Shown piece after piece: positions 1-64,000 of a stretch of 64,000 nucleotides of DNA. Position numbers and translations under genes: made by a program. A model generated the notes under the pieces. That model did not search any database and was not told the DNA's origin. It was given only the letters and a program-made list of their open reading frames with translations. Source of the DNA: Dehalococcoidia bacterium (GTDB lineage: Bacteria > Chloroflexota > Dehalococcoidia > Plut-88900); NCBI GenBank assembly GCA_965249275.1, contig CBDFLQ010000006.1, forward strand, positions 320,001-384,000. Reading direction: 5' to 3'. Each line of letters starts with the position of its first letter. The first letter of the stretch is position 1.

Positions 1-806
1 AAGTTGCGAATCGCCCCACCCAGGAAAATGTCGTACCAGCCCGACATGCTGTAGGCCGGGACCTCAACCGTCGAGTGCCGCTCCCTGATGTTCACCGACT
101 TCCAGTATGAGTCGTCGTCCGAATGCTGCACCCAGTCGTTGAAATACTGGGCAAGCGCCGGGTTCCTGAACAACGGGTGCTCTGCAAAGTTCAGTGTTTC
201 GAATGACCCGTCCAGGTCCTTCAGTGCCTCCATCATCCGCGCAGAGTCCGCCGAAACATCCCCATGGTCCCGTTCGATATGTTCTATGTTGGCCATCGCC
301 AGTGACACTGCCCAGCTAAGCGTGAAGAACAGCTGGAATGCCCCGCCTTGATAAGTCCATCCCTCGTAGTAGTCATCGCTGGTTATGGAAGGAATGATGC
401 ACTTCAAATGCGGAGGCCTGGATATCGCCGCCAGCCACTGCGTAGCCCCGACATACGAGCCCCCGTGCATCCCCACCGCCTCCGAGGACCAAGCCTGCGA
501 TGCCGCCCACTCCACAGTGTCGTACCCGTCGTTTATCTCGTTCTTGAAAGTGTAGAACGTCCCCTCGGAGTTGTATCGCCCCCGAACGTTCTGCATCACG
601 AAAGCGTATCCCTGTTTCGCGGCCCGGATCGGGTCCACGCTGTCCACCCGAGTCGAGAACGCATCCTTGTCATACGGAGTCCGGCACAAAATAACCGGAT
701 ACCGACCAGGCGTGTCCGGCCGATAAACGTCACTATAAAGAACTGTCCCGTCCCGCATCCGGGCCGGAACATCCTGCTCTACCCTTACCGTAACCGGCTT
801 ACTCAT
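1..806 (-). CDS. CocE/NonD-family serine hydrolase (5' part; runs off left edge)
   Basis: Not in the ORF track. Hand translation from ATG at 806 gives MSKPVTVRVEQDVPARMRDGTVLYSDVYRP...RTPYDK...QNVRGRYNSEG...DGYDTVEW...GMHGGSYVG, with the MRDG, RTPY and GxSYxG motifs of CocE/NonD. Confidence 0.9.
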   Translation of the reverse strand, partial: MSKPVTVRVEQDVPARMRDGTVLYSDVYRPDTPGRYPVILCRTPYDKDAFSTRVDSVDPIRAAKQGYAFVMQNVRGRYNSEGTFYTFKNEINDGYDTVEWAASQAWSSEAVGMHGGSYVGATQWLAAISRPPHLKCIIPSITSDDYYEGWTYQGGAFQLFFTLSWAVSLAMANIEHIERDHGDVSADSARMMEALKDLDGSFETLNFAEHPLFRNPALAQYFNDWVQHSDDDSYWKSVNIRERHSTVEVPAYSMSGWYDIFLGGAIRN

Positions 807-829
807 CCTTCACCTCTCGACTTCTCTCC

Positions 830-877
830 ATCATCCCGACCAATTTATATGTCATTCCGAGGCTCCGCGAGGAATCT
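830..877 (+). repeat. GTCAT-tagged REP-like palindrome with upstream half copy
   Basis: GTCATTCCGAGGCTCCGCGAGGAATCT at 851-877; near-identical copies at 3450 and 11397; degenerate ATCATCCCG 21 bp upstream. Confidence 0.75.
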
Positions 878-989
878 AAGGCGTACGCCCTCACCCATCC
901 ACTAACGAGCCAAACACGTTCGAATACGTTGTAGGGTGAATTCATTCCTACATCCTGCAAAGCACACCCATTACAATGGAGTTCCCACC

Positions 990-1787
990 TCACGAACGCA
1001 GAAACTCCTTCACAATAGCCGAAACCTTCTCACGCTGCTCCAACTGTGGAATGTGACCCGCGCCATCCAGTATCTGCGTCCGCACAGTCGTGTTTACCAT
1101 CCTGTCGGAAAACTCCTTGGCGTACTCCGGAGGCACCAGTGCATCCTGTTTTCCCCACAATATCAACGCCGGCGCCAACACCCGATAGATCCGGTTCTTC
1201 AACCCCTTGTCCGGTATCGGCCAAGTGAATTTGGATGTACAGGCGATAGCCCATGTCCTTGCAATAGTGAAGTTTTGGAACTCCTCCTCATCCTCCGGAA
1301 CCTCGAGGAAACCTTTGGCGAATTGACCCTCGGGGTCCGAGAACAGCGCTTTAACCATCGCATCCGGGCTCATCGCCGTCCAATCGAGCACCGGGTGATC
1401 GTCCAGCCAGAACCCGATGGGGTTCATCAGCGTCAACTTGCTAACCCTGTCTGGACTGCTCGCCGCAATCTCGGCCGCCAGCATGCCGCCGTAAGAATGC
1501 CCAATCACCGCCGGCGACTCCAACCCCAGGGCGTCAAACAGGTCGTAATGGTACAGCACGAGGTCCCACAGGGAGTCGATCTTCCGAATGTCGTCCGGGT
1601 CATGGAGCCCGGGGTGAAGTGGTGCGTACACCGTGAATTCGGAAGAGAGGTCATCCAGGAAACCGTCCCATCGCAGGCCTCCTGCCCCGTGCAGGAACAC
1701 GACGGGCGGGCCTTCCCCTGCAGTCATCACCTTCGGGTTGAGCAGCCCGTCCCTGATCTTTGGGAACCGGTCTTCCACAGTGACCAT
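990..1787 (-). CDS. alpha/beta-fold hydrolase
   Basis: FLHGAGG, GHSYGG nucleophile elbow, WGKQD, GAGHIPQ catalytic His. Confidence 0.9.
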   Translation of the reverse strand: MVTVEDRFPKIRDGLLNPKVMTAGEGPPVVFLHGAGGLRWDGFLDDLSSEFTVYAPLHPGLHDPDDIRKIDSLWDLVLYHYDLFDALGLESPAVIGHSYGGMLAAEIAASSPDRVSKLTLMNPIGFWLDDHPVLDWTAMSPDAMVKALFSDPEGQFAKGFLEVPEDEEEFQNFTIARTWAIACTSKFTWPIPDKGLKNRIYRVLAPALILWGKQDALVPPEYAKEFSDRMVNTTVRTQILDGAGHIPQLEQREKVSAIVKEFLRS

Positions 1788-1861
1788 TTACTTCTCCTAT
1801 TAAGGTTGATCGAAAGACATCTGCGCACCTATGAATAAACCCCCGTCGGTTTCACAGCTTC

Positions 1862-1919
1862 CCCCTCCCTCGACGGGAGAGGGTCAGGGTCGAAGACTCG
1901 CCGAGGAGAGTGAGGGTGA
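1862..1919 (+). repeat. CCCTCCC...GGGAGAGGG palindromic repeat with 21-nt inner hairpin
   Basis: Near-identical copy at 14750-14808; inner CGAAGACTCGCCGAGGAGAGT also at 11601-11621 (one mismatch). Confidence 0.7.
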
Positions 1920-1979
1920 ATCTCGGTTCCTCAGGTTTCTCTTCTGTCACGCGCCTTTCGAGTCTTTACGAAATCCCCG

Positions 1980-3215
1980 CTAACCCACCACCGCGGCGGG
2001 TGCCTTCGTCTTCAGGGTCTCGGGCCACCAATGGTTCTCCCAATTGTCGTCCCAGATGTTCCGGATGTGCGGGAGCACCTCTTTGGCAAATATCTCGATG
2101 TTCTTCAGCGTCAGTTCGTGCGGCATGGACCCGATCTGCAGCAGCACCATCAGGTTGCCGACCCGCAGCCGCTTCACCGCATCCTTCAGCTGGTCCACCA
2201 CCGACTCTGGCCCACCGCTGATCACGTACTGATTATCTACGAAGTCCTTGAACTTCCATTCTTTCCACTGTCCCATCTGGTCGGCCCTGCCACCGCCGAG
2301 CTGCTTGATCCGGTTGACCAAGCTCTTGTAGTCCTGATATCCCGGCGCGGCCAAGAACTCGGGGGCCGTGGCCATGCACTTGTTGAAGAAGTACTGGATG
2401 TGTTTTTCGTAGTCCTTTTCCGCCTGTGCATCCGTCTCCGACACCGCCACAAGCTGTAGGAACCCCGCTCGGTACGGGTTGGCATCTAGCCCGTTGTAGT
2501 CAACTCTTTCCCAGAACTTCTCCATGATCTTCGTAGCGAACAGGTTCCCGTAGTAGCTTAGGTAGCAATAGCAGTAGTTCTTTTCGCACACGAAGTCCCA
2601 TGTGCTGCTGCTTCCCCCGCCCGGCACCCATATCGGGGGGTGAGGCTTCTGTATCGGCTTCGGCCAGACGTTCACGTAGCGCAACTGTGTGTACTTGCCG
2701 TTAAACGCGAACATCTCATCCCGAGTCCACGCATCCACGATCAGGTCGTGCGCCTCCCTGTACCTCTCCCGTTGTACTATCGGCGGTATTCCGTAGCAGA
2801 AGTTGGCGTCCGCCGACGTGCCCAGCGGCATCCCGGCAACCAGCCGACCCCCGCTTATGCAGTCCAGCATTGCGTACTCCTCAGCGATGCGGACGGGAGG
2901 GTGGGTGGTGGGCAGCGTGGCCCCCATCTGCACCAGGGCCGCGTTCTTCGTGCTCCGCGCCAGCACCGACCCCATGAGGTTCGGGTTCGGCATGAAACCG
3001 TACGCGTTCTGGTGGTGCTCGTTAACGCATATCCCGTCCATCCCCATCTTGTCGGCGTAGATCAGTTCGTCCAGCGTCCAGTTGTAGTACTGACCTACCC
3101 GTTCCGGGTCCGCGAGCTCCGACCAAGGCGGGTCCACCCACACCGAGTGATACCTATCCTCGAAATCATCGGGAAGCTCTCTGTGGGGCATCAGGTGGAA
3201 CATGGATACCTTCAA
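1980..3215 (-). CDS. LLM-class (luciferase-like) flavin-dependent oxidoreductase
   Basis: NEHHQ, PVRIAEEYAMLDCISGGRL and PKPIQKPHPPIW motifs. Confidence 0.92.
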   Translation of the reverse strand: MKVSMFHLMPHRELPDDFEDRYHSVWVDPPWSELADPERVGQYYNWTLDELIYADKMGMDGICVNEHHQNAYGFMPNPNLMGSVLARSTKNAALVQMGATLPTTHPPVRIAEEYAMLDCISGGRLVAGMPLGTSADANFCYGIPPIVQRERYREAHDLIVDAWTRDEMFAFNGKYTQLRYVNVWPKPIQKPHPPIWVPGGGSSSTWDFVCEKNYCYCYLSYYGNLFATKIMEKFWERVDYNGLDANPYRAGFLQLVAVSETDAQAEKDYEKHIQYFFNKCMATAPEFLAAPGYQDYKSLVNRIKQLGGGRADQMGQWKEWKFKDFVDNQYVISGGPESVVDQLKDAVKRLRVGNLMVLLQIGSMPHELTLKNIEIFAKEVLPHIRNIWDDNWENHWWPETLKTKAPAAVVG

Positions 3216-3360
3216 GATTGCACCTCCGGGGTATGAAAACCCACCATTTCTTCAGGCCTAGTCCTCGCTATATGAGGAGCCTCAACGTCTGCGCATATTA
3301 GCACAATGTTTCCCTTCTTTGTCCTTTCCCCAGCCCATTACCCCCTACGGCCACTTCCAT

Positions 3361-3476
3361 ATCACTCCGGGCTTTTCCCCAGTTATTCCGATACTTTTTC
3401 GTTGTCATGCTGCGGCTCTTTTCATTGTCATAGCAAGCCCCCTTTAATTGTCATTCCGAGGCTCTGCGAGGAATCT
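3361..3476 (+). repeat. Decaying ~22-bp tandem array of REP left arms ending in a full REP
   Basis: Units start at 3361 (ATCAC), 3382 (GTTAT), 3404, 3427 and 3450 (GTCAT); the last is the complete GTCATTCCGAGGCTCTGCGAGGAATCT. Confidence 0.65.
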
Positions 3477-3522
3477 AACGCGCCACTCCCTAAAGCAACA
3501 TCCTCAAACTATTCTCCACGTA

Positions 3523-3561
3523 CAAAAACAACATGGCGCAAGTGCAAGACACTTACGCCAT
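3523..3561 (-). terminator. Probable intrinsic terminator after the hydrolase at 3592-4365
   Basis: Minus strand ATGGCGTAAGTG-TCTTG-CACTTGCGCCAT followed by GTTGTTTTTG. Confidence 0.6.
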
Positions 3562-3591
3562 ATCTTCCCTAAAGTCTAGGAAACCCTGAAA

Positions 3592-4365
3592 CTAATCCAA
3601 CTTCTCCAAAAACCTCAGCATCAGATCATTCAAGATATCCGGGTGCTCAATCATTATCGGATGCCCACACGCCGAGATAAGGTCGTATTGCGCCCCTTCC
3701 ACTTTCTCCGCCACCAGCTCCGACCCCGGTATCGACATCACATCCTCATCCCCCACTACCACCATTAACGGTACTGTCACCTTGCTGAAGTCCGGGTTGG
3801 GATCGAAGGTTCCACAGGCCGCAAGGTCCGAGTAACACACCTCTCCCGGAGTCCCCGACATCTCCCTCGTCGCCCATTCCTTTATCTCACTCGAGGTCTG
3901 CCGGGAGTACATCTCGTCTGAGTCCCGCCTCATCTTGTCCGGGTCTGTTTTCCACGGCTCAATTTCTTCGTCGCCTATCTCCCAACTGGGGCTCGACCCC
4001 ACCATGATCGCACCTTTTAGCATCTCCCCGTGATGCACGGCGAAGTCCAGTGCCATGGAGCCGCCCATCGAGTGACCCGCGAACACAAACGGGGCCAAAT
4101 TTAACGCCTCGGCCAACCCTTTAACGAAATCTCGATACCCTTCCGCGTTGTCGATCCCCTCCCCACCGGAGTCCAGGTGGCCGGGCAGGTCTACCGACAC
4201 GGGACTATGGTCTTTGGACAACGCCTCCATCTGGTGGTGCCAGATTTTGTGGTTGTCCGTGGCTCCGTGGATCAATAGTACCGTGTTACCCTTCCAGTTG
4301 CCCTCCGCGAATCCTTCCGCCGCATCGAAGTTAACTTTGCTGCCATTGACAGTTACGCTGCCCAT
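3592..4365 (-). CDS. alpha/beta-fold hydrolase
   Basis: LIHGA, DLPGH, GHSMGG, VGDED, CGHPIM. Confidence 0.9.
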   Translation of the reverse strand: MGSVTVNGSKVNFDAAEGFAEGNWKGNTVLLIHGATDNHKIWHHQMEALSKDHSPVSVDLPGHLDSGGEGIDNAEGYRDFVKGLAEALNLAPFVFAGHSMGGSMALDFAVHHGEMLKGAIMVGSSPSWEIGDEEIEPWKTDPDKMRRDSDEMYSRQTSSEIKEWATREMSGTPGEVCYSDLAACGTFDPNPDFSKVTVPLMVVVGDEDVMSIPGSELVAEKVEGAQYDLISACGHPIMIEHPDILNDLMLRFLEKLD

Positions 4366-4412
4366 TACCCCTCCCTACTTGTCGAAACCTGAGGCCCCGA
4401 TATCGGGGCCGG

Positions 4413-4850
4413 TTACTCGGACGGTGCTACTACCAGGGCCTGTCCCGTGACCGCCCTCCGCCCCTCCGGGTTCTCGATATACACGTCTACGTCTAAGCAG
4501 TTCTCCCCGTCCCGCACCTCTTTGTCCGTCACCACACCCACGCATTGGATCGGCTCTTCGTGCTTCACCGGCGCCCGGAAGATGATGTCCAGTTTCTTCA
4601 GTGTTATGTTGGGCGCCCAGTCGGTTATCAGCTGGGACAGGTAGGCCATGCTCATGATCCCGGGAATAATCATCTCGTCGACGCCCTCGCTCCGGGCCGT
4701 CTCAAGGTCCGTGAACCGGGTCTTCTCCTCCAACCCGTAGGCCCTGCAAAACGCTTTCACCTGCTCCAGCGTAGGCTTTTTGTCCAGGGGCCCTATCTCA
4801 TCCCCTACGTCCACCTGGTCGAAATAGACCGCATTGCTCTGTTCACTCAT
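4413..4850 (-). CDS. MaoC-like hot-dog-fold protein (HadB-like)
   Basis: YFDQVDVGDEI N-terminus, IIPGIMS, FRAPV and VTDKE pattern; the D-x4-H dyad is not evident. Confidence 0.75.
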   Translation of the reverse strand: MSEQSNAVYFDQVDVGDEIGPLDKKPTLEQVKAFCRAYGLEEKTRFTDLETARSEGVDEMIIPGIMSMAYLSQLITDWAPNITLKKLDIIFRAPVKHEEPIQCVGVVTDKEVRDGENCLDVDVYIENPEGRRAVTGQALVVAPSE

Positions 4851-4858
4851 TGGTCTTC

Positions 4859-5275
4859 TTACTTCCTCCTTACGGTGGACATTCCCACTCTGGCGACAGT
4901 CTCGCCCCGTTGGTTGGTAAAAGTGTGCTCCCTCACCACGAAGGCCATCGGCCCCGAGCGACCCGTCTTTTTGTAGACCGACTTCACCCGAGCAACGCAG
5001 GTAAGCACATCTCCCGCCCTCACCGAGGCCTCGGGCTCAATGTACTGACCAGCCATATAGTCAAACCCCTCGAAAGTGAGGTTCAGGTCGTCCGGGCCCT
5101 CGAACTTGGCAAAGATGGTGGCTATCAAGGCAGAGGCCTCATCCCCGCTGTCCGCTCCCTCTCCCGTACCATCGTTGAAGTCCCGGATCATCTTCGCCGT
5201 CACTTCGAAAGATCCCAGGTTGTACTCCTCGTCGAGTACGCGCTTGTTAAAAGTCAACTCGTCCTGTTGTGTCAT
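4859..5275 (-). CDS. MaoC N-terminal/FAS1-like dehydratase partner (HadA-like)
   Basis: VRAGDVL, KTGRSGPMAFV and FTNQRGETVA motifs; 8 bp from the partner gene. Confidence 0.75.
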   Translation of the reverse strand: MTQQDELTFNKRVLDEEYNLGSFEVTAKMIRDFNDGTGEGADSGDEASALIATIFAKFEGPDDLNLTFEGFDYMAGQYIEPEASVRAGDVLTCVARVKSVYKKTGRSGPMAFVVREHTFTNQRGETVARVGMSTVRRK

Positions 5276-5412
5276 CTAGATCCCTGTCTCGCGTTTATGT
5301 CGATTTGCCGTGTGCCAGGGCCATTTGAAGCCTTCGTTTCGGGGTTGGATGATAAGCCACTCACTCTCCCCTGTCCAGACGTTCATCCCCCCGGCGTCTG
5401 GGAAGAAGCCCC

Positions 5413-7290
5413 CTAGGAATCGGACTCCTTGTCCTCCTGCTCTCGGCCTTCTATGTCCGGCAAAAAGGTCCGGATTAGCCCCCGGGCAATTACTCTGTAT
5501 ATCTTGCTGGATACGTACAGCCCGGCTACCGAGATAATTCCCAGGACCGCTAGAGTGATTGGCGTAGCTATGCTCCCCAAGAATAGCAGTTGTGATAGCA
5601 GGGGAATGCTCCAGATGAATAGCACGATCATCAGCATTAGCAGGAGGCCGTCCCGCATGATCATCGCGAGGCCTCTTCTGTAGACACTGCTGGCAGGCAA
5701 CCCTGCCCCCGGGACCCGACGGGCAAGACTGCTGTTTATGTAGTTGCCCACTTCATTAGTTAGTCTCCTCAATGACCACCACATCCCGATCGATGCAGGT
5801 AGAGCTAGTGCCAGTACGCCGCCGCCTATGATGAGCCCTACGGTTTCCTGGCTTATGCGCATTAGTTCGGCAATGTCTCCGCTGAACCGTATCACCACAT
5901 TCCCGACAGCCAGCAGGAGAATTATGACGCCCACGTTAACCAGTGTGAGCCGCGTGTGATGCCGTACCCGCAACGCTTCCTCACTCTTCAGCTGTAATAG
6001 GCTTCTCGTTGCCCTTATCCATTCAGTGATGTAGCTCATGTACTGACGCGCCACTTTCGGAGACCACCTTTGCAACACATTGGCCAGCAGGTCTCCGCTG
6101 CGGAAGATGAAGGGGTACAGTAGGGATGTGATGCCCGTGGCCACTGCAACCACCGGGTATAGAAACGGCCCCACCGCCCCGTGAAGCGCCCCCGCACTCA
6201 CTATTGCCAGGGAGAACTCACCTATCTGCGTCATCCCAGTCCCGACCTTGATCGCAGTCCGACCGTCTTCTCCCGTCGCGAACGTCGCGACGGTGTCCGC
6301 TATGAATTTCCCTCCTATGAACACCCCGGAAACTATCAGCGCCGGCCAGATGTGGTCTGTCATGTCCGATAGGTTCACCAGCATGCCTATCGAAATGAAG
6401 AACAGCGCCGCAAAGAAGTCCTTCACCGGAGATACTAACCGGACTAGCCTTTCCGACTCTCTCGTATCTCCCAGTACCGCCCCCACCAGGAATGCTCCCG
6501 CCGCCGGTGAAACACCAAGCTCTTGGGCAATCAACGCCAGCCCGAAGCACATCGCCAGGCTGGCCAGCAGCATGATCTCGTCCGACTTGTACCTCGATAT
6601 GAATCGTACCGTTCCGGGTGCCACAATCGCACCTATCCCTAACGCCGCAAATCCGAAGATGCCCAGCTTCAGTACTAGCGACCCCACGGCCCCGGCTTCC
6701 ACTGTTCCGGTGGTTGCTACCCCGGAAAGAACCGTTAGCAGAATTACCGCCGCCACGTCTTCTATCACCAATATCCCGACGATTATCCGCCCATGAGCTT
6801 GATGCAGTTGCCCCGTGTCCCTCAGCATCTTGTAGAGGATCGCTGTGCTGGAAATCGCAATCGCCGCCCCGAGAAAGATCGACTCCGTCCCCGTCCACCC
6901 CAGCAGTGTCCCAATCTCATATCCCAGGGACATCATCAAAGTGATCTCCAGTGCCCCGATAACCAACACCCGGAGCCCTACGCTGCTTAACCTCTTCCAC
7001 CCCATGTCCAGCCCCAGCGAAAACAGCAGGATGATCAGCCCAAGGTCCGCCAGCGCACTTATCAGTTCGACGTTTTCCACTGGCGGATTGGGAAGCGTAT
7101 ATGGCCCGATAAGCAGCCCCCCAAGCAGATATCCTAGAATTGGGGGTTGCTTCAGGACACGAAACAGCACCACCGCCCCACCCCCCACCGCCATCACTAT
7201 TGCAAAGTCGCGCAGCAGCGCAAAATGCTCCGCCGAAGACTCTTCAGTCTCCGCCAGAAACGGCAACAATGTACCCAGTAAATATTCCAC
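5413..7290 (-). CDS. Cation:proton antiporter (CPA2/KefC-like) with extra C-terminal TM helices
   Basis: QPPILGYLLGG, ISSTAI, ILVIEDV, GAFLVG, FFISIG and QIGEFS motifs; highly hydrophobic. Confidence 0.9.
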   Translation of the reverse strand: MEYLLGTLLPFLAETEESSAEHFALLRDFAIVMAVGGGAVVLFRVLKQPPILGYLLGGLLIGPYTLPNPPVENVELISALADLGLIILLFSLGLDMGWKRLSSVGLRVLVIGALEITLMMSLGYEIGTLLGWTGTESIFLGAAIAISSTAILYKMLRDTGQLHQAHGRIIVGILVIEDVAAVILLTVLSGVATTGTVEAGAVGSLVLKLGIFGFAALGIGAIVAPGTVRFISRYKSDEIMLLASLAMCFGLALIAQELGVSPAAGAFLVGAVLGDTRESERLVRLVSPVKDFFAALFFISIGMLVNLSDMTDHIWPALIVSGVFIGGKFIADTVATFATGEDGRTAIKVGTGMTQIGEFSLAIVSAGALHGAVGPFLYPVVAVATGITSLLYPFIFRSGDLLANVLQRWSPKVARQYMSYITEWIRATRSLLQLKSEEALRVRHHTRLTLVNVGVIILLLAVGNVVIRFSGDIAELMRISQETVGLIIGGGVLALALPASIGMWWSLRRLTNEVGNYINSSLARRVPGAGLPASSVYRRGLAMIMRDGLLLMLMIVLFIWSIPLLSQLLFLGSIATPITLAVLGIISVAGLYVSSKIYRVIARGLIRTFLPDIEGREQEDKESDS

Positions 7291-7411
7291 AGTTCTAAAT
7301 CATGTTCTCCGACTCTTCATTATATGACCTGGCCCCCTCAATAAACCTACCCTGTCTCTCTCCTCTTTCCGCATAATTCCCGCGCTCCGATTCGCAAACC
7401 CATCCCCTCCC

Positions 7412-7434
7412 GTAGGGGCGACCGGCGGTCGCGC
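7412..7434 (+). repeat. GTAG-tagged REP-like hairpin
   Basis: GTAGGG-GCGACC-GGC-GGTCGC in an intergenic region; only one clear copy in the window. Confidence 0.5.
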
Positions 7435-7510
7435 TCCCCCCTCCCTCCCCCGAATCCTATATAATCCTCCCCGCCACCCCTACCACCTATTCCTCTACCG
7501 GAGGCTCGAC

Positions 7511-8644
7511 ATGGCAGACTACAAAATCGTCTCCGCCGACTCCCACGCTGAGGAGCCGGGCAGCATCTACGAAAAGCTCCCTGAGCAGTATCGCCACCGC
7601 AAGCCCCACGTCGAAGTCGTAGACGGACGCAAGTACCAGGTTCTCGACGGTCAGCAGCCCATCCTCCTCGACACCCCCAACCCGCTAACCGAAAAAGACC
7701 TGCGCAAGGAGTTCCGGGGCGGCGAGGACGTGGGGCTAGGCGTCAACCGTGAATGGGGCACCGACGTTGAGATCCGCCTCAAGGACCAGGTCGAGGACGG
7801 AGTCTCCGCCGAGGTCATCTACCCAAACGGCATATTCGAAGCCTTCTCCTCCCCCGAGCCCAGCTACCAGATGGCCGTCTGCTCCCTTTACAACGACTAC
7901 TACTGGGACGTTTTCTCTACCCACTCAGATGTCTGCATCCCTTCCGCCACCATACCCACCATCAACGTTGACGCCGCCGTCACCGAAGCCCGACGCATCG
8001 GCGCATTGGGCTACCGTTCCGTATCCGTGCCCGTCAACGTCGCTTCTACCCCCTACAACCTCCCCGTCTACGAGCCTTTATGGTCCACCCTCGCCGACCT
8101 GGGCCTACCCCTCAGCTTCCACGTCTTCACTAAGACCGAACCCGTCTCCGACGACGAGCCACGCAAGTACCGCACCAAAGAAGAAACCCACGGCCAAGAC
8201 CTCACCGGCATGGTCCTCGGCATGGCCGAGGCTATGGCCCCCCTAACCGCACTCACCGCCGCCGGAGTCTTCGACCGCAACCCTGATCTCCGTATAGTCC
8301 TGGTCGAATGCGGTATCGGCTGGCTCGCCTGGGCCCTTTACGCCATGGACGACGTCTACCACGCCCGGCACATGTGGCAGTACCCCAATCTAGATAGGCT
8401 TCCCAGCGAGTATTTCAAGACCAACGGCTTTATCACCTTTGGTGACGACCCCATCGGCCTAAACAATATCGAGTTCACCGGCGTCGACGGCCTCATGTGG
8501 GGCAGCGACTATCCCCACGACGAAGGCACCTTCCCCCACTCCCGAGAAGTCATTGAGCGCACCTTCGCCCACATTTCGGAAGAGAACAAGATCATGATTG
8601 TGGGCGAAAACGCCGCCCGACTCTACGGCATAAACCTTAATTAG
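7511..8644 (+). CDS. Amidohydrolase-2 family protein
   Basis: SADSH, DGVSAEVIYP, LSFH, VECGIGW, WGSDYPH, NAARLY; GGAGG RBS. Confidence 0.9.
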   Translation: MADYKIVSADSHAEEPGSIYEKLPEQYRHRKPHVEVVDGRKYQVLDGQQPILLDTPNPLTEKDLRKEFRGGEDVGLGVNREWGTDVEIRLKDQVEDGVSAEVIYPNGIFEAFSSPEPSYQMAVCSLYNDYYWDVFSTHSDVCIPSATIPTINVDAAVTEARRIGALGYRSVSVPVNVASTPYNLPVYEPLWSTLADLGLPLSFHVFTKTEPVSDDEPRKYRTKEETHGQDLTGMVLGMAEAMAPLTALTAAGVFDRNPDLRIVLVECGIGWLAWALYAMDDVYHARHMWQYPNLDRLPSEYFKTNGFITFGDDPIGLNNIEFTGVDGLMWGSDYPHDEGTFPHSREVIERTFAHISEENKIMIVGENAARLYGINLN

Positions 8645-8673
8645 TAACCCGTTCCCCACTGGAGCCTTACCGA

Positions 8674-9813
8674 ATGTCAGACAAAGAAAACGCCGACATT
8701 TATCAGGAACTCGGCATCCGAAAGGTCGTCAACGCCGTCGGCACCGCCACCGTAATGGGTGGAGCGGTCCTTAGCCCCCGGGTCCAGACCGCAATGGACC
8801 AGGCCGGCCAGGCCTTTGCAAGCATGGAGGAGGTCGTGACCCGTGCCGGCGAAGCCATCGCCTCCGACCTCGGCGCAGAAGCTGCCTTTGTCACCTCCGG
8901 CTGCTTCGCCGCCCTAGCCATCAGCTGCGCCGCCGTCATGACCGGCCCCGACACCGATCTCATAGCCCAGCTCCCCGATACCACAGGCCTCCGAGACGAG
9001 TTCCTGATCCAGAACCGCCACCGCTACCATTACGACCGATCCGTTTCCGTCCCAGGTGGCAAGCTAATGGAGATTGGTGACGAAAACGGCGTTACGAAAA
9101 CCCAGTTTGAAGAGGCCATAGGCCCCGACACCGCCGGAGTCCTGTATCCGGCCCACATGGACGGCATGGAGGGCACGCTATCCCTGGCCGAGGTGATCTC
9201 CATCTCCGAAGCCCGAGGCATTGCCGTAGTCGTAGACGCCGCCTTCCAGGTCTATCCCGTCCAGCGTATGAAGGACATCGCCTCCTGCGGCGCCGACTCC
9301 GTCTGCTTCAGCGCCAAGTACATGGGTGGCCCCAACTCCGTCGGCTTCATGGTCGGCAAGAAACACTTTGTAGAATCTGCTCGGCTCCACGGCTTCACCG
9401 CATTCGAATTGGAGGACAACCGGGCCTTCGGGCGAGGCTTCAAGGTCGATAGGGGAGAGGCAGTCGCTTTGGTCGCCGCCATGCGTGAGTGGTTCACTTT
9501 GGATCATGATGAGCGAGCCAGAGACCAGGAGCGCCGCTTCCAGGTCCTCGTCGAGCTACTTGGAGACATCCCCCACGTCACACTCCAGCAAGGCTGGTTC
9601 GGCCAGATCCCCTGGATGCAGCTTCGAGTCGTCCTCGACGAAAAAGCCCTTGGCATGACGGTCACCCAAGCCGCCGACGCCCTCAAAGACCTCAACCCGT
9701 CCATCTGGACCCGCCCCGACGGCGACGCCCTATCCATCGCAGTAATCACCCTCCAACCCGGCGAAGAACAGCTCGTAGCCCAAGGCGTCCGCCAAGTTTT
9801 ATCCGGTAAGTAA
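8674..9813 (+). CDS. SelA/DgaE-like PLP-dependent enzyme
   Basis: VVNAVGTATVMGG, VDAA, FSAKYMGGP (PLP lysine), GRGFKVDR; 379 aa, shorter than true SelA. Confidence 0.8.
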   Translation: MSDKENADIYQELGIRKVVNAVGTATVMGGAVLSPRVQTAMDQAGQAFASMEEVVTRAGEAIASDLGAEAAFVTSGCFAALAISCAAVMTGPDTDLIAQLPDTTGLRDEFLIQNRHRYHYDRSVSVPGGKLMEIGDENGVTKTQFEEAIGPDTAGVLYPAHMDGMEGTLSLAEVISISEARGIAVVVDAAFQVYPVQRMKDIASCGADSVCFSAKYMGGPNSVGFMVGKKHFVESARLHGFTAFELEDNRAFGRGFKVDRGEAVALVAAMREWFTLDHDERARDQERRFQVLVELLGDIPHVTLQQGWFGQIPWMQLRVVLDEKALGMTVTQAADALKDLNPSIWTRPDGDALSIAVITLQPGEEQLVAQGVRQVLSGK

Positions 9814-9826
9814 GCTTTGGTTTAAC

Positions 9827-9908
9827 CGTCATTCCTGCGGAGGCAGGAATCCAGGGGTGGGGCATTCCGTTCGCCCTGAGCAGAGTCGAAGGGTCTCAAG
9901 AACGGAAT
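9827..9908 (+). repeat. Composite repeat: CGTC-REP plus 45-bp ATTCCGTTC...GAACGGAAT element
   Basis: CGTCATTCCTGC-GGAG-GCAGGAATCC, then the 45-bp unit (9864-9908) repeated at 11037-11081 and 58613-58657. Confidence 0.8.
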
Positions 9909-10005
9909 GGGGGAGGAATTTCCCAGCCACGAATGTAATGTGTCCTCGAAAGAAACCAGCATTAGGCATCATCGGAGATTAAGCGAAGGGGATTAATACA
10001 CGACC

Positions 10006-10965
10006 ATGCCAAAAATCAACTCAGTCCTCGGCCCCCTAGACACCGCCGACATGGGCTTCACCCTCTCCCACGAGCACGTCCTCGTATCCTCCGCCGGCAT
10101 CCAGCAAATCTACCCCGAGTTCATACCCCGTGATGCGATAATCGAACGAGGCATCAACGACCTGAAAGTCGCCCACGCCGAGGGCGTCCAAACCATCATC
10201 GACGTCACCACTATCGACCTCGGCCGCGACATCCGTATGCTCGAAGACGTCTCCCGAGGCTCCGGCGTCAACATCATCGCCGCCACCGGTACTTGGCGAG
10301 ACATTCCTCGCGTCTTCTGGGAAGCCTCCCCCGACGCTATCGCTGCCCTCTACATCCGCGAGATCGAGCAGGGAATCGAGGGCACCGACATCAAGGCCGG
10401 CGTGATCAAGGTCGCCAACGACAAGGGAGGCGTAACACCTCAGGGCGAGATCATCCTCCGCGCCGCCGCCCGAGCCCACAAGGCCACCGGAGTCCCCATC
10501 TCAACTCACACCTGGGCCCCCGAGAGGGTCGGCCTCCAGCAGGCCCGCATCTTCGAAGAGGAGTGTGTCGATCTAAACCGCGTCTACGTCGGCCACAGCA
10601 ACGACACCACCAACGTCTCCTATCTCATCGAGCTCCTCGAAAAAGGCGCCTGGATCGGCCTCGACCGCTATCCCGGCTTCGCCTCCGAAGGCTCTGACAC
10701 CCCCGACTGGCAAGACCGCACCCGCACCGCCGTCCGGCTCATCGAGGCTGGTTACGGCCACAAGATAATGCTCAGCCACGACTGGTCCATCCCCATCTCC
10801 CGCCCCAGCGAGAAAGAAGTCGCCCGACGTGAAGCTCGCAACGCAGACGGCTACCTATTCATCCACCGCCACGTCATCCCTCTCCTCCGAGACCTCGGCA
10901 TCTCCCAGGACGCCATAGACCAAATGATGGTCCACAACCCCCGCAATTTCTTCTCCGCCTCCTAG
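10006..10965 (+). CDS. Phosphotriesterase-like lactonase/hydrolase
   Basis: TLSHEH, GVIKVA (carboxylated Lys), ISTH, VGHS and LSHD metal ligands; HNPRNFF C-terminus. Confidence 0.92.
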   Translation: MPKINSVLGPLDTADMGFTLSHEHVLVSSAGIQQIYPEFIPRDAIIERGINDLKVAHAEGVQTIIDVTTIDLGRDIRMLEDVSRGSGVNIIAATGTWRDIPRVFWEASPDAIAALYIREIEQGIEGTDIKAGVIKVANDKGGVTPQGEIILRAAARAHKATGVPISTHTWAPERVGLQQARIFEEECVDLNRVYVGHSNDTTNVSYLIELLEKGAWIGLDRYPGFASEGSDTPDWQDRTRTAVRLIEAGYGHKIMLSHDWSIPISRPSEKEVARREARNADGYLFIHRHVIPLLRDLGISQDAIDQMMVHNPRNFFSAS

Positions 10966-10975
10966 CCCCTCGTCC

Positions 10976-11625
10976 ATCATTCCCGTGCCTCCTCATTTGT
11001 CATCCCGATACGCCGAGAGGATTCTGGGGATGGGGAATTCCGTTCGCCCTGAGCTGAGTCGAAGGGTCTCAAGAACGGAATGGGGTGGTGCTCCCTTCCT
11101 TTAGCCACAATCCCTCGTGGTTGCCCTGGGGGGAGGTGTCGCCCACCCTGAGCTTGCTGAAAGTCCGCCGAGGCGGATCGAAGGGTCGAGCGGGCAGCTG
11201 CCCACGTACTGCCAAACCGTCGCGTCCGCCCCTCCCGTCATTCCCGACCCGGATCGGGAATCCATCCCCGGAAAGGGCCGCCCACCCTGTCACAGATCCG
11301 CTGAGGCGGAAGGCACTCGAAGGGTCGAGCGAGGGAAGACCCACACACTGCCCATCCGTCACGCCTGCCCGACTCCAACCCACCCCCCTCTCCCTCGTCA
11401 TCCCGAGGCTCCGCGAGGGATCTGGGGTGGGGCCTCCCCCTCCCAACTCTCCTAGCCTGCCTTCTCTTTGGTACAGATCTGTCGGTCATGTTGCGGCGCA
11501 ACATGACCGACAGATCAATTAAAACTGGGCGGGTGGGCGGGACTCCACTTATCCCTCGGCGTGGATGGGACATCCCCTCCGGCACAAAAGGGGATGGGGT
11601 CGAAGACTCGCCGAGGCGAGTGACA
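10976..11625 (+). repeat. Cluster of mosaic palindromic repeats (BIME-like)
   Basis: GTC-tagged REPs at 10999, 11237 and 11397; 45-bp element 11037-11081; two CGCCCACCCTG...TCGAAGGGTCGAGCG units with inner TCCGCYGAGGCGGA; 41-bp palindrome 11476-11516; 21-nt hairpin 11601-11621. Confidence 0.8.
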
Positions 11626-11852
11626 TCACCTCCTCGACTCAATGAAAACACATGTGCTATCTTTACCTGAATGATCCAACACCCGGAAAAGACCCCCCGA
11701 CAAGCTATGAAGCAAAAGAGCTCACATTTGACTCGCCTCAGGCACAAAGACCCACCGGCCCAATACAAATTTCTTAGCAAACAATCAAAAATCATGCCTG
11801 AGCCCGCGCAACAATCAAAAGTCGTTCTCCGGCCATATCTCACACCTCCCCT

Positions 11853-11901
11853 TTGACACCCGACACACCTATCGCTACCATTAGTAACCGCAACTACTTG
11901 C
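11853..11901 (+). promoter_or_regulatory. Sigma70 promoter of the metal ABC operon with candidate operator
   Basis: TTGACA(11853)-N17-TACCAT(11876), followed by a GCAA-CTAC-TTGC palindrome (11890-11901). Confidence 0.55.
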
Positions 11902-11935
11902 AACAACACTTCATCGCATTAAGCGGTTCTATGCC

Positions 11936-12925
11936 ATGCCCAAGCTCTTTACTCTTTTCCTCATCACCCTCATCGCCCTCGCCTGCGGCTCTACCTCCAA
12001 CCCCTCCTCCGGCAAACTCAGCGTAGTGACCACCGTCGCACCCATCACCAGCATCGTCGAGAACATCGGCGGCAACCGCATCCACCTCGAGGGCATAGTC
12101 CCCGAGGGGACCAACTCCCACACCTACGAACCCTCTCCCTCAATAGCCAAAACCCTCACCCAGGCAGACCTCATCATCGCCAATGGCCTTTTCCTCGAAG
12201 AACCCACCCTCAACCTCGCCGACAGCGTCAAACAGGACGACACCCCCATCCTCCTCCTCGGTGACAACACCATCTCCCAAGACCAATGGGCCTTCGACTT
12301 CACCTTCCCAGAGTCCGGCGACCACCCCAACCCCCACCTCTGGCCCGACCCCAACCTCGCCTTACTTTACGCCCAACTTGTCCACGACTCCCTCGTCTCC
12401 CTAGACCCCTCCAATAAGGAGTACTACGATGACAACCTTGCCGCCTTTACCGTTAGAATAGACCGCCTCGACAACGCCATCCGCGAAGGTATATCCACTA
12501 TTTCTCCCGACAACCGCAGACTCCTCACCTATCATGACTCCTGGGCCTATTTCGCCCGCACCTACGACGTCGAGATCATCGGCGCAATCCAGCCATCCGA
12601 TTTCAGCGAGCCCTCCCCCCAGGAAATGGCCCGCCTCATCCTCCAGGTCCGAGGCCTCGGCGTCCCCGCCGTATTCGGCTCCGAGGTCTTCCCCAGCAAG
12701 GCCCTCGAGCAGATCGCCCGAGAGTCCGGCGCCCTATACAGCGATGAGCTCTCCGACGATGACCTTCCCGGCCTGCCCGGTGACCCTGACCATTCCTACC
12801 TTGGCCTCATGACCCGGAACATGATCACCATGATCGGAGCTCTTGGCGGCGAGGTTGGCCCCTTCCATAACCTCGACTCATCCCTCGTGTTCGAAGGCCC
12901 CTCTACCGCCATCTACCCGCAGTAG
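11936..12925 (+). CDS. Zn/Mn ABC transporter substrate-binding lipoprotein (ZnuA/TroA family)
   Basis: Lipobox ALAC; NSHTYEP, PNPHLW, YHDSW, LSDD give His3-Asp ligands. Confidence 0.92.
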   Translation: MPKLFTLFLITLIALACGSTSNPSSGKLSVVTTVAPITSIVENIGGNRIHLEGIVPEGTNSHTYEPSPSIAKTLTQADLIIANGLFLEEPTLNLADSVKQDDTPILLLGDNTISQDQWAFDFTFPESGDHPNPHLWPDPNLALLYAQLVHDSLVSLDPSNKEYYDDNLAAFTVRIDRLDNAIREGISTISPDNRRLLTYHDSWAYFARTYDVEIIGAIQPSDFSEPSPQEMARLILQVRGLGVPAVFGSEVFPSKALEQIARESGALYSDELSDDDLPGLPGDPDHSYLGLMTRNMITMIGALGGEVGPFHNLDSSLVFEGPSTAIYPQ

Positions 12926-12933
12926 GTAACTCT

Positions 12934-13797
12934 TTGCTTCATCCTGGCTCTCATCCCCGAACCACCGGCACCCCCATCGTGGCCCTGGACAACGTCTCCT
13001 GCGGATACGACGGGCAGTCCGTCCTATCCGGCTTGGACCTAAGAATCATGCCCGGCGATTTCGTCGGACTGCTCGGACCCAGCGGTTCCGGTAAGACCAC
13101 TCTGCTCCGTGTCATTCTTGGCGCGGTCCGACTCTTCTCCGGCAGAGTCCTGCTCGATGGAGTCCCCGTCGGCCCCAGACGGCCTCCCATTGGCTACGTT
13201 CCCCAGCTCGATACCATTGACTGGAACTTCCCCGTCACTGTGCAGGAAGTTGTACTCATGGGTGCCGCCATGCGCAAGCCCTTCTTCCCTTGGCACTCTT
13301 CCCAGCAGGGCCGTAACGCCAGGGTGATCATGGAGCGCCTCGGCATTGCCCATCTCGCCCACAGGCACATAAGGCAGCTCTCCGGCGGACAGCAGCAACG
13401 CGTCTTCCTCGCCCGAGCCCTCATCAGCAACCCCAGGCTCCTCCTTCTTGACGAACCTACTGCCGGAGTCGACATCAAGACCCGGGACGACATCATGCAC
13501 CTGCTTCACGAGCTTAACCACCAGGGCGTGACCATCGTGATGACCACCCACGAGATTAACTCCGTCGCCGCCCACCTGCCGCAAGTCGTCTGCATCAATG
13601 GTGGCATTATTGCCCAGGGCCCTCCCACCGACGTCTTCACCCCCGACATCCTGAGTCGCACCTACGGCGCCGACATGCCAGTCATCCGCTACCAGGGCCT
13701 CGCCCTCGTGGCGGAACGCCCTCACGTCTACGGCCCCACCGCCGACCAGCACACCGGAAAGGAACCTCACCTCCACACCCATGCCCCCGATTCTTGA
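12934..13797 (+). CDS. Zn/Mn ABC transporter ATP-binding subunit
   Basis: GPSGSGKT, IGYVPQ, LSGGQQQR, LLLDEPT; His-rich C-terminal tail. Confidence 0.92.
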   Translation: MLHPGSHPRTTGTPIVALDNVSCGYDGQSVLSGLDLRIMPGDFVGLLGPSGSGKTTLLRVILGAVRLFSGRVLLDGVPVGPRRPPIGYVPQLDTIDWNFPVTVQEVVLMGAAMRKPFFPWHSSQQGRNARVIMERLGIAHLAHRHIRQLSGGQQQRVFLARALISNPRLLLLDEPTAGVDIKTRDDIMHLLHELNHQGVTIVMTTHEINSVAAHLPQVVCINGGIIAQGPPTDVFTPDILSRTYGADMPVIRYQGLALVAERPHVYGPTADQHTGKEPHLHTHAPDS

Positions 13798-14644
13798 ACC
13801 CTTCCAGTTCGAGTTCTTCGTCAAGGGTCTGGTCGCCGCCACCCTCGCCGGTGGCCTCTGCGGCCTGATCGGCGTCTACATCGTCCTCCGCGGCATGGCC
13901 TATATAGGTCACGGCCTCTCTCATGCCGTCTTCGGAGGTGCCGTAGTTAGCTATGTTATGTCTATCAATTTCTTCGTGGGTGCCAGCATCTGGGGCTTCC
14001 TCTCCGCCCTTCTCATCACCCTGACCACTCGCAAAAGGGTCATAGGCGCTGACGCCGCCATCGGCATCGTAACAACCGCCAGCTTCGCCCTCGGCGTCGC
14101 CATTATCAGCACCCAGCGCACCTTCACCCGCAGCTTCGAGGCCGCACTAATCGGCGACATCCTCGGCGTCGAGAGGGGCGACCTCGTGGCCCTTGTAGCC
14201 GTATCAATTGGCACGGTCCTCTTGGTACTTCTCGGCTACAAGCTCATCCTTTTCACCACCTTCGACCCCGAGGTAGCCCGCTTCTACGGCGTCCCGACCG
14301 CCTGGGTAGACACCGCCTTCTCCCTGGTCCTTGCCGGCGTCATCGTCGTCTCGATGCAGATTCTCGGCGTCACTATGATCGCCGCCGCCATTGTCATACC
14401 TCCCATCGTCGCCCGACTCATCACCAACAAGTTCTCCCATATGCTGCTCCTCTCCACCGCCATCGGCGCCTTCTGCGGTTTCTTCGGCATCTACATCAGC
14501 TATTGGGCCGACGTTTCGTCGGGAGCCACCATCGTGCTTTTCGCCGCCGCGCTCTTCCTCTTGGCAATGGCCTGGAGCACCTTCTGGCGAAGGTTGCCCT
14601 TCTCTCGACGCCCTCGCCCACCCACCGCCACTCCCGGCCTCTAA
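13781..14644 (+). CDS. Zn/Mn ABC transporter permease (ABC-3)
   Basis: IVLRGMAYIGHGLSHAVFGG, LIGDILGV, FDPEVA, SSGATIV. Confidence 0.92.
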   Translation: MPPILEPFQFEFFVKGLVAATLAGGLCGLIGVYIVLRGMAYIGHGLSHAVFGGAVVSYVMSINFFVGASIWGFLSALLITLTTRKRVIGADAAIGIVTTASFALGVAIISTQRTFTRSFEAALIGDILGVERGDLVALVAVSIGTVLLVLLGYKLILFTTFDPEVARFYGVPTAWVDTAFSLVLAGVIVVSMQILGVTMIAAAIVIPPIVARLITNKFSHMLLLSTAIGAFCGFFGIYISYWADVSSGATIVLFAAALFLLAMAWSTFWRRLPFSRRPRPPTATPGL

Positions 14645-14749
14645 GCAACCTATTAACTCTACGCAACCCCGTTCGCAATTTCTCATATGCGGTCCCTCTC
14701 TCAATGAGACCGCACCACTCTAATCCCGGATGCTGAGGGGGTGTCCAAT

Positions 14750-14808
14750 CCCCTCTCTGTCGATGGGAGAGGGCTAGGGCCGTAGGCTCGCCGAGGAGAG
14801 TGAGGGTG
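14750..14808 (+). repeat. Second copy of the CCCTCTC...GGGAGAGGG repeat with 21-nt inner hairpin
   Basis: Aligns with 1862-1919. Confidence 0.7.
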
Positions 14809-14948
14809 TTCCGAGTGAGCAAAAGGACAAAGCGTATAGTTATGCGAAATGCTCAACCCCCCAGGCACTGGTCATCCGACTCCTCATGGTGTAACTTGAA
14901 CTTCACCCGCATAGATTGCCCAATGGGGCTCAATAACAGGAGACAACG

Positions 14949-15695
14949 GTGAAGCTCAAAGACAAGGTTGTTATAGTCACTGGAAGCAGCAGGGGCATAG
15001 GCAAGGGCCTTGCAATCGGTTTCGCCAAAGAGGGCGCGAAGGTCATCGTCATGGCCCGCACCGACGCCCCCGGCCAGAGCAGGCTCCCCGGCACCATCCA
15101 CGAAACCGCAGAACAGATCAGAGCCGCAGGCGGCGAGTGCCTCCCGATACGCTGTGACCTTACCAGCCCGGAAGACCGTACTGCCCTCATCCAGCAGGTC
15201 ATCGACGCCTATGGCAGGATCGACGTCCTGATCAACAACGCCGCCATCATTCTCCACACCAGCGTCGCCGACACCAGCGTCAAGCGCTGGGGCCTAATGG
15301 CCGAGATCAACGTCCGAGCCCCCATCGAACTCTGCATGTTGGTCTTGCCCCATATGATGAAGCAGAAGTCAGGCTCCATTATCAACGTCACCTCCGGCGC
15401 TGCTCATGATCTTGAAGGCCTTACACTCTACGGTGCTTCCGACGCCGCCCTTGACCGCTTCACCCAGGGCCTCGCCCTCGAAATGAAAGACCACAACATC
15501 GCCGTCAACGGCCTCGATCCCGGCAGGGTGAAAACCGAGGGCGCCCTATTTACCTACCCCGAGGGCACCGACTGGTCCCAGTGGAAGGAGCCTGCCGCCG
15601 TCGTACCTTCCGCCGTCTACCTCGCCGCCCTCCCCGGCACCTCATTGACCGGCCGCATAGTAGAAACCGACTTCTTCGGCCAGTCCTGGCCCTAG
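14949..15695 (+). CDS. SDR oxidoreductase (atypical YxxxD)
   Basis: TGSSRGIG, INNAA, NVTS; YGASD where YxxxK is expected. Confidence 0.85.
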   Translation: MKLKDKVVIVTGSSRGIGKGLAIGFAKEGAKVIVMARTDAPGQSRLPGTIHETAEQIRAAGGECLPIRCDLTSPEDRTALIQQVIDAYGRIDVLINNAAIILHTSVADTSVKRWGLMAEINVRAPIELCMLVLPHMMKQKSGSIINVTSGAAHDLEGLTLYGASDAALDRFTQGLALEMKDHNIAVNGLDPGRVKTEGALFTYPEGTDWSQWKEPAAVVPSAVYLAALPGTSLTGRIVETDFFGQSWP

Positions 15696-15711
15696 CCCCG
15701 GCTCCAAGACC

Positions 15712-16596
15712 ATGCCGTCTCCAACCAGCGTCAGGACTGTCGTTGTTCCCGCTGCCGGGTGGGGGACTCGTTTCCTTCCCACCACCAAGGCCGTCCCCAA
15801 GGAACTCCTCCCACTAATCGATAAGCCGGTCATCCAATACGGCATGGAGGAGGCCGCCGACTCCGGTCTGACGCGCGCCGTACTCGTCACCTCTTCCGGC
15901 AAGAATGCCCTTGAGGACTACTTCCGTCCTCGCCCCGCGCTCAACGACTTCCTCGATTCGAAGGGAAAGTCCGACCTCATCTCCAGCGTTGCCCGCATCA
16001 CCTGCAATCTCGACATCACTTCAGTCATCCAGCACGAGCAACTGGGCCTCGGCCACGCCGTCCTCACCGCTAGCGAAGCCGTTGGCCCCGAGCCCTTCGC
16101 CGTCCTACTCCCCGACGACGTCATCCGCTCCCGCACCCCTGTCCTCCAACAACTTCTGGAAGTCTTCGACTCCCGGCAGGCCTCTGTCCTCGCCGTGCAG
16201 AGAATACCCCGAGACCGAATATCGGGTTACGGAGTCATCGAGGAAGAAGAGATAAGCCCCGGCCTCCACCGGGTCAAGGCCCTCGTTGAAAAGCCCCGCC
16301 CCGAAGACGCCCCCTCCGACTTGGGCATCGTCGGGCGCTACGTTCTTACTTCCACTATCTTCGAGGCCCTCACTGCGACCAAGCCCGGTGCCCTCGGCGA
16401 AATCCAACTCACTGACGCCATCGCCATTCTGCTGAAAAATGAGCCGGTATACGCCCTTGAATTTGAAGGTGACCGCTACGATGCCGGCAATCCCCTCGGC
16501 CTGATCCAAGCCTCGGTTTGCATGGGCCTCTCCCGCCCGGACATCGGCCCCAACTTGCGGGCCTTCCTCGCCCGCCTCGATCTCCCTAGCGGTTAG
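15712..16596 (+). CDS. galU: UTP--glucose-1-phosphate uridylyltransferase
   Basis: [43 protein letters not shown]. Confidence 0.93.
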
Positions 16597-18433
16597 ACCC
16601 GTCCTGCTTTCCCACCTTGAGCACCGCCATAAACGCTTCCTGCGGAATCTCCACGTTCCCCACCCGTTTCATCCGCTTCTTCCCCTCGGCCTGCTTCTGC
16701 AGCAACTTCCTCTTACGTGACACGTCGCCCCCGTAGCATTTCGCTAGAACGTTCTTCCGAAGGGCCTTGATCGTCTCTCGGGCGATCACCCGGTTCCCGA
16801 TCGCCGCCTGTATAGGCACGTCGAAAAGCTGACGCGGGATTATGCCCCTAAGCGAATGTACCAACCCCTTGCCCCTCCGATACGCCTGGTCCGCATGCAC
16901 TATCAGCGAAAGCGCATCCACCGGTTGCTCGTTCACCAGGAGGTCCAGTTTAACCAGCGGTGCAGCCACGTACCCAGTTAACGAATAGTCCATCGATGCG
17001 TAGCCCTTAGTCCTCGATTTCAACTGGTCGTAGAACTCCAGCAGCATCTCGGCCAACGGCATCTGAAACTCCAGCGACACCCGTCCGCTCCCCCTCGACG
17101 TCCCATTTCCCTGCCCAGAGTTCAAATACTCCATCTTGGAATATTTCCCCCTGTGTTCCTGTACTAGCTCCATCACCGTGCCTATGAAGTTGTCCGGCGT
17201 TATGATCGTCAGGTTCAGCAACGGCTCCTCTATCGACTCTATATCCCCTCCAGGAGGCAGGTCCGTCGGACTCTCCACCAGTTGCAGACCGCCGCTTCTC
17301 AAGTTAACCCTGTACCCCACACTCGGCGACGTAGTAATTAGGTCTAGCCCGTACTCCCGTTCCAGCCGTTCCTGCACTATGTCCATGTGTAGCAGACCCA
17401 GGAAACCACACCGGAACCCGGGGCCAAGAGCCAGGCTCTCTTCAGGTTCGTAGGACAGCGAGGCGTCGTTCAGTGTCAGCTTGTCCAGGGCGTCCCTTAA
17501 GGAAGTGTACTCCCGCGTGTCGACGGGATACAGCCCTGCGAAAACCATCGGCTTCAGGGGCCGATACCCGGGAAGCGCCTCCGAGGCGGGTGTTCCCGCG
17601 CTGGTCAGCGTGTCCCCGACTCGGCACCTCCTCACCTCCTTCAGCCCCGTGGCTATTCCCCCCACCTCCCCGCTGCTTAGGCCAAGCACAGCCTTAGGCC
17701 AAGGCGTGAACACCGTAAGTTCCTGCCCTTCGAATTCTACCCCGTTCGACATCAGCTTCAGATCTTCACCACTCGAAACCTCCCCATCGAACACCCTTAC
17801 GTACGCGATCACGCCCTTGTAAGAATCGTATTTCGAGTCAAAGATCAGCGCCCGCAGCTGCCCTGAGCCGTTCCGCCTTGGCGGTGGCACCCTTTCGACA
17901 ATCGCGTCCAGCACGCCCTTCGTCCCCAGCCCCTCCTTCGCCGAGACCTGCAGCACTTCGGAGGCCGAGAAGCCGAGCGCATCACACATCTCCTCAATGA
18001 TCCTCTCCGGCTCCGCGTTTGGCAGGTCTATCTTGTTCAGTACCGGGATAAGTTCCAGGTCCTGGTCCAACGCCATGTACACGTTCGCAAGCGTCTGCGC
18101 CTGTATCCCCTGCGAAGCATCCACCACCAGCACGGCCCCCTCGCAGGCGCTCAGACTCCGCGACACCTCGTAAGTGAAGTCCACGTGTCCCGGAGTGTCG
18201 ATCAGGTTCAGTTCGTAGGCATTACCGTCCTCGTAATCGTACTGGAGCCGCACCGCCTTCGCCTTTATAGTGATCCCCCGCTCCCGCTCCAGGTCCATGT
18301 CGTCCAGCAGCTGTTCCTTCATATCCCGCGGCGAGATCGTGCCCGTATACTCCAACATGCGGTCCGCCAACGTAGACTTTCCATGGTCTATGTGGGCGAT
18401 GATGCAGAAGTTACGAATATATTCCAAGTCCAT
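16586..18433 (-). CDS. lepA: Elongation factor 4 (LepA)
   Basis: [53 protein letters not shown]. Confidence 0.98.
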
Positions 18434-18442
18434 GTCTCTATC

Positions 18443-18826
18443 TCACCCCTGTGCAGACCCAGCCGCTTTTAGCCTTACCGCAGGCAGTCTCTTGAGACTC
18501 TGGTTGCGCGGGTCCACTTCGATGCCCACCGACTCTAGCGCCGTAACCCCAAGCAGCGGTTCGGCATCCGGGTCTCCGAATATAATAGTAGTCCCTGCGA
18601 AATCTCCCATGAACTCTATCTGACCAACCGTGACGTCCATGCGGCGTTCACTGCCATCGGCCAGTTCGTATATCCTCTGCCCCTTGGGTTCCAGACCTAT
18701 GGACTCCAGGCATTGCCGTGGTACAAGACAGTCGGTCGCGCCTGTATCCACCAGAAACAAACCCTCCCACGTCCTATCCGGCTCAGCCGGGTTACGAACT
18801 ACGGCTGTTACGTGCGTTACTCCCAT
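18443..18826 (-). CDS. Clan AA (retropepsin-like) aspartyl protease
   Basis: FLVDTGAT, LADG and PLLGVTALE motifs; 127 aa. Confidence 0.85.
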   Translation of the reverse strand: MGVTHVTAVVRNPAEPDRTWEGLFLVDTGATDCLVPRQCLESIGLEPKGQRIYELADGSERRMDVTVGQIEFMGDFAGTTIIFGDPDAEPLLGVTALESVGIEVDPRNQSLKRLPAVRLKAAGSAQG

Positions 18827-18966
18827 GTCAGATCAGTTCTCCTCAACCCTTGGATTTTCGATATCCTTGCTTCTACACTCAGAAATCAACTCAATATGGT
18901 GACGTGTAAACTCCCCCACGCCTCCGTTATAACACATACACATTCACTATGAATCCCTGAGTCTCT

Positions 18967-19764
18967 CTACGCCCCTCCCGTCACCTCTATCGTCGCCCCC
19001 GACACAAAGCTCGCCCCATCAGAACACAGAAACCCGATCACCGACGCTACTTCCTCCGCCCTCCCCACCCTTCCCACCGGTATCGAGCCCACCATTAGCT
19101 CCTTCTCCTCCTCCGAAAGAACCCTGAACCGCTCTGCTACCCGTGCCCCTGGCTCCGTCACTATTACGCCCGGCATCACTGCATTCACCGTTATCCCCCA
19201 GGGACCCAGGTCCTTCGCCAGCTGATTGGTCAGCCCTATTATCCCGGCCTTGGCCCCCGCATACGGCAGCCTGGCCGCCGACGGCCCCCTCGCCCCGAAT
19301 GCTCCCTTCGCAGATATCGAAGACAAGTTCACTACCCTCCCGTACCTACGTTCCTTCATCATTGGCGCCGCCGCCCTTGTACACAGGAACGCACTCTTCA
19401 GGTTGGTATCCACCACCCTTTCGAAGATCTCATCCGTCACGTCTTCTATATGATCGATCCCGACGTGTCCGCTCCCACCCGCGTTATTCACCAATATGTC
19501 GAGCCTCCCGAACCGCTTCAGTGTCCGGGCTGCCATCTCTTCCACTTGCTTCGTGGAGGTCACATCCACCTCCATAGTCATTACCCAATCCCCACGTGCG
19601 TCCAATTCCGCCATCGAATCCCGCACCTTGTCTCCTTGAAGATCTACCGCGCACACCCGACACCCACGTCCCAATAGCTCCGCCACCGTCGCCCTCCCGA
19701 TACCCTGCGCCCCACCCGTCACTATCGCAACTCTTCCTTCTAGGTCCCTTGGCTTGACTTCCAC
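18967..19764 (-). CDS. SDR oxidoreductase (FabG-like)
   Basis: TGGAQGIG, VNNAG, NLSS, YAGAK, VNAVMPG. Confidence 0.9.
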   Translation of the reverse strand: MEVKPRDLEGRVAIVTGGAQGIGRATVAELLGRGCRVCAVDLQGDKVRDSMAELDARGDWVMTMEVDVTSTKQVEEMAARTLKRFGRLDILVNNAGGSGHVGIDHIEDVTDEIFERVVDTNLKSAFLCTRAAAPMMKERRYGRVVNLSSISAKGAFGARGPSAARLPYAGAKAGIIGLTNQLAKDLGPWGITVNAVMPGVIVTEPGARVAERFRVLSEEEKELMVGSIPVGRVGRAEEVASVIGFLCSDGASFVSGATIEVTGGA

Positions 19765-19836
19765 AGTTGCGTCCCCTCTCTATGCGTCCTGGTTAAGCGA
19801 GCCAACTATAATGTAACCCTAGCCAAGGGGGTAGCC

Positions 19837-20637
19837 TTGCGAGTAGATGTCCACACCCACGTCTGGCCCGAGACCATAGCCAAGACCGTAGAGCGCCATG
19901 CCACCGGCGTACTGCACTTGGACATGCCCTTCGATAACACTGTTCCCGGCCTTAAGTCCCACATGAATGATTCAGGCTGCGACAAGTCCATAGTCATGGG
20001 AATCGCTGAACGCCCCGACCAGGTCGCTCGGGTAAACGACTGGCTGATCGGCATCCAGGACCGGTCCATCGTATCCTTCGGTGCCATCCACCCCCGTCTC
20101 GAAGACAAGCCCGCCGAGATTCGGCGTATCCGCTCCCGCGGCCTGAAAGGGATCAAGCTCCACCCTATCCTCAACCGCTTCCACCCCGATGACCCCGCCA
20201 TGTTCCCCCTCTACGAGGAGATCGGCGACTCAATGGCCGTAGCCATTCACTGCGGCTCCATGCCTCACTTGAAAGATAAACACCCCGACTTTGCCGCCCC
20301 ACACCGGATCGCCAACCTCGCCCGCCAGTTCCCCAACCTCAAGATCATAGCTCTCCATCTTGGCGGCTTCTACATGCTTGATGAGGCCGAAGAGCAGCTG
20401 GTAGGCCTTCCTAATCTCCTCATTGACACCGCCTGGCCCCCGACCGTAAAGGAGCTCGCTCCTGACACCCTCATGAAGATCGTAAACAACCACGGTGCCG
20501 ACAAAATTTGCTTCGGCACCGACTTTCCATTCGCCTCTCAGACCTCAGACACCGAACACCTCTCCTCCCTTCCCCTCACACCCACCCAGCTCGATATGGT
20601 CCTCGGCAACAACGCCGCCGAATTTATCGACCTCTAA
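19837..20637 (+). CDS. Amidohydrolase-2 family metal-dependent hydrolase
   Basis: DVHTH, GIKLHP, IHCG, LHLGG, FGTDFP. Confidence 0.9.
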   Translation: MRVDVHTHVWPETIAKTVERHATGVLHLDMPFDNTVPGLKSHMNDSGCDKSIVMGIAERPDQVARVNDWLIGIQDRSIVSFGAIHPRLEDKPAEIRRIRSRGLKGIKLHPILNRFHPDDPAMFPLYEEIGDSMAVAIHCGSMPHLKDKHPDFAAPHRIANLARQFPNLKIIALHLGGFYMLDEAEEQLVGLPNLLIDTAWPPTVKELAPDTLMKIVNNHGADKICFGTDFPFASQTSDTEHLSSLPLTPTQLDMVLGNNAAEFIDL

Positions 20638-20661
20638 TCACAGCTTCTTCTCTGCGAAAGC

Positions 20662-20695
20662 AAGAGGGCCGGCGCCAATTGGCGCCGGCCCTCTT
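20662..20695. terminator. GC-rich hairpin, probable bidirectional terminator
   Basis: Perfect 34-bp palindrome AAGAGGGCCGGCGCCAATTGGCGCCGGCCCTCTT between convergent genes. Confidence 0.75.
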
Positions 20696-20747
20696 AGAAT
20701 CTTCTGCTTATCTTTGTTCCGTCTAGCTTAACCGGTGTACCGGCTTT

Positions 20748-22130
20748 CTAGCTTCCTACGCCCTGCTGGTATTCCAGCCAGAGATCGGTCCAATCGCTGT
20801 TCTTCTCTCCGCTGTACTGCTCGCTCTCAATGATCGCGTACGGGGCATTAGAGGGCGATGTCGGCAGGGCCGGTCGTACCGCGTCGAAGCTCGCATCATC
20901 CTGGAAGCCGGCAGCCCTTAGGTTCGTGGCCCCATAGGTGATGAACTTGGAAATGTTGGCGTTAATTTCCGGATGTCCTGTCCAGGCTATGAACAGCTGT
21001 CCAAGCTCGAACGCCTCGGGGTTGGCCTCTTTCAGACCTTTCGCCATCACGAAGATGCCCGTGCCCACCAGGTGTCCGCACTCCCAGCAGATTGCTAGGG
21101 GAGCGCCTTCTACCTGGGCATTGTAGATCCTGCCATTCCACGCAGTGCACATGTCGTTGTCGCCGGAGATTAGCAGTTGCGGGCAGTCAGAACCCGTGTG
21201 CCAGAAGTGGTTGGGAGGATTCTCTTCCCAGAGCGCCAGCGCCTCTTGTACATCCTCATCGGTCGGTGCCCCGAGCCGCGTCCTCCACTCAGAGTTTTCC
21301 AGCCTGCTGGGGTCATTGGCTAGTAAGGCCGAGAACCAACTGCCTCTGTAGGCATCCCTTACACTTCTGTTGCCAGGGTAGGTCTCCCGGTCGAAGAAGG
21401 CGTCCCAGCTGGTGATGCTGCCTTCGGGGTAGACATCCGAGTTGTATGCCAGCACCGTTGACCAGGTGATTCCGCCGCCACCGGCGTACGGGGTGTTAAC
21501 CGTCTCTAGGTGGTTGCGGTTGTCCACTACGCTTTGGTCCATCGCTTCTAGTGCGCCGATCTTGATGTGGTTCCACAGTTCCCGTCCGCCCACGTCCATC
21601 ACGTGCCACTTGTAGTTGCCCGTGTCCACCATCACCCGAATTACTGCGTACTCCATCGGGCTCTCTTCAACGATATCAATCCCGAACTTCTCGCTGAAGG
21701 GGACTACGTAAGCCTGCCGTTGGGCCGCCTGGTAGGCGCCGCCCCAAGACGTGAACACGAAGCTTGCGCCTCGGTGTTTCTCGATCTCCGCCTCCAACTC
21801 TTCCAGGGTGGCGGGGTTCTCAGGAGTCCACTCAGACGGGCCCCTCATGCTCGTGTCATCCATGGCCTCTGGCGTCGCAGTGGCTTCCGGCATCGCATCA
21901 TCAGACTCGTCCGGCATTGCCGTGGGTTCCATCGCGTCATCCGGCTCTTCGTCATCCGCCATCGCCGTGGGTTCCGGCATCGCCGTCGGTTCTTCCATTG
22001 CTTCCGGCGTCGCGGTGGCGGCTTCGCCACATGCCGCTAGCACCAATAGTGCTACTAGAAGAATGCCGACAGCTGCGAGAATCCCCCGCTGCTTCGTCAG
22101 CCTCTTCCGCCTATACTTTCCGTCTATCAT
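20748..22130 (-). CDS. PotD/PotF-like (polyamine-type) ABC solute-binding lipoprotein, copy 1
   Basis: AGGAG RBS before ATG at 22130 (the track extends to 22172); lipobox LAAC, PEPTAM linker, TSWGGAYQ, AWNGR. Confidence 0.85.
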   Translation of the reverse strand: MIDGKYRRKRLTKQRGILAAVGILLVALLVLAACGEAATATPEAMEEPTAMPEPTAMADDEEPDDAMEPTAMPDESDDAMPEATATPEAMDDTSMRGPSEWTPENPATLEELEAEIEKHRGASFVFTSWGGAYQAAQRQAYVVPFSEKFGIDIVEESPMEYAVIRVMVDTGNYKWHVMDVGGRELWNHIKIGALEAMDQSVVDNRNHLETVNTPYAGGGGITWSTVLAYNSDVYPEGSITSWDAFFDRETYPGNRSVRDAYRGSWFSALLANDPSRLENSEWRTRLGAPTDEDVQEALALWEENPPNHFWHTGSDCPQLLISGDNDMCTAWNGRIYNAQVEGAPLAICWECGHLVGTGIFVMAKGLKEANPEAFELGQLFIAWTGHPEINANISKFITYGATNLRAAGFQDDASFDAVRPALPTSPSNAPYAIIESEQYSGEKNSDWTDLWLEYQQGVGS

Positions 22131-22428
22131 AGCTGCTCCTTGACTATTTCTTTGGGCCCAGTTTTTGCTCAAGCCTGATTTGTGGTTGCAGGCCTATCAC
22201 ATAGTTCCGATCCGATATACGAATAGACTCACCTCCAAATTTCAGGCAATGCTCTTGGATTTCTTGTGGAGAATTGCGGTCACCGTTAAAACGCCGACAG
22301 TGTTCCAAGTAAGGATGCAGTAAAAGTATAACGTCGCAGATGCTCAAAGACCAACTGCGGCGTTAATCAGGTTACCAAACTTATGTGATAATTGAGAGTC
22401 ATTATATATGAGCCAAACCCCTTGTCAA
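22131..22428 (-). promoter_or_regulatory. Promoter and long structured 5' leader, copy 1
   Basis: TTGACA-N16-TATAAT (22428-22401); three sequence blocks shared with the leader at 23960-24270. Confidence 0.65.
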
Positions 22429-22550
22429 GAGTCCCAAATTCCCCTTCCCTCCGAGCGCATACCGGGCAATCACTGGGATATCTGCCTATGGCCGTACGCA
22501 CTCCGTACCGAGCAATGGAGTTACTGCATGTGAGGTTGAATAAAGCACCG

Positions 22551-22590
22551 AAAAAGTCAGAGGCCCGGCGCCAAATGGCGCCGGGCCTCT
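22551..22590 (-). terminator. Intrinsic terminator after SBP copy 2
   Basis: 15-bp stem AGAGGCCCGGCGCCA/TGGCGCCGGGCCTCT followed by GACTTTTT on the minus strand; paralogous to 20662-20695. Confidence 0.75.
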
Positions 22591-22642
22591 TCGATTCTTC
22601 CGCTTGTCTTCGTTCCGTTTGGCCATCTGGTAGACCGGCCTC

Positions 22643-23959
22643 TTAGCTATCTACACTCTGCAGGAATCCCAGCCAGAGCTCGGCCCATTGGTCGTTGTAT
22701 TCGCCCGAATGCCTCTCGTTCTCTATCACGCCGTACGACACGTTGGCTTCAGACAACGGCAGGGCAGGGCGCACCTCGTCAAATTCCGGCTCACTGAGGT
22801 ACGGAATTGACCTCAGGTTGAGAGGTCCGTAGGAGATGTACTTCGACTGTTGTGCGTTGATCTGCGGCTGTCCCGTCCATGCAATGAACAGCTGCCCATT
22901 TTCGAACGCCAACGGGTCCGCTTCCTTCAGGCCCTTGGCCATTACGAAAGCGCCGGTCCCGATCAGGTGCCCACACTCCCAGCAGATGGCAAGGGGCGCG
23001 TCTTCCTGCTTCTGTGCATCGTAGATCCTGCCATTCCACGCCGTGCAGATGTCCACCTCGCCGCTGATCAGCAGCTGTGGGCAGTCCGATCCCGTGTGCC
23101 AGAAGTGGTCGGGAGGATTCGCTTCCCAATATGCCAGCGCTTCTTGCACGTCTTCCTCGTTCGGCGCTCCCAGACGCTTCTTGAGTTCGGTATCATCGTA
23201 CCAGTCTGGATGCAGTACTGAGAGGGCCACAAACCAGCTGGCTCTGTAGGCGTCTCTCACGCTCCGGCGGCCGGGGAAGCTCTCCCTGTCGAAATAGTCC
23301 GCCCAGGTCGTGATGCTGCCCTCGGGGTAGCTGTCGGTGTTGTAGGCCAGCACAGTGGACCAGGTTATTCCGCCGCCACCACCGTATGTCGGGTTCGGGT
23401 GGTTCCTTACCGAGTCCACGTGGTTTCTAGTGTCAACCACGCTCTTGTCCAACTCTTCCAGGCTGCCAATCTTGATCTCTGCCCACAGTGCCCGTCCGCC
23501 AACGTCCATGACGTTCCATTTGTAGTTGCCGGTCTCTACCATAGCGCGGATTACCGGGTACTCCATGGGGCTCTCTTCAACTACGTCGATTCCAAACTGC
23601 TGCTCGTAAGGTTCAATGTATGCCTGGCGCTGGGCAGACTGGTAGGCGCCGCCCCACGACGTGAACACAAAGCTCTCGCCTCGGTGCTTCTCAATCTCCG
23701 CCTCCAGTTCTTCGAACGTGACAGGCTCCTCCTCAGTCCACTCTGACCGCGGTCTCAGGCCCGTGTCCGGCATCGCCGTCGGTTCGTCAGCCATCGCCGT
23801 CGGTTCCGGCATCGCTGTGGGCTCTTCCGTTGCCTCCGGCGTCGCCGTAGCAGCTTCGCCGCACGCCGCGAGGACCATCAGCGCTACTAGAAGGATACTC
23901 AGTCCGGCAAGGACTCCCCTCCGTTTCTTAAACCTCTTAATCCCATATCTCGCATTCAT
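22643..23959 (-). CDS. PotD/PotF-like ABC solute-binding lipoprotein, copy 2
   Basis: Close paralogue of 20748-22130 (shared TSWGGAYQ, HFWHTGSDCPQLLISG, ICWECGHL); lipobox LAAC. Confidence 0.88.
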   Translation of the reverse strand: MNARYGIKRFKKRRGVLAGLSILLVALMVLAACGEAATATPEATEEPTAMPEPTAMADEPTAMPDTGLRPRSEWTEEEPVTFEELEAEIEKHRGESFVFTSWGGAYQSAQRQAYIEPYEQQFGIDVVEESPMEYPVIRAMVETGNYKWNVMDVGGRALWAEIKIGSLEELDKSVVDTRNHVDSVRNHPNPTYGGGGGITWSTVLAYNTDSYPEGSITTWADYFDRESFPGRRSVRDAYRASWFVALSVLHPDWYDDTELKKRLGAPNEEDVQEALAYWEANPPDHFWHTGSDCPQLLISGEVDICTAWNGRIYDAQKQEDAPLAICWECGHLIGTGAFVMAKGLKEADPLAFENGQLFIAWTGQPQINAQQSKYISYGPLNLRSIPYLSEPEFDEVRPALPLSEANVSYGVIENERHSGEYNDQWAELWLGFLQSVDS

Positions 23960-24270
23960 GGTTATTACTCCTTGCCTATTCCTTTGGGCTTATCAACTAG
24001 CGCACATTAAATTACGTCTAAGAAACGTTACACTATTTTGCGTTCGCCTCAAGAAAAGACTCACCTCCAAAAGTCTTGCGAAACATCTGAGTACTAACAA
24101 CCCATTGCAATTTCTGCCGGAAAAGCCGCTGCCCTTTAAGGGTAAATGGGGTTATATACAGATAACGTCGCAGAAGTAAAAAAGTTACCTGCGGCGCTGG
24201 GACAGATCGCACTGGGTTATCCAGGTAATAGCGGAATTTTAGGATATAGCCGTGTCGAGCCTCTTGTCAA
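23960..24270 (-). promoter_or_regulatory. Promoter and long structured 5' leader, copy 2
   Basis: TTGACA (24270-24265)-N16-TATATC; conserved blocks at 24163-24198, 24057-24071 and the RBS region. Confidence 0.6.
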
Positions 24271-24371
24271 GGAGCACTCCGCTATAGGCAAATATAGCCC
24301 TGTGTTTGGCCCCATTGCCAATCATCTTCTTGCCCGCTTACAAGGCCAGAGTTTATATTGGCGCCGAAGAG

Positions 24372-25643
24372 ATGCCGCCACCTTTCGAAAACGGTCGTCT
24401 ACCTCAGGCCCTGGCCCGGATGAAGGTCCTTGACCTTACCCAATACGTCGCTGGGCCTTTTTGCACCAAGCTCCTCGCCGACTACGGCGCCGAAGTTCTA
24501 AAGGTAGAGAGACCGGGCCAAGGAGACCCGGGGCGAAGGCTCGGGCCTTTCCCCAACGACTCCCCCCACCCCGACACCAGCGGCCTGTTCCAACACCTGA
24601 ACGGCAACAAGCTGGGTGTCACTTTGGACTTGAAGCACACTACGGGGGTCAAGATATTCGAGGAGCTAGTCCGGTGGGCAGACGTGGTCGTCGAGAGTTT
24701 CAGGCCCGGCGTGATGGCCGGTTTTGGCCTTTCCTATTCCCGCCTGTCGGAGGTCCGCCCGGGCGTGATACTGACTTCCATCTCCAATTTCGGACAGACT
24801 GGGCCCTACAGGCACAACAAGGCCACCGAGATAATAGAGTACGCTATCGGCGGCCCGATGCTATTCACTGGCACCTCATCCCGAGAACCTTTGAAGCTCG
24901 GGGGTCGAGTGGGGATGATCTTCGCTGGTCAAGAGGCTGCTATGGCAACCCTCATGGCCTTCTACAGAAGTATGGGGCGCGAATGTGCCGGTGAACACGT
25001 CGATGTCTCGATAATGGAGACCCAGGCCGGATCCATCGATAGGCAGACCGCGCTGTTGCTCAATTATCAATACACCGGAAACAGGTTCTCCCGACTTGAT
25101 GCCTCAGAGGCGTACCTGGGGGGCGTATACCCTGCACATGACGGTAACCTGGACGTTCAGGTCATAGAGAGATTTACCCAGCTCTTAGCTGGCATCGGCC
25201 AGCCCGACACCATCACCCCATCTGAAGCTGTCGTCTTGACCCAATTTCTCGACAAATGGGAAAACGCAGATGGCAACCCGCTGGAGAGTAAAGAGCTTAT
25301 CCGTGAGCTCGGTGATATTTTGGAGGAGTGGGTCCTGGCCCGCCCCGTGGGCCCGGCCTTGGCCCAACTCCAGAGGCATGGTACTTTGTCGGCCCCCTTC
25401 TACGATGCCGCAGGTGTGCATTCTGACCCTAGTTTCAGACTGCGAGGCCTGTGGACCGCGGTCGAGAGCGCCAACTCGAGCCAAAGCAGATTCCCCGGTC
25501 GCCATACCATAATGGAGCGTACACCGTGGCAACTACGGAGGCCCGCGCCCGGACTCGGTGAGCATAATGCCCATGTCTATGGCGAGATGCTCGGATACAA
25601 CCGACGAGACCTGGCGAGGCTACGGCAGATGGGGACAATCTAG
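24372..25643 (+). CDS. Class III (CaiB/BaiF) CoA-transferase, subunit apparently lacking the catalytic Asp
   Basis: DLTQYVAGPFCTKLLADYGAEV, ESFRPG, FGQTGPY, APGLGEHN; start placed at ATG 24372 (uncertain). Confidence 0.88.
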   Translation: MPPPFENGRLPQALARMKVLDLTQYVAGPFCTKLLADYGAEVLKVERPGQGDPGRRLGPFPNDSPHPDTSGLFQHLNGNKLGVTLDLKHTTGVKIFEELVRWADVVVESFRPGVMAGFGLSYSRLSEVRPGVILTSISNFGQTGPYRHNKATEIIEYAIGGPMLFTGTSSREPLKLGGRVGMIFAGQEAAMATLMAFYRSMGRECAGEHVDVSIMETQAGSIDRQTALLLNYQYTGNRFSRLDASEAYLGGVYPAHDGNLDVQVIERFTQLLAGIGQPDTITPSEAVVLTQFLDKWENADGNPLESKELIRELGDILEEWVLARPVGPALAQLQRHGTLSAPFYDAAGVHSDPSFRLRGLWTAVESANSSQSRFPGRHTIMERTPWQLRRPAPGLGEHNAHVYGEMLGYNRRDLARLRQMGTI

Positions 25644-25648
25644 CAGCC

Positions 25649-26971
25649 ATGACCTCTACCAAGCTTCCTCTTGATGGTGTGCGGATCGTGGACCAGACCC
25701 TTGCGTGGGCAGGGCCCTTCGGCACGCAGCTTCTGGCCGATTGGGGAGCCGAGGTGATTCGGGTCGAGCCTCTCCAATTCATGCAACGCGCAACCCGTGC
25801 CCCGAATATCAGGCCCTTCAAAAGGCCTACCTCCAACTGGGCAAACGACTATCCCGATGGGATACCGGGAGAGCGGCATTGGAACAGGCACTTGATGTTC
25901 CAGGTCCATGGCCGGAATAAGCTAAGTATTACTTCCGACCTACCCGACCCCGACTGCCTGGAGGCATACCTCAAACTCGTAGCAATCTCCGATGTAGTCA
26001 TGGAGAACAACGTCCCCCAGACCTATGCCAAGATCGGGGCCAGCTATGAGATGCTCCGTCAAGCCAGGCCCGACATCATCATGGTGAGGCTGCCCGCCTA
26101 CGGACTCCACGGGCCCTACGCCAAATTCCGAGCAGCTGGACGTCAAATGGAGTCCATGGCTGGCCACAACTGGATTCGAGGGTACAGGGACGAGTCCCTA
26201 TCCGATTCAAAGGACTTGATATCCATCAGAGGCACCACCTATCTCGCCGACGCCGTCGGAGGGGTTAGCGAGGCCTTTGCCACCCTGGCGGCCTTATGCC
26301 ACCGCAGGGAGACGGGGGAGGGTCAGTTGGTAGAGGTGGCAAGCACCGAGGCAGTGGTACATCATGTGCCTGAGTCGGTAATAGACTACGAACTAAATGG
26401 TCGTATCCAGGGTCCGCTGGGTAACTCCAACCCCTCGAGGGTGCCCCAAGGCTGCTACCGATGCCAAGGTGACGACAACTGGTTGGTCATTTCCATCGGA
26501 AGTGACGACGAGTGGTCGGGGCTAATTCGGGTAATGGGCGACCCACCCTGGGCCCGAGAACGCCGCTTCGCTACAATACTGGGCAGGTACCGCTGTCAGG
26601 AAGAGATTGATGAACACATCTCGGTCTGGACCCGGGACAAAGACCACGTCGAGCTGATGAATCTGTTGCAGGCGGAAGGTGTGCCTGCGGCCCCTGTCTA
26701 TGACCAAAGAGAATTATTCGACGATCCTCACATGAAGTCTCGAGAATTCTTCCAGGATCTCCACCAATTCTCAACAGGAAACCACCAGTATCCCGGCATG
26801 TCGTGGAAAATGACCCAGACCCCAAATGCCATCAGGAGGCCATCTCCTATGTTGGGGGAACAGAACGAGATGATCTACAAGGATCTCTTGGGCCTCACCG
26901 AGCAGGAATACAAGAAGCTTGAGGACGCCGGCCACATCGGCATGGATTACCCGCCCCGCCTCTACGACTAG
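25649..26971 (+). CDS. Class III CoA-transferase, Asp-containing subunit
   Basis: LAWAGPFGTQLLADWGAEV, YGLHGPY, YLADAVGG, PQGCYRC, SPMLGEQN. Confidence 0.9.
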   Translation: MTSTKLPLDGVRIVDQTLAWAGPFGTQLLADWGAEVIRVEPLQFMQRATRAPNIRPFKRPTSNWANDYPDGIPGERHWNRHLMFQVHGRNKLSITSDLPDPDCLEAYLKLVAISDVVMENNVPQTYAKIGASYEMLRQARPDIIMVRLPAYGLHGPYAKFRAAGRQMESMAGHNWIRGYRDESLSDSKDLISIRGTTYLADAVGGVSEAFATLAALCHRRETGEGQLVEVASTEAVVHHVPESVIDYELNGRIQGPLGNSNPSRVPQGCYRCQGDDNWLVISIGSDDEWSGLIRVMGDPPWARERRFATILGRYRCQEEIDEHISVWTRDKDHVELMNLLQAEGVPAAPVYDQRELFDDPHMKSREFFQDLHQFSTGNHQYPGMSWKMTQTPNAIRRPSPMLGEQNEMIYKDLLGLTEQEYKKLEDAGHIGMDYPPRLYD

Positions 26972-27042
26972 CCCCGACTCTCTGCCCTCGCCTAATCGAG
27001 TGTAATCCCATCTCGCTAATGTGGGCTAATGGAGGGAATGCC

Positions 27043-27978
27043 CTACCTAACCTGAGGCAGCACCTCTTTGGCAAAGGCCTCGTACATCTCCGGCACCTGC
27101 TCTGGTGGGCACTTAGCCGAAATCACAATGTGGTTCAGCCCGATATCTACGTAGCGCTGGATGCCTTCTATACAGTCATCAACGGTGCCGAAGGCGTAGC
27201 AACCTTCGTCCCGATCAGTTAGCTCACGACCTGCCGCAGTGCGGACGACGGAACTCAGGGTTTCCCAAGCTGCTTCCTTGGATGGACCCAGGCAAGCAAA
27301 CATCAAACATGACCATTCAATAGTCTCGGGGTCCCGACCGAAGGAGACCGCATAGTCGAATATCTTGTCCTTGCACTCCTTGTATAGCTCGGGAGGCGCC
27401 CTGTATATGAATCCATCCCCGAAGCGGCCCGCCCGCCTTAGCGGACCCTCGACCACCTTGCCATTCCAGTATGCAGAAGTCCAGATCGGGAGACTGTTTT
27501 CTCGCACGGGCCTGGGCAATATCGTCAAATTCTCGAAGCTGAAATGCTGACCCTCGTAGGTAACGACGGTCTCATGCACCAGCCTACGCAACACATCAAG
27601 GGATTCATCATTCAACGACACCCGGGATACATTCCCCACCTGTGCCACTTTCAAGTCGCCCGGATATCTCCCTAGCCCCGTCCCAAGTATCAGCCTCCCA
27701 TTGGACATGGCGTCCAGGGACAACGCCGTTTTCGCCAATTGGACAGGTGGCCTGGCCGGAAGAATGAGGACGCTGGTGCCGAGCCGAATGCTCTTTGTCC
27801 GGGTAGCCGCCCCCGAGAGAAGCACCAGGGGGTCCAGGTCTGACGTGGTCAGCAGATCGGGGACCCAGAATGAGTCGTAGCCCCAGGCCTCCGCCTTCTC
27901 GGCCAAGGCCGCCGGGTCAACAATTCCTAGCGGCGTACCCCTCGGGTTGGTTATTCCAAACTGAACACGAGCCATCAC
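27043..27978 (-). CDS. LLM-class flavin/F420-dependent oxidoreductase
   Basis: GYDSFWVPD, RLGTSVLILP, LDAMSNGRLILG. Confidence 0.88.
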   Translation of the reverse strand: MMARVQFGITNPRGTPLGIVDPAALAEKAEAWGYDSFWVPDLLTTSDLDPLVLLSGAATRTKSIRLGTSVLILPARPPVQLAKTALSLDAMSNGRLILGTGLGRYPGDLKVAQVGNVSRVSLNDESLDVLRRLVHETVVTYEGQHFSFENLTILPRPVRENSLPIWTSAYWNGKVVEGPLRRAGRFGDGFIYRAPPELYKECKDKIFDYAVSFGRDPETIEWSCLMFACLGPSKEAAWETLSSVVRTAAGRELTDRDEGCYAFGTVDDCIEGIQRYVDIGLNHIVISAKCPPEQVPEMYEAFAKEVLPQVR

Positions 27979-27999
27979 CGAAAGCCGTGGCCCGCGTCC

Positions 28000-29694
28000 C
28001 TACCCGACCATGTCGCAGCTGCGCAGCAGCTTGCCGGGCAATGCCCCCGTGCAGTCGTTCCCTTCGAACGTGACGGTGCCGTTGACTATGGTGTAGCGCA
28101 GGCCCGTGGGCTTCTGGATTAGACGGCGCTCGTCTCCCGGGAAATCATTTGCGAAGATTGCCTTGTCGTATAGGAACCCCAACTCGTCCAGGTTGTAGAT
28201 CATTATGTCGGCCCAGGACCCCACTTTCAGGGTGCCCCGGTCCTTGAAATCGGCGAACCAGGCGGGTAGGGCGCTCATCTTGTAGTGGGCCTGTTCCAGG
28301 CTCATGATCTCCCTGTCCCTGATCCAGAACTGGAGCCAGTACACGGGCCACGTGCTTCCTGTAGCGAACTTGGTGTGGGCGCCGCCGTCTGAGACGGAGA
28401 TGTGGCCGTAGGGGTCATTGAATCGCCTTGCCGCTTTCTGGATTACGTCTTCACCTCGCAGGGTGGGCAGAGCGAAGGTGGTCTCCAGGTCCTCATCCAG
28501 CGCTAGGTCAATAAAAGCGTCTACGGGGTGCTTGCCCGTCATTTCGGCCACCTCGCTGATGGGCCTTCCTTCAAATTGGACATTCCGTTCGTGAGCGGTT
28601 TCCAACACCTTGAGAATGGTCCAGGTGGTCCGGAAGTGCGGTACTCTCTCCACGTCTTCCTTCATGGCCTGTCGAGTCTCGGGCACCCTCAGCTTGGCGG
28701 CTCTCTCCTCGGCGCTGCCCACCAGGGGCTGCACCCAGTTGGGCATGTAGTCGTATAGGTTGTACTCGGATAGTTTGAATTCGCTATCGAAAGGCGTACA
28801 CACTAGCTGCGTCACCAACGGGAGCCCTTCGGCACGGCACGCCTTCAACCAGTCCCGACCCTCGCCCAATTGGGCATCCAGAATATGAAGTGGACGTCCG
28901 CTCTTCCTCATCAACTGCGTGGTCATGTTCCGCACGGCCATACGCTCATCCAATTCCAGGCCCGACCCAATGGTCACCCCTATATGGCCAACTCCGAACT
29001 CGCGCATGACATCCGCCATCGCCAGGAACTCTTCGTCAGAAGCAACCACGGTGGGCAGAACGCTCCCATCCTCGGCCCTGTCTTCCAGGTTCTTGTCCAG
29101 GGCAAATCCGAAAGCCCCCGCCTCCATGCTCTCATGAAACATCCGTTTCATCTCGTTCAGCTCTACATCCGTTACGGAAGTCCTCTCCCGAGCGGCGTAC
29201 ATTCCAAGCACATAGCCCCGCATAGGCGAAAAGGGGAACAGAGCCCCCACGTTTAGCCCGAGCCCCTGCCTGTCTAAACTATCCAGGTACTCTGGGAAAG
29301 TCTCCCAGTCCCAGCGCATTCCTAGTCTCATGGACTTCAGTGGTATGGCCTCGATTCGGTCCATCATCCGCATGTTCAGGTCCTGGTCCTCGGGCCTCGT
29401 GGGTGCGAAACCGAAACCGCATTGCCCGATTGTGAGGGATGTCACTCCGAACCAGCCTGAAAGAGAGGCGTACGGGTCCCAGTTAAGCTGGGCATCATAG
29501 TGAGTGTGAAGATCGATGGCCCCAGGCGCTACGAAGCATCCGGAAGCATCGATCTCTTTCGCGGCGCCCGCAGGAATGTTGCCGCTGATCATTGCCACCC
29601 GACCATCCTTCACCGCCACGTCGGCCTGACGACGTGGGACACCAGTGCCATCAATAACCGTTCCGCCCCTAATTACTAGATCGTACTCTCTCAT
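28000..29694 (-). CDS. N-acyl-D-amino-acid deacylase-like amidohydrolase
   Basis: GGTVIDGTG, PGAIDLHTHYD, GQCGFGFAP, SDGGAH, TGALPG. Confidence 0.88.
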   Translation of the reverse strand: MREYDLVIRGGTVIDGTGVPRRQADVAVKDGRVAMISGNIPAGAAKEIDASGCFVAPGAIDLHTHYDAQLNWDPYASLSGWFGVTSLTIGQCGFGFAPTRPEDQDLNMRMMDRIEAIPLKSMRLGMRWDWETFPEYLDSLDRQGLGLNVGALFPFSPMRGYVLGMYAARERTSVTDVELNEMKRMFHESMEAGAFGFALDKNLEDRAEDGSVLPTVVASDEEFLAMADVMREFGVGHIGVTIGSGLELDERMAVRNMTTQLMRKSGRPLHILDAQLGEGRDWLKACRAEGLPLVTQLVCTPFDSEFKLSEYNLYDYMPNWVQPLVGSAEERAAKLRVPETRQAMKEDVERVPHFRTTWTILKVLETAHERNVQFEGRPISEVAEMTGKHPVDAFIDLALDEDLETTFALPTLRGEDVIQKAARRFNDPYGHISVSDGGAHTKFATGSTWPVYWLQFWIRDREIMSLEQAHYKMSALPAWFADFKDRGTLKVGSWADIMIYNLDELGFLYDKAIFANDFPGDERRLIQKPTGLRYTIVNGTVTFEGNDCTGALPGKLLRSCDMVG

Positions 29695-29843
29695 TGCATA
29701 ACCCTTCTTTTACAGATTTGATCACGTGTTCTTTTTTGTATGCTATCGACTGGTCATCTCCACACAGATCGACCTTGTACAATTCGCCGAGGCACTAGAA
29801 CTATGACTCCGGTTTGATATTACACCATATGCAGTTGCAGGCT

Positions 29844-30908
29844 CTACCAGGACTTCAAGACCGGCAGCACTTCTTTGGCAAAGAGCCTCAAGCCTCGCTC
29901 CGCGACAGGCAGAGGTGTACCACCGAAGCGGAAGGCGATGTTCAACTCGAAATCGCCTAGCAGGGCTCTGCGTTCCTCAAGCCCGCGTAGAATCTTGTCC
30001 GGTGTGCCCCAGCTCGCCGCCTTCATAAAACCTTTTACCGCTCCTTCGAGACCCGCCGAACGCGCTATTTCAGCTTTCTGTTGATAGGCGTTGTACCCCT
30101 TCACCGACTTAAAGTGATCGCTAAGAAATTCGTAGTGGTAAAAGTTGCTCTCGACAAATTTGCCCTGGTATTGGAGCGCTTCTTCTTCGGCCTCTGCCAG
30201 GTCAGGGCCGCATATGGCAAATTCGGTGAGCAGCAAGGTTGGTGGCTCCGTGCCGTGAAATTCACGGTGCAATGCTCGGCCCCGCTCAATTCCCTCCATC
30301 CGCATTTCCCAAGGACGATCAGCGAACATGATTATGTGCGCTCCAAGTTTGGCCGCCGAGAGAATAGAATCGTCGCTGGCGGCAACGGCGTAGATACGCC
30401 CGTCGAAAGAATGCTGCGGTCGAGGCCTGAGTTCCGTCCGAGGTTGTTTGAAGTAGGTCCCGTTTCCCTCAATGAAGCCAGTCTTTAGAGCCTCTACAAT
30501 CATTGGCGCTGCCTCGTCAAAACGGCCCCGAGACTCATCCATACTGATCCCAAAGGCCTGGAACTCTCGGCGCGCCAGACCTCGCCCAAGCCCCAGCCGG
30601 AGTCTCCCATTGCTCAACATGTCGAGAACGGCAGCGTTTTCCGCCACCCGCACCGGATCATGCCAGGGGAGTATCACGGCGGCCGTTCCCACGTCGATGT
30701 TGGGGTGCTTGGCCGCCAGATGAGTCATAAGCTGGAGATTGTCCGGCACGAAGGAATAATCGTTGAAATGGTGCTCCGTGGACCAGAGGCAGTCGAATCC
30801 CAAGTCCGCAGCTATGTCAGCAAGGTACAGGTCCTCTTTCCACATCTGACCGTCCGGGCCATCGTCCCAGCCGTAGCTGGAAAAGATCATCATCATTCCG
30901 ACATCCAT
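29844..30908 (-). CDS. LLM-class flavin-dependent oxidoreductase
   Basis: WSTEHHF, ILPWHDPVRVAE, LDMLSNGRLRLGLGRG. Confidence 0.92.
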   Translation of the reverse strand: MDVGMMMIFSSYGWDDGPDGQMWKEDLYLADIAADLGFDCLWSTEHHFNDYSFVPDNLQLMTHLAAKHPNIDVGTAAVILPWHDPVRVAENAAVLDMLSNGRLRLGLGRGLARREFQAFGISMDESRGRFDEAAPMIVEALKTGFIEGNGTYFKQPRTELRPRPQHSFDGRIYAVAASDDSILSAAKLGAHIIMFADRPWEMRMEGIERGRALHREFHGTEPPTLLLTEFAICGPDLAEAEEEALQYQGKFVESNFYHYEFLSDHFKSVKGYNAYQQKAEIARSAGLEGAVKGFMKAASWGTPDKILRGLEERRALLGDFELNIAFRFGGTPLPVAERGLRLFAKEVLPVLKSW

Positions 30909-30961
30909 CTGAGTTCTCCTTCGGATTCATTCAATTTACTGGCCGGCCCGAGTGATACATG

Positions 30962-31804
30962 TCAAAAGCTCGGCTTGGTTGAAAATGGGGTCAATTGGAG
31001 TTCGTGGGTCCAGCAGGACTTGTCCTGAGTGTACAGATAATAGAAGGCCTCAGCTATCTTAACGGGATTCATCAGCAATTCAGGCTGTTGCTGCGCCCGC
31101 GGCAGGGCCCGGGTGCCGGGAGAATCAATGAGGCCGTCGATCACCACATTGGCAACATGCACTCCGTACTCGGAATATTCCTCCGTCAACGCCTGCGCCA
31201 GTGTCCGCATCAACACCCTCGGATAGTATAGCGATTGTCCCGTGTACCGCTTTTTGCCCCGCAACGACGACGGGTTATTGGAAATCAGGATAGAGCCTTC
31301 GCCTCGCTCCCGCATGGCAGGCAGCACTTCCTTCACGACCAGGAATGGGCCGCTGCTGGATATGTGCTGCGCGGTTTCGAACATTTCGAAGGGAATGTGT
31401 TCCAGCAATTCCTTTTCCGGCGGAAGATCACGCCCCTCCAGATACCCTGCGTTATAGACCAATACGTTCGGGTCGCCGACCTTATCTCGGATCTGTACGA
31501 ACGCTTCCGCTATGGACTCCCGAGACGCGAGGTCCAGTTCCACTATCATGCTTTCGCCGCCCTGCTCCCGAATCGCTTCCTCCAATGCAGCCGCGTTGGC
31601 AGCCTTTCGGGTAGTCAAAACGACAAAGAATCCCTCCCTTGCAAACTTTAGGGATATGGCTCCCCCAACCCCCCAGCGCACGCCAACCGGCAGCTCGCTG
31701 TCATCGATCGCCCTACCGTGCACCAACTGGGTATTGCGGCCATCAGATTGCCACTTCGATGTCGCCCCCACCACTACGGCGACCGGCTTTCTGGTTGAGT
31801 TCAT
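30962..31804 (-). CDS. Atypical SDR-fold protein
   Basis: VVVGA...GVGGAIS with a ~28-aa insert, VYNAG, HVANVVIDG, WTHEL; no YxxxK. Confidence 0.8.
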   Translation of the reverse strand: MNSTRKPVAVVVGATSKWQSDGRNTQLVHGRAIDDSELPVGVRWGVGGAISLKFAREGFFVVLTTRKAANAAALEEAIREQGGESMIVELDLASRESIAEAFVQIRDKVGDPNVLVYNAGYLEGRDLPPEKELLEHIPFEMFETAQHISSSGPFLVVKEVLPAMRERGEGSILISNNPSSLRGKKRYTGQSLYYPRVLMRTLAQALTEEYSEYGVHVANVVIDGLIDSPGTRALPRAQQQPELLMNPVKIAEAFYYLYTQDKSCWTHELQLTPFSTKPSF

Positions 31805-31970
31805 GTTGGATTCCTTTCGTGGAGATGTATCCTGCCGGTGATCATCGAAAGTCTATCCTGCTGACAGTGATCACTCCGGCTACCTGCGCTATAAGCAATG
31901 TCAAATACAGGCGGATTGCTCCAGTAGAGCCCAAGGAGGGTTTAGCTTGCTGAATATCCTTGGCGCGGGT

Positions 31971-33953
31971 CTAACCGGTCTTCAATCCCGTCAGCTTGCT
32001 GTCGATAGTCTCCGCTTCCAATGACAACCTTGCCCACTCCTCCCAGAGGGAGTCCGTCTCCTCTTTGAGTACGCGGTATTGCTCCCCTGAGGCGGCAATC
32101 TGGTCCGGCTCGTCAAACAAGTCGGGATTGGAGAACTTCGCCTCCAACTCCGCCATGCGGGCTTCGTGGTTGGCTAGGGAACAGTTTATTTTCTCAATCA
32201 GCCTCGCCAGCCTGCGCGCCTCTTTGCTAAGTGACCGGCGCTGTAGTTCCTCAGCGCTGGTTACCCGACCGTTGCGGTTCCCACTCAACTCCTGTACCAA
32301 AGCATCGACATCGGCTCCATTGGCCGTTGAACTGGTGCTTCCCTTGTTGGTTTTAGTTTGCTTTTGATACAGATAGCTGTCGTAGTCCCCAGGGAAAACC
32401 GTGGGCTGGCCCCCATCTATTTCTACAATCTTGTTTGCGATCTGCCGCATTAGTGTCCGGTCGTGGGTTATGAAACAGATAGTGCCGTGATAGTCACCAA
32501 GAGCGTCCGCGAGAATCTCCCTGGAAGCGATGTCAAGATGATTTGTCGGCTCGTCCATGAGGAGCAGATTGCTTGGCTGTAACAGCAGCTTGGCCAAAGC
32601 CACCCGTGCCTTTTCACCACCGGACAGCACGGAAATTGGCTTGAGGACATCGTCACCACTGAACAGGAATCCCCCGAGAGTCGTGCGCAGGTTCTGCTCC
32701 GATTCCCCTGGCGCCGACTTCTGCACCTCTTCAATCATCGTGTTGCCCGGATCCAGGAGTTCAAGCACGTGCTGTGCGTAATAAGTAGTGATTACGTTAT
32801 GACCGGTTTTTCTCTCCCCGCTGTCAAATGCAATCACGTCTGCCAGTATCTTCAGCATCGTTGTCTTGCCCGCGCCGTTAGGCCCGACCAACGCAACACG
32901 GTCTCCGCGCGAAAGTGTCAGGTTAATGTCTTGGTAGACCACGTTTTTGCCGTAAGACTTGCTCAAGTTTCTCAGTGAAATAACCTCGGAACCGCTGCGG
33001 GGGGGCTCCGGGAATGAATATCGGACCTTTTTCGTGGCCCTCGGCAACTCGATGATCTTAATTTTTTCGAGTTGCTTCACACGGCTTTGCACCTGGGTGG
33101 CCTTTCTGGCCTTCGAGCGAAAACGATCGATAAAGCGCATTTGCTTCTGTATCTGGCGTTCCTGCCTCGCTGAGGCCGCCTCCTTGACCTGAAGGGCGCG
33201 CGCTCGTGCAACCAGGTAAGCGTCATAGTTGCCCCTGTGAAGCATCACTTCGTCCAGCTCAATGGCAAGTACCTTGGTTGCGGTCTGGTTCAGAAAAGCA
33301 CGGTCGTGAGATGTGACGAGCACGCCACCCTGGAAAGAGGCTAGATACTTCTCAAACCAGAGGTTTGCATCCAGGTCAAGGTGATTCGTTGGCTCGTCAA
33401 GGAGCAACAGGTTGGGCTTCCTGAACAGTATTCTGGCTAGGCTGGCCCGCATGACCCATCCGCCGCTGAACTCGCTCATAGGCCGCAGAAAGTCGGCCTG
33501 CTTAAAACCAAGGCCCGAGAGCACAGCCTTGGCCTCGTGCTCTCTGTCATTTCCGCCAGCGGCCTCCAACTCCATGTCAAGTTTGCCGAGACGCTCCAGC
33601 AGGTAGCTCTGCTGCACAGGGTCGGCTTCCGATGACAGCACCTCCTGTACAGCGGCTATTTCATCCACCAAAGCGTTCACTTCCGATCCGGCGTCCAACA
33701 CTTCTTTGAGAAGGGGTTTGCCGGTAAACGAATCAGGTTCCTGCTTGAGATAGCCCACGGTAACGTTGCGCTGCCTGGATACGCTTCCTGTGTCCGGGGC
33801 CATTTCGCCCGCCAGGATATCCATGAGCGTGGTCTTACCGGAGCCGTTTGGGCCTATCAGCGCAATACGGTCCCCGGCAGTTAGGTTCAATGTGAGGCCA
33901 CTGAACAGGGTCCTGTCTGAATAGGTCTTGCTGATGTCTGATCCAACTAGCAT
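31971..33953 (-). CDS. ABC-F family ATPase (YheS/Uup-like)
   Basis: Two ABC domains ([13 protein letters not shown]; [13 protein letters not shown]), DEPTNHLD twice, C-terminal coiled coil, no TM segments. Confidence 0.93.
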
Positions 33954-34177
33954 GTCGTTTTGCCTTGTCTATCATCTTAACCGCACGATGCAACTGCAAG
34001 GAGTGGGCACGGGTCTTCATAACAGTTTAAAATAAGTGCTCCTAACTTGACGGTATGCAATTGGAACAGCCGCTTGAACGACTCCCAAAAGAGCCGTTCC
34101 GTGCGACCTTGTCTAGACACCTATCGAATCCAAGGACACTAGAATGCCAACCATGAGAAGAAATCTATGAGCGCGAA

Positions 34178-37100
34178 TTGAAGTCAGCATTAGTCCTCAT
34201 ATCCATCACTCCGATGCTAGTTGTGTTAGTAGCTTGCGGCTCCCAACCCACGCCCACAGCACCTCCCGAACACACAGCCACCACCGAGACAGTAGCGCCA
34301 ACACCCGCTCCTAGTCCTGATCCTACAGCCACTACCGCGCCGGTAGAGCCCACCCCCACCCCAACCCCCGAACCCACAGCTACTCCTGTGCTGGCAGTAC
34401 CTACCCCAACCCCAACCCCAACTCCCGAGTCCACGCCTACTCCAGCCCCCATGCCCACCGCTCCGGTCGAGCCGGAAATTGAGGTTGAGGAACCCCTGGA
34501 CTTCGACCCCCTGGTGGTCCGCGGCACTCTTCCCAACGGCCTGAGCTACTACATCAGACACAACGAAGAGCCGCGCGGCCGCGCCCAAATAGCGCTGGCG
34601 GTAAAGGCCGGTTCGGTGCATGAGGAGGAGAATCAGCGCGGGCTAGCTCACTTAGTAGAGCACATGGCATTCAACGGCACTGAGCGCTTCGCCAAGCAAG
34701 AAATAATCGAATACATCGAGTCCATCGGCAGTACCTTTGGCCCCGACCTTAACGCCTACACCGGTTTCGACGAAACCTTGTATTTTCTGGAGATTCCGAC
34801 AGGCGATCCCGAAATCACCGAAAACGCTTTCCATATCCTAAGTGACTGGGCTTATGCAATAAGCTTCGACCCGGAGGAAGTTGAGCTGGAGCGTGGTGTA
34901 GTTTTGGAAGAGTGGCGTTTGAGCCAAGGATTCAACTCCCGCCTCCAGGATAACTTGCTCTCACTGCTCTTCGGGTCCTCGCGCTACGCCGACCGGGCCC
35001 CTATAGGGCTCACGGACATCATTGAAAACGCTCCGGTAGAGCGCCTGATCGAATACTACGAGCGTTGGTACAGGCCCGACCTCTTGGCCGTCGTCGCCGT
35101 GGGTGACTTCGATATTGAGGACATGGAGGCCAAGGTAAAGCAGCACTTCGCACCGTCTCCCGAAGGCGAGGCTTACCAGGAGCGCGCTGCCGTCGCACCT
35201 TCCACCGAAAGGCCGACTTTCGATGTACCAAGCTACGACGAGACACGTATCGAGGTCTTTACCGATGCTGAATCCCCCGGCTCCCAGTTCATCCTCATCC
35301 GAAACCTCACTCCCGACAAGGGTCAAGACTTGTCGGCATTCCGGCGCTATGTCGTGGAAAGCCTTGCCTTCATGATGCTCAACGCCCGACTTTTCGAGCG
35401 TAGTCAGTCCGCCGATCCACCCTATCTGTGGGCCGGAAGTGGACGTTCAGCATATGTAGAAACCCTGGACATCCTGACGTTCCAGGCATGGGTGGAACCC
35501 GATGGCATCGAAACTGGTCTGGGCGCGGTACTGGAGGAAATGCAGCGCGTTCGACAGCATGGCTTTACGGAAAGCGAACTGGCCCGAGAAAAAAGCAACC
35601 TGCTCAGCTCGGTGGAGAGCGCGTACAAGCAACGGGAACAGACATCTTCGGGTACCCTCGTCGACGAATACGTAGACCACTTTTTCAGCGGAACGCCCGT
35701 TCCCGGCATAGAAACTGAATGGGAGCTGTATCAGGAGCTGCTTCCACAGATCTCCTTGGCGGAGTTCGGCGAAGTGGCCGAATCCTGGACTCAGTCCGGT
35801 AACACGGGTCTTCTTGTCGTTCGTCCCGAAGAAACTGAAGCCAACTCGGATGCGGACTTGGCAGTAGACACGCTGGCTCAAATCGAGGGAGCCCCTGCAC
35901 TGACGGTCGACCCTTACGCAGATGACGTAGGAGATGTTCCCCTGCTGGCAACTATCCCGACCCCGGGAAGCATCACAGCCGAAGAGCAAATCGAGTCTAT
36001 CGACGCCGTTAAGTGGACGCTGTCCAACGGCATTACCGTAATAGCCAAACAGACCGACTTCAAAAACGACGAGGTCGTATTCAGGGCCTTCAGCCCAGGC
36101 GGGCACTCCCTCGTGTCCGATGATGACCACGTGTCCGCTACCTACGCCGCACAATTGGTTTCCGGAAGCGGCGTAGGCCCGCACGACAATGTGACTCTGG
36201 ACAAGCTGCTAGCCGGCCAGAGGGTCTCAGTATCTCCATATATAGAGGAGTTGTTTGAAGGCTTTAGTGGCAGTGGCTCACCGGAGGACATGGAGACCCT
36301 GTTCCAACTAATCACGTTGTATGCAACCGAACCTCGGCTGGATCCGGCTTTTTTCTCGAATTACGAGTCGAGGCTGCGCAGCGTCGCCGAGATCAACGCC
36401 GCCGAACCGGACTCAGTCCTCTTCGACACCGTAAACGCCCTGCTGGCCCAGAACCACTTCCGTGCCCGCCCTCTTTCAGTAGAGCTGCTTGAAGAGCTGA
36501 GCATGGAGCGGGCCGAGGCCGTCTACGCCGACCGGTTCGCAGACTTGAGCGATTCAACCTTCGTCTTTGTGGGCGCCTTCGACTGGGATGATCTGCGCTC
36601 GTTGACTGCTACCTACCTGGCCAGCTTGCCAAGCACAGGTCGGGCCGAACAGTGGCAAGACCACGGGATTGACCCGCCGCCGGGTCTGGTAGACCACGCT
36701 GTTTACAGTGGGACTGAGCCCCGCAGCAACACGTTAGTGCTTTTCGCCGGAGATATGGAGTGGAGCCGCCAGGAGGCCCTTACTCTTAACGTGGTCGGCG
36801 AGGTGCTCGGGATCCGATTGCGGGAACGAGTCCGCGAACAGTTGGGCGGCACGTACAGCATTGGTGTAAGCGCAAGTGGCTCCAGTCTCCCAGACCAGGA
36901 GTACCTCGCCTACGTCATCTTTGGCAGCGATCCCACACGCGTCGAAGAGCTTTTCGGCGAGGTGATTACTGAAGTGGACTGGCTGCGCGATGGGGGTGAA
37001 CAGAGTTACCTGGACACGGTCAAGGAGCTCTTGAGCACCTCTCGGGAGGAGCAGTTGCGGGACAACGGGTTCTGGCTTGGCCAGATCCAGTCAGCAACTC

Positions 37101-37243
37101 AGCGGGGAGAATCGTTCTCGGAAATCACCGGTTTCGACGAACGGCTGGAGGCATTGACTCTAGATGAGGTCGCGGACGCAGCCCAGCGCTACCTCACTAC
37201 GGATCGCTACCTGCGCGTGGTGCTGTTCCCCGTAGAGGAATAG
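34178..37243 (+). CDS. M16 (PqqL/insulinase-like) zinc peptidase lipoprotein
   Basis: Lipobox LVAC, PT-rich linker, GLAHLVEHMAFNGT (HxxEH), LSNG, LRERVREQLGGTYS. Confidence 0.92.
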   Translation: MKSALVLISITPMLVVLVACGSQPTPTAPPEHTATTETVAPTPAPSPDPTATTAPVEPTPTPTPEPTATPVLAVPTPTPTPTPESTPTPAPMPTAPVEPEIEVEEPLDFDPLVVRGTLPNGLSYYIRHNEEPRGRAQIALAVKAGSVHEEENQRGLAHLVEHMAFNGTERFAKQEIIEYIESIGSTFGPDLNAYTGFDETLYFLEIPTGDPEITENAFHILSDWAYAISFDPEEVELERGVVLEEWRLSQGFNSRLQDNLLSLLFGSSRYADRAPIGLTDIIENAPVERLIEYYERWYRPDLLAVVAVGDFDIEDMEAKVKQHFAPSPEGEAYQERAAVAPSTERPTFDVPSYDETRIEVFTDAESPGSQFILIRNLTPDKGQDLSAFRRYVVESLAFMMLNARLFERSQSADPPYLWAGSGRSAYVETLDILTFQAWVEPDGIETGLGAVLEEMQRVRQHGFTESELAREKSNLLSSVESAYKQREQTSSGTLVDEYVDHFFSGTPVPGIETEWELYQELLPQISLAEFGEVAESWTQSGNTGLLVVRPEETEANSDADLAVDTLAQIEGAPALTVDPYADDVGDVPLLATIPTPGSITAEEQIESIDAVKWTLSNGITVIAKQTDFKNDEVVFRAFSPGGHSLVSDDDHVSATYAAQLVSGSGVGPHDNVTLDKLLAGQRVSVSPYIEELFEGFSGSGSPEDMETLFQLITLYATEPRLDPAFFSNYESRLRSVAEINAAEPDSVLFDTVNALLAQNHFRARPLSVELLEELSMERAEAVYADRFADLSDSTFVFVGAFDWDDLRSLTATYLASLPSTGRAEQWQDHGIDPPPGLVDHAVYSGTEPRSNTLVLFAGDMEWSRQEALTLNVVGEVLGIRLRERVREQLGGTYSIGVSASGSSLPDQEYLAYVIFGSDPTRVEELFGEVITEVDWLRDGGEQSYLDTVKELLSTSREEQLRDNGFWLGQIQSATQRGESFSEITGFDERLEALTLDEVADAAQRYLTTDRYLRVVLFPVEE
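34244..34470 (+). repeat. Coding Pro-Thr low-complexity linker
   Basis: Repeated ACCCCA/ACCCCC hexamers encoding PTPTPTPEPT. Confidence 0.7.
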
Positions 37244-37435
37244 CAGCCCAAGAAATCTGCCAGGCCGTCCTCCAATACAATAGCTCCCCATGTTCAGCCA
37301 AGGTATGAACCCAATTGGAGGCGCGTATGCCCCGATCTGAGCGTCCCCCGCAGCCAAGGGGGTGAAGCATGGTGCTTAGTACAATCAAAGTATATCCTGT
37401 CTACATCTTGGAAACTATGTTGCACGGAGGCTGCT

Positions 37436-38473
37436 ATGAAGTTGGACTTTAGCGTCGGCCTGGGCCGTACCGAATCGGTCCACGAGATAGGGGAGTATGC
37501 AAGGTTTGCCGAGGACAGTGGGTTCAAACAACTGACCCTTATAGACATGCCCTTCGTCGGTCGCGACGTACATACTTTGATGGCCCTCTCCGCTCAGAGC
37601 ACCAGATCAATCCTCATAGGGCATGGGGTAACCACTCCGATAACCTTCCATCCAATGTCAATAGCCAACGCCACCGCCAGCATTAACGAACTGTCCGGGG
37701 GCCGTGCCTTTGTTGGCCTGGGAGTTGGTGGGCCTTTTGAAACTGTCCTGAAGCGGCCTGCTCCCGTCAAGGAAATGCGTGAAGCGGTGAACTTCATTCG
37801 GAAGTTCATGTCTGGGGAGGAAGCGGAATACCGAGGAGCGAAAGCCCACTCGGAGTGGATTCGAGACCCGGTGCCCATCTACTTGGCAGCGGAGCGCCCG
37901 AGGATGTTGCAGCTTGCCGGAGAAATCGCCGACGGGGTGATTTCCATCGGGACCAATCCGGAATGGGTCAGGTGGAAGATGGCGCAAGTTGAGAAGGGGG
38001 CGCTCAGGGTCGGCAGGGATCCTGCGGAGGTAGAATTCTGGGTCCGCACCATGATCTACGTTGCCGACAACAAAGAGGACGCCCGAGAGGAGGTGGCTCC
38101 TTATCCCCTTGCCTACGGCCACCTTCATACGCTTTTCGAACAAGATACCCCCGAGGTCAACGAGCTACGCCAAGGACTGGAACGGGCAAATCCGGGACTG
38201 ATAGAGGAACTTGCCTCCGATTCTAAACGAGTCGCCGACGCTTATGAGCCCTATGGAGTCGAGCGTCTCGATGCGCCTTGGGCGAAACATGTCACTGCTA
38301 CCCTGATTGATTACTTTCATCTGACCGGTAAACCGGACGACATCAATGAACGGATATCCGTTTTAGGGGAGATGGGAGTAAAGAACATCTCCACTGTGAT
38401 GTTCACAATCCTGGACAAGAAGGGAATGATGCGGTCAATTAGAGACGAGATCATGCCTCACTTCCAAGCCTAG
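37436..38473 (+). CDS. LLM-class oxidoreductase (Mer-like)
   Basis: GHGVTTP, NELSGGRAFVGLGVG, PVPIYLAA, LAGEIADGV. Confidence 0.88.
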   Translation: MKLDFSVGLGRTESVHEIGEYARFAEDSGFKQLTLIDMPFVGRDVHTLMALSAQSTRSILIGHGVTTPITFHPMSIANATASINELSGGRAFVGLGVGGPFETVLKRPAPVKEMREAVNFIRKFMSGEEAEYRGAKAHSEWIRDPVPIYLAAERPRMLQLAGEIADGVISIGTNPEWVRWKMAQVEKGALRVGRDPAEVEFWVRTMIYVADNKEDAREEVAPYPLAYGHLHTLFEQDTPEVNELRQGLERANPGLIEELASDSKRVADAYEPYGVERLDAPWAKHVTATLIDYFHLTGKPDDINERISVLGEMGVKNISTVMFTILDKKGMMRSIRDEIMPHFQA

Positions 38474-38744
38474 AATTATTCCGGGAGACATTCCCAGCCC
38501 GCCAGTCAACGCACACTGTAGACAGAACCGCGCCACTGGGACTGAATTCCACAAGTGCATTGCCTCCAATGAGGCTGCCACTTGGATATCTGAAAATCCC
38601 CGGCCTCTTGATGGCCTGAAGTGCACAGCAAGAATCCCGACAGGTTAAAAGCCTACTGTTGACTGTGCCGCTTGCCGAAATCTAACATGACCCTATCCAA
38701 AATCGGCGCCACGCTAACAAGCGCGGACTTTCAGGAGGAACGCA

Positions 38745-39908
38745 ATGACGGCAGTGAGTAGCGGTTCAATTCCTATGACTGACCCTCCCTTCTCTCGAGA
38801 AGAATACCAACGACGCCATAGCGCGGTGATGGCAAAACTTGAGTCGCAGGGGATGGATGCGATTGCCGTGACGGCTTACAGTCACCAGGAATATCTCTCC
38901 GGTTATGATGGTGCCGGCGGATACTTCGCCCCCTTCCCTTTAATACTGGCCCCCGGCCATCCGCCTACATATGTGGTCCGCGAATACGATGAAGATGCCG
39001 TCAGGACCGAGAGCTGTATTACGGAAGTTGTACCCTACACTCAGGAGGGTGACCAGGCAAAGGCGGTCGCCGACGTGCTTCGAAGATTCGGGCTGGAGGA
39101 AGGTAGGCTCGGGATTGAGTTGGGTTGCTGGAACCTCGCCCCGAGGGACGTGGCCGCGCTGCAGTCTGAGCTCCCCAATCTCAAGATCGTCGATGCCACA
39201 GGGGTTGTGGCTTCTGCATCCGCCGTAAAAAGCGATGTGGAAATTGCAACCATGCGCAAAGCCATGGGTTTCACCCGATTAGCCATCGAGACAATGAACG
39301 CATCACTTCGAGAAGGCATCACCGAACACGAGGTTGCCCAGGCAATCACTGCCGCCGTGGAAAACGCCGGTGGTGAGATACGTCCCTTCACCCTGCTGTT
39401 TGGACCCCGAACGGCCCTGCCCCACGGCCTCCCGACCTCCTACGCTCTTCAACGAGACCAGCCGGTGTTTACAGAGCTGGGCGGCTGGGCCAACGGTTAC
39501 GCCGGCAGTATCTGCCGCTCGGCGTTGCTGGGTAGCCACCCGAGTGTAGAGTCACTCCACTCCCTTGCCGAGGAAGCGCTGCAAGCGGCAATCGACGCCA
39601 TACATCCCGGCGCGAAAACGGGAGACGTCGACGCCGCCTGCCGAGCCGTCATCGAAAGATCGGGACGCCCCGAAGTCTTTCGCCACCGCACCGGGTACCA
39701 GAACGGTATTATGTGGTCGGATAGAGGAAACTTGAGCCTGGAACCCGACTCTAAGGATGTGCTGGATCCTGGCATGACTTTCCACATGCCTATTATCCTT
39801 TTCGAATCAGGCCGCTACGGAGTCGGATTGAGTGAGACCGTTCTCGTAACTGATCAAGGTTGCGAAGTCCTAAGCGGACTGCCCCGTGCGATTCATAAAG
39901 TGGAGTAG
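38745..39908 (+). CDS. M24 pita-bread-fold hydrolase (creatinase/ectoine hydrolase DoeA-like)
   Basis: FSREEYQRR, YLSGYDG, VKSDVEI, ALPHG, HRTGY, GMTFH, SETVLVT. Confidence 0.85.
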   Translation: MTAVSSGSIPMTDPPFSREEYQRRHSAVMAKLESQGMDAIAVTAYSHQEYLSGYDGAGGYFAPFPLILAPGHPPTYVVREYDEDAVRTESCITEVVPYTQEGDQAKAVADVLRRFGLEEGRLGIELGCWNLAPRDVAALQSELPNLKIVDATGVVASASAVKSDVEIATMRKAMGFTRLAIETMNASLREGITEHEVAQAITAAVENAGGEIRPFTLLFGPRTALPHGLPTSYALQRDQPVFTELGGWANGYAGSICRSALLGSHPSVESLHSLAEEALQAAIDAIHPGAKTGDVDAACRAVIERSGRPEVFRHRTGYQNGIMWSDRGNLSLEPDSKDVLDPGMTFHMPIILFESGRYGVGLSETVLVTDQGCEVLSGLPRAIHKVE

Positions 39909-39923
39909 TCAAGCCGGTCAAAG

Positions 39924-40334
39924 GTGTCCATATGCAATGATTCGGTATGGGCAATCTTCCCCCGAACCGTCCGTCACCGGACCCGTGTCACTCGAACTGC
40001 GAAGTTGCTGACATCAGGAGCGCCGACACGCGCTGCATCAATGACGGTTGCGAGTACCCTCCCCACAGCACTCGCCGTCCACTCAGGCAGCATGACCGAC
40101 ACCCCTAGACCCGAGTGTGCAGGGGAGATGGAGCGGTGGGGCCATTCGAACGGTGCCTTGATAGAGCACTGCTCAAGCACGGCTGCTACCGGTCCGAACT
40201 CGAACAATCCGGTATTCCTCCACCGGAGATTCGCGACCAACATCCCCTACGCCATCCCGGCTGACGAGAAGCGGCAACGTGCAACGGGAGACGCGAAGTA
40301 CGAGCGCTACGTGGCATGGATGCAGGACCTGTAG
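39924..40334 (+). other. Possible gene remnant or hypothetical ORF
   Basis: 136-aa open frame whose C-terminus looks protein-like; no recognised motif or RBS. Confidence 0.2.
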
Positions 40335-40705
40335 ATCCGACTGCATAGATCCAACACGTACAAGTTTAATTTGCTGAGACGCAAAAGGAGACTACCCGAA
40401 CAAAAACGGAGAGCCTCCCTTAGCATTCATCATCCAAAACTCTGTATTATTAGTCCCGAACCAAGAATTCGAAGGGAATTCCCTTTTAGCTGCGTCATCT
40501 ACAATACTAGTCCAGCGCCAAGGTGACATTTAAGACCGCATCGTGTAAAGCTAGACAACTAAGACAGGAGACCGACAGATCAGCCAAATGGCTCCAACTA
40601 CAAATTATCACGCCATCTATAATTAGGAACTCTATCAATGGAGATAGGCAGTTTTCCATTATTGATATGAGATACCCTACAGAGGGCAGATAGAGGGAGG
40701 AACGA

Positions 40706-41872
40706 ATGGATTACAAAGTGATATCGGCAGACACCCATCTGGACGTTGCATGGCTTCCGGGTGACCTCTTCACAAACAACGCCCCGGCACACCTCAAGGA
40801 CAAAATGCCATATGTGGCCGACCAAAAAAACGGCGGCAAGGCATGGGAAATCGAGGGAGAGTATATGTGCGGCGCCGGTGTCGGAGGAAATCTGACGAAG
40901 GATTTCGCAGCCTACGTACCTGGTCAGTCCCATCATCTTGACCGTATGGCTGAAGTGGGCTTCTTTGACGGCATAGCGAACGGCATCTACCACCCCTCGG
41001 ATGCACAGCTGCGCATCAAAGACCAGGACATCGACGGTGTAGACGCCGAGGTGATGTACGGCATTCTGGGCATAGGTGGAGGCGGATTCTCGGGGCCCGG
41101 ATTCAAGGATGTTGAGGTTACAACCGCCATCTATGATGCCTACAACGAATGGGTGTCCGACTTTGTCCGACCCCACTCCGATCGCATCGCCGCCCTCGGT
41201 TGCCTCAGCAGCCACGATCCCGAAGTAGCAGCCCGACAGGTGAGACGCTGCGCCGAACTGGGGCTAAGGGGCGCAGAAATCAACGCTGGCAAGATGCCTA
41301 ACCCCGCATATCACAAGGACTGGGAGCCTTTGTGGGAGGCCGCGTCGGAGACCCGTATGCCAGTATCTTTCCATACGTTGGGCTATCCCCATAGGACGCC
41401 TTCACCTGCCGACCAGAAAGATTACGGGTGGCTGAGCATGGGTCTTGGCTTCATCATGTTCCAGCTCTCGGGCATCGAATTCCTTGTAAGTATGGTTCTG
41501 TCCGGGGCCTGCGAGCGCAATCCGAACTTCCAATTCGTGCTCGGGGAGTGTGGAATCGGATGGATCCCCTACGTAATCGAAAGGACCGATTCAAAATACG
41601 ATGACCGTCTGTTCCACCTGGGTTTCAACATGAAGCCTAGCGAGTACTGGCAGAGACAGGGCTACTCAACCTTCCAGCAGGAATACGTCTCAACCGATGA
41701 GATTGAGCGGATCGGCATCAACAACATAATGTGGGGTTCGGACTATCCCCACCCCGACGGCGTGTTCCCCGATTCGGCCAAGGCTATCGCAGAGGGCATG
41801 GGACACTTGGACGACGCAGTTCGGCAGAAGCTGATATGTGAAAACGCCTCGAGAGTGTACCGATTCAACTAG
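40706..41872 (+). CDS. Amidohydrolase-2 family protein, tandem copy 1
   Basis: SADTH, DGVDAEVMYG, VSFH, GECGIGW, WGSDYPH; GGAGG RBS. Confidence 0.9.
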   Translation: MDYKVISADTHLDVAWLPGDLFTNNAPAHLKDKMPYVADQKNGGKAWEIEGEYMCGAGVGGNLTKDFAAYVPGQSHHLDRMAEVGFFDGIANGIYHPSDAQLRIKDQDIDGVDAEVMYGILGIGGGGFSGPGFKDVEVTTAIYDAYNEWVSDFVRPHSDRIAALGCLSSHDPEVAARQVRRCAELGLRGAEINAGKMPNPAYHKDWEPLWEAASETRMPVSFHTLGYPHRTPSPADQKDYGWLSMGLGFIMFQLSGIEFLVSMVLSGACERNPNFQFVLGECGIGWIPYVIERTDSKYDDRLFHLGFNMKPSEYWQRQGYSTFQQEYVSTDEIERIGINNIMWGSDYPHPDGVFPDSAKAIAEGMGHLDDAVRQKLICENASRVYRFN

Positions 41873-41907
41873 AGGGTGATCCGCTTAGCAAACAGTAGGA
41901 GAGGGAC

Positions 41908-43062
41908 ATGAAATACAATCTGATTTCCGCCGACACCCACATGGATCTGGTGTATATGCCGCCAGAGATGTTCGTAGAGAATGCTCCCTCTGAACTCAGG
42001 GATAAGATGCCCCGGGTAGAGGACACGGAAGAAGGTCCTTACTGGATGTTGGAAGGCAAAAAAGTTGTGCCCTCTGGCAGCGGTGGCCTGACCAGTGGCC
42101 ACTACCAGGAAGGGGAAGCCAAACATCTGGACCGGATGGCCGAAGTCGGGTTCTTCGATAGTATGGCTCACGGAGTCTATCATCCCAGCGATCCCGACCT
42201 ACGTGTGAGGGACTTGGACATAGACGGCGTGGATGCCGAGATCATGTACGGCATCCTTGAGATCGGTGCCGGTGGCCGGCTTGGCCCCGAGGTCGAAGAC
42301 GCAGCGATTCTTAACTCCACCTATCAAGTCTACAACCAGTGGGTTGCCGATTTCGTCGGTAAGAATCCCACGCGGATGAACGCACTCGCTTGCCTGACTC
42401 ACCGAGACCCTCAGACCGCCGCCGACCAGCTTCGCCAGGCAGCAGAGTTGGGCCTAAGAGGCGCGGAGATCCTCGTACCTCAGATGAACAAGCCTCTGTA
42501 TCACAAGGACTGGGATATATTGTGGCAAACCTCTGCCGAGTGCCAAATACCAATCTCCTTCCATACCGTGGGTGGCAGCTTCGCCAGACCGCAGCCGAAG
42601 GAAGAAGCGGAATACCGATACGTGGTCAGGGGGTTGGGGGAAGCCCTGTTCCAGATCACCGGCTCAGAGTTCCTGATCAGTGTCATACTTTCCGGGGCTT
42701 GCCAAAGATTCCCGGACTTCAACTGGGTGCTGGGCGAATGCGGTATCGGATGGATACCCTACATCGTTGAGAGGACAGACATCGAGTACGCCGACAGGTT
42801 GTTCCAACTCGGCCTCGAGATGAAACCGAGCGAGTACTGGCGTCGACAGGGACATTCCACCTTCCAGGAGGAATACGTCTCGATGGACGAGATTGAGAGA
42901 ATTGGTATAGACAGCATTATGTGGGGCTCCGACTACCCTCATCCCGACGGCGTGTTCCCCGACTCCAAGACGGTCATCCAGAATAACCTGGGACACCTCC
43001 CCAAGGACGTGATACAGCAGATAACCTGCGCTAACGCCGCCAAGGTGTACCGGTTCAATTGA
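41908..43062 (+). CDS. Amidohydrolase-2 family protein, tandem copy 2
   Basis: Same motifs as copy 1, with long identical stretches (HLDRMAEVGFFD, MWGSDYPHPDGVFPDS). Confidence 0.9.
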   Translation: MKYNLISADTHMDLVYMPPEMFVENAPSELRDKMPRVEDTEEGPYWMLEGKKVVPSGSGGLTSGHYQEGEAKHLDRMAEVGFFDSMAHGVYHPSDPDLRVRDLDIDGVDAEIMYGILEIGAGGRLGPEVEDAAILNSTYQVYNQWVADFVGKNPTRMNALACLTHRDPQTAADQLRQAAELGLRGAEILVPQMNKPLYHKDWDILWQTSAECQIPISFHTVGGSFARPQPKEEAEYRYVVRGLGEALFQITGSEFLISVILSGACQRFPDFNWVLGECGIGWIPYIVERTDIEYADRLFQLGLEMKPSEYWRRQGHSTFQEEYVSMDEIERIGIDSIMWGSDYPHPDGVFPDSKTVIQNNLGHLPKDVIQQITCANAAKVYRFN

Positions 43063-43237
43063 TCTGATTGCTGAATCGCCGTGCCCCTTTTGACCTGCGC
43101 TTGGACACGTAAGCGTATCGACCTCTTCGATGAGGGCAAAATTGGCGCTGAGGCCGACCCGGTTTCGAATTTACCTTATGAAACCCTCATTCAGGGCAAC
43201 GGGCGCAAGTTGCTAGCGAAATGGAGAAGTTGACCAG

Positions 43238-44056
43238 ATGCTTAGCGAGTACAGTTTGGAAGGGAAGTCCGCTCTCATTACCGGCGGGGGCCGGGGTATC
43301 GGCAAGGCTATCGCTTTGGTGTTGGCCGAGGCCGGCGCCGACGTCGCGGTCGCTTCTCGAACCCTGGAACAAGTTGAACAGGTTGCCGATGAAATACGGG
43401 CCCTAGGCCGAAACTCCGTCGCTGTGCAGTTAGACGTATCCGATTCGGCCCAGGCTGAGCCAGCGGTATCCCAGGCCACCGCCGCCCTGGGGAAAATCGA
43501 TATCCTGGTCAACAATGCTGGCATAAGCTACGGTGCCGTACCCGTAATACCAATTGAGAAGCTCCCAGAGGAAAAGATCTCCGGTGACCTGAAGGCCGGG
43601 CTGACCGATGAGCAATGGATCCGCCTCCTAAACATTAACCTCAGCGGCGCTTTCTACTGCTGCCGAGCCGTAGCCGGCCAGATGTTGGAACGGCGAAGCG
43701 GCAAGATCATCAACGTCTCATCTATGACCGGCATCCTTGCTGAGGCCTACTACACCGCCTACGACAGCTCCAAGGCTGCCCTTAACATGCTTACTAAGTG
43801 CTTGGCTCTGGAGTGGGGCCGGTTCAACATCAACGTCAACGGCATTGGTCCCGGCTGGTTCATGACCGAGATGACCAGACCCGGTTTCATCGATCAGGCC
43901 GTCCACGAGGCCCGTGTCAAAGGCGTCCCCCTCCAGCGCCTCACCGACGCCCGGGACGTCGGACTGTTGGCCGTTTACCTGGCCAGCCCAGCCTCGGACT
44001 GGATGACAGGTCAGGTGATCTACCTGGACGGTGGGCAGTCGGCAATACATGCCTAG
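43238..44056 (+). CDS. SDR oxidoreductase (gluconate 5-dehydrogenase-like)
   Basis: TGGGRGIG, VNNAG, NVSS, YDSSK, GPGWFMTEM. Confidence 0.9.
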   Translation: MLSEYSLEGKSALITGGGRGIGKAIALVLAEAGADVAVASRTLEQVEQVADEIRALGRNSVAVQLDVSDSAQAEPAVSQATAALGKIDILVNNAGISYGAVPVIPIEKLPEEKISGDLKAGLTDEQWIRLLNINLSGAFYCCRAVAGQMLERRSGKIINVSSMTGILAEAYYTAYDSSKAALNMLTKCLALEWGRFNINVNGIGPGWFMTEMTRPGFIDQAVHEARVKGVPLQRLTDARDVGLLAVYLASPASDWMTGQVIYLDGGQSAIHA

Positions 44057-44146
44057 ACGAACGTCGCCCTGAAGTTGAAATCAAGCCACCCAATTCCAGC
44101 GCTCTCCAGCCCATCATTCTGGGAATCAAGGGCCGTGGCTCGTAGA

Positions 44147-45550
44147 TCAGCTAACGACCGGCCACCCGAGTCCCAGGTCAACCCCGAGCCGCCTCGCCCG
44201 ATCAACGACCGAATCAGAAACTGTCCGGTAAACCTCCAGCTCATCCACTCGGGTTGAGTGTCCTCCGCTGAAGACCACCTTACCGTTAACCAGGACAGTA
44301 TCCACGCTTCCGGTTCCCATCGTTAGCGCCAACAAGTGCAATGGGTTGTTCGAGGGATACGCTTCAGCCGCGCCCGCAGACCTCACAACGACGTCCGCGC
44401 GCTTACCGGATTCCAAGCTTCCAAGCTCAGCATTCATACCGGCGGCCGAGGCCGCGTTGATGGTTTGCATTTCGAGTAACGCTCCGGGGGAAAGAGGGTC
44501 CGCATAGGTTTGTGATACGTAGTGCGCAGCGAGTATGATCCCACCCGGAGTGCATCCGATAGCGCCGTCGGTGCCAAGCGAGACACGGGTTCCTCGTTGG
44601 TACCGCTGCGCCATCTTGAAGTTGGCACTTCCTCCGAACCCGAGCGAGAAGAAGGCAGCCGGGCACCATACTATCTGGCAGCCCGATTCCTGGACCGCTC
44701 TCTCTTCCTCTTCGTCCAGCACGTTTGCATGGACTATGACGGTGTGCTCGTCGAGTACACCGAGCTCCTGCAGGTGCATGATGTGGCTGGTGCCGTTTAT
44801 GGCGCGATAGATCGCGGGCTCTCCTGGAACGTAACCGGCATGAAGCTGGAAGGGCACGTTATTATCGCGGGCACATGCGTGTGCCGCTTGCAACAGTTCA
44901 GGCGAGGCAGTGCCTGCGCCGTAGACGAAAATGTAACCTCGGACCAACGCTTCGGGGTCTCCATTGCGGTGAAGCTCCACGTCCAATTGCCCCAGTGACC
45001 GGTCGAGATCGATGGGCGCACGAGCCATCAGGCTAGGACTTATTAGCGATGGTACAGCATCGAAAGACTCGCGCCTGTCCCATAGATAGAGCGGGGCGAA
45101 AAGCGCTCTCATGCCCACCCGCTCGACCGCCTCAGCCCCCGCCTCGGTCGAGAACAGTGAACCCGGTTCTATAAACATCGTAAAGCCACTTCGAAGCATC
45201 TCGAGACTGGCCATGGCGGTGGCAGCGGCCTCGTCCTCATCGGTCACTCCGGCTTTCCAGGTTGCGAAGTTGATCGGTGATGGGTTCGCATCGCGGACGT
45301 TGCCAACCCCCCGACAGGAAGTGTGGACGATATGATTGTGAGCATCGATGAAGCCAGGATGCACGATGCCGCCTTCGGCATCTATCGTCTCCCTCGCATC
45401 GAATCGCTGTCTCAGGTCGGCATGGGTGCCGACCTCTACAATGCGCGAGCCGGTGATCGCCACCGCGCCCGTGCGATAGATTCTGCGCTCCGAGTCCATG
45501 GTGATGATCTGACCGTTGTGAATTAGAACGTCGCACGTGCTCTTGTTCAT
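44147..45550 (-). CDS. Amidohydrolase (MtaD/SsnA deaminase-like)
   Basis: PGFIDAHNH, LEMLRSGFT, QLHAG, LGTDG, GSLESGKRAD; start placed at ATG 45550. Confidence 0.85.
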   Translation of the reverse strand: MNKSTCDVLIHNGQIITMDSERRIYRTGAVAITGSRIVEVGTHADLRQRFDARETIDAEGGIVHPGFIDAHNHIVHTSCRGVGNVRDANPSPINFATWKAGVTDEDEAAATAMASLEMLRSGFTMFIEPGSLFSTEAGAEAVERVGMRALFAPLYLWDRRESFDAVPSLISPSLMARAPIDLDRSLGQLDVELHRNGDPEALVRGYIFVYGAGTASPELLQAAHACARDNNVPFQLHAGYVPGEPAIYRAINGTSHIMHLQELGVLDEHTVIVHANVLDEEEERAVQESGCQIVWCPAAFFSLGFGGSANFKMAQRYQRGTRVSLGTDGAIGCTPGGIILAAHYVSQTYADPLSPGALLEMQTINAASAAGMNAELGSLESGKRADVVVRSAGAAEAYPSNNPLHLLALTMGTGSVDTVLVNGKVVFSGGHSTRVDELEVYRTVSDSVVDRARRLGVDLGLGWPVVS

Positions 45551-45763
45551 CTGATTGTGATCCAACTTCCTTGGTGGACTAATTCTCAACGCGGTTAAAC
45601 AATAGACTGTACTGCCTCACTGGATTGTATTCAGGCGTGCATCCAGTGGCCCGGAATAAACCATCTTGAGACCGGAACGTTCTGAACCGTCAATGGGTTT
45701 CCGCTGTGGAGGAGCCCCTCTGGTCTTCTCCTCAATCGGCAGGACTGCTTCTCGAAGGCGTAG

Positions 45764-48220
45764 CTAAGCCTTTATCTTCTCGCTTTTCGGGTCATAGGGC
45801 GGGCCGAGACGTACATTGGCCGAAAAGCTCTCGGTAGCAACCTCTATTTCATAAGAGCCTGAGCGTATCCAGCCGGGAGTTGCTCCCTCTTCATTTTCGA
45901 GGTAGCCCATAGCCACTGACCGACCCAGTGCGTGACCATAATTCCCTGAAGTTGTGCGGCCCACAATAACCCCATCTCGATAGATGGGCTCATCGCCCAG
46001 CAGGAGCGGCTCCGGGTCTTCCAGTACGAATATGGCCAGCCGCTTTTCCAGTCCCCTCTCACTTTGACGCAGCAGAGCATCTCTCCCGATGAAATCGACA
46101 CCCTTGTCGAAGGCCACTGCAAATCTAAGACCGGCCTCAAGGGGAGTATCTACGCTGGTGATGTCGTGGCCCCAGCTCCGGTACGCCTTTTCCAACCGCA
46201 GCGAGTCCAACGCATGGTAGCCGGCGTGCATTAACCCGAATTCTCCGCCTTCTTCGACTATGGAATCGTACACGTTACAGGCGTACTCACTGGGAATGTA
46301 AAGCTCCCAACCCAGCTCACCCACATAGGTGATCCGCGAGGCACGCACCGGCGCATAGCCGAGATAGATATCCTTCGACGTTAGGAACGGAAAAGCCTCG
46401 TTTGACAGGTCGGCGTCGGTAAGGCGGGATAAAAGGTCCCGGGAGCGAGGCCCCATCACACTCAGCACGGCATAGGATGACGAGACGTCTGTAAGCGTCG
46501 CTCTCGCATCATCGGGAATGTGCCTTCTCATCCAGGTGTAGTCCCGGGTCACCGACCCTGCGGACGTCACAATCATGTACGTGTCTTCCGCTATACGGTT
46601 CACCGTCAAGTCCGACACGATTCCGCCACGCGCATTCAGCATGGCGGTGTAGACCAGACTGCCTGGTTCCACGGCTACGTTGTTGGCCATCAGGCGTTGC
46701 AGGACGGATTCGGCGTCGGCTCCTTGAAGCAGGAACTTGGCAAAGGAGGTCTGGTCGAACAAGCCTACGGCTTGCCGCACTGCCAAGTGCTCCTTGGCAG
46801 AATGGTCAAACCAGTTCTGTCGCCCCCAGGAGTACTCGTAAACGGGATCTACCCCCTCTGGGGCGTACCAGTTGGGTCGCTCCCATCCGGCAACAACCCC
46901 GAAACATGCGCCCTGAGAAACGAGACGTTGGTGCAAAGGCGACTGGCGCACGTTTCGGGCCGACTCCGGTTGCCTGTAAGGCCAGTGCATGGCGTAAAGC
47001 AGGCCCAGGGCCTCCCCGGTTCGGTCCCGCAGGTAGGCGGGATTGTTAGCCCAACTCTGGAAGCGACCAATGTCCACCTCCGAGAGGTCCTCCGTCATCT
47101 CCCCCTCCGTGATCCACTCAGCCATAGACTTGCCCGCTCCTGCAGCCGACGCTACGCCGCTGGAGTTGAAACCGGCGGCCACGAAGAAGTTGCGCAGCTC
47201 GGGGGCCTCACCCATGATGTAGCGGGTGTCAGGCGTAAAGCTCTCTGGCCCGACAAGTTTGATGCGCACTCCCGCATCGGCTATGGCCGGGACGCGGTCC
47301 ATGGCTTTTTTCATCAATATGTCGTAGTGGCTCCAATCACGGTTGAGCATGTGGAGGGAAAAATCGTCTGGTATGCCGTCCATCCCCCAGGGTACCCCCT
47401 CGGGCTCAAAGCCGCCGATCAGTATTCCACCGCCTTCGAAGGGGTATCGCCGTACATAGATGTAACCGTCGGGGTCGCGAAGTGAGGGCATGTCCTCCGA
47501 GGCACCGGGCACCGGTTCGGTGACGAAGTAGGCGTGGTCGGCGGCGTGGAGAGGGATGGCTACTCCGCACATCAGCCCGATCTCCCGGGCCCACATTCCG
47601 GCGCAGTTCACCACTACTTCACATCTGATGTCTCCACGTGCTGTAGAGACGCCCGACACCGCTCCACCACTGGTCAAAATGTTATTCACAGGGGTGTTCT
47701 CGATGATTTGCACACCTCGATTGGTAGCCCCGGTTGCCAGTGCGTTAGCCGTGCTGTCCGGCACAGTTTCACCATCGTAGGGCAGGTGTACCGCTCCAAC
47801 CAACCCTTCAGTGCTCAACAACGGCCAGAGCTCTTCCGCCTCGTCCAGGCCAATCTCGTTCATCTCCACGCCAAAGCTCTTGGCCATGGATATCATTCGA
47901 CGAAGCTCGTCCATGCGGCCCTGGGTACGGGCCACACTTATGCTTCCCGTCTGTCGAAAACCGGTGTCCAGTCCGGTCTCATCCTTGAGCTCCTGGTAAA
48001 GCTGAACGCCGTAACGAGAGATATCCGTCAATGCGCGGGTATGACGTAGCTGGGTTACCAGTCCCGCCGAGTGAGCAGTGGTTCCGCTGACAATGGCGCT
48101 TCGTTCCAGTGCCACCACATCTTTCCACCCCATCTTTGCAAGGTGATAGGCGACGCTGCACCCCACGATACCCGCGCCAATGACTACGACCTCGGCGTGT
48201 TGTGGTAAGTTCTTAGCCAT
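45764..48220 (-). CDS. Dimethylglycine/sarcosine dehydrogenase-like FAD oxidoreductase with GcvT domain
   Basis: IGAGIVG, GTTAHSAG, GPESFTPD, GWERPNW, YVGELGWEL, SLRLEKAYR. Confidence 0.92.
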   Translation of the reverse strand: MAKNLPQHAEVVVIGAGIVGCSVAYHLAKMGWKDVVALERSAIVSGTTAHSAGLVTQLRHTRALTDISRYGVQLYQELKDETGLDTGFRQTGSISVARTQGRMDELRRMISMAKSFGVEMNEIGLDEAEELWPLLSTEGLVGAVHLPYDGETVPDSTANALATGATNRGVQIIENTPVNNILTSGGAVSGVSTARGDIRCEVVVNCAGMWAREIGLMCGVAIPLHAADHAYFVTEPVPGASEDMPSLRDPDGYIYVRRYPFEGGGILIGGFEPEGVPWGMDGIPDDFSLHMLNRDWSHYDILMKKAMDRVPAIADAGVRIKLVGPESFTPDTRYIMGEAPELRNFFVAAGFNSSGVASAAGAGKSMAEWITEGEMTEDLSEVDIGRFQSWANNPAYLRDRTGEALGLLYAMHWPYRQPESARNVRQSPLHQRLVSQGACFGVVAGWERPNWYAPEGVDPVYEYSWGRQNWFDHSAKEHLAVRQAVGLFDQTSFAKFLLQGADAESVLQRLMANNVAVEPGSLVYTAMLNARGGIVSDLTVNRIAEDTYMIVTSAGSVTRDYTWMRRHIPDDARATLTDVSSSYAVLSVMGPRSRDLLSRLTDADLSNEAFPFLTSKDIYLGYAPVRASRITYVGELGWELYIPSEYACNVYDSIVEEGGEFGLMHAGYHALDSLRLEKAYRSWGHDITSVDTPLEAGLRFAVAFDKGVDFIGRDALLRQSERGLEKRLAIFVLEDPEPLLLGDEPIYRDGVIVGRTTSGNYGHALGRSVAMGYLENEEGATPGWIRSGSYEIEVATESFSANVRLGPPYDPKSEKIKA

Positions 48221-48457
48221 GATTTAGCTGCGTAGGCTAGCATTACCCTTCTGAGTGGTCAATCCAATCTGTTTCATCTACAGAGTAACAGGGAAGGTGT
48301 TACGTAAAGCCGCTTTAGTGTCTTGGGGACAGCGCAGATTGCCTGAACCATCCCATCGAGCCAACCAAGTCCGGCCCCCTATAGACTGCACCACCCAGGA
48401 AGATATCGGCTTTGAGGATTCCCGTGATCCATTCTGTGGTTCCGACAAGCTAGCGTC

Positions 48458-49321
48458 ATGATTGCTGATAGCGTGAGCATGGGCCTGTTGGCGGCCCTGG
48501 GCTTCGGACTGGCAGAGTTCGCTAGCGCACTGCTTGCCCGCAGGACCAGCCACTTTAGGCTGATCTTCGGAGTAAACGTAGCTTCCGTGCTGGCTGCCAC
48601 TGCCTACGTTCCCTTCGATGGCAGCATCGTCCACACATCAAGCCAGCAGTGGCTCACCTTCATCGGTCTCGGTGTCCTCTATAGCATGACCTACGTCCTG
48701 TATTACGCGTCCCTTCAGCGTGGGCCCGTAGCCATCGTCAGCCCGATAATGTCCGTCTACAAGGCCGTCGTAATCATCCTCGCCGTCCTGCTCCTCGCCG
48801 AGCCTCTGTCCCCAGGCCAGTCTTCAGGCGCCGCCGCGGCTCTGCTTGGCGTTTTCCTGGCATCTATAAACATCGCGGAACTGAAAGGCGGGCGCATCGT
48901 CATTGGAAGAGGTGTCTTCTTCGGCTTCTTAGCCATGATCGCCTTCGGCGTCTTCTACTACGCCGTCGCCGCCCTTTCAAAAGACCTCGGCTGGTTCCTG
49001 CCAATCTACATGATCAGGATGTTCACGGCTGTTCTCGTGGCGCCCCTCGCCATAAGACAACGCCCCGAGCCCCACCAACGCCTAACCACCAGAATCACTT
49101 TGGCAATCCTCGCGATCGGCGCCATCGAGATCGGCGGCATGTTCGCTTTCGCTAGGGGCGCTCAAGTGGGGAATGTGGCCATCGTCGCCGCCGTCTCGTC
49201 CGCCTACACCCTGGTCCCGATCGCTGGCGCTATCACCTTACTCCGCGAGCGTCTGCGCCCGATCCAGATTCTGGGGGTCGCATCGGTCGTGACCGGCGTG
49301 ATTCTGCTGAGCACTACATGA
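48458..49321 (+). CDS. DMT/EamA family transporter
   Basis: Two 5-TM repeats; GPVAIVSPI, LLAEPL, LLRERL. Confidence 0.85.
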   Translation: MIADSVSMGLLAALGFGLAEFASALLARRTSHFRLIFGVNVASVLAATAYVPFDGSIVHTSSQQWLTFIGLGVLYSMTYVLYYASLQRGPVAIVSPIMSVYKAVVIILAVLLLAEPLSPGQSSGAAAALLGVFLASINIAELKGGRIVIGRGVFFGFLAMIAFGVFYYAVAALSKDLGWFLPIYMIRMFTAVLVAPLAIRQRPEPHQRLTTRITLAILAIGAIEIGGMFAFARGAQVGNVAIVAAVSSAYTLVPIAGAITLLRERLRPIQILGVASVVTGVILLSTT

Positions 49322-49504
49322 ATACCAACAGACCCCCGCAAGACTAGCCGCTGCTGTGCAGACGCTATCTCCACCTCTGCTGTCGGGATACGTGAGTTCC
49401 TACAAACCAGCGCACTCACTGAGTCCCGCCTCATCGCTGAATTGTTCTCTGTGGGAATATTTGGACCCTCAGAAAGAGCAGTTGTCCGCTAACCCCGCCC
49501 CAGC

Positions 49505-50740
49505 CTACCGTTCGGCCCGAGCCATACGCAACCGGACCACAGGTTTGTCATTGATTGGGAAGTGCACTATGGCGGCGAACACCCCGAAGCCGACTCCCGC
49601 CCACCACATAGCGTCATAAGAGCCTGTGCGGTCGTAGAGCAACCCACCCATCCACACTCCAATAAAACTCCCGACCTGATGGCTCAGGAAAACAAGGCCA
49701 AACAGGGTGGCCATGAACTTGAGCCCGAATATCTGCGCCACTATCCCCGTGGTCAAAGGCACGGTTGACAGCCAAAGTAGTCCCATTGATGCCGCAAATA
49801 GATAGATTGTCAGCCCGTTGGCCGGGGCCATCAGAAGTCCCAGGATGATCAGCGCCCGGGTGAAATAGATGAAGGACAGCCCCATCTTCTTGGAGTATCG
49901 TTGCCCGAACGCTCCTGACGCCAGAGAACCAATAATGTTGAACAGCCCTATTAGTGAAAGCGCATATGCGCCTGTCTGAGCCGAGAGACCGAGATCGGTG
50001 ACGTACGTGGGGAAATGCACGGTGATAAACGCAACGTGGAATCCGCATACGAAGAAACCCGCCGTAAGGAGCAAGTAGCTCCGATGATTTACCGCCTCGC
50101 CCAAGGCATTGGTCAGGCCCTGGTCCGATGCTGGTTCTCCTCGTGATTCCGAGCTGCCTCGAAGGCTGAACGCCAGCGGTATCAAGACCAATGAGACCAC
50201 AGACATCACCAGTAGGGAGTCGTACCAGCCGTAGCGGGATATCAAGGCCTGATTGATCGGAGAAAAGATAACTTGGCCTAGAGATCCTGCAGCGGTTCCA
50301 AGCCCCAACGCCAGGGATCGCCGGCCCGGCCCGATAAGGCGGGCAATGGCCGCCAGCACCAGGGAGAACGAGCAGAACGCTACTCCCAAACCAACGAGAA
50401 TCCCTCCGGTCAGGTGTAGCGCGAGCCCACTGTCCGACATCGCCATTCCAGCAATGCCAACAGAGTAAACCGCCGCCCCAAGGGCGACTACCTTGGCTGT
50501 CCCGAATCTGTCCGCAATCGCCCCGGCCACCGGTACGCCAATGCCCCACAACAAATTCTGGATCGCCATCGCCAACGAAAAGGTCTCCCGAGACCATCCG
50601 TTGGCAACCGTCATCGGCTCCAGATATAGGCCGAAGCTGGCCCGGATTCCGAACCCGATAAGAGAGATCAGGCATGCCGCCGCGATTACCGCAACTACGG
50701 CAAAGCGTCCGGGATTAGTGCTGATGTAGGCGTAGCTCAA
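49505..50740 (-). CDS. MFS transporter
   Basis: AIQNLLWG, GAIADRFG, FFVCGFHV, WLSTVP, FLSHQVGSF. Confidence 0.92.
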   Translation of the reverse strand: MSYAYISTNPGRFAVVAVIAAACLISLIGFGIRASFGLYLEPMTVANGWSRETFSLAMAIQNLLWGIGVPVAGAIADRFGTAKVVALGAAVYSVGIAGMAMSDSGLALHLTGGILVGLGVAFCSFSLVLAAIARLIGPGRRSLALGLGTAAGSLGQVIFSPINQALISRYGWYDSLLVMSVVSLVLIPLAFSLRGSSESRGEPASDQGLTNALGEAVNHRSYLLLTAGFFVCGFHVAFITVHFPTYVTDLGLSAQTGAYALSLIGLFNIIGSLASGAFGQRYSKKMGLSFIYFTRALIILGLLMAPANGLTIYLFAASMGLLWLSTVPLTTGIVAQIFGLKFMATLFGLVFLSHQVGSFIGVWMGGLLYDRTGSYDAMWWAGVGFGVFAAIVHFPINDKPVVRLRMARAER

Positions 50741-50895
50741 GAAAGTTAGTTCTGTAGCAACTCAACGTCGTAGTGGGCGCGAAAACCGATAGTTTTCTGT
50801 CGGAATTTCGCCCGGCATCTAACTATACACGAGTGGAATAGGATGGCTTCCAGTTCACCGCCCACTAATAGCCGACCATAGATGTATATGTAGTA

Positions 50896-51834
50896 CTACG
50901 AACCTTCGATTTCGCCGTGCGATTGTAGGGCGCGATGGGTGGCGATTCGTTGGGCAAGGTCGGGGAACGAGAGGTCAATCTCGTAGCGGTAGTCATCCCA
51001 GTAGCCGTCACGGCTGGGGTCGAAATGCCGAGGTGGCGTGGCGCTGGCAAGAGCAGCCTGTTTCATGCTCCGCTCGATCGTTCCTCGCCGGGAGACCGCC
51101 TCCTCAGGCGGGACAGGTGGGAGCACGGTCAGGCTCATGGACTGGTTGGTGCGAAGTGTGGGTGTAAATGGGTGCTCCCAGACACGGTGCCCGCCCGTGA
51201 CGACTACCGGCAGGATCGGGCGTCCGAGGCGCTCCGCGAGATTGAAGGCCCCAGGCTGAAATGCAACTTCGATCCCGAGGATAGAACCCTGAGGGAATAG
51301 GAGAACGCTTTCTCCGGACTTGATCGCAGTGCGGGCGTCGCGAAGGAGCGAGCGTGTTGTCGAGACCGGTCGCTCGGGCCGGATCAAAAGGTGCCGCCCA
51401 CGCTCGAGATGGCCGCCGAGAACCGGGAACGCGGCAAGCTCGTCTCGGGCGACAACTGTGAACGAGAGTGGTAGATGTAGGAGGGCGAGGCCGTCCGCGA
51501 AGCCCTCGTGAAGTGCTACAACCACGTACTGTTCGTCCGGGTCGATGTGTTCGAGGCCGTTGATGCGAATGCTCAGACCGAGGAGGCGGGCGGCAAGCCG
51601 AGCCCACCAGCGCTCCGCGGCCCGGCAGGCAGCCCGGCCGCGTATGGGCAACAGGTTTGGCAGCACCGTAGCGATTCGAAGTATGAGCCTTGCAGGACCG
51701 AGCAGTATGAGGACGGCTGCCCACGCCCTAAACCATTCCCGAGTGGAGCCGACAGCGAGATAGCCGCCGAGAAGGATGCGTGAAGCGCCGTCCGAGGCGA
51801 CGGCGGCGACGGAAGCAGTATCGTCAGGCGTCAT
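50896..51834 (-). CDS. PlsC-like lysophospholipid acyltransferase
   Basis: HEGFAD (HX4D), FPQG, PILPVVVTG; start placed at ATG 51834, overlapping the upstream stop. Confidence 0.8.
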   Translation of the reverse strand: MTPDDTASVAAVASDGASRILLGGYLAVGSTREWFRAWAAVLILLGPARLILRIATVLPNLLPIRGRAACRAAERWWARLAARLLGLSIRINGLEHIDPDEQYVVVALHEGFADGLALLHLPLSFTVVARDELAAFPVLGGHLERGRHLLIRPERPVSTTRSLLRDARTAIKSGESVLLFPQGSILGIEVAFQPGAFNLAERLGRPILPVVVTGGHRVWEHPFTPTLRTNQSMSLTVLPPVPPEEAVSRRGTIERSMKQAALASATPPRHFDPSRDGYWDDYRYEIDLSFPDLAQRIATHRALQSHGEIEGS

Positions 51835-52162
51835 CGGCCGTGGCGGAGCGGGCGTCGCGCACCAGCGCTCCGCGTAGTCCATCTTCATCAGGGACGACAC
51901 CCTGGGTGCTGACCTTCCCGTTGATCGTAACCACAGGCGGGTGCCATCCGCCACGACGCAGGGCGTCAAAAATGTGGTTGAACCACGGCTTGATCCGAAC
52001 TTCTACATGGGGGAGGTCCGAGGCAACGCGCTGGACCAAGCGAACGGTTAAGTCGCACTCCTCGCAGACGGCGTGAGGCACGTTGAAGAACAGTTGCCGG
52101 CCGGTCATTGGATAGACGGTCACGACGGTCGGGGCCTGGGTATCTCTTGATGAGTCAGTCAT
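51824..52162 (-). CDS. Small thioredoxin/glutaredoxin-fold protein
   Basis: CEEC CxxC motif and WHPPVVTINGK cis-Pro region. Confidence 0.7.
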   Translation of the reverse strand: MTDSSRDTQAPTVVTVYPMTGRQLFFNVPHAVCEECDLTVRLVQRVASDLPHVEVRIKPWFNHIFDALRRGGWHPPVVTINGKVSTQGVVPDEDGLRGALVRDARSATADDA

Positions 52163-52177
52163 GAAGCCGTGGGCACT

Positions 52178-53326
52178 CTACGAACCGAGCCCGTACAGAT
52201 TCACGGCGTTTTCACCTATGATCTGTCTCTGCTCCTCCTCGGAAAGATCGCCGATTCTTTCTGTCAATTCCCCCAACGGGTCTGTGTGGCCTTCTCCGTG
52301 CGGGTAATCAGAACCCCAGACCAACCTGTCGGCGCCCAGCATCTGTGCAGTGAAGGCGAACGCCTTTTCGTCCGGCTCGCCCGATATCCAGCACTGCCGC
52401 TTGAAATAATCGCTGGGCAGAAGACTGACCCCGGGTTCGCGTGACATCGCCGAGTCCATGGCATCCAGCCATGCGGGCATCCAGCCGCAATGGGCCTCCA
52501 CTACGCCCAACTTCAGCTTCGGAAAACGGTCGAACACGCCTCCCTGGAAGAATGTGGTGAAAGCCAATTGGCAGTCCAGCTTTTGCATCAGCCCGTACCA
52601 AAACCCGTTACTGGTGAATGTGGCCTTGTACAAATCGTGGCCCACGTATCTGGGGGTGCTGCTGACGTGAATGCCAATGGGCAGGTCTATCTCCTGCACT
52701 TCGGCCCAGAACGGATCGTAGTATTTCTCTCCATATGGGATGCCATTCACCGGCGGGTTAGGAAACATGTACACACCCTTAGCCCCAAGCTTGGCAGTCC
52801 GTTTCACCTCCTCGACTCCGTTTTTCACTTCCATGAGCGAGATCATGGCTATGGGGATAAGTCGGTCCGGATAGGGCCGGCAAAAGTCGATTATCCAGTC
52901 GTTGTACACCCGACAATACGCGGCCGCTAGATCGGCGTCCCCGCATTCCGTCTGCCAGTTGAGCCCCAGCGAGGGATACAGGAAGGCGAGATCGATGCCG
53001 TGCTCGGTCATCCACTCTATTCGAGCGTGAGGGTCCCTGGACCCGGGAGTCCTGCAGTCCTCCCAGTTGAGGAGTTCCGGCCTGTCCTCCTTACGTCTCC
53101 AGGCCGCACCCTCGTCCAAGGTTCCCAAGAACCCCAGGGCGCCATCTAGGACCTCGGATCTGCTGCCGTCTATCTCCAGGTAGTCGAGCCCATCCTCCCC
53201 CCTTGTCACCTGCATAGCCCTATCCCGATATCGAGGTTCCAGGTTCTCCTTCCACAGATCTCCGGGCTCCATGATGTGCCCGTCGGCATCCGCTGCCACC
53301 CCGTTATGTCTACCATTGGCACCCAT
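52178..53326 (-). CDS. Amidohydrolase-2 family protein
   Basis: DADGH, LYPSLG, IGIH, VEAHCGW, WGSDYPH; start placed at ATG 53326 after GGGAG. Confidence 0.9.
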   Translation of the reverse strand: MGANGRHNGVAADADGHIMEPGDLWKENLEPRYRDRAMQVTRGEDGLDYLEIDGSRSEVLDGALGFLGTLDEGAAWRRKEDRPELLNWEDCRTPGSRDPHARIEWMTEHGIDLAFLYPSLGLNWQTECGDADLAAAYCRVYNDWIIDFCRPYPDRLIPIAMISLMEVKNGVEEVKRTAKLGAKGVYMFPNPPVNGIPYGEKYYDPFWAEVQEIDLPIGIHVSSTPRYVGHDLYKATFTSNGFWYGLMQKLDCQLAFTTFFQGGVFDRFPKLKLGVVEAHCGWMPAWLDAMDSAMSREPGVSLLPSDYFKRQCWISGEPDEKAFAFTAQMLGADRLVWGSDYPHGEGHTDPLGELTERIGDLSEEEQRQIIGENAVNLYGLGS

Positions 53327-53585
53327 ATTTCTGATCTCCCTTCTAACACCCCTCGAACTCGGCAAGTGGCCCTCGGTCATTTAGGTTTTCTCAATCTCCT
53401 TGCATCCTAGGCGTAAGCAATAATAACGAGCTTGTCTTAGGAACGCCAATTCATTTCCTCTGACCTTACCGGCTAAAGTCTGGTGCAATTAAGTCGTTTG
53501 CAGAGTCAGAAGGGATCGCCAATCCGAAGCCTCCTTCCCGCGGGAGCACCGGTGTTAGAATCGACGGTCTAGGAGGCTCATAATT

Positions 53586-54008
53586 ATGCAAACGCTTTCA
53601 GTCGAAGAGGCGATTCAAAAGCCGGCTCCTCAAGTGTGGGAGACCCTCACCGATTGGACGAACGCCCACAGGTGGATGCCCGGAATCGAAGGGATGACCG
53701 CCGAGGGAGAAACCGCAACAGGCACGAAACTGAACTTCCGAGCCCGTGGCGCGGATCGCTCAAGCACCATCATCCACTGTGACGTCGGTCGATCAATAGT
53801 CCTGCGTTCGATCCAGGGCGGTGTGACTGCGGATTACACATACGAAGTGCACGAGATAGACGAGCGGTCCTCCCGAGTCACCCTGGTCGCCAATTGTCAG
53901 ATCACGGGGCTATGGTGGAAACTGGCGTCACCCCTGCTTCGTCTGGCAATCCGATTCTCCGACGGTAAGCAGTTAAGACTGTTAAAGGCCATGGTTGAGG
54001 AAAACTAA
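53586..54008 (+). CDS. SRPBCC (START/polyketide cyclase-like) protein
   Basis: PAPQVWETLTDW..WMPG pattern; AGGAGG RBS. Confidence 0.75.
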   Translation: MQTLSVEEAIQKPAPQVWETLTDWTNAHRWMPGIEGMTAEGETATGTKLNFRARGADRSSTIIHCDVGRSIVLRSIQGGVTADYTYEVHEIDERSSRVTLVANCQITGLWWKLASPLLRLAIRFSDGKQLRLLKAMVEEN

Positions 54009-54111
54009 TGCAGGTTCTTCTCGCTGAGGTTAAACTCGGCACCCGGGCCGATGCCGCCAATGGACATGCCATAGGTTCATTCTAAGTCCGCGGCGGCTAT
54101 GCAAGAGTTCC

Positions 54112-55902
54112 CTACATGGGATGCACTCCTTTGCTATCCTTCCAGTTCTTGGCCTGTTGCAGCATCTCTAGGGCGTTGGTGCGGGCTGCGCCGCTATCGG
54201 AGCCCAGCATCTGACTGAGTTCCGACACCCTGGCATCGTCCTCCAGCACCTCCACAGATGTCACGGTCCTATCATGTGAGGCAAGTTTTGTAACCTTAGC
54301 GTGGTGGTCTGCGTAGCACGCTATTTGCGGGAGGTGAGTTACGCAAAGCACCTGGTGGCTCTTGGACAGACCCCATAGTTTCTGGCCCAGTACGCTCCCG
54401 ACTCGACCTCCTATCCCCGCATCGATTTCGTCGAACACGAGTATTGGTATTTGGTCAGCCGTGGAAAGGATGGTCTTTATGGCAAGCATAAGCCTGGACG
54501 CTTCTCCCCCCGAGGCAACCTTGGTTAGAGGCCGGGGCGGCTCGCCCGGGTTCAGTGAGATCAAGAATTCCACGGAGTCTATACCTGTCCCGTTGTACGC
54601 TAGGTGCCTGATCGACTCCCCACCTAAAGAATGTGTTGCGTCATGGCCCAAGTCCGCGTTCCCAACCGGCACACCGTCTTCCGAATCTGATTGACGGATA
54701 TCCACCAACACTTGGGCATGTCCCAATGCCAGCCCGGAGACCTCTTCCTGTATGGCATCAGCCAGGCGCTTGGCTGCTTGTTGCCTAGCCTCGGAGAGCT
54801 GACCCGCAAGCCTGCCAACCTCTCTTCGAAGGTCAGCCTCTCGGGACTTCAATCCTTCCACCCGCTCTTCGCTGTGATCTAGCTTTTCCAGCTCCTCCGA
54901 TGCCCGTTCGCCGAAGGCCAGGATTTCTTCGATCGTACCGCCGTACTTCCTCTTGAGGCTGTTGATTAAGTCCAACCGCTCCTCAAGTTCCTGAAGGCGG
55001 GCCGGACTGTATTCGATGCCGTCACGATAGCTCCGGAGTGCACGCGCCAACTCGTCCACCTGGTGCGTCAAGGCGTCTACCGACTCAACAGTCTGGCTCA
55101 ATGAGGGGTCCAGCCGCTCCAGTTGGGAGAGGTCCTTGGAAACCTGCCCCATAAGGTCCATGACCGATTCGTGCCGGTCGAAACTATCGTATAGCGCTCG
55201 ATAGGCGTGGTCGGACAGTGTGATAATTTGCTCTGCGTTGGCAACCCGGTCCCTCTCCAGGGTCAGGTCATCATCTTCAGCTGGGCGTAGACTCGCGGTG
55301 CCGATCTCTGCTACCTGGTACCTCAGAAAATCCGCCCTTTGAGCAAGCTCCTTTTCATCCTTCCGAAGCTGGTCTAGCTCCTGGCGCACCTCCGTTAGTT
55401 GCCGGACCACCTCTGCAACCTCGCTGCGAAGCTGCCATAGCCCTCCATACTTGTCCAGAATATCCATGTGCTCACGTACGCGAAGAAGGGATAAATGCTG
55501 ATTTTGGCCGTGGATATCCACCAGGTGTTGGGCCAATGTGCTTAACAGCCTGAGAGGTACGATTCGCCCGTTCACGCGGCAGGTGTTGCGCCCATCCACG
55601 TTGACCTCCCGAGCAAGAATCACCTCCTCCTCGCCGACGTCAATTGCGTATTCAGCCAGAGCAGCATCGATTTTCTGAGAGATGTCGCCGCCAAGCAGGA
55701 AGATGCCCTCTACCCTGGACCGGCGAGCCCCGGAACGTACCATGCCAACGTCGGCGCGCCCTCCGAGCAGGAGGCTCAGCGCATCCACGATGATCGACTT
55801 GCCTGCTCCCGTCTCCCCGGTCAGCACACCAAAACCGGGCGCCAACTCTATTTCGAGCTGCTCTATGGTGGCGAAGTTGGTGACACTAAGGAGTCTGAGC
55901 AT
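54112..55902 (-). CDS. recN: DNA repair protein RecN
   Basis: LTGETGAGKS, DIHGQ, ASGGEASR, FDEIDAGIGG, THLPQIA. Confidence 0.96.
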   Translation of the reverse strand: MLRLLSVTNFATIEQLEIELAPGFGVLTGETGAGKSIIVDALSLLLGGRADVGMVRSGARRSRVEGIFLLGGDISQKIDAALAEYAIDVGEEEVILAREVNVDGRNTCRVNGRIVPLRLLSTLAQHLVDIHGQNQHLSLLRVREHMDILDKYGGLWQLRSEVAEVVRQLTEVRQELDQLRKDEKELAQRADFLRYQVAEIGTASLRPAEDDDLTLERDRVANAEQIITLSDHAYRALYDSFDRHESVMDLMGQVSKDLSQLERLDPSLSQTVESVDALTHQVDELARALRSYRDGIEYSPARLQELEERLDLINSLKRKYGGTIEEILAFGERASEELEKLDHSEERVEGLKSREADLRREVGRLAGQLSEARQQAAKRLADAIQEEVSGLALGHAQVLVDIRQSDSEDGVPVGNADLGHDATHSLGGESIRHLAYNGTGIDSVEFLISLNPGEPPRPLTKVASGGEASRLMLAIKTILSTADQIPILVFDEIDAGIGGRVGSVLGQKLWGLSKSHQVLCVTHLPQIACYADHHAKVTKLASHDRTVTSVEVLEDDARVSELSQMLGSDSGAARTNALEMLQQAKNWKDSKGVHPM

Positions 55903-56113
55903 GGCTATGTCCGAAACTCCACCCTTCCGAGCAATGCCCTTCGGCTTACCAGGGTGGAATCGAACCGGAGACTGGCCAACCGGCGGCTATGTCAATTGGC
56001 TTAACCGTTGGAATAACCTTCGTCCCTTGCTGAGTTGGTGCAAGCATGAAAGAGGCTGACCTCATATTCCAAAAATACATTCAAGACGAAAGTTCTTGAT
56101 CTTGATCAAATCA

Positions 56114-56188
56114 TGGTGAGCCGTGTGGGATTCGAACCCACGACACCCGGATTAAAAGTCCGGTGCTCTTCCGCTGAGCTAACGGCTC
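56114..56188 (-). tRNA. tRNA-Lys (anticodon TTT)
   Basis: 75-nt cloverleaf: GAGCCGT/ACGGCTC acceptor, CCGGA-CTTTTAA-TCCGG anticodon arm, GTGGG-TTCGAAT-CCCAC T arm, encoded CCA. Confidence 0.97.
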
Positions 56189-56197
56189 CCGAGCCCA

Positions 56198-56226
56198 ATA
56201 TTGGCACCCGCCCATCCCAGTGTCAA
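56198..56226 (-). promoter_or_regulatory. Probable tRNA-Lys promoter
   Basis: TTGACA-N17-CAATAT about 10 nt upstream of the tRNA. Confidence 0.55.
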
Positions 56227-56248
56227 TTTACCCTTGCACCTTCTCCCC

Positions 56249-56278
56249 CGTCATCCCCGTGTTCGACACAGGAATCCA
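56249..56278 (+). repeat. CGTC-tagged REP-like palindrome
   Basis: CGTCATCCCCGTG-TTCGA-CACAGGAATCCA. Confidence 0.6.
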
Positions 56279-56303
56279 GTGTTTAGGCGCGATGCAGGAA
56301 CCC

Positions 56304-56888
56304 CTACCCACCCCCCGGACGCGCGATAGGTGTCCCTTTCTGGCACTCCGGGCATTCCTCTGGTTGATATACCGGGACCTCTAACTTATGACAACTGTAA
56401 AGCGATGCCCCCACCTCCACCCCTCCCCCCGAGCGATCAATCAGCACACCCACCCCGACAACCTCCCCTCCACTATTTCTGACGGCATTGACCACATCCA
56501 CCACCGACCCCCCGGTAGTGAGTATATCGTCCACTATAAGCGCCTTCTCCCCAACACCCACACTCAGCCCCCGACGAAATCCCCTGCCTTCTCCCACCCT
56601 CTCCGCATATACGGCCCTCACTCCCATCAGTCTAGCCACCTCATACGCCAGGATCACCCCACCCAACGCCGGCCCCGCCACTACCTCCACCCCCGACCCC
56701 TTGAAATGCTCGGCCACCATCCGGCACAAGCGGCCGGTGTACTCCGGGTATTGCAGCAGCCGGAACTTCTCCAGGTATTTAGGCGAATGTAGGCCCGAGG
56801 TCAGCAGGAAGTGCCCATCCAGCACCACCTTGGCCCTCGCCAACACATCGGATACGCTGTCCCTGTCCACTGGATTGTCTTTGCTCAT
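56304..56888 (-). CDS. pyrE: Orotate phosphoribosyltransferase
   Basis: GHFLLTSGLHS, AGPALGG, IVDDILTTGGS; start at 56888 overlaps the lepB stop (ATGA). Confidence 0.93.
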   Translation of the reverse strand: MSKDNPVDRDSVSDVLARAKVVLDGHFLLTSGLHSPKYLEKFRLLQYPEYTGRLCRMVAEHFKGSGVEVVAGPALGGVILAYEVARLMGVRAVYAERVGEGRGFRRGLSVGVGEKALIVDDILTTGGSVVDVVNAVRNSGGEVVGVGVLIDRSGGGVEVGASLYSCHKLEVPVYQPEECPECQKGTPIARPGGG

Positions 56889-57487
56889 TCCTCTGACTCC
56901 GGTTCGATTTGAAAGCTGTCCACGGTCCCAAAATCTCCTGGGGGCCAGTATGCCAGCCACGCCTTCCCAATAATCTGGCTCTTATATATGGGCCCAAAGC
57001 TGTTCGAATCGTTGCTCCGGGGTCGGTTGTCTCCCAGTACAAAGTAGTGGCCCTCAGGAATCGTGCTCTCGTCACGGTCCCTGGTATTCCCCAGCACGTA
57101 CGGCTCGACAATAGAGTGTCCGTTAATCTTGACAATCCCGTCCTCTATCTCCAGCGAGTCCCCCGGCAGCGCCACTATCCGTTTCACCAGTCTCTTCTCC
57201 ATTTCTTGTGGAGATCTGATAACCACCACGTCTCCCCTCTCTGGCTCTCCGAACAAGTGAAACTCCGACCCCTCGTCAACTTCGTAGAATGGGATAAACT
57301 TGGAGAGCCCTTCTACGTCCAGGGACATGTACGCAGCCTTGTTAACTATCACGTGCTGTCCGGAATGCAGGTTTGGCTCCATACTCTGCCCCAGCACTTG
57401 GTAGTTCTGTAACACGGCCTGCACCACGAAGAAGAATACGGCAGCCAGCGCCAGTGCCTTAACAACATCGAGCAGCGATCTTTTCAT
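56885..57487 (-). CDS. lepB: Signal peptidase I
   Basis: GQSMEPNL, LVKRIVALPGD, LGDNRPRSNDS. Confidence 0.93.
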   Translation of the reverse strand: MKRSLLDVVKALALAAVFFFVVQAVLQNYQVLGQSMEPNLHSGQHVIVNKAAYMSLDVEGLSKFIPFYEVDEGSEFHLFGEPERGDVVVIRSPQEMEKRLVKRIVALPGDSLEIEDGIVKINGHSIVEPYVLGNTRDRDESTIPEGHYFVLGDNRPRSNDSNSFGPIYKSQIIGKAWLAYWPPGDFGTVDSFQIEPESEE

Positions 57488-57671
57488 CTTATTGGAAAGC
57501 TTGGACCGGAAGTGTGATACCTAGAGTCCAATTATATCCGAGCCACCTGACCCCTGCCCCCGACCCCGACCCTGCGGAACAAATCTGATGGCTAATTCGT
57601 CTTAGCAATGAATACGGGAAGCTAAATTGCCCGCCTGGGGCAAACCAAATTCCAACGCCCGTGGAGGAACA

Positions 57672-58433
57672 ATGAGAAATCTGAAAAATGTCCTAGTCCT
57701 GGTCGCCGTGCTGACCATCGCCCTTGTCGCTGCTATCGCATGTGGTGCGACAACGGAAGATTCCCCAACCCCTACCCCCGAGTCCAGTTCCGCTAACACT
57801 CCCCAGGGCGGAATCTCCGTATCCGGGACTGCGTCTATCTCCCTTGCCCCGGACACAGCCACCATCGTGCTTGGCGTCGAGGCCCTGCATGAAACCGTAG
57901 CCCAAGCCCGTGCCGACGCCGCAGCCGCCATGACCAATATCGTAGATGTCCTTACCGCTGCCGGTGTGGTAGATGAGGACATACAGACTCAACACCTTTC
58001 CATTCAGCCACAATACGACTACAGCAGCGAGACCCGGGAACTGATAGGTTTCACCGTAGTCAACATCGTCAACGTCACCATCCGGGACATCGACTCCGTC
58101 GGTGCCGTCATCGACCAAACAGTAGAGGCCGGCGGCGACCTCACCCGCGTCCAGTCTATCTACTTCTCCGTCGACGACACCTCCTCTTACGAAGATCAGC
58201 TCATCGAGGAGGCTGTACAGGACGCCACCACCAAGGCCCAACGCCTCGCCGATCTCACCGGCGTTACCCTCGGCAAACCTCTCTCCATCAACTACGGAGG
58301 CGGCATCCCTTACCCCGTCTTCAATCGCTCATTTGGCATCGCAATGGCCGAATCCGCCGCCTTCGACACCCCCATCAGCGCCGGAGAAGTCGAAACATCA
58401 GTCACCGTAAGCATCATCTTCGCCATCAATTAA
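57672..58433 (+). CDS. SIMPL/DUF541-domain lipoprotein
   Basis: GGAGG RBS before ATG 57672; lipobox AIAC, ISVSGTA..APD, DIQT, KAQRLA. Confidence 0.85.
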   Translation: MRNLKNVLVLVAVLTIALVAAIACGATTEDSPTPTPESSSANTPQGGISVSGTASISLAPDTATIVLGVEALHETVAQARADAAAAMTNIVDVLTAAGVVDEDIQTQHLSIQPQYDYSSETRELIGFTVVNIVNVTIRDIDSVGAVIDQTVEAGGDLTRVQSIYFSVDDTSSYEDQLIEEAVQDATTKAQRLADLTGVTLGKPLSINYGGGIPYPVFNRSFGIAMAESAAFDTPISAGEVETSVTVSIIFAIN

Positions 58434-58453
58434 CCCCCCACCACCCACCTGTT

Positions 58454-58494
58454 AAAAAAAACGGGGCGATTGCTAAGCAATCGCCCCGTTTCCT
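58454..58494. terminator. Intrinsic terminator after the SIMPL gene
   Basis: AAACGGGGCGATTGC-TAA-GCAATCGCCCCGTTT with an upstream A-tract. Confidence 0.8.
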
Positions 58495-58612
58495 TATCCA
58501 AGTCCCTTTAAGAGTCAAATCTCCCTTCTCAGACGATACCTTTTCACATTCGTCATCCCCACCCCTGACCCGGCTCACGAAGTAAGGCCTTTCCATTCCT
58601 AGGGGGCGAGGT

Positions 58613-58657
58613 ATTCCGCTCGCCCTGAGCCGAGTCGAAGGGTCTCAAGAGCGGAAT
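58613..58657 (+). repeat. Third copy of the 45-bp element (covariant)
   Basis: ATTCCGCTC...GAGCGGAAT versus ATTCCGTTC...GAACGGAAT in the other two copies. Confidence 0.8.
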
Positions 58658-58846
58658 GGGCGGGGCTTCTCGGCCCCAACATCATGAGTTACGCAAAGGC
58701 CCTCGGTTACAGAAGGCTAAAGCCTGGCGTGAGCTAAGTCGAAGGGGTGAGGGTATTCCCCTCCCCCTAGATTCCCCACCCGCGTATTGCTAATATATCG
58801 CATCCGCACTCGCCTCAATCCTGGTTGACTTTGATCGGAACTCAGC

Positions 58847-59437
58847 GTGGTACTTAGCGACAAAACAATAAGAGAAGAAATCGACGGGGGCCGTATCGTC
58901 ATCGATCCCCTCGACCCTTCAGATATCCAGCCCGCCAGCATCGACGTCCACCTCGACGACAAGGTCCTTGTCTTCCGCAATTCCCGCAAACCCTTCATCG
59001 ACGTCCGACAGGACACCACCGACCTCACCGAAATGGAACAGATCTCCGAAGATAATCCATTCATCCTCCACCCCGGTGAATTCATACTGGCCAGTACCAC
59101 CGAGCACATTGAAATCCCCGACGACATCGTCGCCCGCCTCGAAGGAAAGAGCTCCCTGGGCCGCATCGGCCTCCTTATCCACTCCACTGCCGGTTACGTA
59201 GACCCCGGCTGGAAGGGCCATCTCACCTTGGAGCTCAGCAACGTCGCCAACCTCCCCGTAACCCTCTACTCCGGCATGAAAATCGGACAGATATCCTTCT
59301 TGCGACTCACCAGCCCCGCCGAAAACCTCTACGGCTCCAAGAATCTCGGCAGTAAGTACCAGGGCCAGACCCAACCGACCGCCAGCAGGATCCACGTAGA
59401 CTTCAAACCTGGCTCCTCCGGAGACCAGAGCGGGTGA
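58847..59437 (+). CDS. dcd: dCTP deaminase
   Basis: VLSDKTI, IQPASIDVHL, EGKSSLGRIG, AGYVDPGWKG, KYQGQ. Confidence 0.95.
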   Translation: MVLSDKTIREEIDGGRIVIDPLDPSDIQPASIDVHLDDKVLVFRNSRKPFIDVRQDTTDLTEMEQISEDNPFILHPGEFILASTTEHIEIPDDIVARLEGKSSLGRIGLLIHSTAGYVDPGWKGHLTLELSNVANLPVTLYSGMKIGQISFLRLTSPAENLYGSKNLGSKYQGQTQPTASRIHVDFKPGSSGDQSG

Positions 59438-60546
59438 ATCTCCTGTCCCGTCCACCCCTCCCCGCCACGGGCTACATGGAACACTGTATCTCCCTGGCGC
59501 GGCGCTCCCTTGGCATCTCCTCCCCAAACCCCGCCGTAGGTGCAGTAGTGGTGAGGGATGGCGAAGTCGTCGGAGAAGGCAATACCCGCCCCCCGGGCCA
59601 ATCCCACGCCGAAATCGTCGCTCTTGATCAAGCCGGCGCCGCCGCCCGCGGCTCGGAGATCTACGTCACTCTCGAACCGTGCTGCTTCGCCGGACGTACC
59701 CCGCCCTGCACCGCCGCAATCATCGAACGCGGTGTCTCCAGGGTTCACGTAGCCGCCGTTGACCCCAACCCCCGAGTCTCCGGCAAAGGCGTCCGGGAAC
59801 TGGAGAGGGCCGGCATAGACGTAGTGCTCGGAGAGTCCCGCAGATCTGCGGAGCGAGTCGTGGAGGGCTACTCCAAGTACATTACCACCGGCAGGCCCTT
59901 CGTCACTGCCAAGTTCGCCGCTAGCCTCGATGGAAAGATAGCCACCCGATCCGGTGAGTCCCAATGGATCACGGGCCCCGATGCCCGCGCCCGCGCCCAC
60001 GAAATACGCCGCAGCGTCGACGCCATACTAGTCGGCGCAGGTACCGTCTTTGCCGACAATCCCAGGCTCACGGCCCGGGACCCCAACGGGCGCCCCCTGG
60101 ACCGGCAACCCGCTCGCATCGTCATTGCAGGCAAGTTCCCCATCTCCCCTGATGCCCTCATCTTCAATCAGCCGGGCAGAGCCTTCCTCGCGACCGCTGC
60201 GATATCCCCCGACCTCCGTTCATGCCTCGAAGGAAAGGGAGTAGAGGTCATCATCGTCCCCCAGGCTGTTCCAGGCGTCGATCTGAACGCTTTACTGGAC
60301 CTGCTCGGCCAAAAGGAAATAACCAACGTTCTCGTCGAGGGAGGCGGCGCCCTCCTCGGATCATTCTTCGATAATCGACTCGTAGAAAAAGTTGTTGCTT
60401 TCCTTGCGCCGGTTATAATAGGCGGAGACAATAGCCCTGGGGCCATTGGCGGTATCGGCGCCGAGGCTATGGCCGATGTGCTTAGACTCACCAATATCGA
60501 GATAGAGACCCTCGGCCCTGACATAGTGCTAACGGGATACGCCTAG
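59434..60546 (+). CDS. ribD: Riboflavin biosynthesis deaminase/reductase
   Basis: PNPAVG, HAE, TLEPC..GRTPPC, SLDGKIAT, VEGGG. Confidence 0.95.
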   Translation: MNLLSRPPLPATGYMEHCISLARRSLGISSPNPAVGAVVVRDGEVVGEGNTRPPGQSHAEIVALDQAGAAARGSEIYVTLEPCCFAGRTPPCTAAIIERGVSRVHVAAVDPNPRVSGKGVRELERAGIDVVLGESRRSAERVVEGYSKYITTGRPFVTAKFAASLDGKIATRSGESQWITGPDARARAHEIRRSVDAILVGAGTVFADNPRLTARDPNGRPLDRQPARIVIAGKFPISPDALIFNQPGRAFLATAAISPDLRSCLEGKGVEVIIVPQAVPGVDLNALLDLLGQKEITNVLVEGGGALLGSFFDNRLVEKVVAFLAPVIIGGDNSPGAIGGIGAEAMADVLRLTNIEIETLGPDIVLTGYA

Positions 60547-60560
60547 AAACAGCGGACATA

Positions 60561-61184
60561 TTGTTTACTGGCATAGTCGAAGAGCTTGGCCGGGCCCTTT
60601 CAATGGACAGTTCTCGGCTGTCCATCTCCGCGTCTACCGTCTTGGACGACTCCCGCATCGGCGATAGTATCGCCGTCAACGGCACCTGCTTGACCATAAC
60701 CGACATCTCCGAAGACTGCCTCTCCTTTGACGTCATGCCCGAGACCCTGCGCCGCACAAACCTCGGAGCCCTCGAACCCGGCGCCCCTGTCAACCTGGAG
60801 AGACCCTTGACCCTCAACTCCCGGCTCGGAGGCCACATAATGCAGGGCCACGTGGACGGCTCTGGCACAGTCGTCTCCATCACCCCCGACAAAGACGCTT
60901 GGATCATGGAGATCAGGCCCCCGGCGGAGCTTCTGCCCTACATCGTTGACAAGGGTTTCATCGGCGTAGATGGCGCTAGCCTGACTGTCGTGGACCGCCT
61001 CCCCGAGACCTTCACTATCTCCCTGGTCACCTACACCTGGGAGCACACTACTCTCAGCCAACGCTCCATCGGAAAATCCGTCAACCTGGAAGTCGATATA
61101 CTGGCCAAATACGTGTTGCAGCTCGTCAAAGGCGGCGAGCTGTCAGAGTCCCCTCTATCTGCCCTCGCAAGCCCTCAGTCCTAG
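60561..61184 (+). CDS. ribE: Riboflavin synthase (alpha chain)
   Basis: MFTGIVEE, GDSIAVNGTCLT, GGHIMQGHVD, VNLEVD. Confidence 0.95.
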   Translation: MFTGIVEELGRALSMDSSRLSISASTVLDDSRIGDSIAVNGTCLTITDISEDCLSFDVMPETLRRTNLGALEPGAPVNLERPLTLNSRLGGHIMQGHVDGSGTVVSITPDKDAWIMEIRPPAELLPYIVDKGFIGVDGASLTVVDRLPETFTISLVTYTWEHTTLSQRSIGKSVNLEVDILAKYVLQLVKGGELSESPLSALASPQS

Positions 61185-61210
61185 CAGTTCTGGAAACCGG
61201 AGGATACCGG

Positions 61211-62404
61211 ATGCCATTTGCCACCATCCCCGAGGCCATTCAAGATTTTCAAGCCGGGAAGATGGTCATCATTGTCGATGACGAGGACCGGGAAAACGAG
61301 GGCGATCTCGCCATCGCCGCCGACAAGTGCAACTCTGAAATCATCAATTTCATGGCCAGGCACGGGCGCGGTCTCATCTGCATTTCCATGACCGGGGAAC
61401 GCCTCGAAGAGCTCCGGATCCCTATGATGGTTCAGGACAACACCGCACCCTTCAGCACCGCATTCACTGTCACTGTCGAGGGCCGGCGCGAGGTCACCAC
61501 CGGCATCTCTGCCTTTGACCGGGCCCGCACCGTCGCCACCCTCATAGACCCCGACGCTCGGCCCGAAGACCTCACCCGCCCTGGGCACATGTTCCCCCTC
61601 CGCGCTCGTGAGGGCGGCGTCCTCGTCCGCGCCGGCCAGACCGAGGCTGTCGTAGATCTTGCTAAGCTCTCCGGTCTCTACCCCGCCGGCGTCATCTGCG
61701 AAATCATGAACGAAGACGGCTCCATGGCCCGGCTTTCTCACCTCACCAAGTTCGCCAATGAGCACTCCCTCAAGATAATAACCGTCGCCGACCTCATCTC
61801 TTTCCGTATGCGCAATGACAAGCTCGTCAAGCGCATCGCCGAGTCCCACCTCCCAACCTCCTACGGCGAGTTCCAGGCCATCGCCTACACCACCTCAATC
61901 AACCAGGATGACCACATTGCCCTCGTCAAGGGCGACATCTGCGGCGACGAACCCGTCCTCGTCCGTGTCCACAGCCAGTGCCTCACCGGCGACGTGTTCA
62001 CCAGCTCCCGCTGTGACTGCGGCGAGCAGATAGGCCTCGCGCTCAACGCGATAGAAAAAGAGGGTCGGGGCGTATTCCTCTACATGCGCCAGGAGGGCCG
62101 TGGCATCGGCCTCCACAACAAGATCAAAGCCTACGCCCTTCAGGACCACGGTATGGACACCGTCGAAGCCAACGAGGCCCTGGGCTTCCCCGCAGACCGC
62201 CGGGACTACGGCATCGGCATGCAGATCCTCGTAGACCTCGGCATCCGGGAAATGCGCCTCCTGACTAACAACCCAGCCAAGCGTGCAGGATTGGAAGGCT
62301 ACAACCTCCAGGTCGTTGAGAGGGTTCCCATTAAACCCACGGTCAACCAGCACAACAGGCATTACCTGGAGACCAAGAAGCAAAAGCTCGGGCATCTCAT
62401 CTAG
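61211..62404 (+). CDS. ribBA: DHBP synthase / GTP cyclohydrolase II
   Basis: [43 protein letters not shown]. Confidence 0.96.
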
Positions 62405-62423
62405 CCCGAGTTCTGCACGTCTA

Positions 62424-62903
62424 ATGGGCAAAACATTCAAGGGCGACACCCTCGGCAAGGGCCTCCGAATCGGCATCGCCGTATCCCGGTTCAACGAGCC
62501 CGTAACTACCCGGCTCCTTGATGGCGCACTGGAAGGGCTGAATGCCAACGGCGTCTCCCAATACGCCGTCGACGTAGCCTGGACCCCCGGCGCCCTGGAA
62601 CTGCCCATCGTGGCCAAACAGATGGCGGGCAGCGGCCGCTACGATGCCATAATCTGCCTCGGCGCTGTCATAAGGGGCGAGACCGCCCACTTTGACTACG
62701 TTTCCGCCGGTGCCCAACAGGGTGTCGTCAAAGCATCCCTTGAAACCGGGGTCCCCATCCTGTTTGGAGTCCTTACTACCGACGACACGGCCCAGGCTAT
62801 GGAACGCTCCGGTGGCAAGAAGGGCAACAAGGGCTTCGACGCCGCCGCCGGTGCCATCGAGATGGCCAACCTACTAAAGTCACTTCCCGGCAGCTACACA
62901 TAG
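62424..62903 (+). CDS. ribH: 6,7-dimethyl-8-ribityllumazine synthase
   Basis: SRFNE, PGALELP, GAVIRGETAHFDYV, FGVLT, GNKG; ATG at 62424. Confidence 0.95.
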   Translation: MGKTFKGDTLGKGLRIGIAVSRFNEPVTTRLLDGALEGLNANGVSQYAVDVAWTPGALELPIVAKQMAGSGRYDAIICLGAVIRGETAHFDYVSAGAQQGVVKASLETGVPILFGVLTTDDTAQAMERSGGKKGNKGFDAAAGAIEMANLLKSLPGSYT

Positions 62904-63044
62904 CAGACTGCTGAAATATGGGGTGTGCAGAGGGGCTCTGCCCCTCGCCGGGAGTCTGAGGGTGTCCCTCAGATATCACTTTCTCTCCCTTCCTGGTCAG
63001 GAAGGGGCTTCGGGAAAACTCCAAAGTGTTTTTCCGTAGTCTGC
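62903..63044. mobile_element. MITE-like element, 142 bp
   Basis: Imperfect terminal IRs GCAGACTGCTGAAA / TTTCCGTAGTCTGC flanked by TA, with three internal perfect hairpins. Confidence 0.65.
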
Positions 63045-63082
63045 TAGCGCTTGCCGTTTCGAATCAAAGGCATTTGGGAGTG

Positions 63083-63898
63083 CTATGCTCTGGACGCTTC
63101 CCAGCTCCCTTTCCAGCCGGGGCGCCAATCCGTCCACTTCGCGAACTCCTTTGGAGTAATGCCTGTTTCATAGATTTCAACGGCAATTGGGAGCTTACTA
63201 AAAGTTTCGGGGATCAAGCTGCTATCGCCGTCCGGGCAGACTGAGACCGAAATTAGCAGATCGATTTCCGCGTAAAACTCAATATAATCACTCTTTTTTA
63301 CGTCGGTCTTGGTGAAATATCGGCGCCCAGTCAGGCCATCGATGCGCATCTTCTGAAAGAGGTTGACGTTGTCGCCAATTACGTCCTGTTCGGTCAGGCC
63401 CAGAGACTCCGCACCTTGCAACAGGTTGAGGTGACAACCGTTTAAACCAGCCTCGCCGAAGGTCAATTCCCAGATTTCTGAAGAACAATGACTCCCCGGG
63501 AAGTGGGCATGCCACCCCTCATCCGCCGGTCCTGTTACTACCGTGTCCTCAATACAGGTCGCAATCGGGCGATATCTGGGGACGTCGGACCAAAGTCTAA
63601 AATATGTCGTGATAAATAGTCCTTCAGCAAGAAGGGTCTGATTCAAACTAAGCGATTCCCACTGAGGACAATCGGCGTTCCACAGACATACGTCTACAAC
63701 TTGTGGTCCTTCCTCCTCTATTACCCTGAAAGTTTGCCCCTTGTTTACCCGGAATCCTCTTCCGTTGTCGGGTGGAATTATTGTCCTCTGCAATAAGGTT
63801 CGCTCGGAAACCTTTGCTCGGATATTGTCGTAGAACTCTATATCCATCCTGTATAGTTCGGGGTTTGCTTCCGTCAAACTTTTCTCAGTGGATTTCAT
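63083..63898 (-). CDS. DUF1989 (urea carboxylase-associated family) protein
   Basis: EGPQVVDVCLWNA, GSHC, GCHLNL, NVNLFQ, EFYAEIDLLISVSVCPDGD. Confidence 0.8.
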   Translation of the reverse strand: MKSTEKSLTEANPELYRMDIEFYDNIRAKVSERTLLQRTIIPPDNGRGFRVNKGQTFRVIEEEGPQVVDVCLWNADCPQWESLSLNQTLLAEGLFITTYFRLWSDVPRYRPIATCIEDTVVTGPADEGWHAHFPGSHCSSEIWELTFGEAGLNGCHLNLLQGAESLGLTEQDVIGDNVNLFQKMRIDGLTGRRYFTKTDVKKSDYIEFYAEIDLLISVSVCPDGDSSLIPETFSKLPIAVEIYETGITPKEFAKWTDWRPGWKGSWEASRA

Positions 63899-64000
63899 AA
63901 ATGACTCTCCTCTTGAGTATTGCCCAACCTACGTAGGGAATTATGTGCGGGATCGTGTACTCCTTTTTGCTCCCTGGAGGACGGTGATAAGGCGACACCT

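Follow-up and report, generated by a model that had tools for sequence, protein, structure and literature searches.

Both genes of a tandem pair coding for PotD/GABA-binding-like lipoproteins in the genome of an uncultured, sponge-associated member of the Dehalococcoidia are preceded by a long leader of a kind that is not yet catalogued. That this element is functional at the RNA level is supported by 17 conserved copies, a conserved promoter, cover by RNA libraries and a covarying helix, and it probably controls the amount of solute-binding protein (SBP) made. Our preferred reading, held tentatively and with somewhat less than even confidence, is a new genus-restricted cis-acting RNA leader that combines a 30S docking hairpin of the STAB-SD kind with a 5′ domain recognised by a factor or a ligand.

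Within the window, i.e. the 64-kb stretch of DNA analysed here, SBP gene A (22643-23959, ATG at 23959-23957) and SBP gene B (20748-22130, ATG at 22130-22128) are both located on the minus strand and encode lipoproteins of 438 and 460 aa, respectively, which belong to family SBP_bac_8 and are 66% identical. An intrinsic terminator 3′ of gene A (22559-22590, minus strand; 14-bp stem and T tail) separates the two genes into individual transcription units. A terminator-like hairpin is likewise present 3′ of gene B (20662-20695, minus strand), where it matches a terminator-like hairpin of an sRNA model. The TTGACA promoter assigned to each SBP gene in the initial annotation was found in both cases on the minus strand. 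For leader A it is located at 24270-24241, with TTGACA followed by TATATC (16 nt) or TATCCT (18 nt), 10 of 12 matches and a predicted TSS at ~24235; for leader B, TTGACA-16-TATAAT at 22428-22401 yields 12 of 12 matches and a predicted TSS at ~22393. The −35 hexamers lie 311 nt (leader A) and 298 nt (leader B) before the ATG. The same layout of −35, 16-nt spacer and −10 was detected in all 17 homologous leaders, the −35 hexamer being TTGACA in all but one, which carries TTGATA.

The two leaders share three blocks at matching places, as had been noticed from the sequence, and outside of these blocks an alignment is barely possible. Block 1 forms hairpin P2 and occupies 24163-24199 (core 24166-24196) in leader A and 22329-22365 (core 22332-22362) in leader B, with a conserved stem. 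Block 2, a mimic of a Shine-Dalgarno (SD) sequence, lies at 24057-24071 and 22225-22239 (TTTGGAGGTGAGTCT in leader B). Block 3 (GCCCAAAGGAATAGGCAAGGAG in leader A) spans 23968-23989 and 22136-22157 and contains the true SD AAGGAG (23973-23968 and 22141-22136, respectively), all on the minus strand. In the window, every block is found at these two sites and nowhere else; none of 100 dinucleotide shuffles gave a match to block 1 or block 3, and none gave two matches to block 2. The three blocks and both promoters are real and far beyond chance. Elsewhere in the genome no rRNA or other meaningful block-like sites were found, and a block 2-like site at C6:922550, before a methyltransferase-like frame, was considered a chance match.

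Comparison with further genomes yielded 17 leaders in nine genomes, all of a single Dehalococcoidia genus and always before a tandem SBP gene pair, nine of them before the upstream and eight before the downstream gene. The leader pattern was positive in 9 of 401 genomes and lacking in the remaining 392 members of the class; a covariance model of the 5′ domain (R1) found the leader in 9 of 151 genomes; the protein search of genome contigs returned only three loci in two genomes. With the element limited to a single genus, only a few independent lineages (approximately five classes) are represented. Among the 17 leaders the sequence between the blocks is saturated with changes, and the spacing is largely maintained: blocks 1 and 2 are 102-105 nt apart in 13 leaders and 92-98 nt in four, and the distance between ATG and block 2 is 104-110 nt in 16 of 17. 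Metagenome matches to the block 1 pattern (at least 119 loci) were regarded as chance, as none of those listed has a block 2 or 3 downstream.

The P2 stem of leader A, (A/G)ACGCCGCAG / CTGCGACGTT, carries a C.A mismatch and encloses a variable loop of 15 nt. Its arms are invariant in 16 of the 17 copies, the loop comprises 14 or 15 nt, and the mismatch is kept in all 17 and never repaired. Single-base changes in the arms all yield G.U pairs, namely A to G in G000A and C to U in G005_1 and G011B; the single copy with a damaged 5′ arm is G011A. As judged from these sequence comparisons, the kept C.A mismatch, the loop of 14 or 15 nt and the G.U-type changes are evidence for block 1 acting as RNA. 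Invariant arms around a freely varying spacer would also be the look of a DNA site contacted by a protein, and a dimeric factor bound to AACGYCGCAG-N14/15-CTGCGRCGTT 3′ of the promoter might block elongation, leaving blocks 2 and 3 as mere translation signals. Such an operator predicts that RNA covariation is absent from block 1, as was seen. However, the asymmetry is fixed in 17 of 17 copies (left arm C, right arm A), and because the spacer is 14 or 15 bp the centres of the half-sites are 24-25 bp apart and their helical phase shifts. The site starts at approximately +40 to +45 from the predicted TSS and its distance from the promoter varies, so that neither symmetric half-sites nor the fixed spacing and promoter distance of a palindromic operator were found. 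Furthermore, the arm changes are precisely those that keep an RNA helix, block 1 is embedded in a covarying RNA helix in nine leaders, and no regulator gene is located within ~5 kb of the locus. We thus consider a DNA operator quite improbable.

This surrounding structure was obtained by RNAalifold on the nine upstream-gene leaders. It defines a 5′ domain (24098-24219 in leader A, minus strand) in which P2 and a further small hairpin, P3 (24151-24132), are flanked by the two strands of helix P1 (24219-24206 paired with 24111-24098). P1 comprises 10-14 bp and covaries in three sequence versions, with both sides changed in 7 of 10 pairs and 90-95% of cells paired; slid controls pair 35-40% of cells, and none of 500 shuffles reached the covariation score. 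Cognate P1 duplexes range from −9.8 to −23.4 kcal/mol, corresponding to z scores between −1.8 and −7.3 versus shuffles, whereas strands combined across classes mostly give just −5 to −8 kcal/mol. Model R1 matches contig C6 at 344095-344221, corresponding to 24095-24221 of the window; among downstream-gene leaders it scores 27 bits for the B-type and does not match the D-type. P1 is missing from 8 of the 17 leaders, i.e. all downstream-gene copies including leader B of the window.

Two further hairpins, P4 and P5, were recognised. Block 2 forms the loop and 3′ strand of hairpin P4 (24044-24081 in leader A, minus strand; outer stem TCGC/GCGA, inner stem AGACTT/GAGTCT), the loop of which, TTGGAGGT (24070-24063), is the SD mimic. 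This hairpin, which encloses block 2 in upstream-gene leaders, is lacking around block 2 of leader B and is missing from B-type and from three of four D-type leaders; with P1 absent from all downstream-gene leaders and P4 from most of them, one common fold does not fit all copies. Hairpin P5 of leader B (22171-22195, minus strand; AGGCCTG ... CAGGCTT) is 98% paired, with two pairs changed on both sides. As invariant stems give no covariation, P2 and P4 are deduced solely from conservation and G.U-compatible changes. With all 17 leaders, RNAalifold recovered the block 1 stem alone because the variable parts are unalignable across classes, and whole-leader folding energies, calculated for 12 of the 17 leaders, were modestly below those of shuffles (z +0.04 to −2.9).

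Covariation across homologues, proposed as a check in the initial annotation, was thus obtained for P1 in the nine upstream-gene leaders, but most helices drawn by eye failed in the orthologues. The closing helix CGCTATT/AATAGTG pairs in the window copy only, the eight other upstream-gene leaders carrying ATCAATG, ACTACTA, ACAATTG etc., and its counterpart TATCACATA/TATGTGATA is kept only in four close B-type orthologues (one with an internal mismatch) and is absent from the four D-type leaders. The multibranch helix is likewise not conserved. ATAACCCCATT/AATGGGTTGT did not outperform shuffles, with z ranging from −1.5 to +0.7, and its 3′ strand pairs instead with the stretch upstream of block 1 to form P1. 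Of the eight downstream-gene leaders, six can no longer form the alternative pairing AACGCCGCAG/CTGTCGGCGTT. A helix joining the 5′ segment over a long range to block 3/RBS, for which apparent compensatory changes were seen by eye (G004 versus G007, G005_1 versus G000A and a triple change in G005_2), was rejected, as its cognate duplexes were no better than shuffled or non-cognate ones; when the 5′ segment was paired with the RBS in 12 of the 17 leaders, the resulting duplexes had z values of −0.9 to +1.3 relative to shuffles. Pairing of block 3 with block 2 (CUUUUGG:CCAAAGG) is feasible at −5 to −10 kcal/mol; clear covariation of this helix is absent, with one lineage for and one against in a by-eye comparison, and it was likewise set aside.

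The Rfam check suggested earlier came back empty for both leaders: Rfam 15 gave no match in either leader at E up to 10, no leader match at gathering scores across the whole window, and no match at E up to 1 in the leaders at five other loci. The same genome contains a T-box leader (RF00230) at another locus (L010:3042-3376, 100.7 bits), showing that an Rfam scan is effective for this organism. The T-box leader is likewise a long cis-acting leader; for the SBP leaders, T-box matches were absent at E up to 10. Furthermore, no account of a leader of this type was met in those parts of the published work on SAR202 riboswitches or sponge Chloroflexi substrate-binding proteins that were available to us.

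Riboswitch-type leaders are well known before genes of ABC-transporter binding proteins, examples being the TPP, cobalamin and guanidine-I riboswitches and the potC motif. The position before SBP genes is typical, and the long structured 5′ leader, the covarying closing helix around a conserved junction and the probable translational control are all shared with them. In a true riboswitch, the three-way junction of P1, P2 and P3 would serve as aptamer for the transported or a related compound (amine, GABA-like or opine-like), and blocks 2 and 3 would be the expression platform switching the true RBS. In the nine upstream-gene leaders the covarying P1 surrounds conserved nucleotides of the junction and stems, which would fit this proposal, as would the conserved stretch GUUAUNUGUNUAUA 3′ of P2 and the missing Rfam match; the absence of a terminator is compatible with translational control. 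Nevertheless, the eight downstream-gene leaders have blocks 1-3 without the P1/P3 architecture, so that the junction fold is missing in half of the copies, and the feature common to all is an invariant helix, unusual for a ligand pocket; unlike in the known transporter leaders, conservation peaks in helices whose sequence is fixed. The element is moreover restricted to a single genus. Neither a terminator nor sequestration of the SD was found in the leaders examined: terminator-like hairpins are absent from both leaders of the window, making classical attenuation unlikely, the partition functions of all 17 leaders revealed no consistent partner of the true SD, and a conserved alternative pairing with the SD was not found. 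A riboswitch in the strict sense is in our view an unlikely explanation. The invariant hairpin is the sole element of the 5′ half common to all 17 leaders, without a shared aptamer fold, and a trans-acting factor therefore explains the pattern no less well than would a metabolite pocket; direct metabolite sensing by the leader is possible.

The SD mimic was compared with the 16S rRNA of the same genome. Block 2 contains an 8-nt perfect complement of the 16S 3′ end, confirming what had been recognised earlier, and the duplex of GGAGGUGA with UCACCUCC (tail GAUCACCUCCUUUCU) reaches −16.4 kcal/mol; pairing of the true SDs, with −7.8 (leader A) and −11.9 kcal/mol, is weaker. Variants of block 2 read GGAGGU(G/A) in 15 of the 17 leaders, GGGGGUG in one and GGAUGUG in another. 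Upstream SD sequences also appear to be frequent in the genome, since GGAGG at −135 to −75 was detected in 10 of 21 upstream regions of SBP paralogues, with 12% expected. After this upstream GGAGG, AUG mini-ORFs of two to three further codons were found in at least four of the 10 paralogues and in one leader of a sister genus.

These mini-ORFs raise the question of a leader-peptide switch, in which ribosomes would load at block 2 and terminate at the TAG or TAA of block 3, i.e. 4-6 nt 5′ of the true SD, thereby coupling SBP expression to translation of an upstream ORF (uORF). Of the 17 leaders, 16 indeed carry a stop codon at this distance from the SD, 12 have the frame ending there open as far back as block 2 or to a point no more than ~35 nt from it, and D-type leaders possess an ATG in frame. 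Nevertheless, no conserved start or peptide was found among the 17 leaders. No ATG, GTG or TTG is present 5-10 nt 3′ of block 2 in A, B, C and E leaders; as judged by eye, the properly spaced codon is ATT, TTT, ATA or ACA, and the first canonical starts lie at least 13-16 nt behind GGAGG or are absent. The GTG start assigned in the initial annotation did not hold, as this codon overlaps the SD of block 2 with zero spacing, is replaced by GTA in 2 of 17 leaders and is followed by a stop after three codons in two more. Five of the 17 leaders have a closed frame, an open frame of ~25 codons arises by chance in roughly 30% of cases, and the peptides are wholly different between classes; a hand count for class C gave 10 non-synonymous versus three synonymous changes, and the changes in D-type leaders compensate hairpin P5 and are not peptide-silent. 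A uORF switch thus seems very improbable. With mini-ORFs behind upstream GGAGG in several paralogues, the conserved feature appears from these sequences to be the upstream SD and not a peptide. The general proposal of a riboswitch, attenuator or uORF switch is supported as far as an RNA-level leader is concerned; classical attenuation, for which the terminator is lacking, is unlikely, and a uORF, with its start and peptide not conserved, is not supported.

Assembled contigs of RNA libraries from four studies were mapped onto the region. One contig reaches 24127 in leader A, spanning blocks 2 and 3; in leader B, one contig reaches 22251 and another spans the whole leader. Depth was zero at 24172-24400 in all four runs. 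Such contigs show neither RNA ends nor strand, and DNA carry-over is possible; the contig ends at ~22251 and ~24127 and the uncovered stretch 24172-24400 were therefore not taken as RNA ends.

Taken as a docking leader, each SBP gene would have its own strong sigma-70-type promoter and a modular leader of 260-280 nt working as RNA. The first module would be the 5′ domain around P2, a fixed 10-bp stem with C.A mismatch, which in upstream-gene leaders is placed inside P1 together with P3; the second would be the perfect SD mimic ~105 nt before the start codon, presented in upstream-gene leaders on the 8-nt loop of P4; the variable hairpin P5 might represent a third, and block 3 directly 5′ of the weaker genuine SD a fourth. 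The SD mimic would dock a 30S subunit without starting translation, as does STAB-SD, which stabilises the cry3A mRNA of Bacillus thuringiensis from its 5′ region (Agaisse and Lereclus 1996; Mathy et al. 2007; as described in PMC4113751). The docked subunit might shield the mRNA from 5′-3′ decay by RNase J and/or keep ribosomes ready for the true start, presumably so that an abundant binding protein is expressed stably and at a high level. With STAB-SD as described in PMC4113751, both cases have in common an SD-like sequence that is fully complementary to the 16S 3′ end and situated within a long 5′ UTR, 100-130 nt ahead of the start codon, an SD mimic apparently not coupled to a usable start codon, and an organism encoding RNase J. 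In the present genome, RNase J is encoded by an open frame of 584 aa (TIGR00649, 571 bits versus a cut-off of 400). In contrast to STAB-SD, the mimic here is situated in a conserved hairpin loop, is partnered by two further invariant blocks, and is tied to one gene family of one Chloroflexi genus. To our knowledge, the documented cases of STAB-SD come from Firmicutes, with none from Chloroflexi.

P2 may in turn be the recognition site of a trans-acting protein or RNA, or part of a sensor, tuning expression to the substrate. Leader hairpins recognised by proteins are known from the RAT hairpin of the BglG/LicT antiterminators, PyrR sites and ANTAR targets. P2 resembles these in being short, of fixed sequence, with a non-canonical feature, early in the leader and common to paralogues that would be co-regulated; unlike them, it has no overlapping terminator, and its sequence and loop size resemble none of them. 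A candidate P2-binding protein is not encoded near the locus. In a more far-reaching variant, which we regard as rather doubtful, a three-way-junction sensor built on the C.A-containing helix gates the ribosome-docking hairpin, representing a new riboswitch-like class in sponge-associated Chloroflexi. If this holds, a ligand or factor would decide on 30S parking and, through it, on mRNA stability and feeding of the true start, and regulated control of the STAB-SD type would extend beyond Firmicutes, acting on orphan binding proteins whose ligands would be amine- or opine-like.

In marine and sponge-associated heterotrophs, solute-binding proteins count among the proteins of highest abundance. 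The leader described here is a concrete, testable candidate for posttranscriptional control of their synthesis in uncultured Chloroflexi. Since half of the SBP paralogues of the genome possess an upstream SD near −105, the use of SD mimics as ribosome docking or stabilising sites may be wider than Firmicutes. Should the 5′ domain bind a metabolite, this would in addition give a hint to the substrate of the orphan binding proteins.

The two SBP_bac_8 lipoprotein genes lie in tandem on the minus strand, gene A upstream (22643-23959) and gene B downstream (20748-22130), and encode solute-binding proteins (SBPs) with 66% identity. The solved proteins nearest to them bind GABA, polyamines, agropine and mannopine; the PotD equivalog model scored them well under its cut-off. 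No ABC permease or ATPase genes were found within ~5 kb of the pair, which is adjoined by CoA-transferases, amidohydrolases, an SDR and a luciferase-like oxygenase. As a strong intrinsic terminator (22590-22559, minus strand) closes gene A, genes A and B each have their own promoter. The genome (G000) carries ~22 SBP paralogues. One open frame of 838 aa with two SBP domains (G000:C7:1073442-1075868) is apparently a tandem fusion of two paralogues, and another paralogue (G000:C7:362732-363913) contains a single in-frame TAA within its match and may be a pseudogene or reflect a sequencing error.

The regions upstream of A and B aligned poorly except for the promoter and three blocks. These shared blocks, proposed in the initial annotation, were borne out, as each occurs exactly twice in the window, with coordinates re-read from the window sequence; none of 100 shuffles gave any match to blocks 1 or 3, or two matches to block 2. 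Inside either leader no Rfam family was matched, a negative that carries weight because Rfam did recover, elsewhere in the same genome, a T-box leader with no relation to the SBP leaders (RF00230, 100.7 bits; L010:3042-3376, contig C5, 3′ of the SBP paralogue 258321-259622). The sole Rfam match at gathering score within the window was a tRNA gene (56117-56188, minus strand).

Each of the genus's eight further species-level genomes also has the tandem pair and its leaders, giving 17 leaders in five sequence classes, of which nine (A, C and E) stand before the upstream or sole gene and eight (B and D) before the downstream gene; comparative support thus amounts to about five lineages. Of 401 genomes in the class, 9, all from this genus, contained the block 1 pattern (spacer 10-20 nt), with one or two sites each, all at these genes; the other 392 contained none. 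For the 5′ domain, a covariance model likewise matched 9 of 151 genomes, in the same genus only, and the blocks were not found among the other SBP paralogues of the own genome. Metagenome matches to the block 1 pattern were attributable to chance among the matches listed. In all 17 leaders the promoter, 286-314 nt 5′ of the ATG, combines TTGACA (once TTGATA) with a -10 hexamer (TATAAT in nine) across a 16-nt spacer. Just 5′ of the leader A promoter in G010, a stretch (L030:2050-2190) resembles by eye the C-terminal end of a transposase/integrase frame; by this impression, the neighbourhood varies between genomes while leader and gene stay linked.

RNAalifold revealed a helix of 10-14 bp, P1, in the nine upstream-gene leaders, formed by strands just 5′ and ~55 nt 3′ of block 1 and enclosing P2, the hairpin of block 1, as well as a smaller one, P3. 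Both-sided changes affect 7 of its 10 pairs, none of 500 shuffles reached the covariation score, and 95% of P1 cells are paired versus 35-40% with slid partners. Independently of the alignment, duplexes of cognate strands ranged from -9.8 to -23.4 kcal/mol (z -1.8 to -7.3) and those of cross-class combinations mostly from -5 to -8 kcal/mol (exceptions: G007_1 with G006_1, -19.4, and two near -12.7). Therefore, the same helix is maintained in three sequence versions (A, C, E). Downstream-gene leaders lack P1 and, in most cases, P4. The latter hairpin (classes A, C, E) carries block 2 and consists of an outer helix, UUCGC/GCGRA, in which C-G, U.G and U-A variants occur, and an inner one, GACUU/GAGUC, closed by the loop UUGGAGGU in seven of nine leaders and by CUGGAGGU and UUGGGGGU in one each. 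A further hairpin between blocks 2 and 3, P5, was found in 13 of 17 leaders, with compensatory changes inside downstream-gene leaders. From the initial annotation, the closing helices, the helix ATAACCCCATT/AATGGGTTGT and the alternative partner of block 1 each proved limited to the window's own copies or nearest orthologues. Whole leaders have only modestly low folding energies, and a long-range helix seen by eye, joining the 5′ end to block 3/RBS, failed the cognate versus shuffled test.

The P2 stem AACGCCGCAG/CUGCGACGUU is invariant, with its C.A mismatch in 17/17 and a freely varying loop, 14 or 15 nt long. Single-base changes in its arms yield G.U exclusively; that block 1 acts as a DNA operator appears improbable. 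In the one exception to intact arms, leader A of G011 (L172:2812-3119), the 5′ arm lacks one base and carries a substitution, and another change, close to the copy's 5′ end, is uncompensated; this leader may be decaying or imperfectly assembled (contamination 11%).

GGAGGUGA, within block 2, pairs perfectly over 8 nt with the genome's own 16S rRNA at its 3′ end, GAUCACCUCCUUUCU (-16.4 kcal/mol), compared with -7.8 (gene A) and -11.9 kcal/mol (gene B) for the genes' own SD, AAGGAG. In classes A, B, C and E, block 2 is followed by no ATG, GTG or TTG at working distance. The GTG start suggested previously overlaps the SD; two leaders have GTA instead, and in two others it opens just three codons. 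Among 21 upstream regions of SBP paralogues in the own genome, 10 have GGAGG between -135 and -75 (12% expected; binomial p ~1e-4, with a range picked after the data were seen and paralogues that are not independent). At least four of these ten and one sister-genus leader (G003) have an AUG mini-ORF of 2-3 further codons behind the upstream SD, arranged in the paralogues as GGAGGTG, 4 nt, ATG mini-ORF with three codons after the ATG, and TAG (MPDT, MGVL, MDDP and MDHS; ATA for ATG in one copy). Such upstream SD or mini-ORF sites lie ~95-115 nt 5′ of SBP starts (G000:C7:359708, C6:761528, C5:724876, C5:721756 and C5:723325). What recurs is therefore a ribosome-binding sequence upstream, near -105, and the peptide is not conserved. 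The closest described element is the STAB-SD of cry3A, an SD-like sequence ~129 nt upstream without translation start that binds 16S rRNA at its 3′ end and also blocks RNase J1 (PMC4113751); the own genome encodes an RNase J.

A uORF switch, by which leader translation would be coupled to the SBP gene, had also been considered. In 16 of 17 leaders a TAG or TAA stands 4-6 nt ahead of the SD, and 12 of the 17 have a long frame that ends at this point; however, the leaders share no common start codon, the encoded peptides are unrelated, and within-class substitutions are mostly non-synonymous (hand count) or compensatory for P5, making such coupling very unlikely.

Contigs from four RNA libraries of four studies, which show neither RNA ends nor strand and may include DNA carry-over, cover blocks 2 and 3 of leader A (23777-24127) and whole leader B to beyond its promoter (21774-22591), with two more at 22143-22251 and 21906-22190; none covers 24172-24400. 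This cover argues against a transcription start downstream of blocks 2 and 3. Six runs recorded as RNA, three labelled sponge metagenome, contain parts of 20700-24400, parts of which also occur in assemblies of several studies; public RNA libraries with that label contain the SBP genes. The organism hence appears to be sponge-associated, with both SBP genes present in RNA libraries.

Taken together, the leader is quite likely a functional RNA-level element. Because no terminator-like hairpin was found within the leaders, control is probably exerted at translation or mRNA stability. Tentatively, we favour a modular cis-acting RNA in which the SD mimic of block 2 would dock 30S subunits, resulting in stabilisation or standby, and a trans-acting factor or ligand would read the invariant P2, which in upstream-gene leaders sits within the P1 junction; a direct riboswitch, in which the RNA itself senses a ligand, seems rather unlikely. 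A full-text literature search, at the level of search hits, returned no description of such a leader. The leader matched no Rfam family and represents a new family within a known kind, the cis-acting 5′ leader, confined to one uncultured genus.
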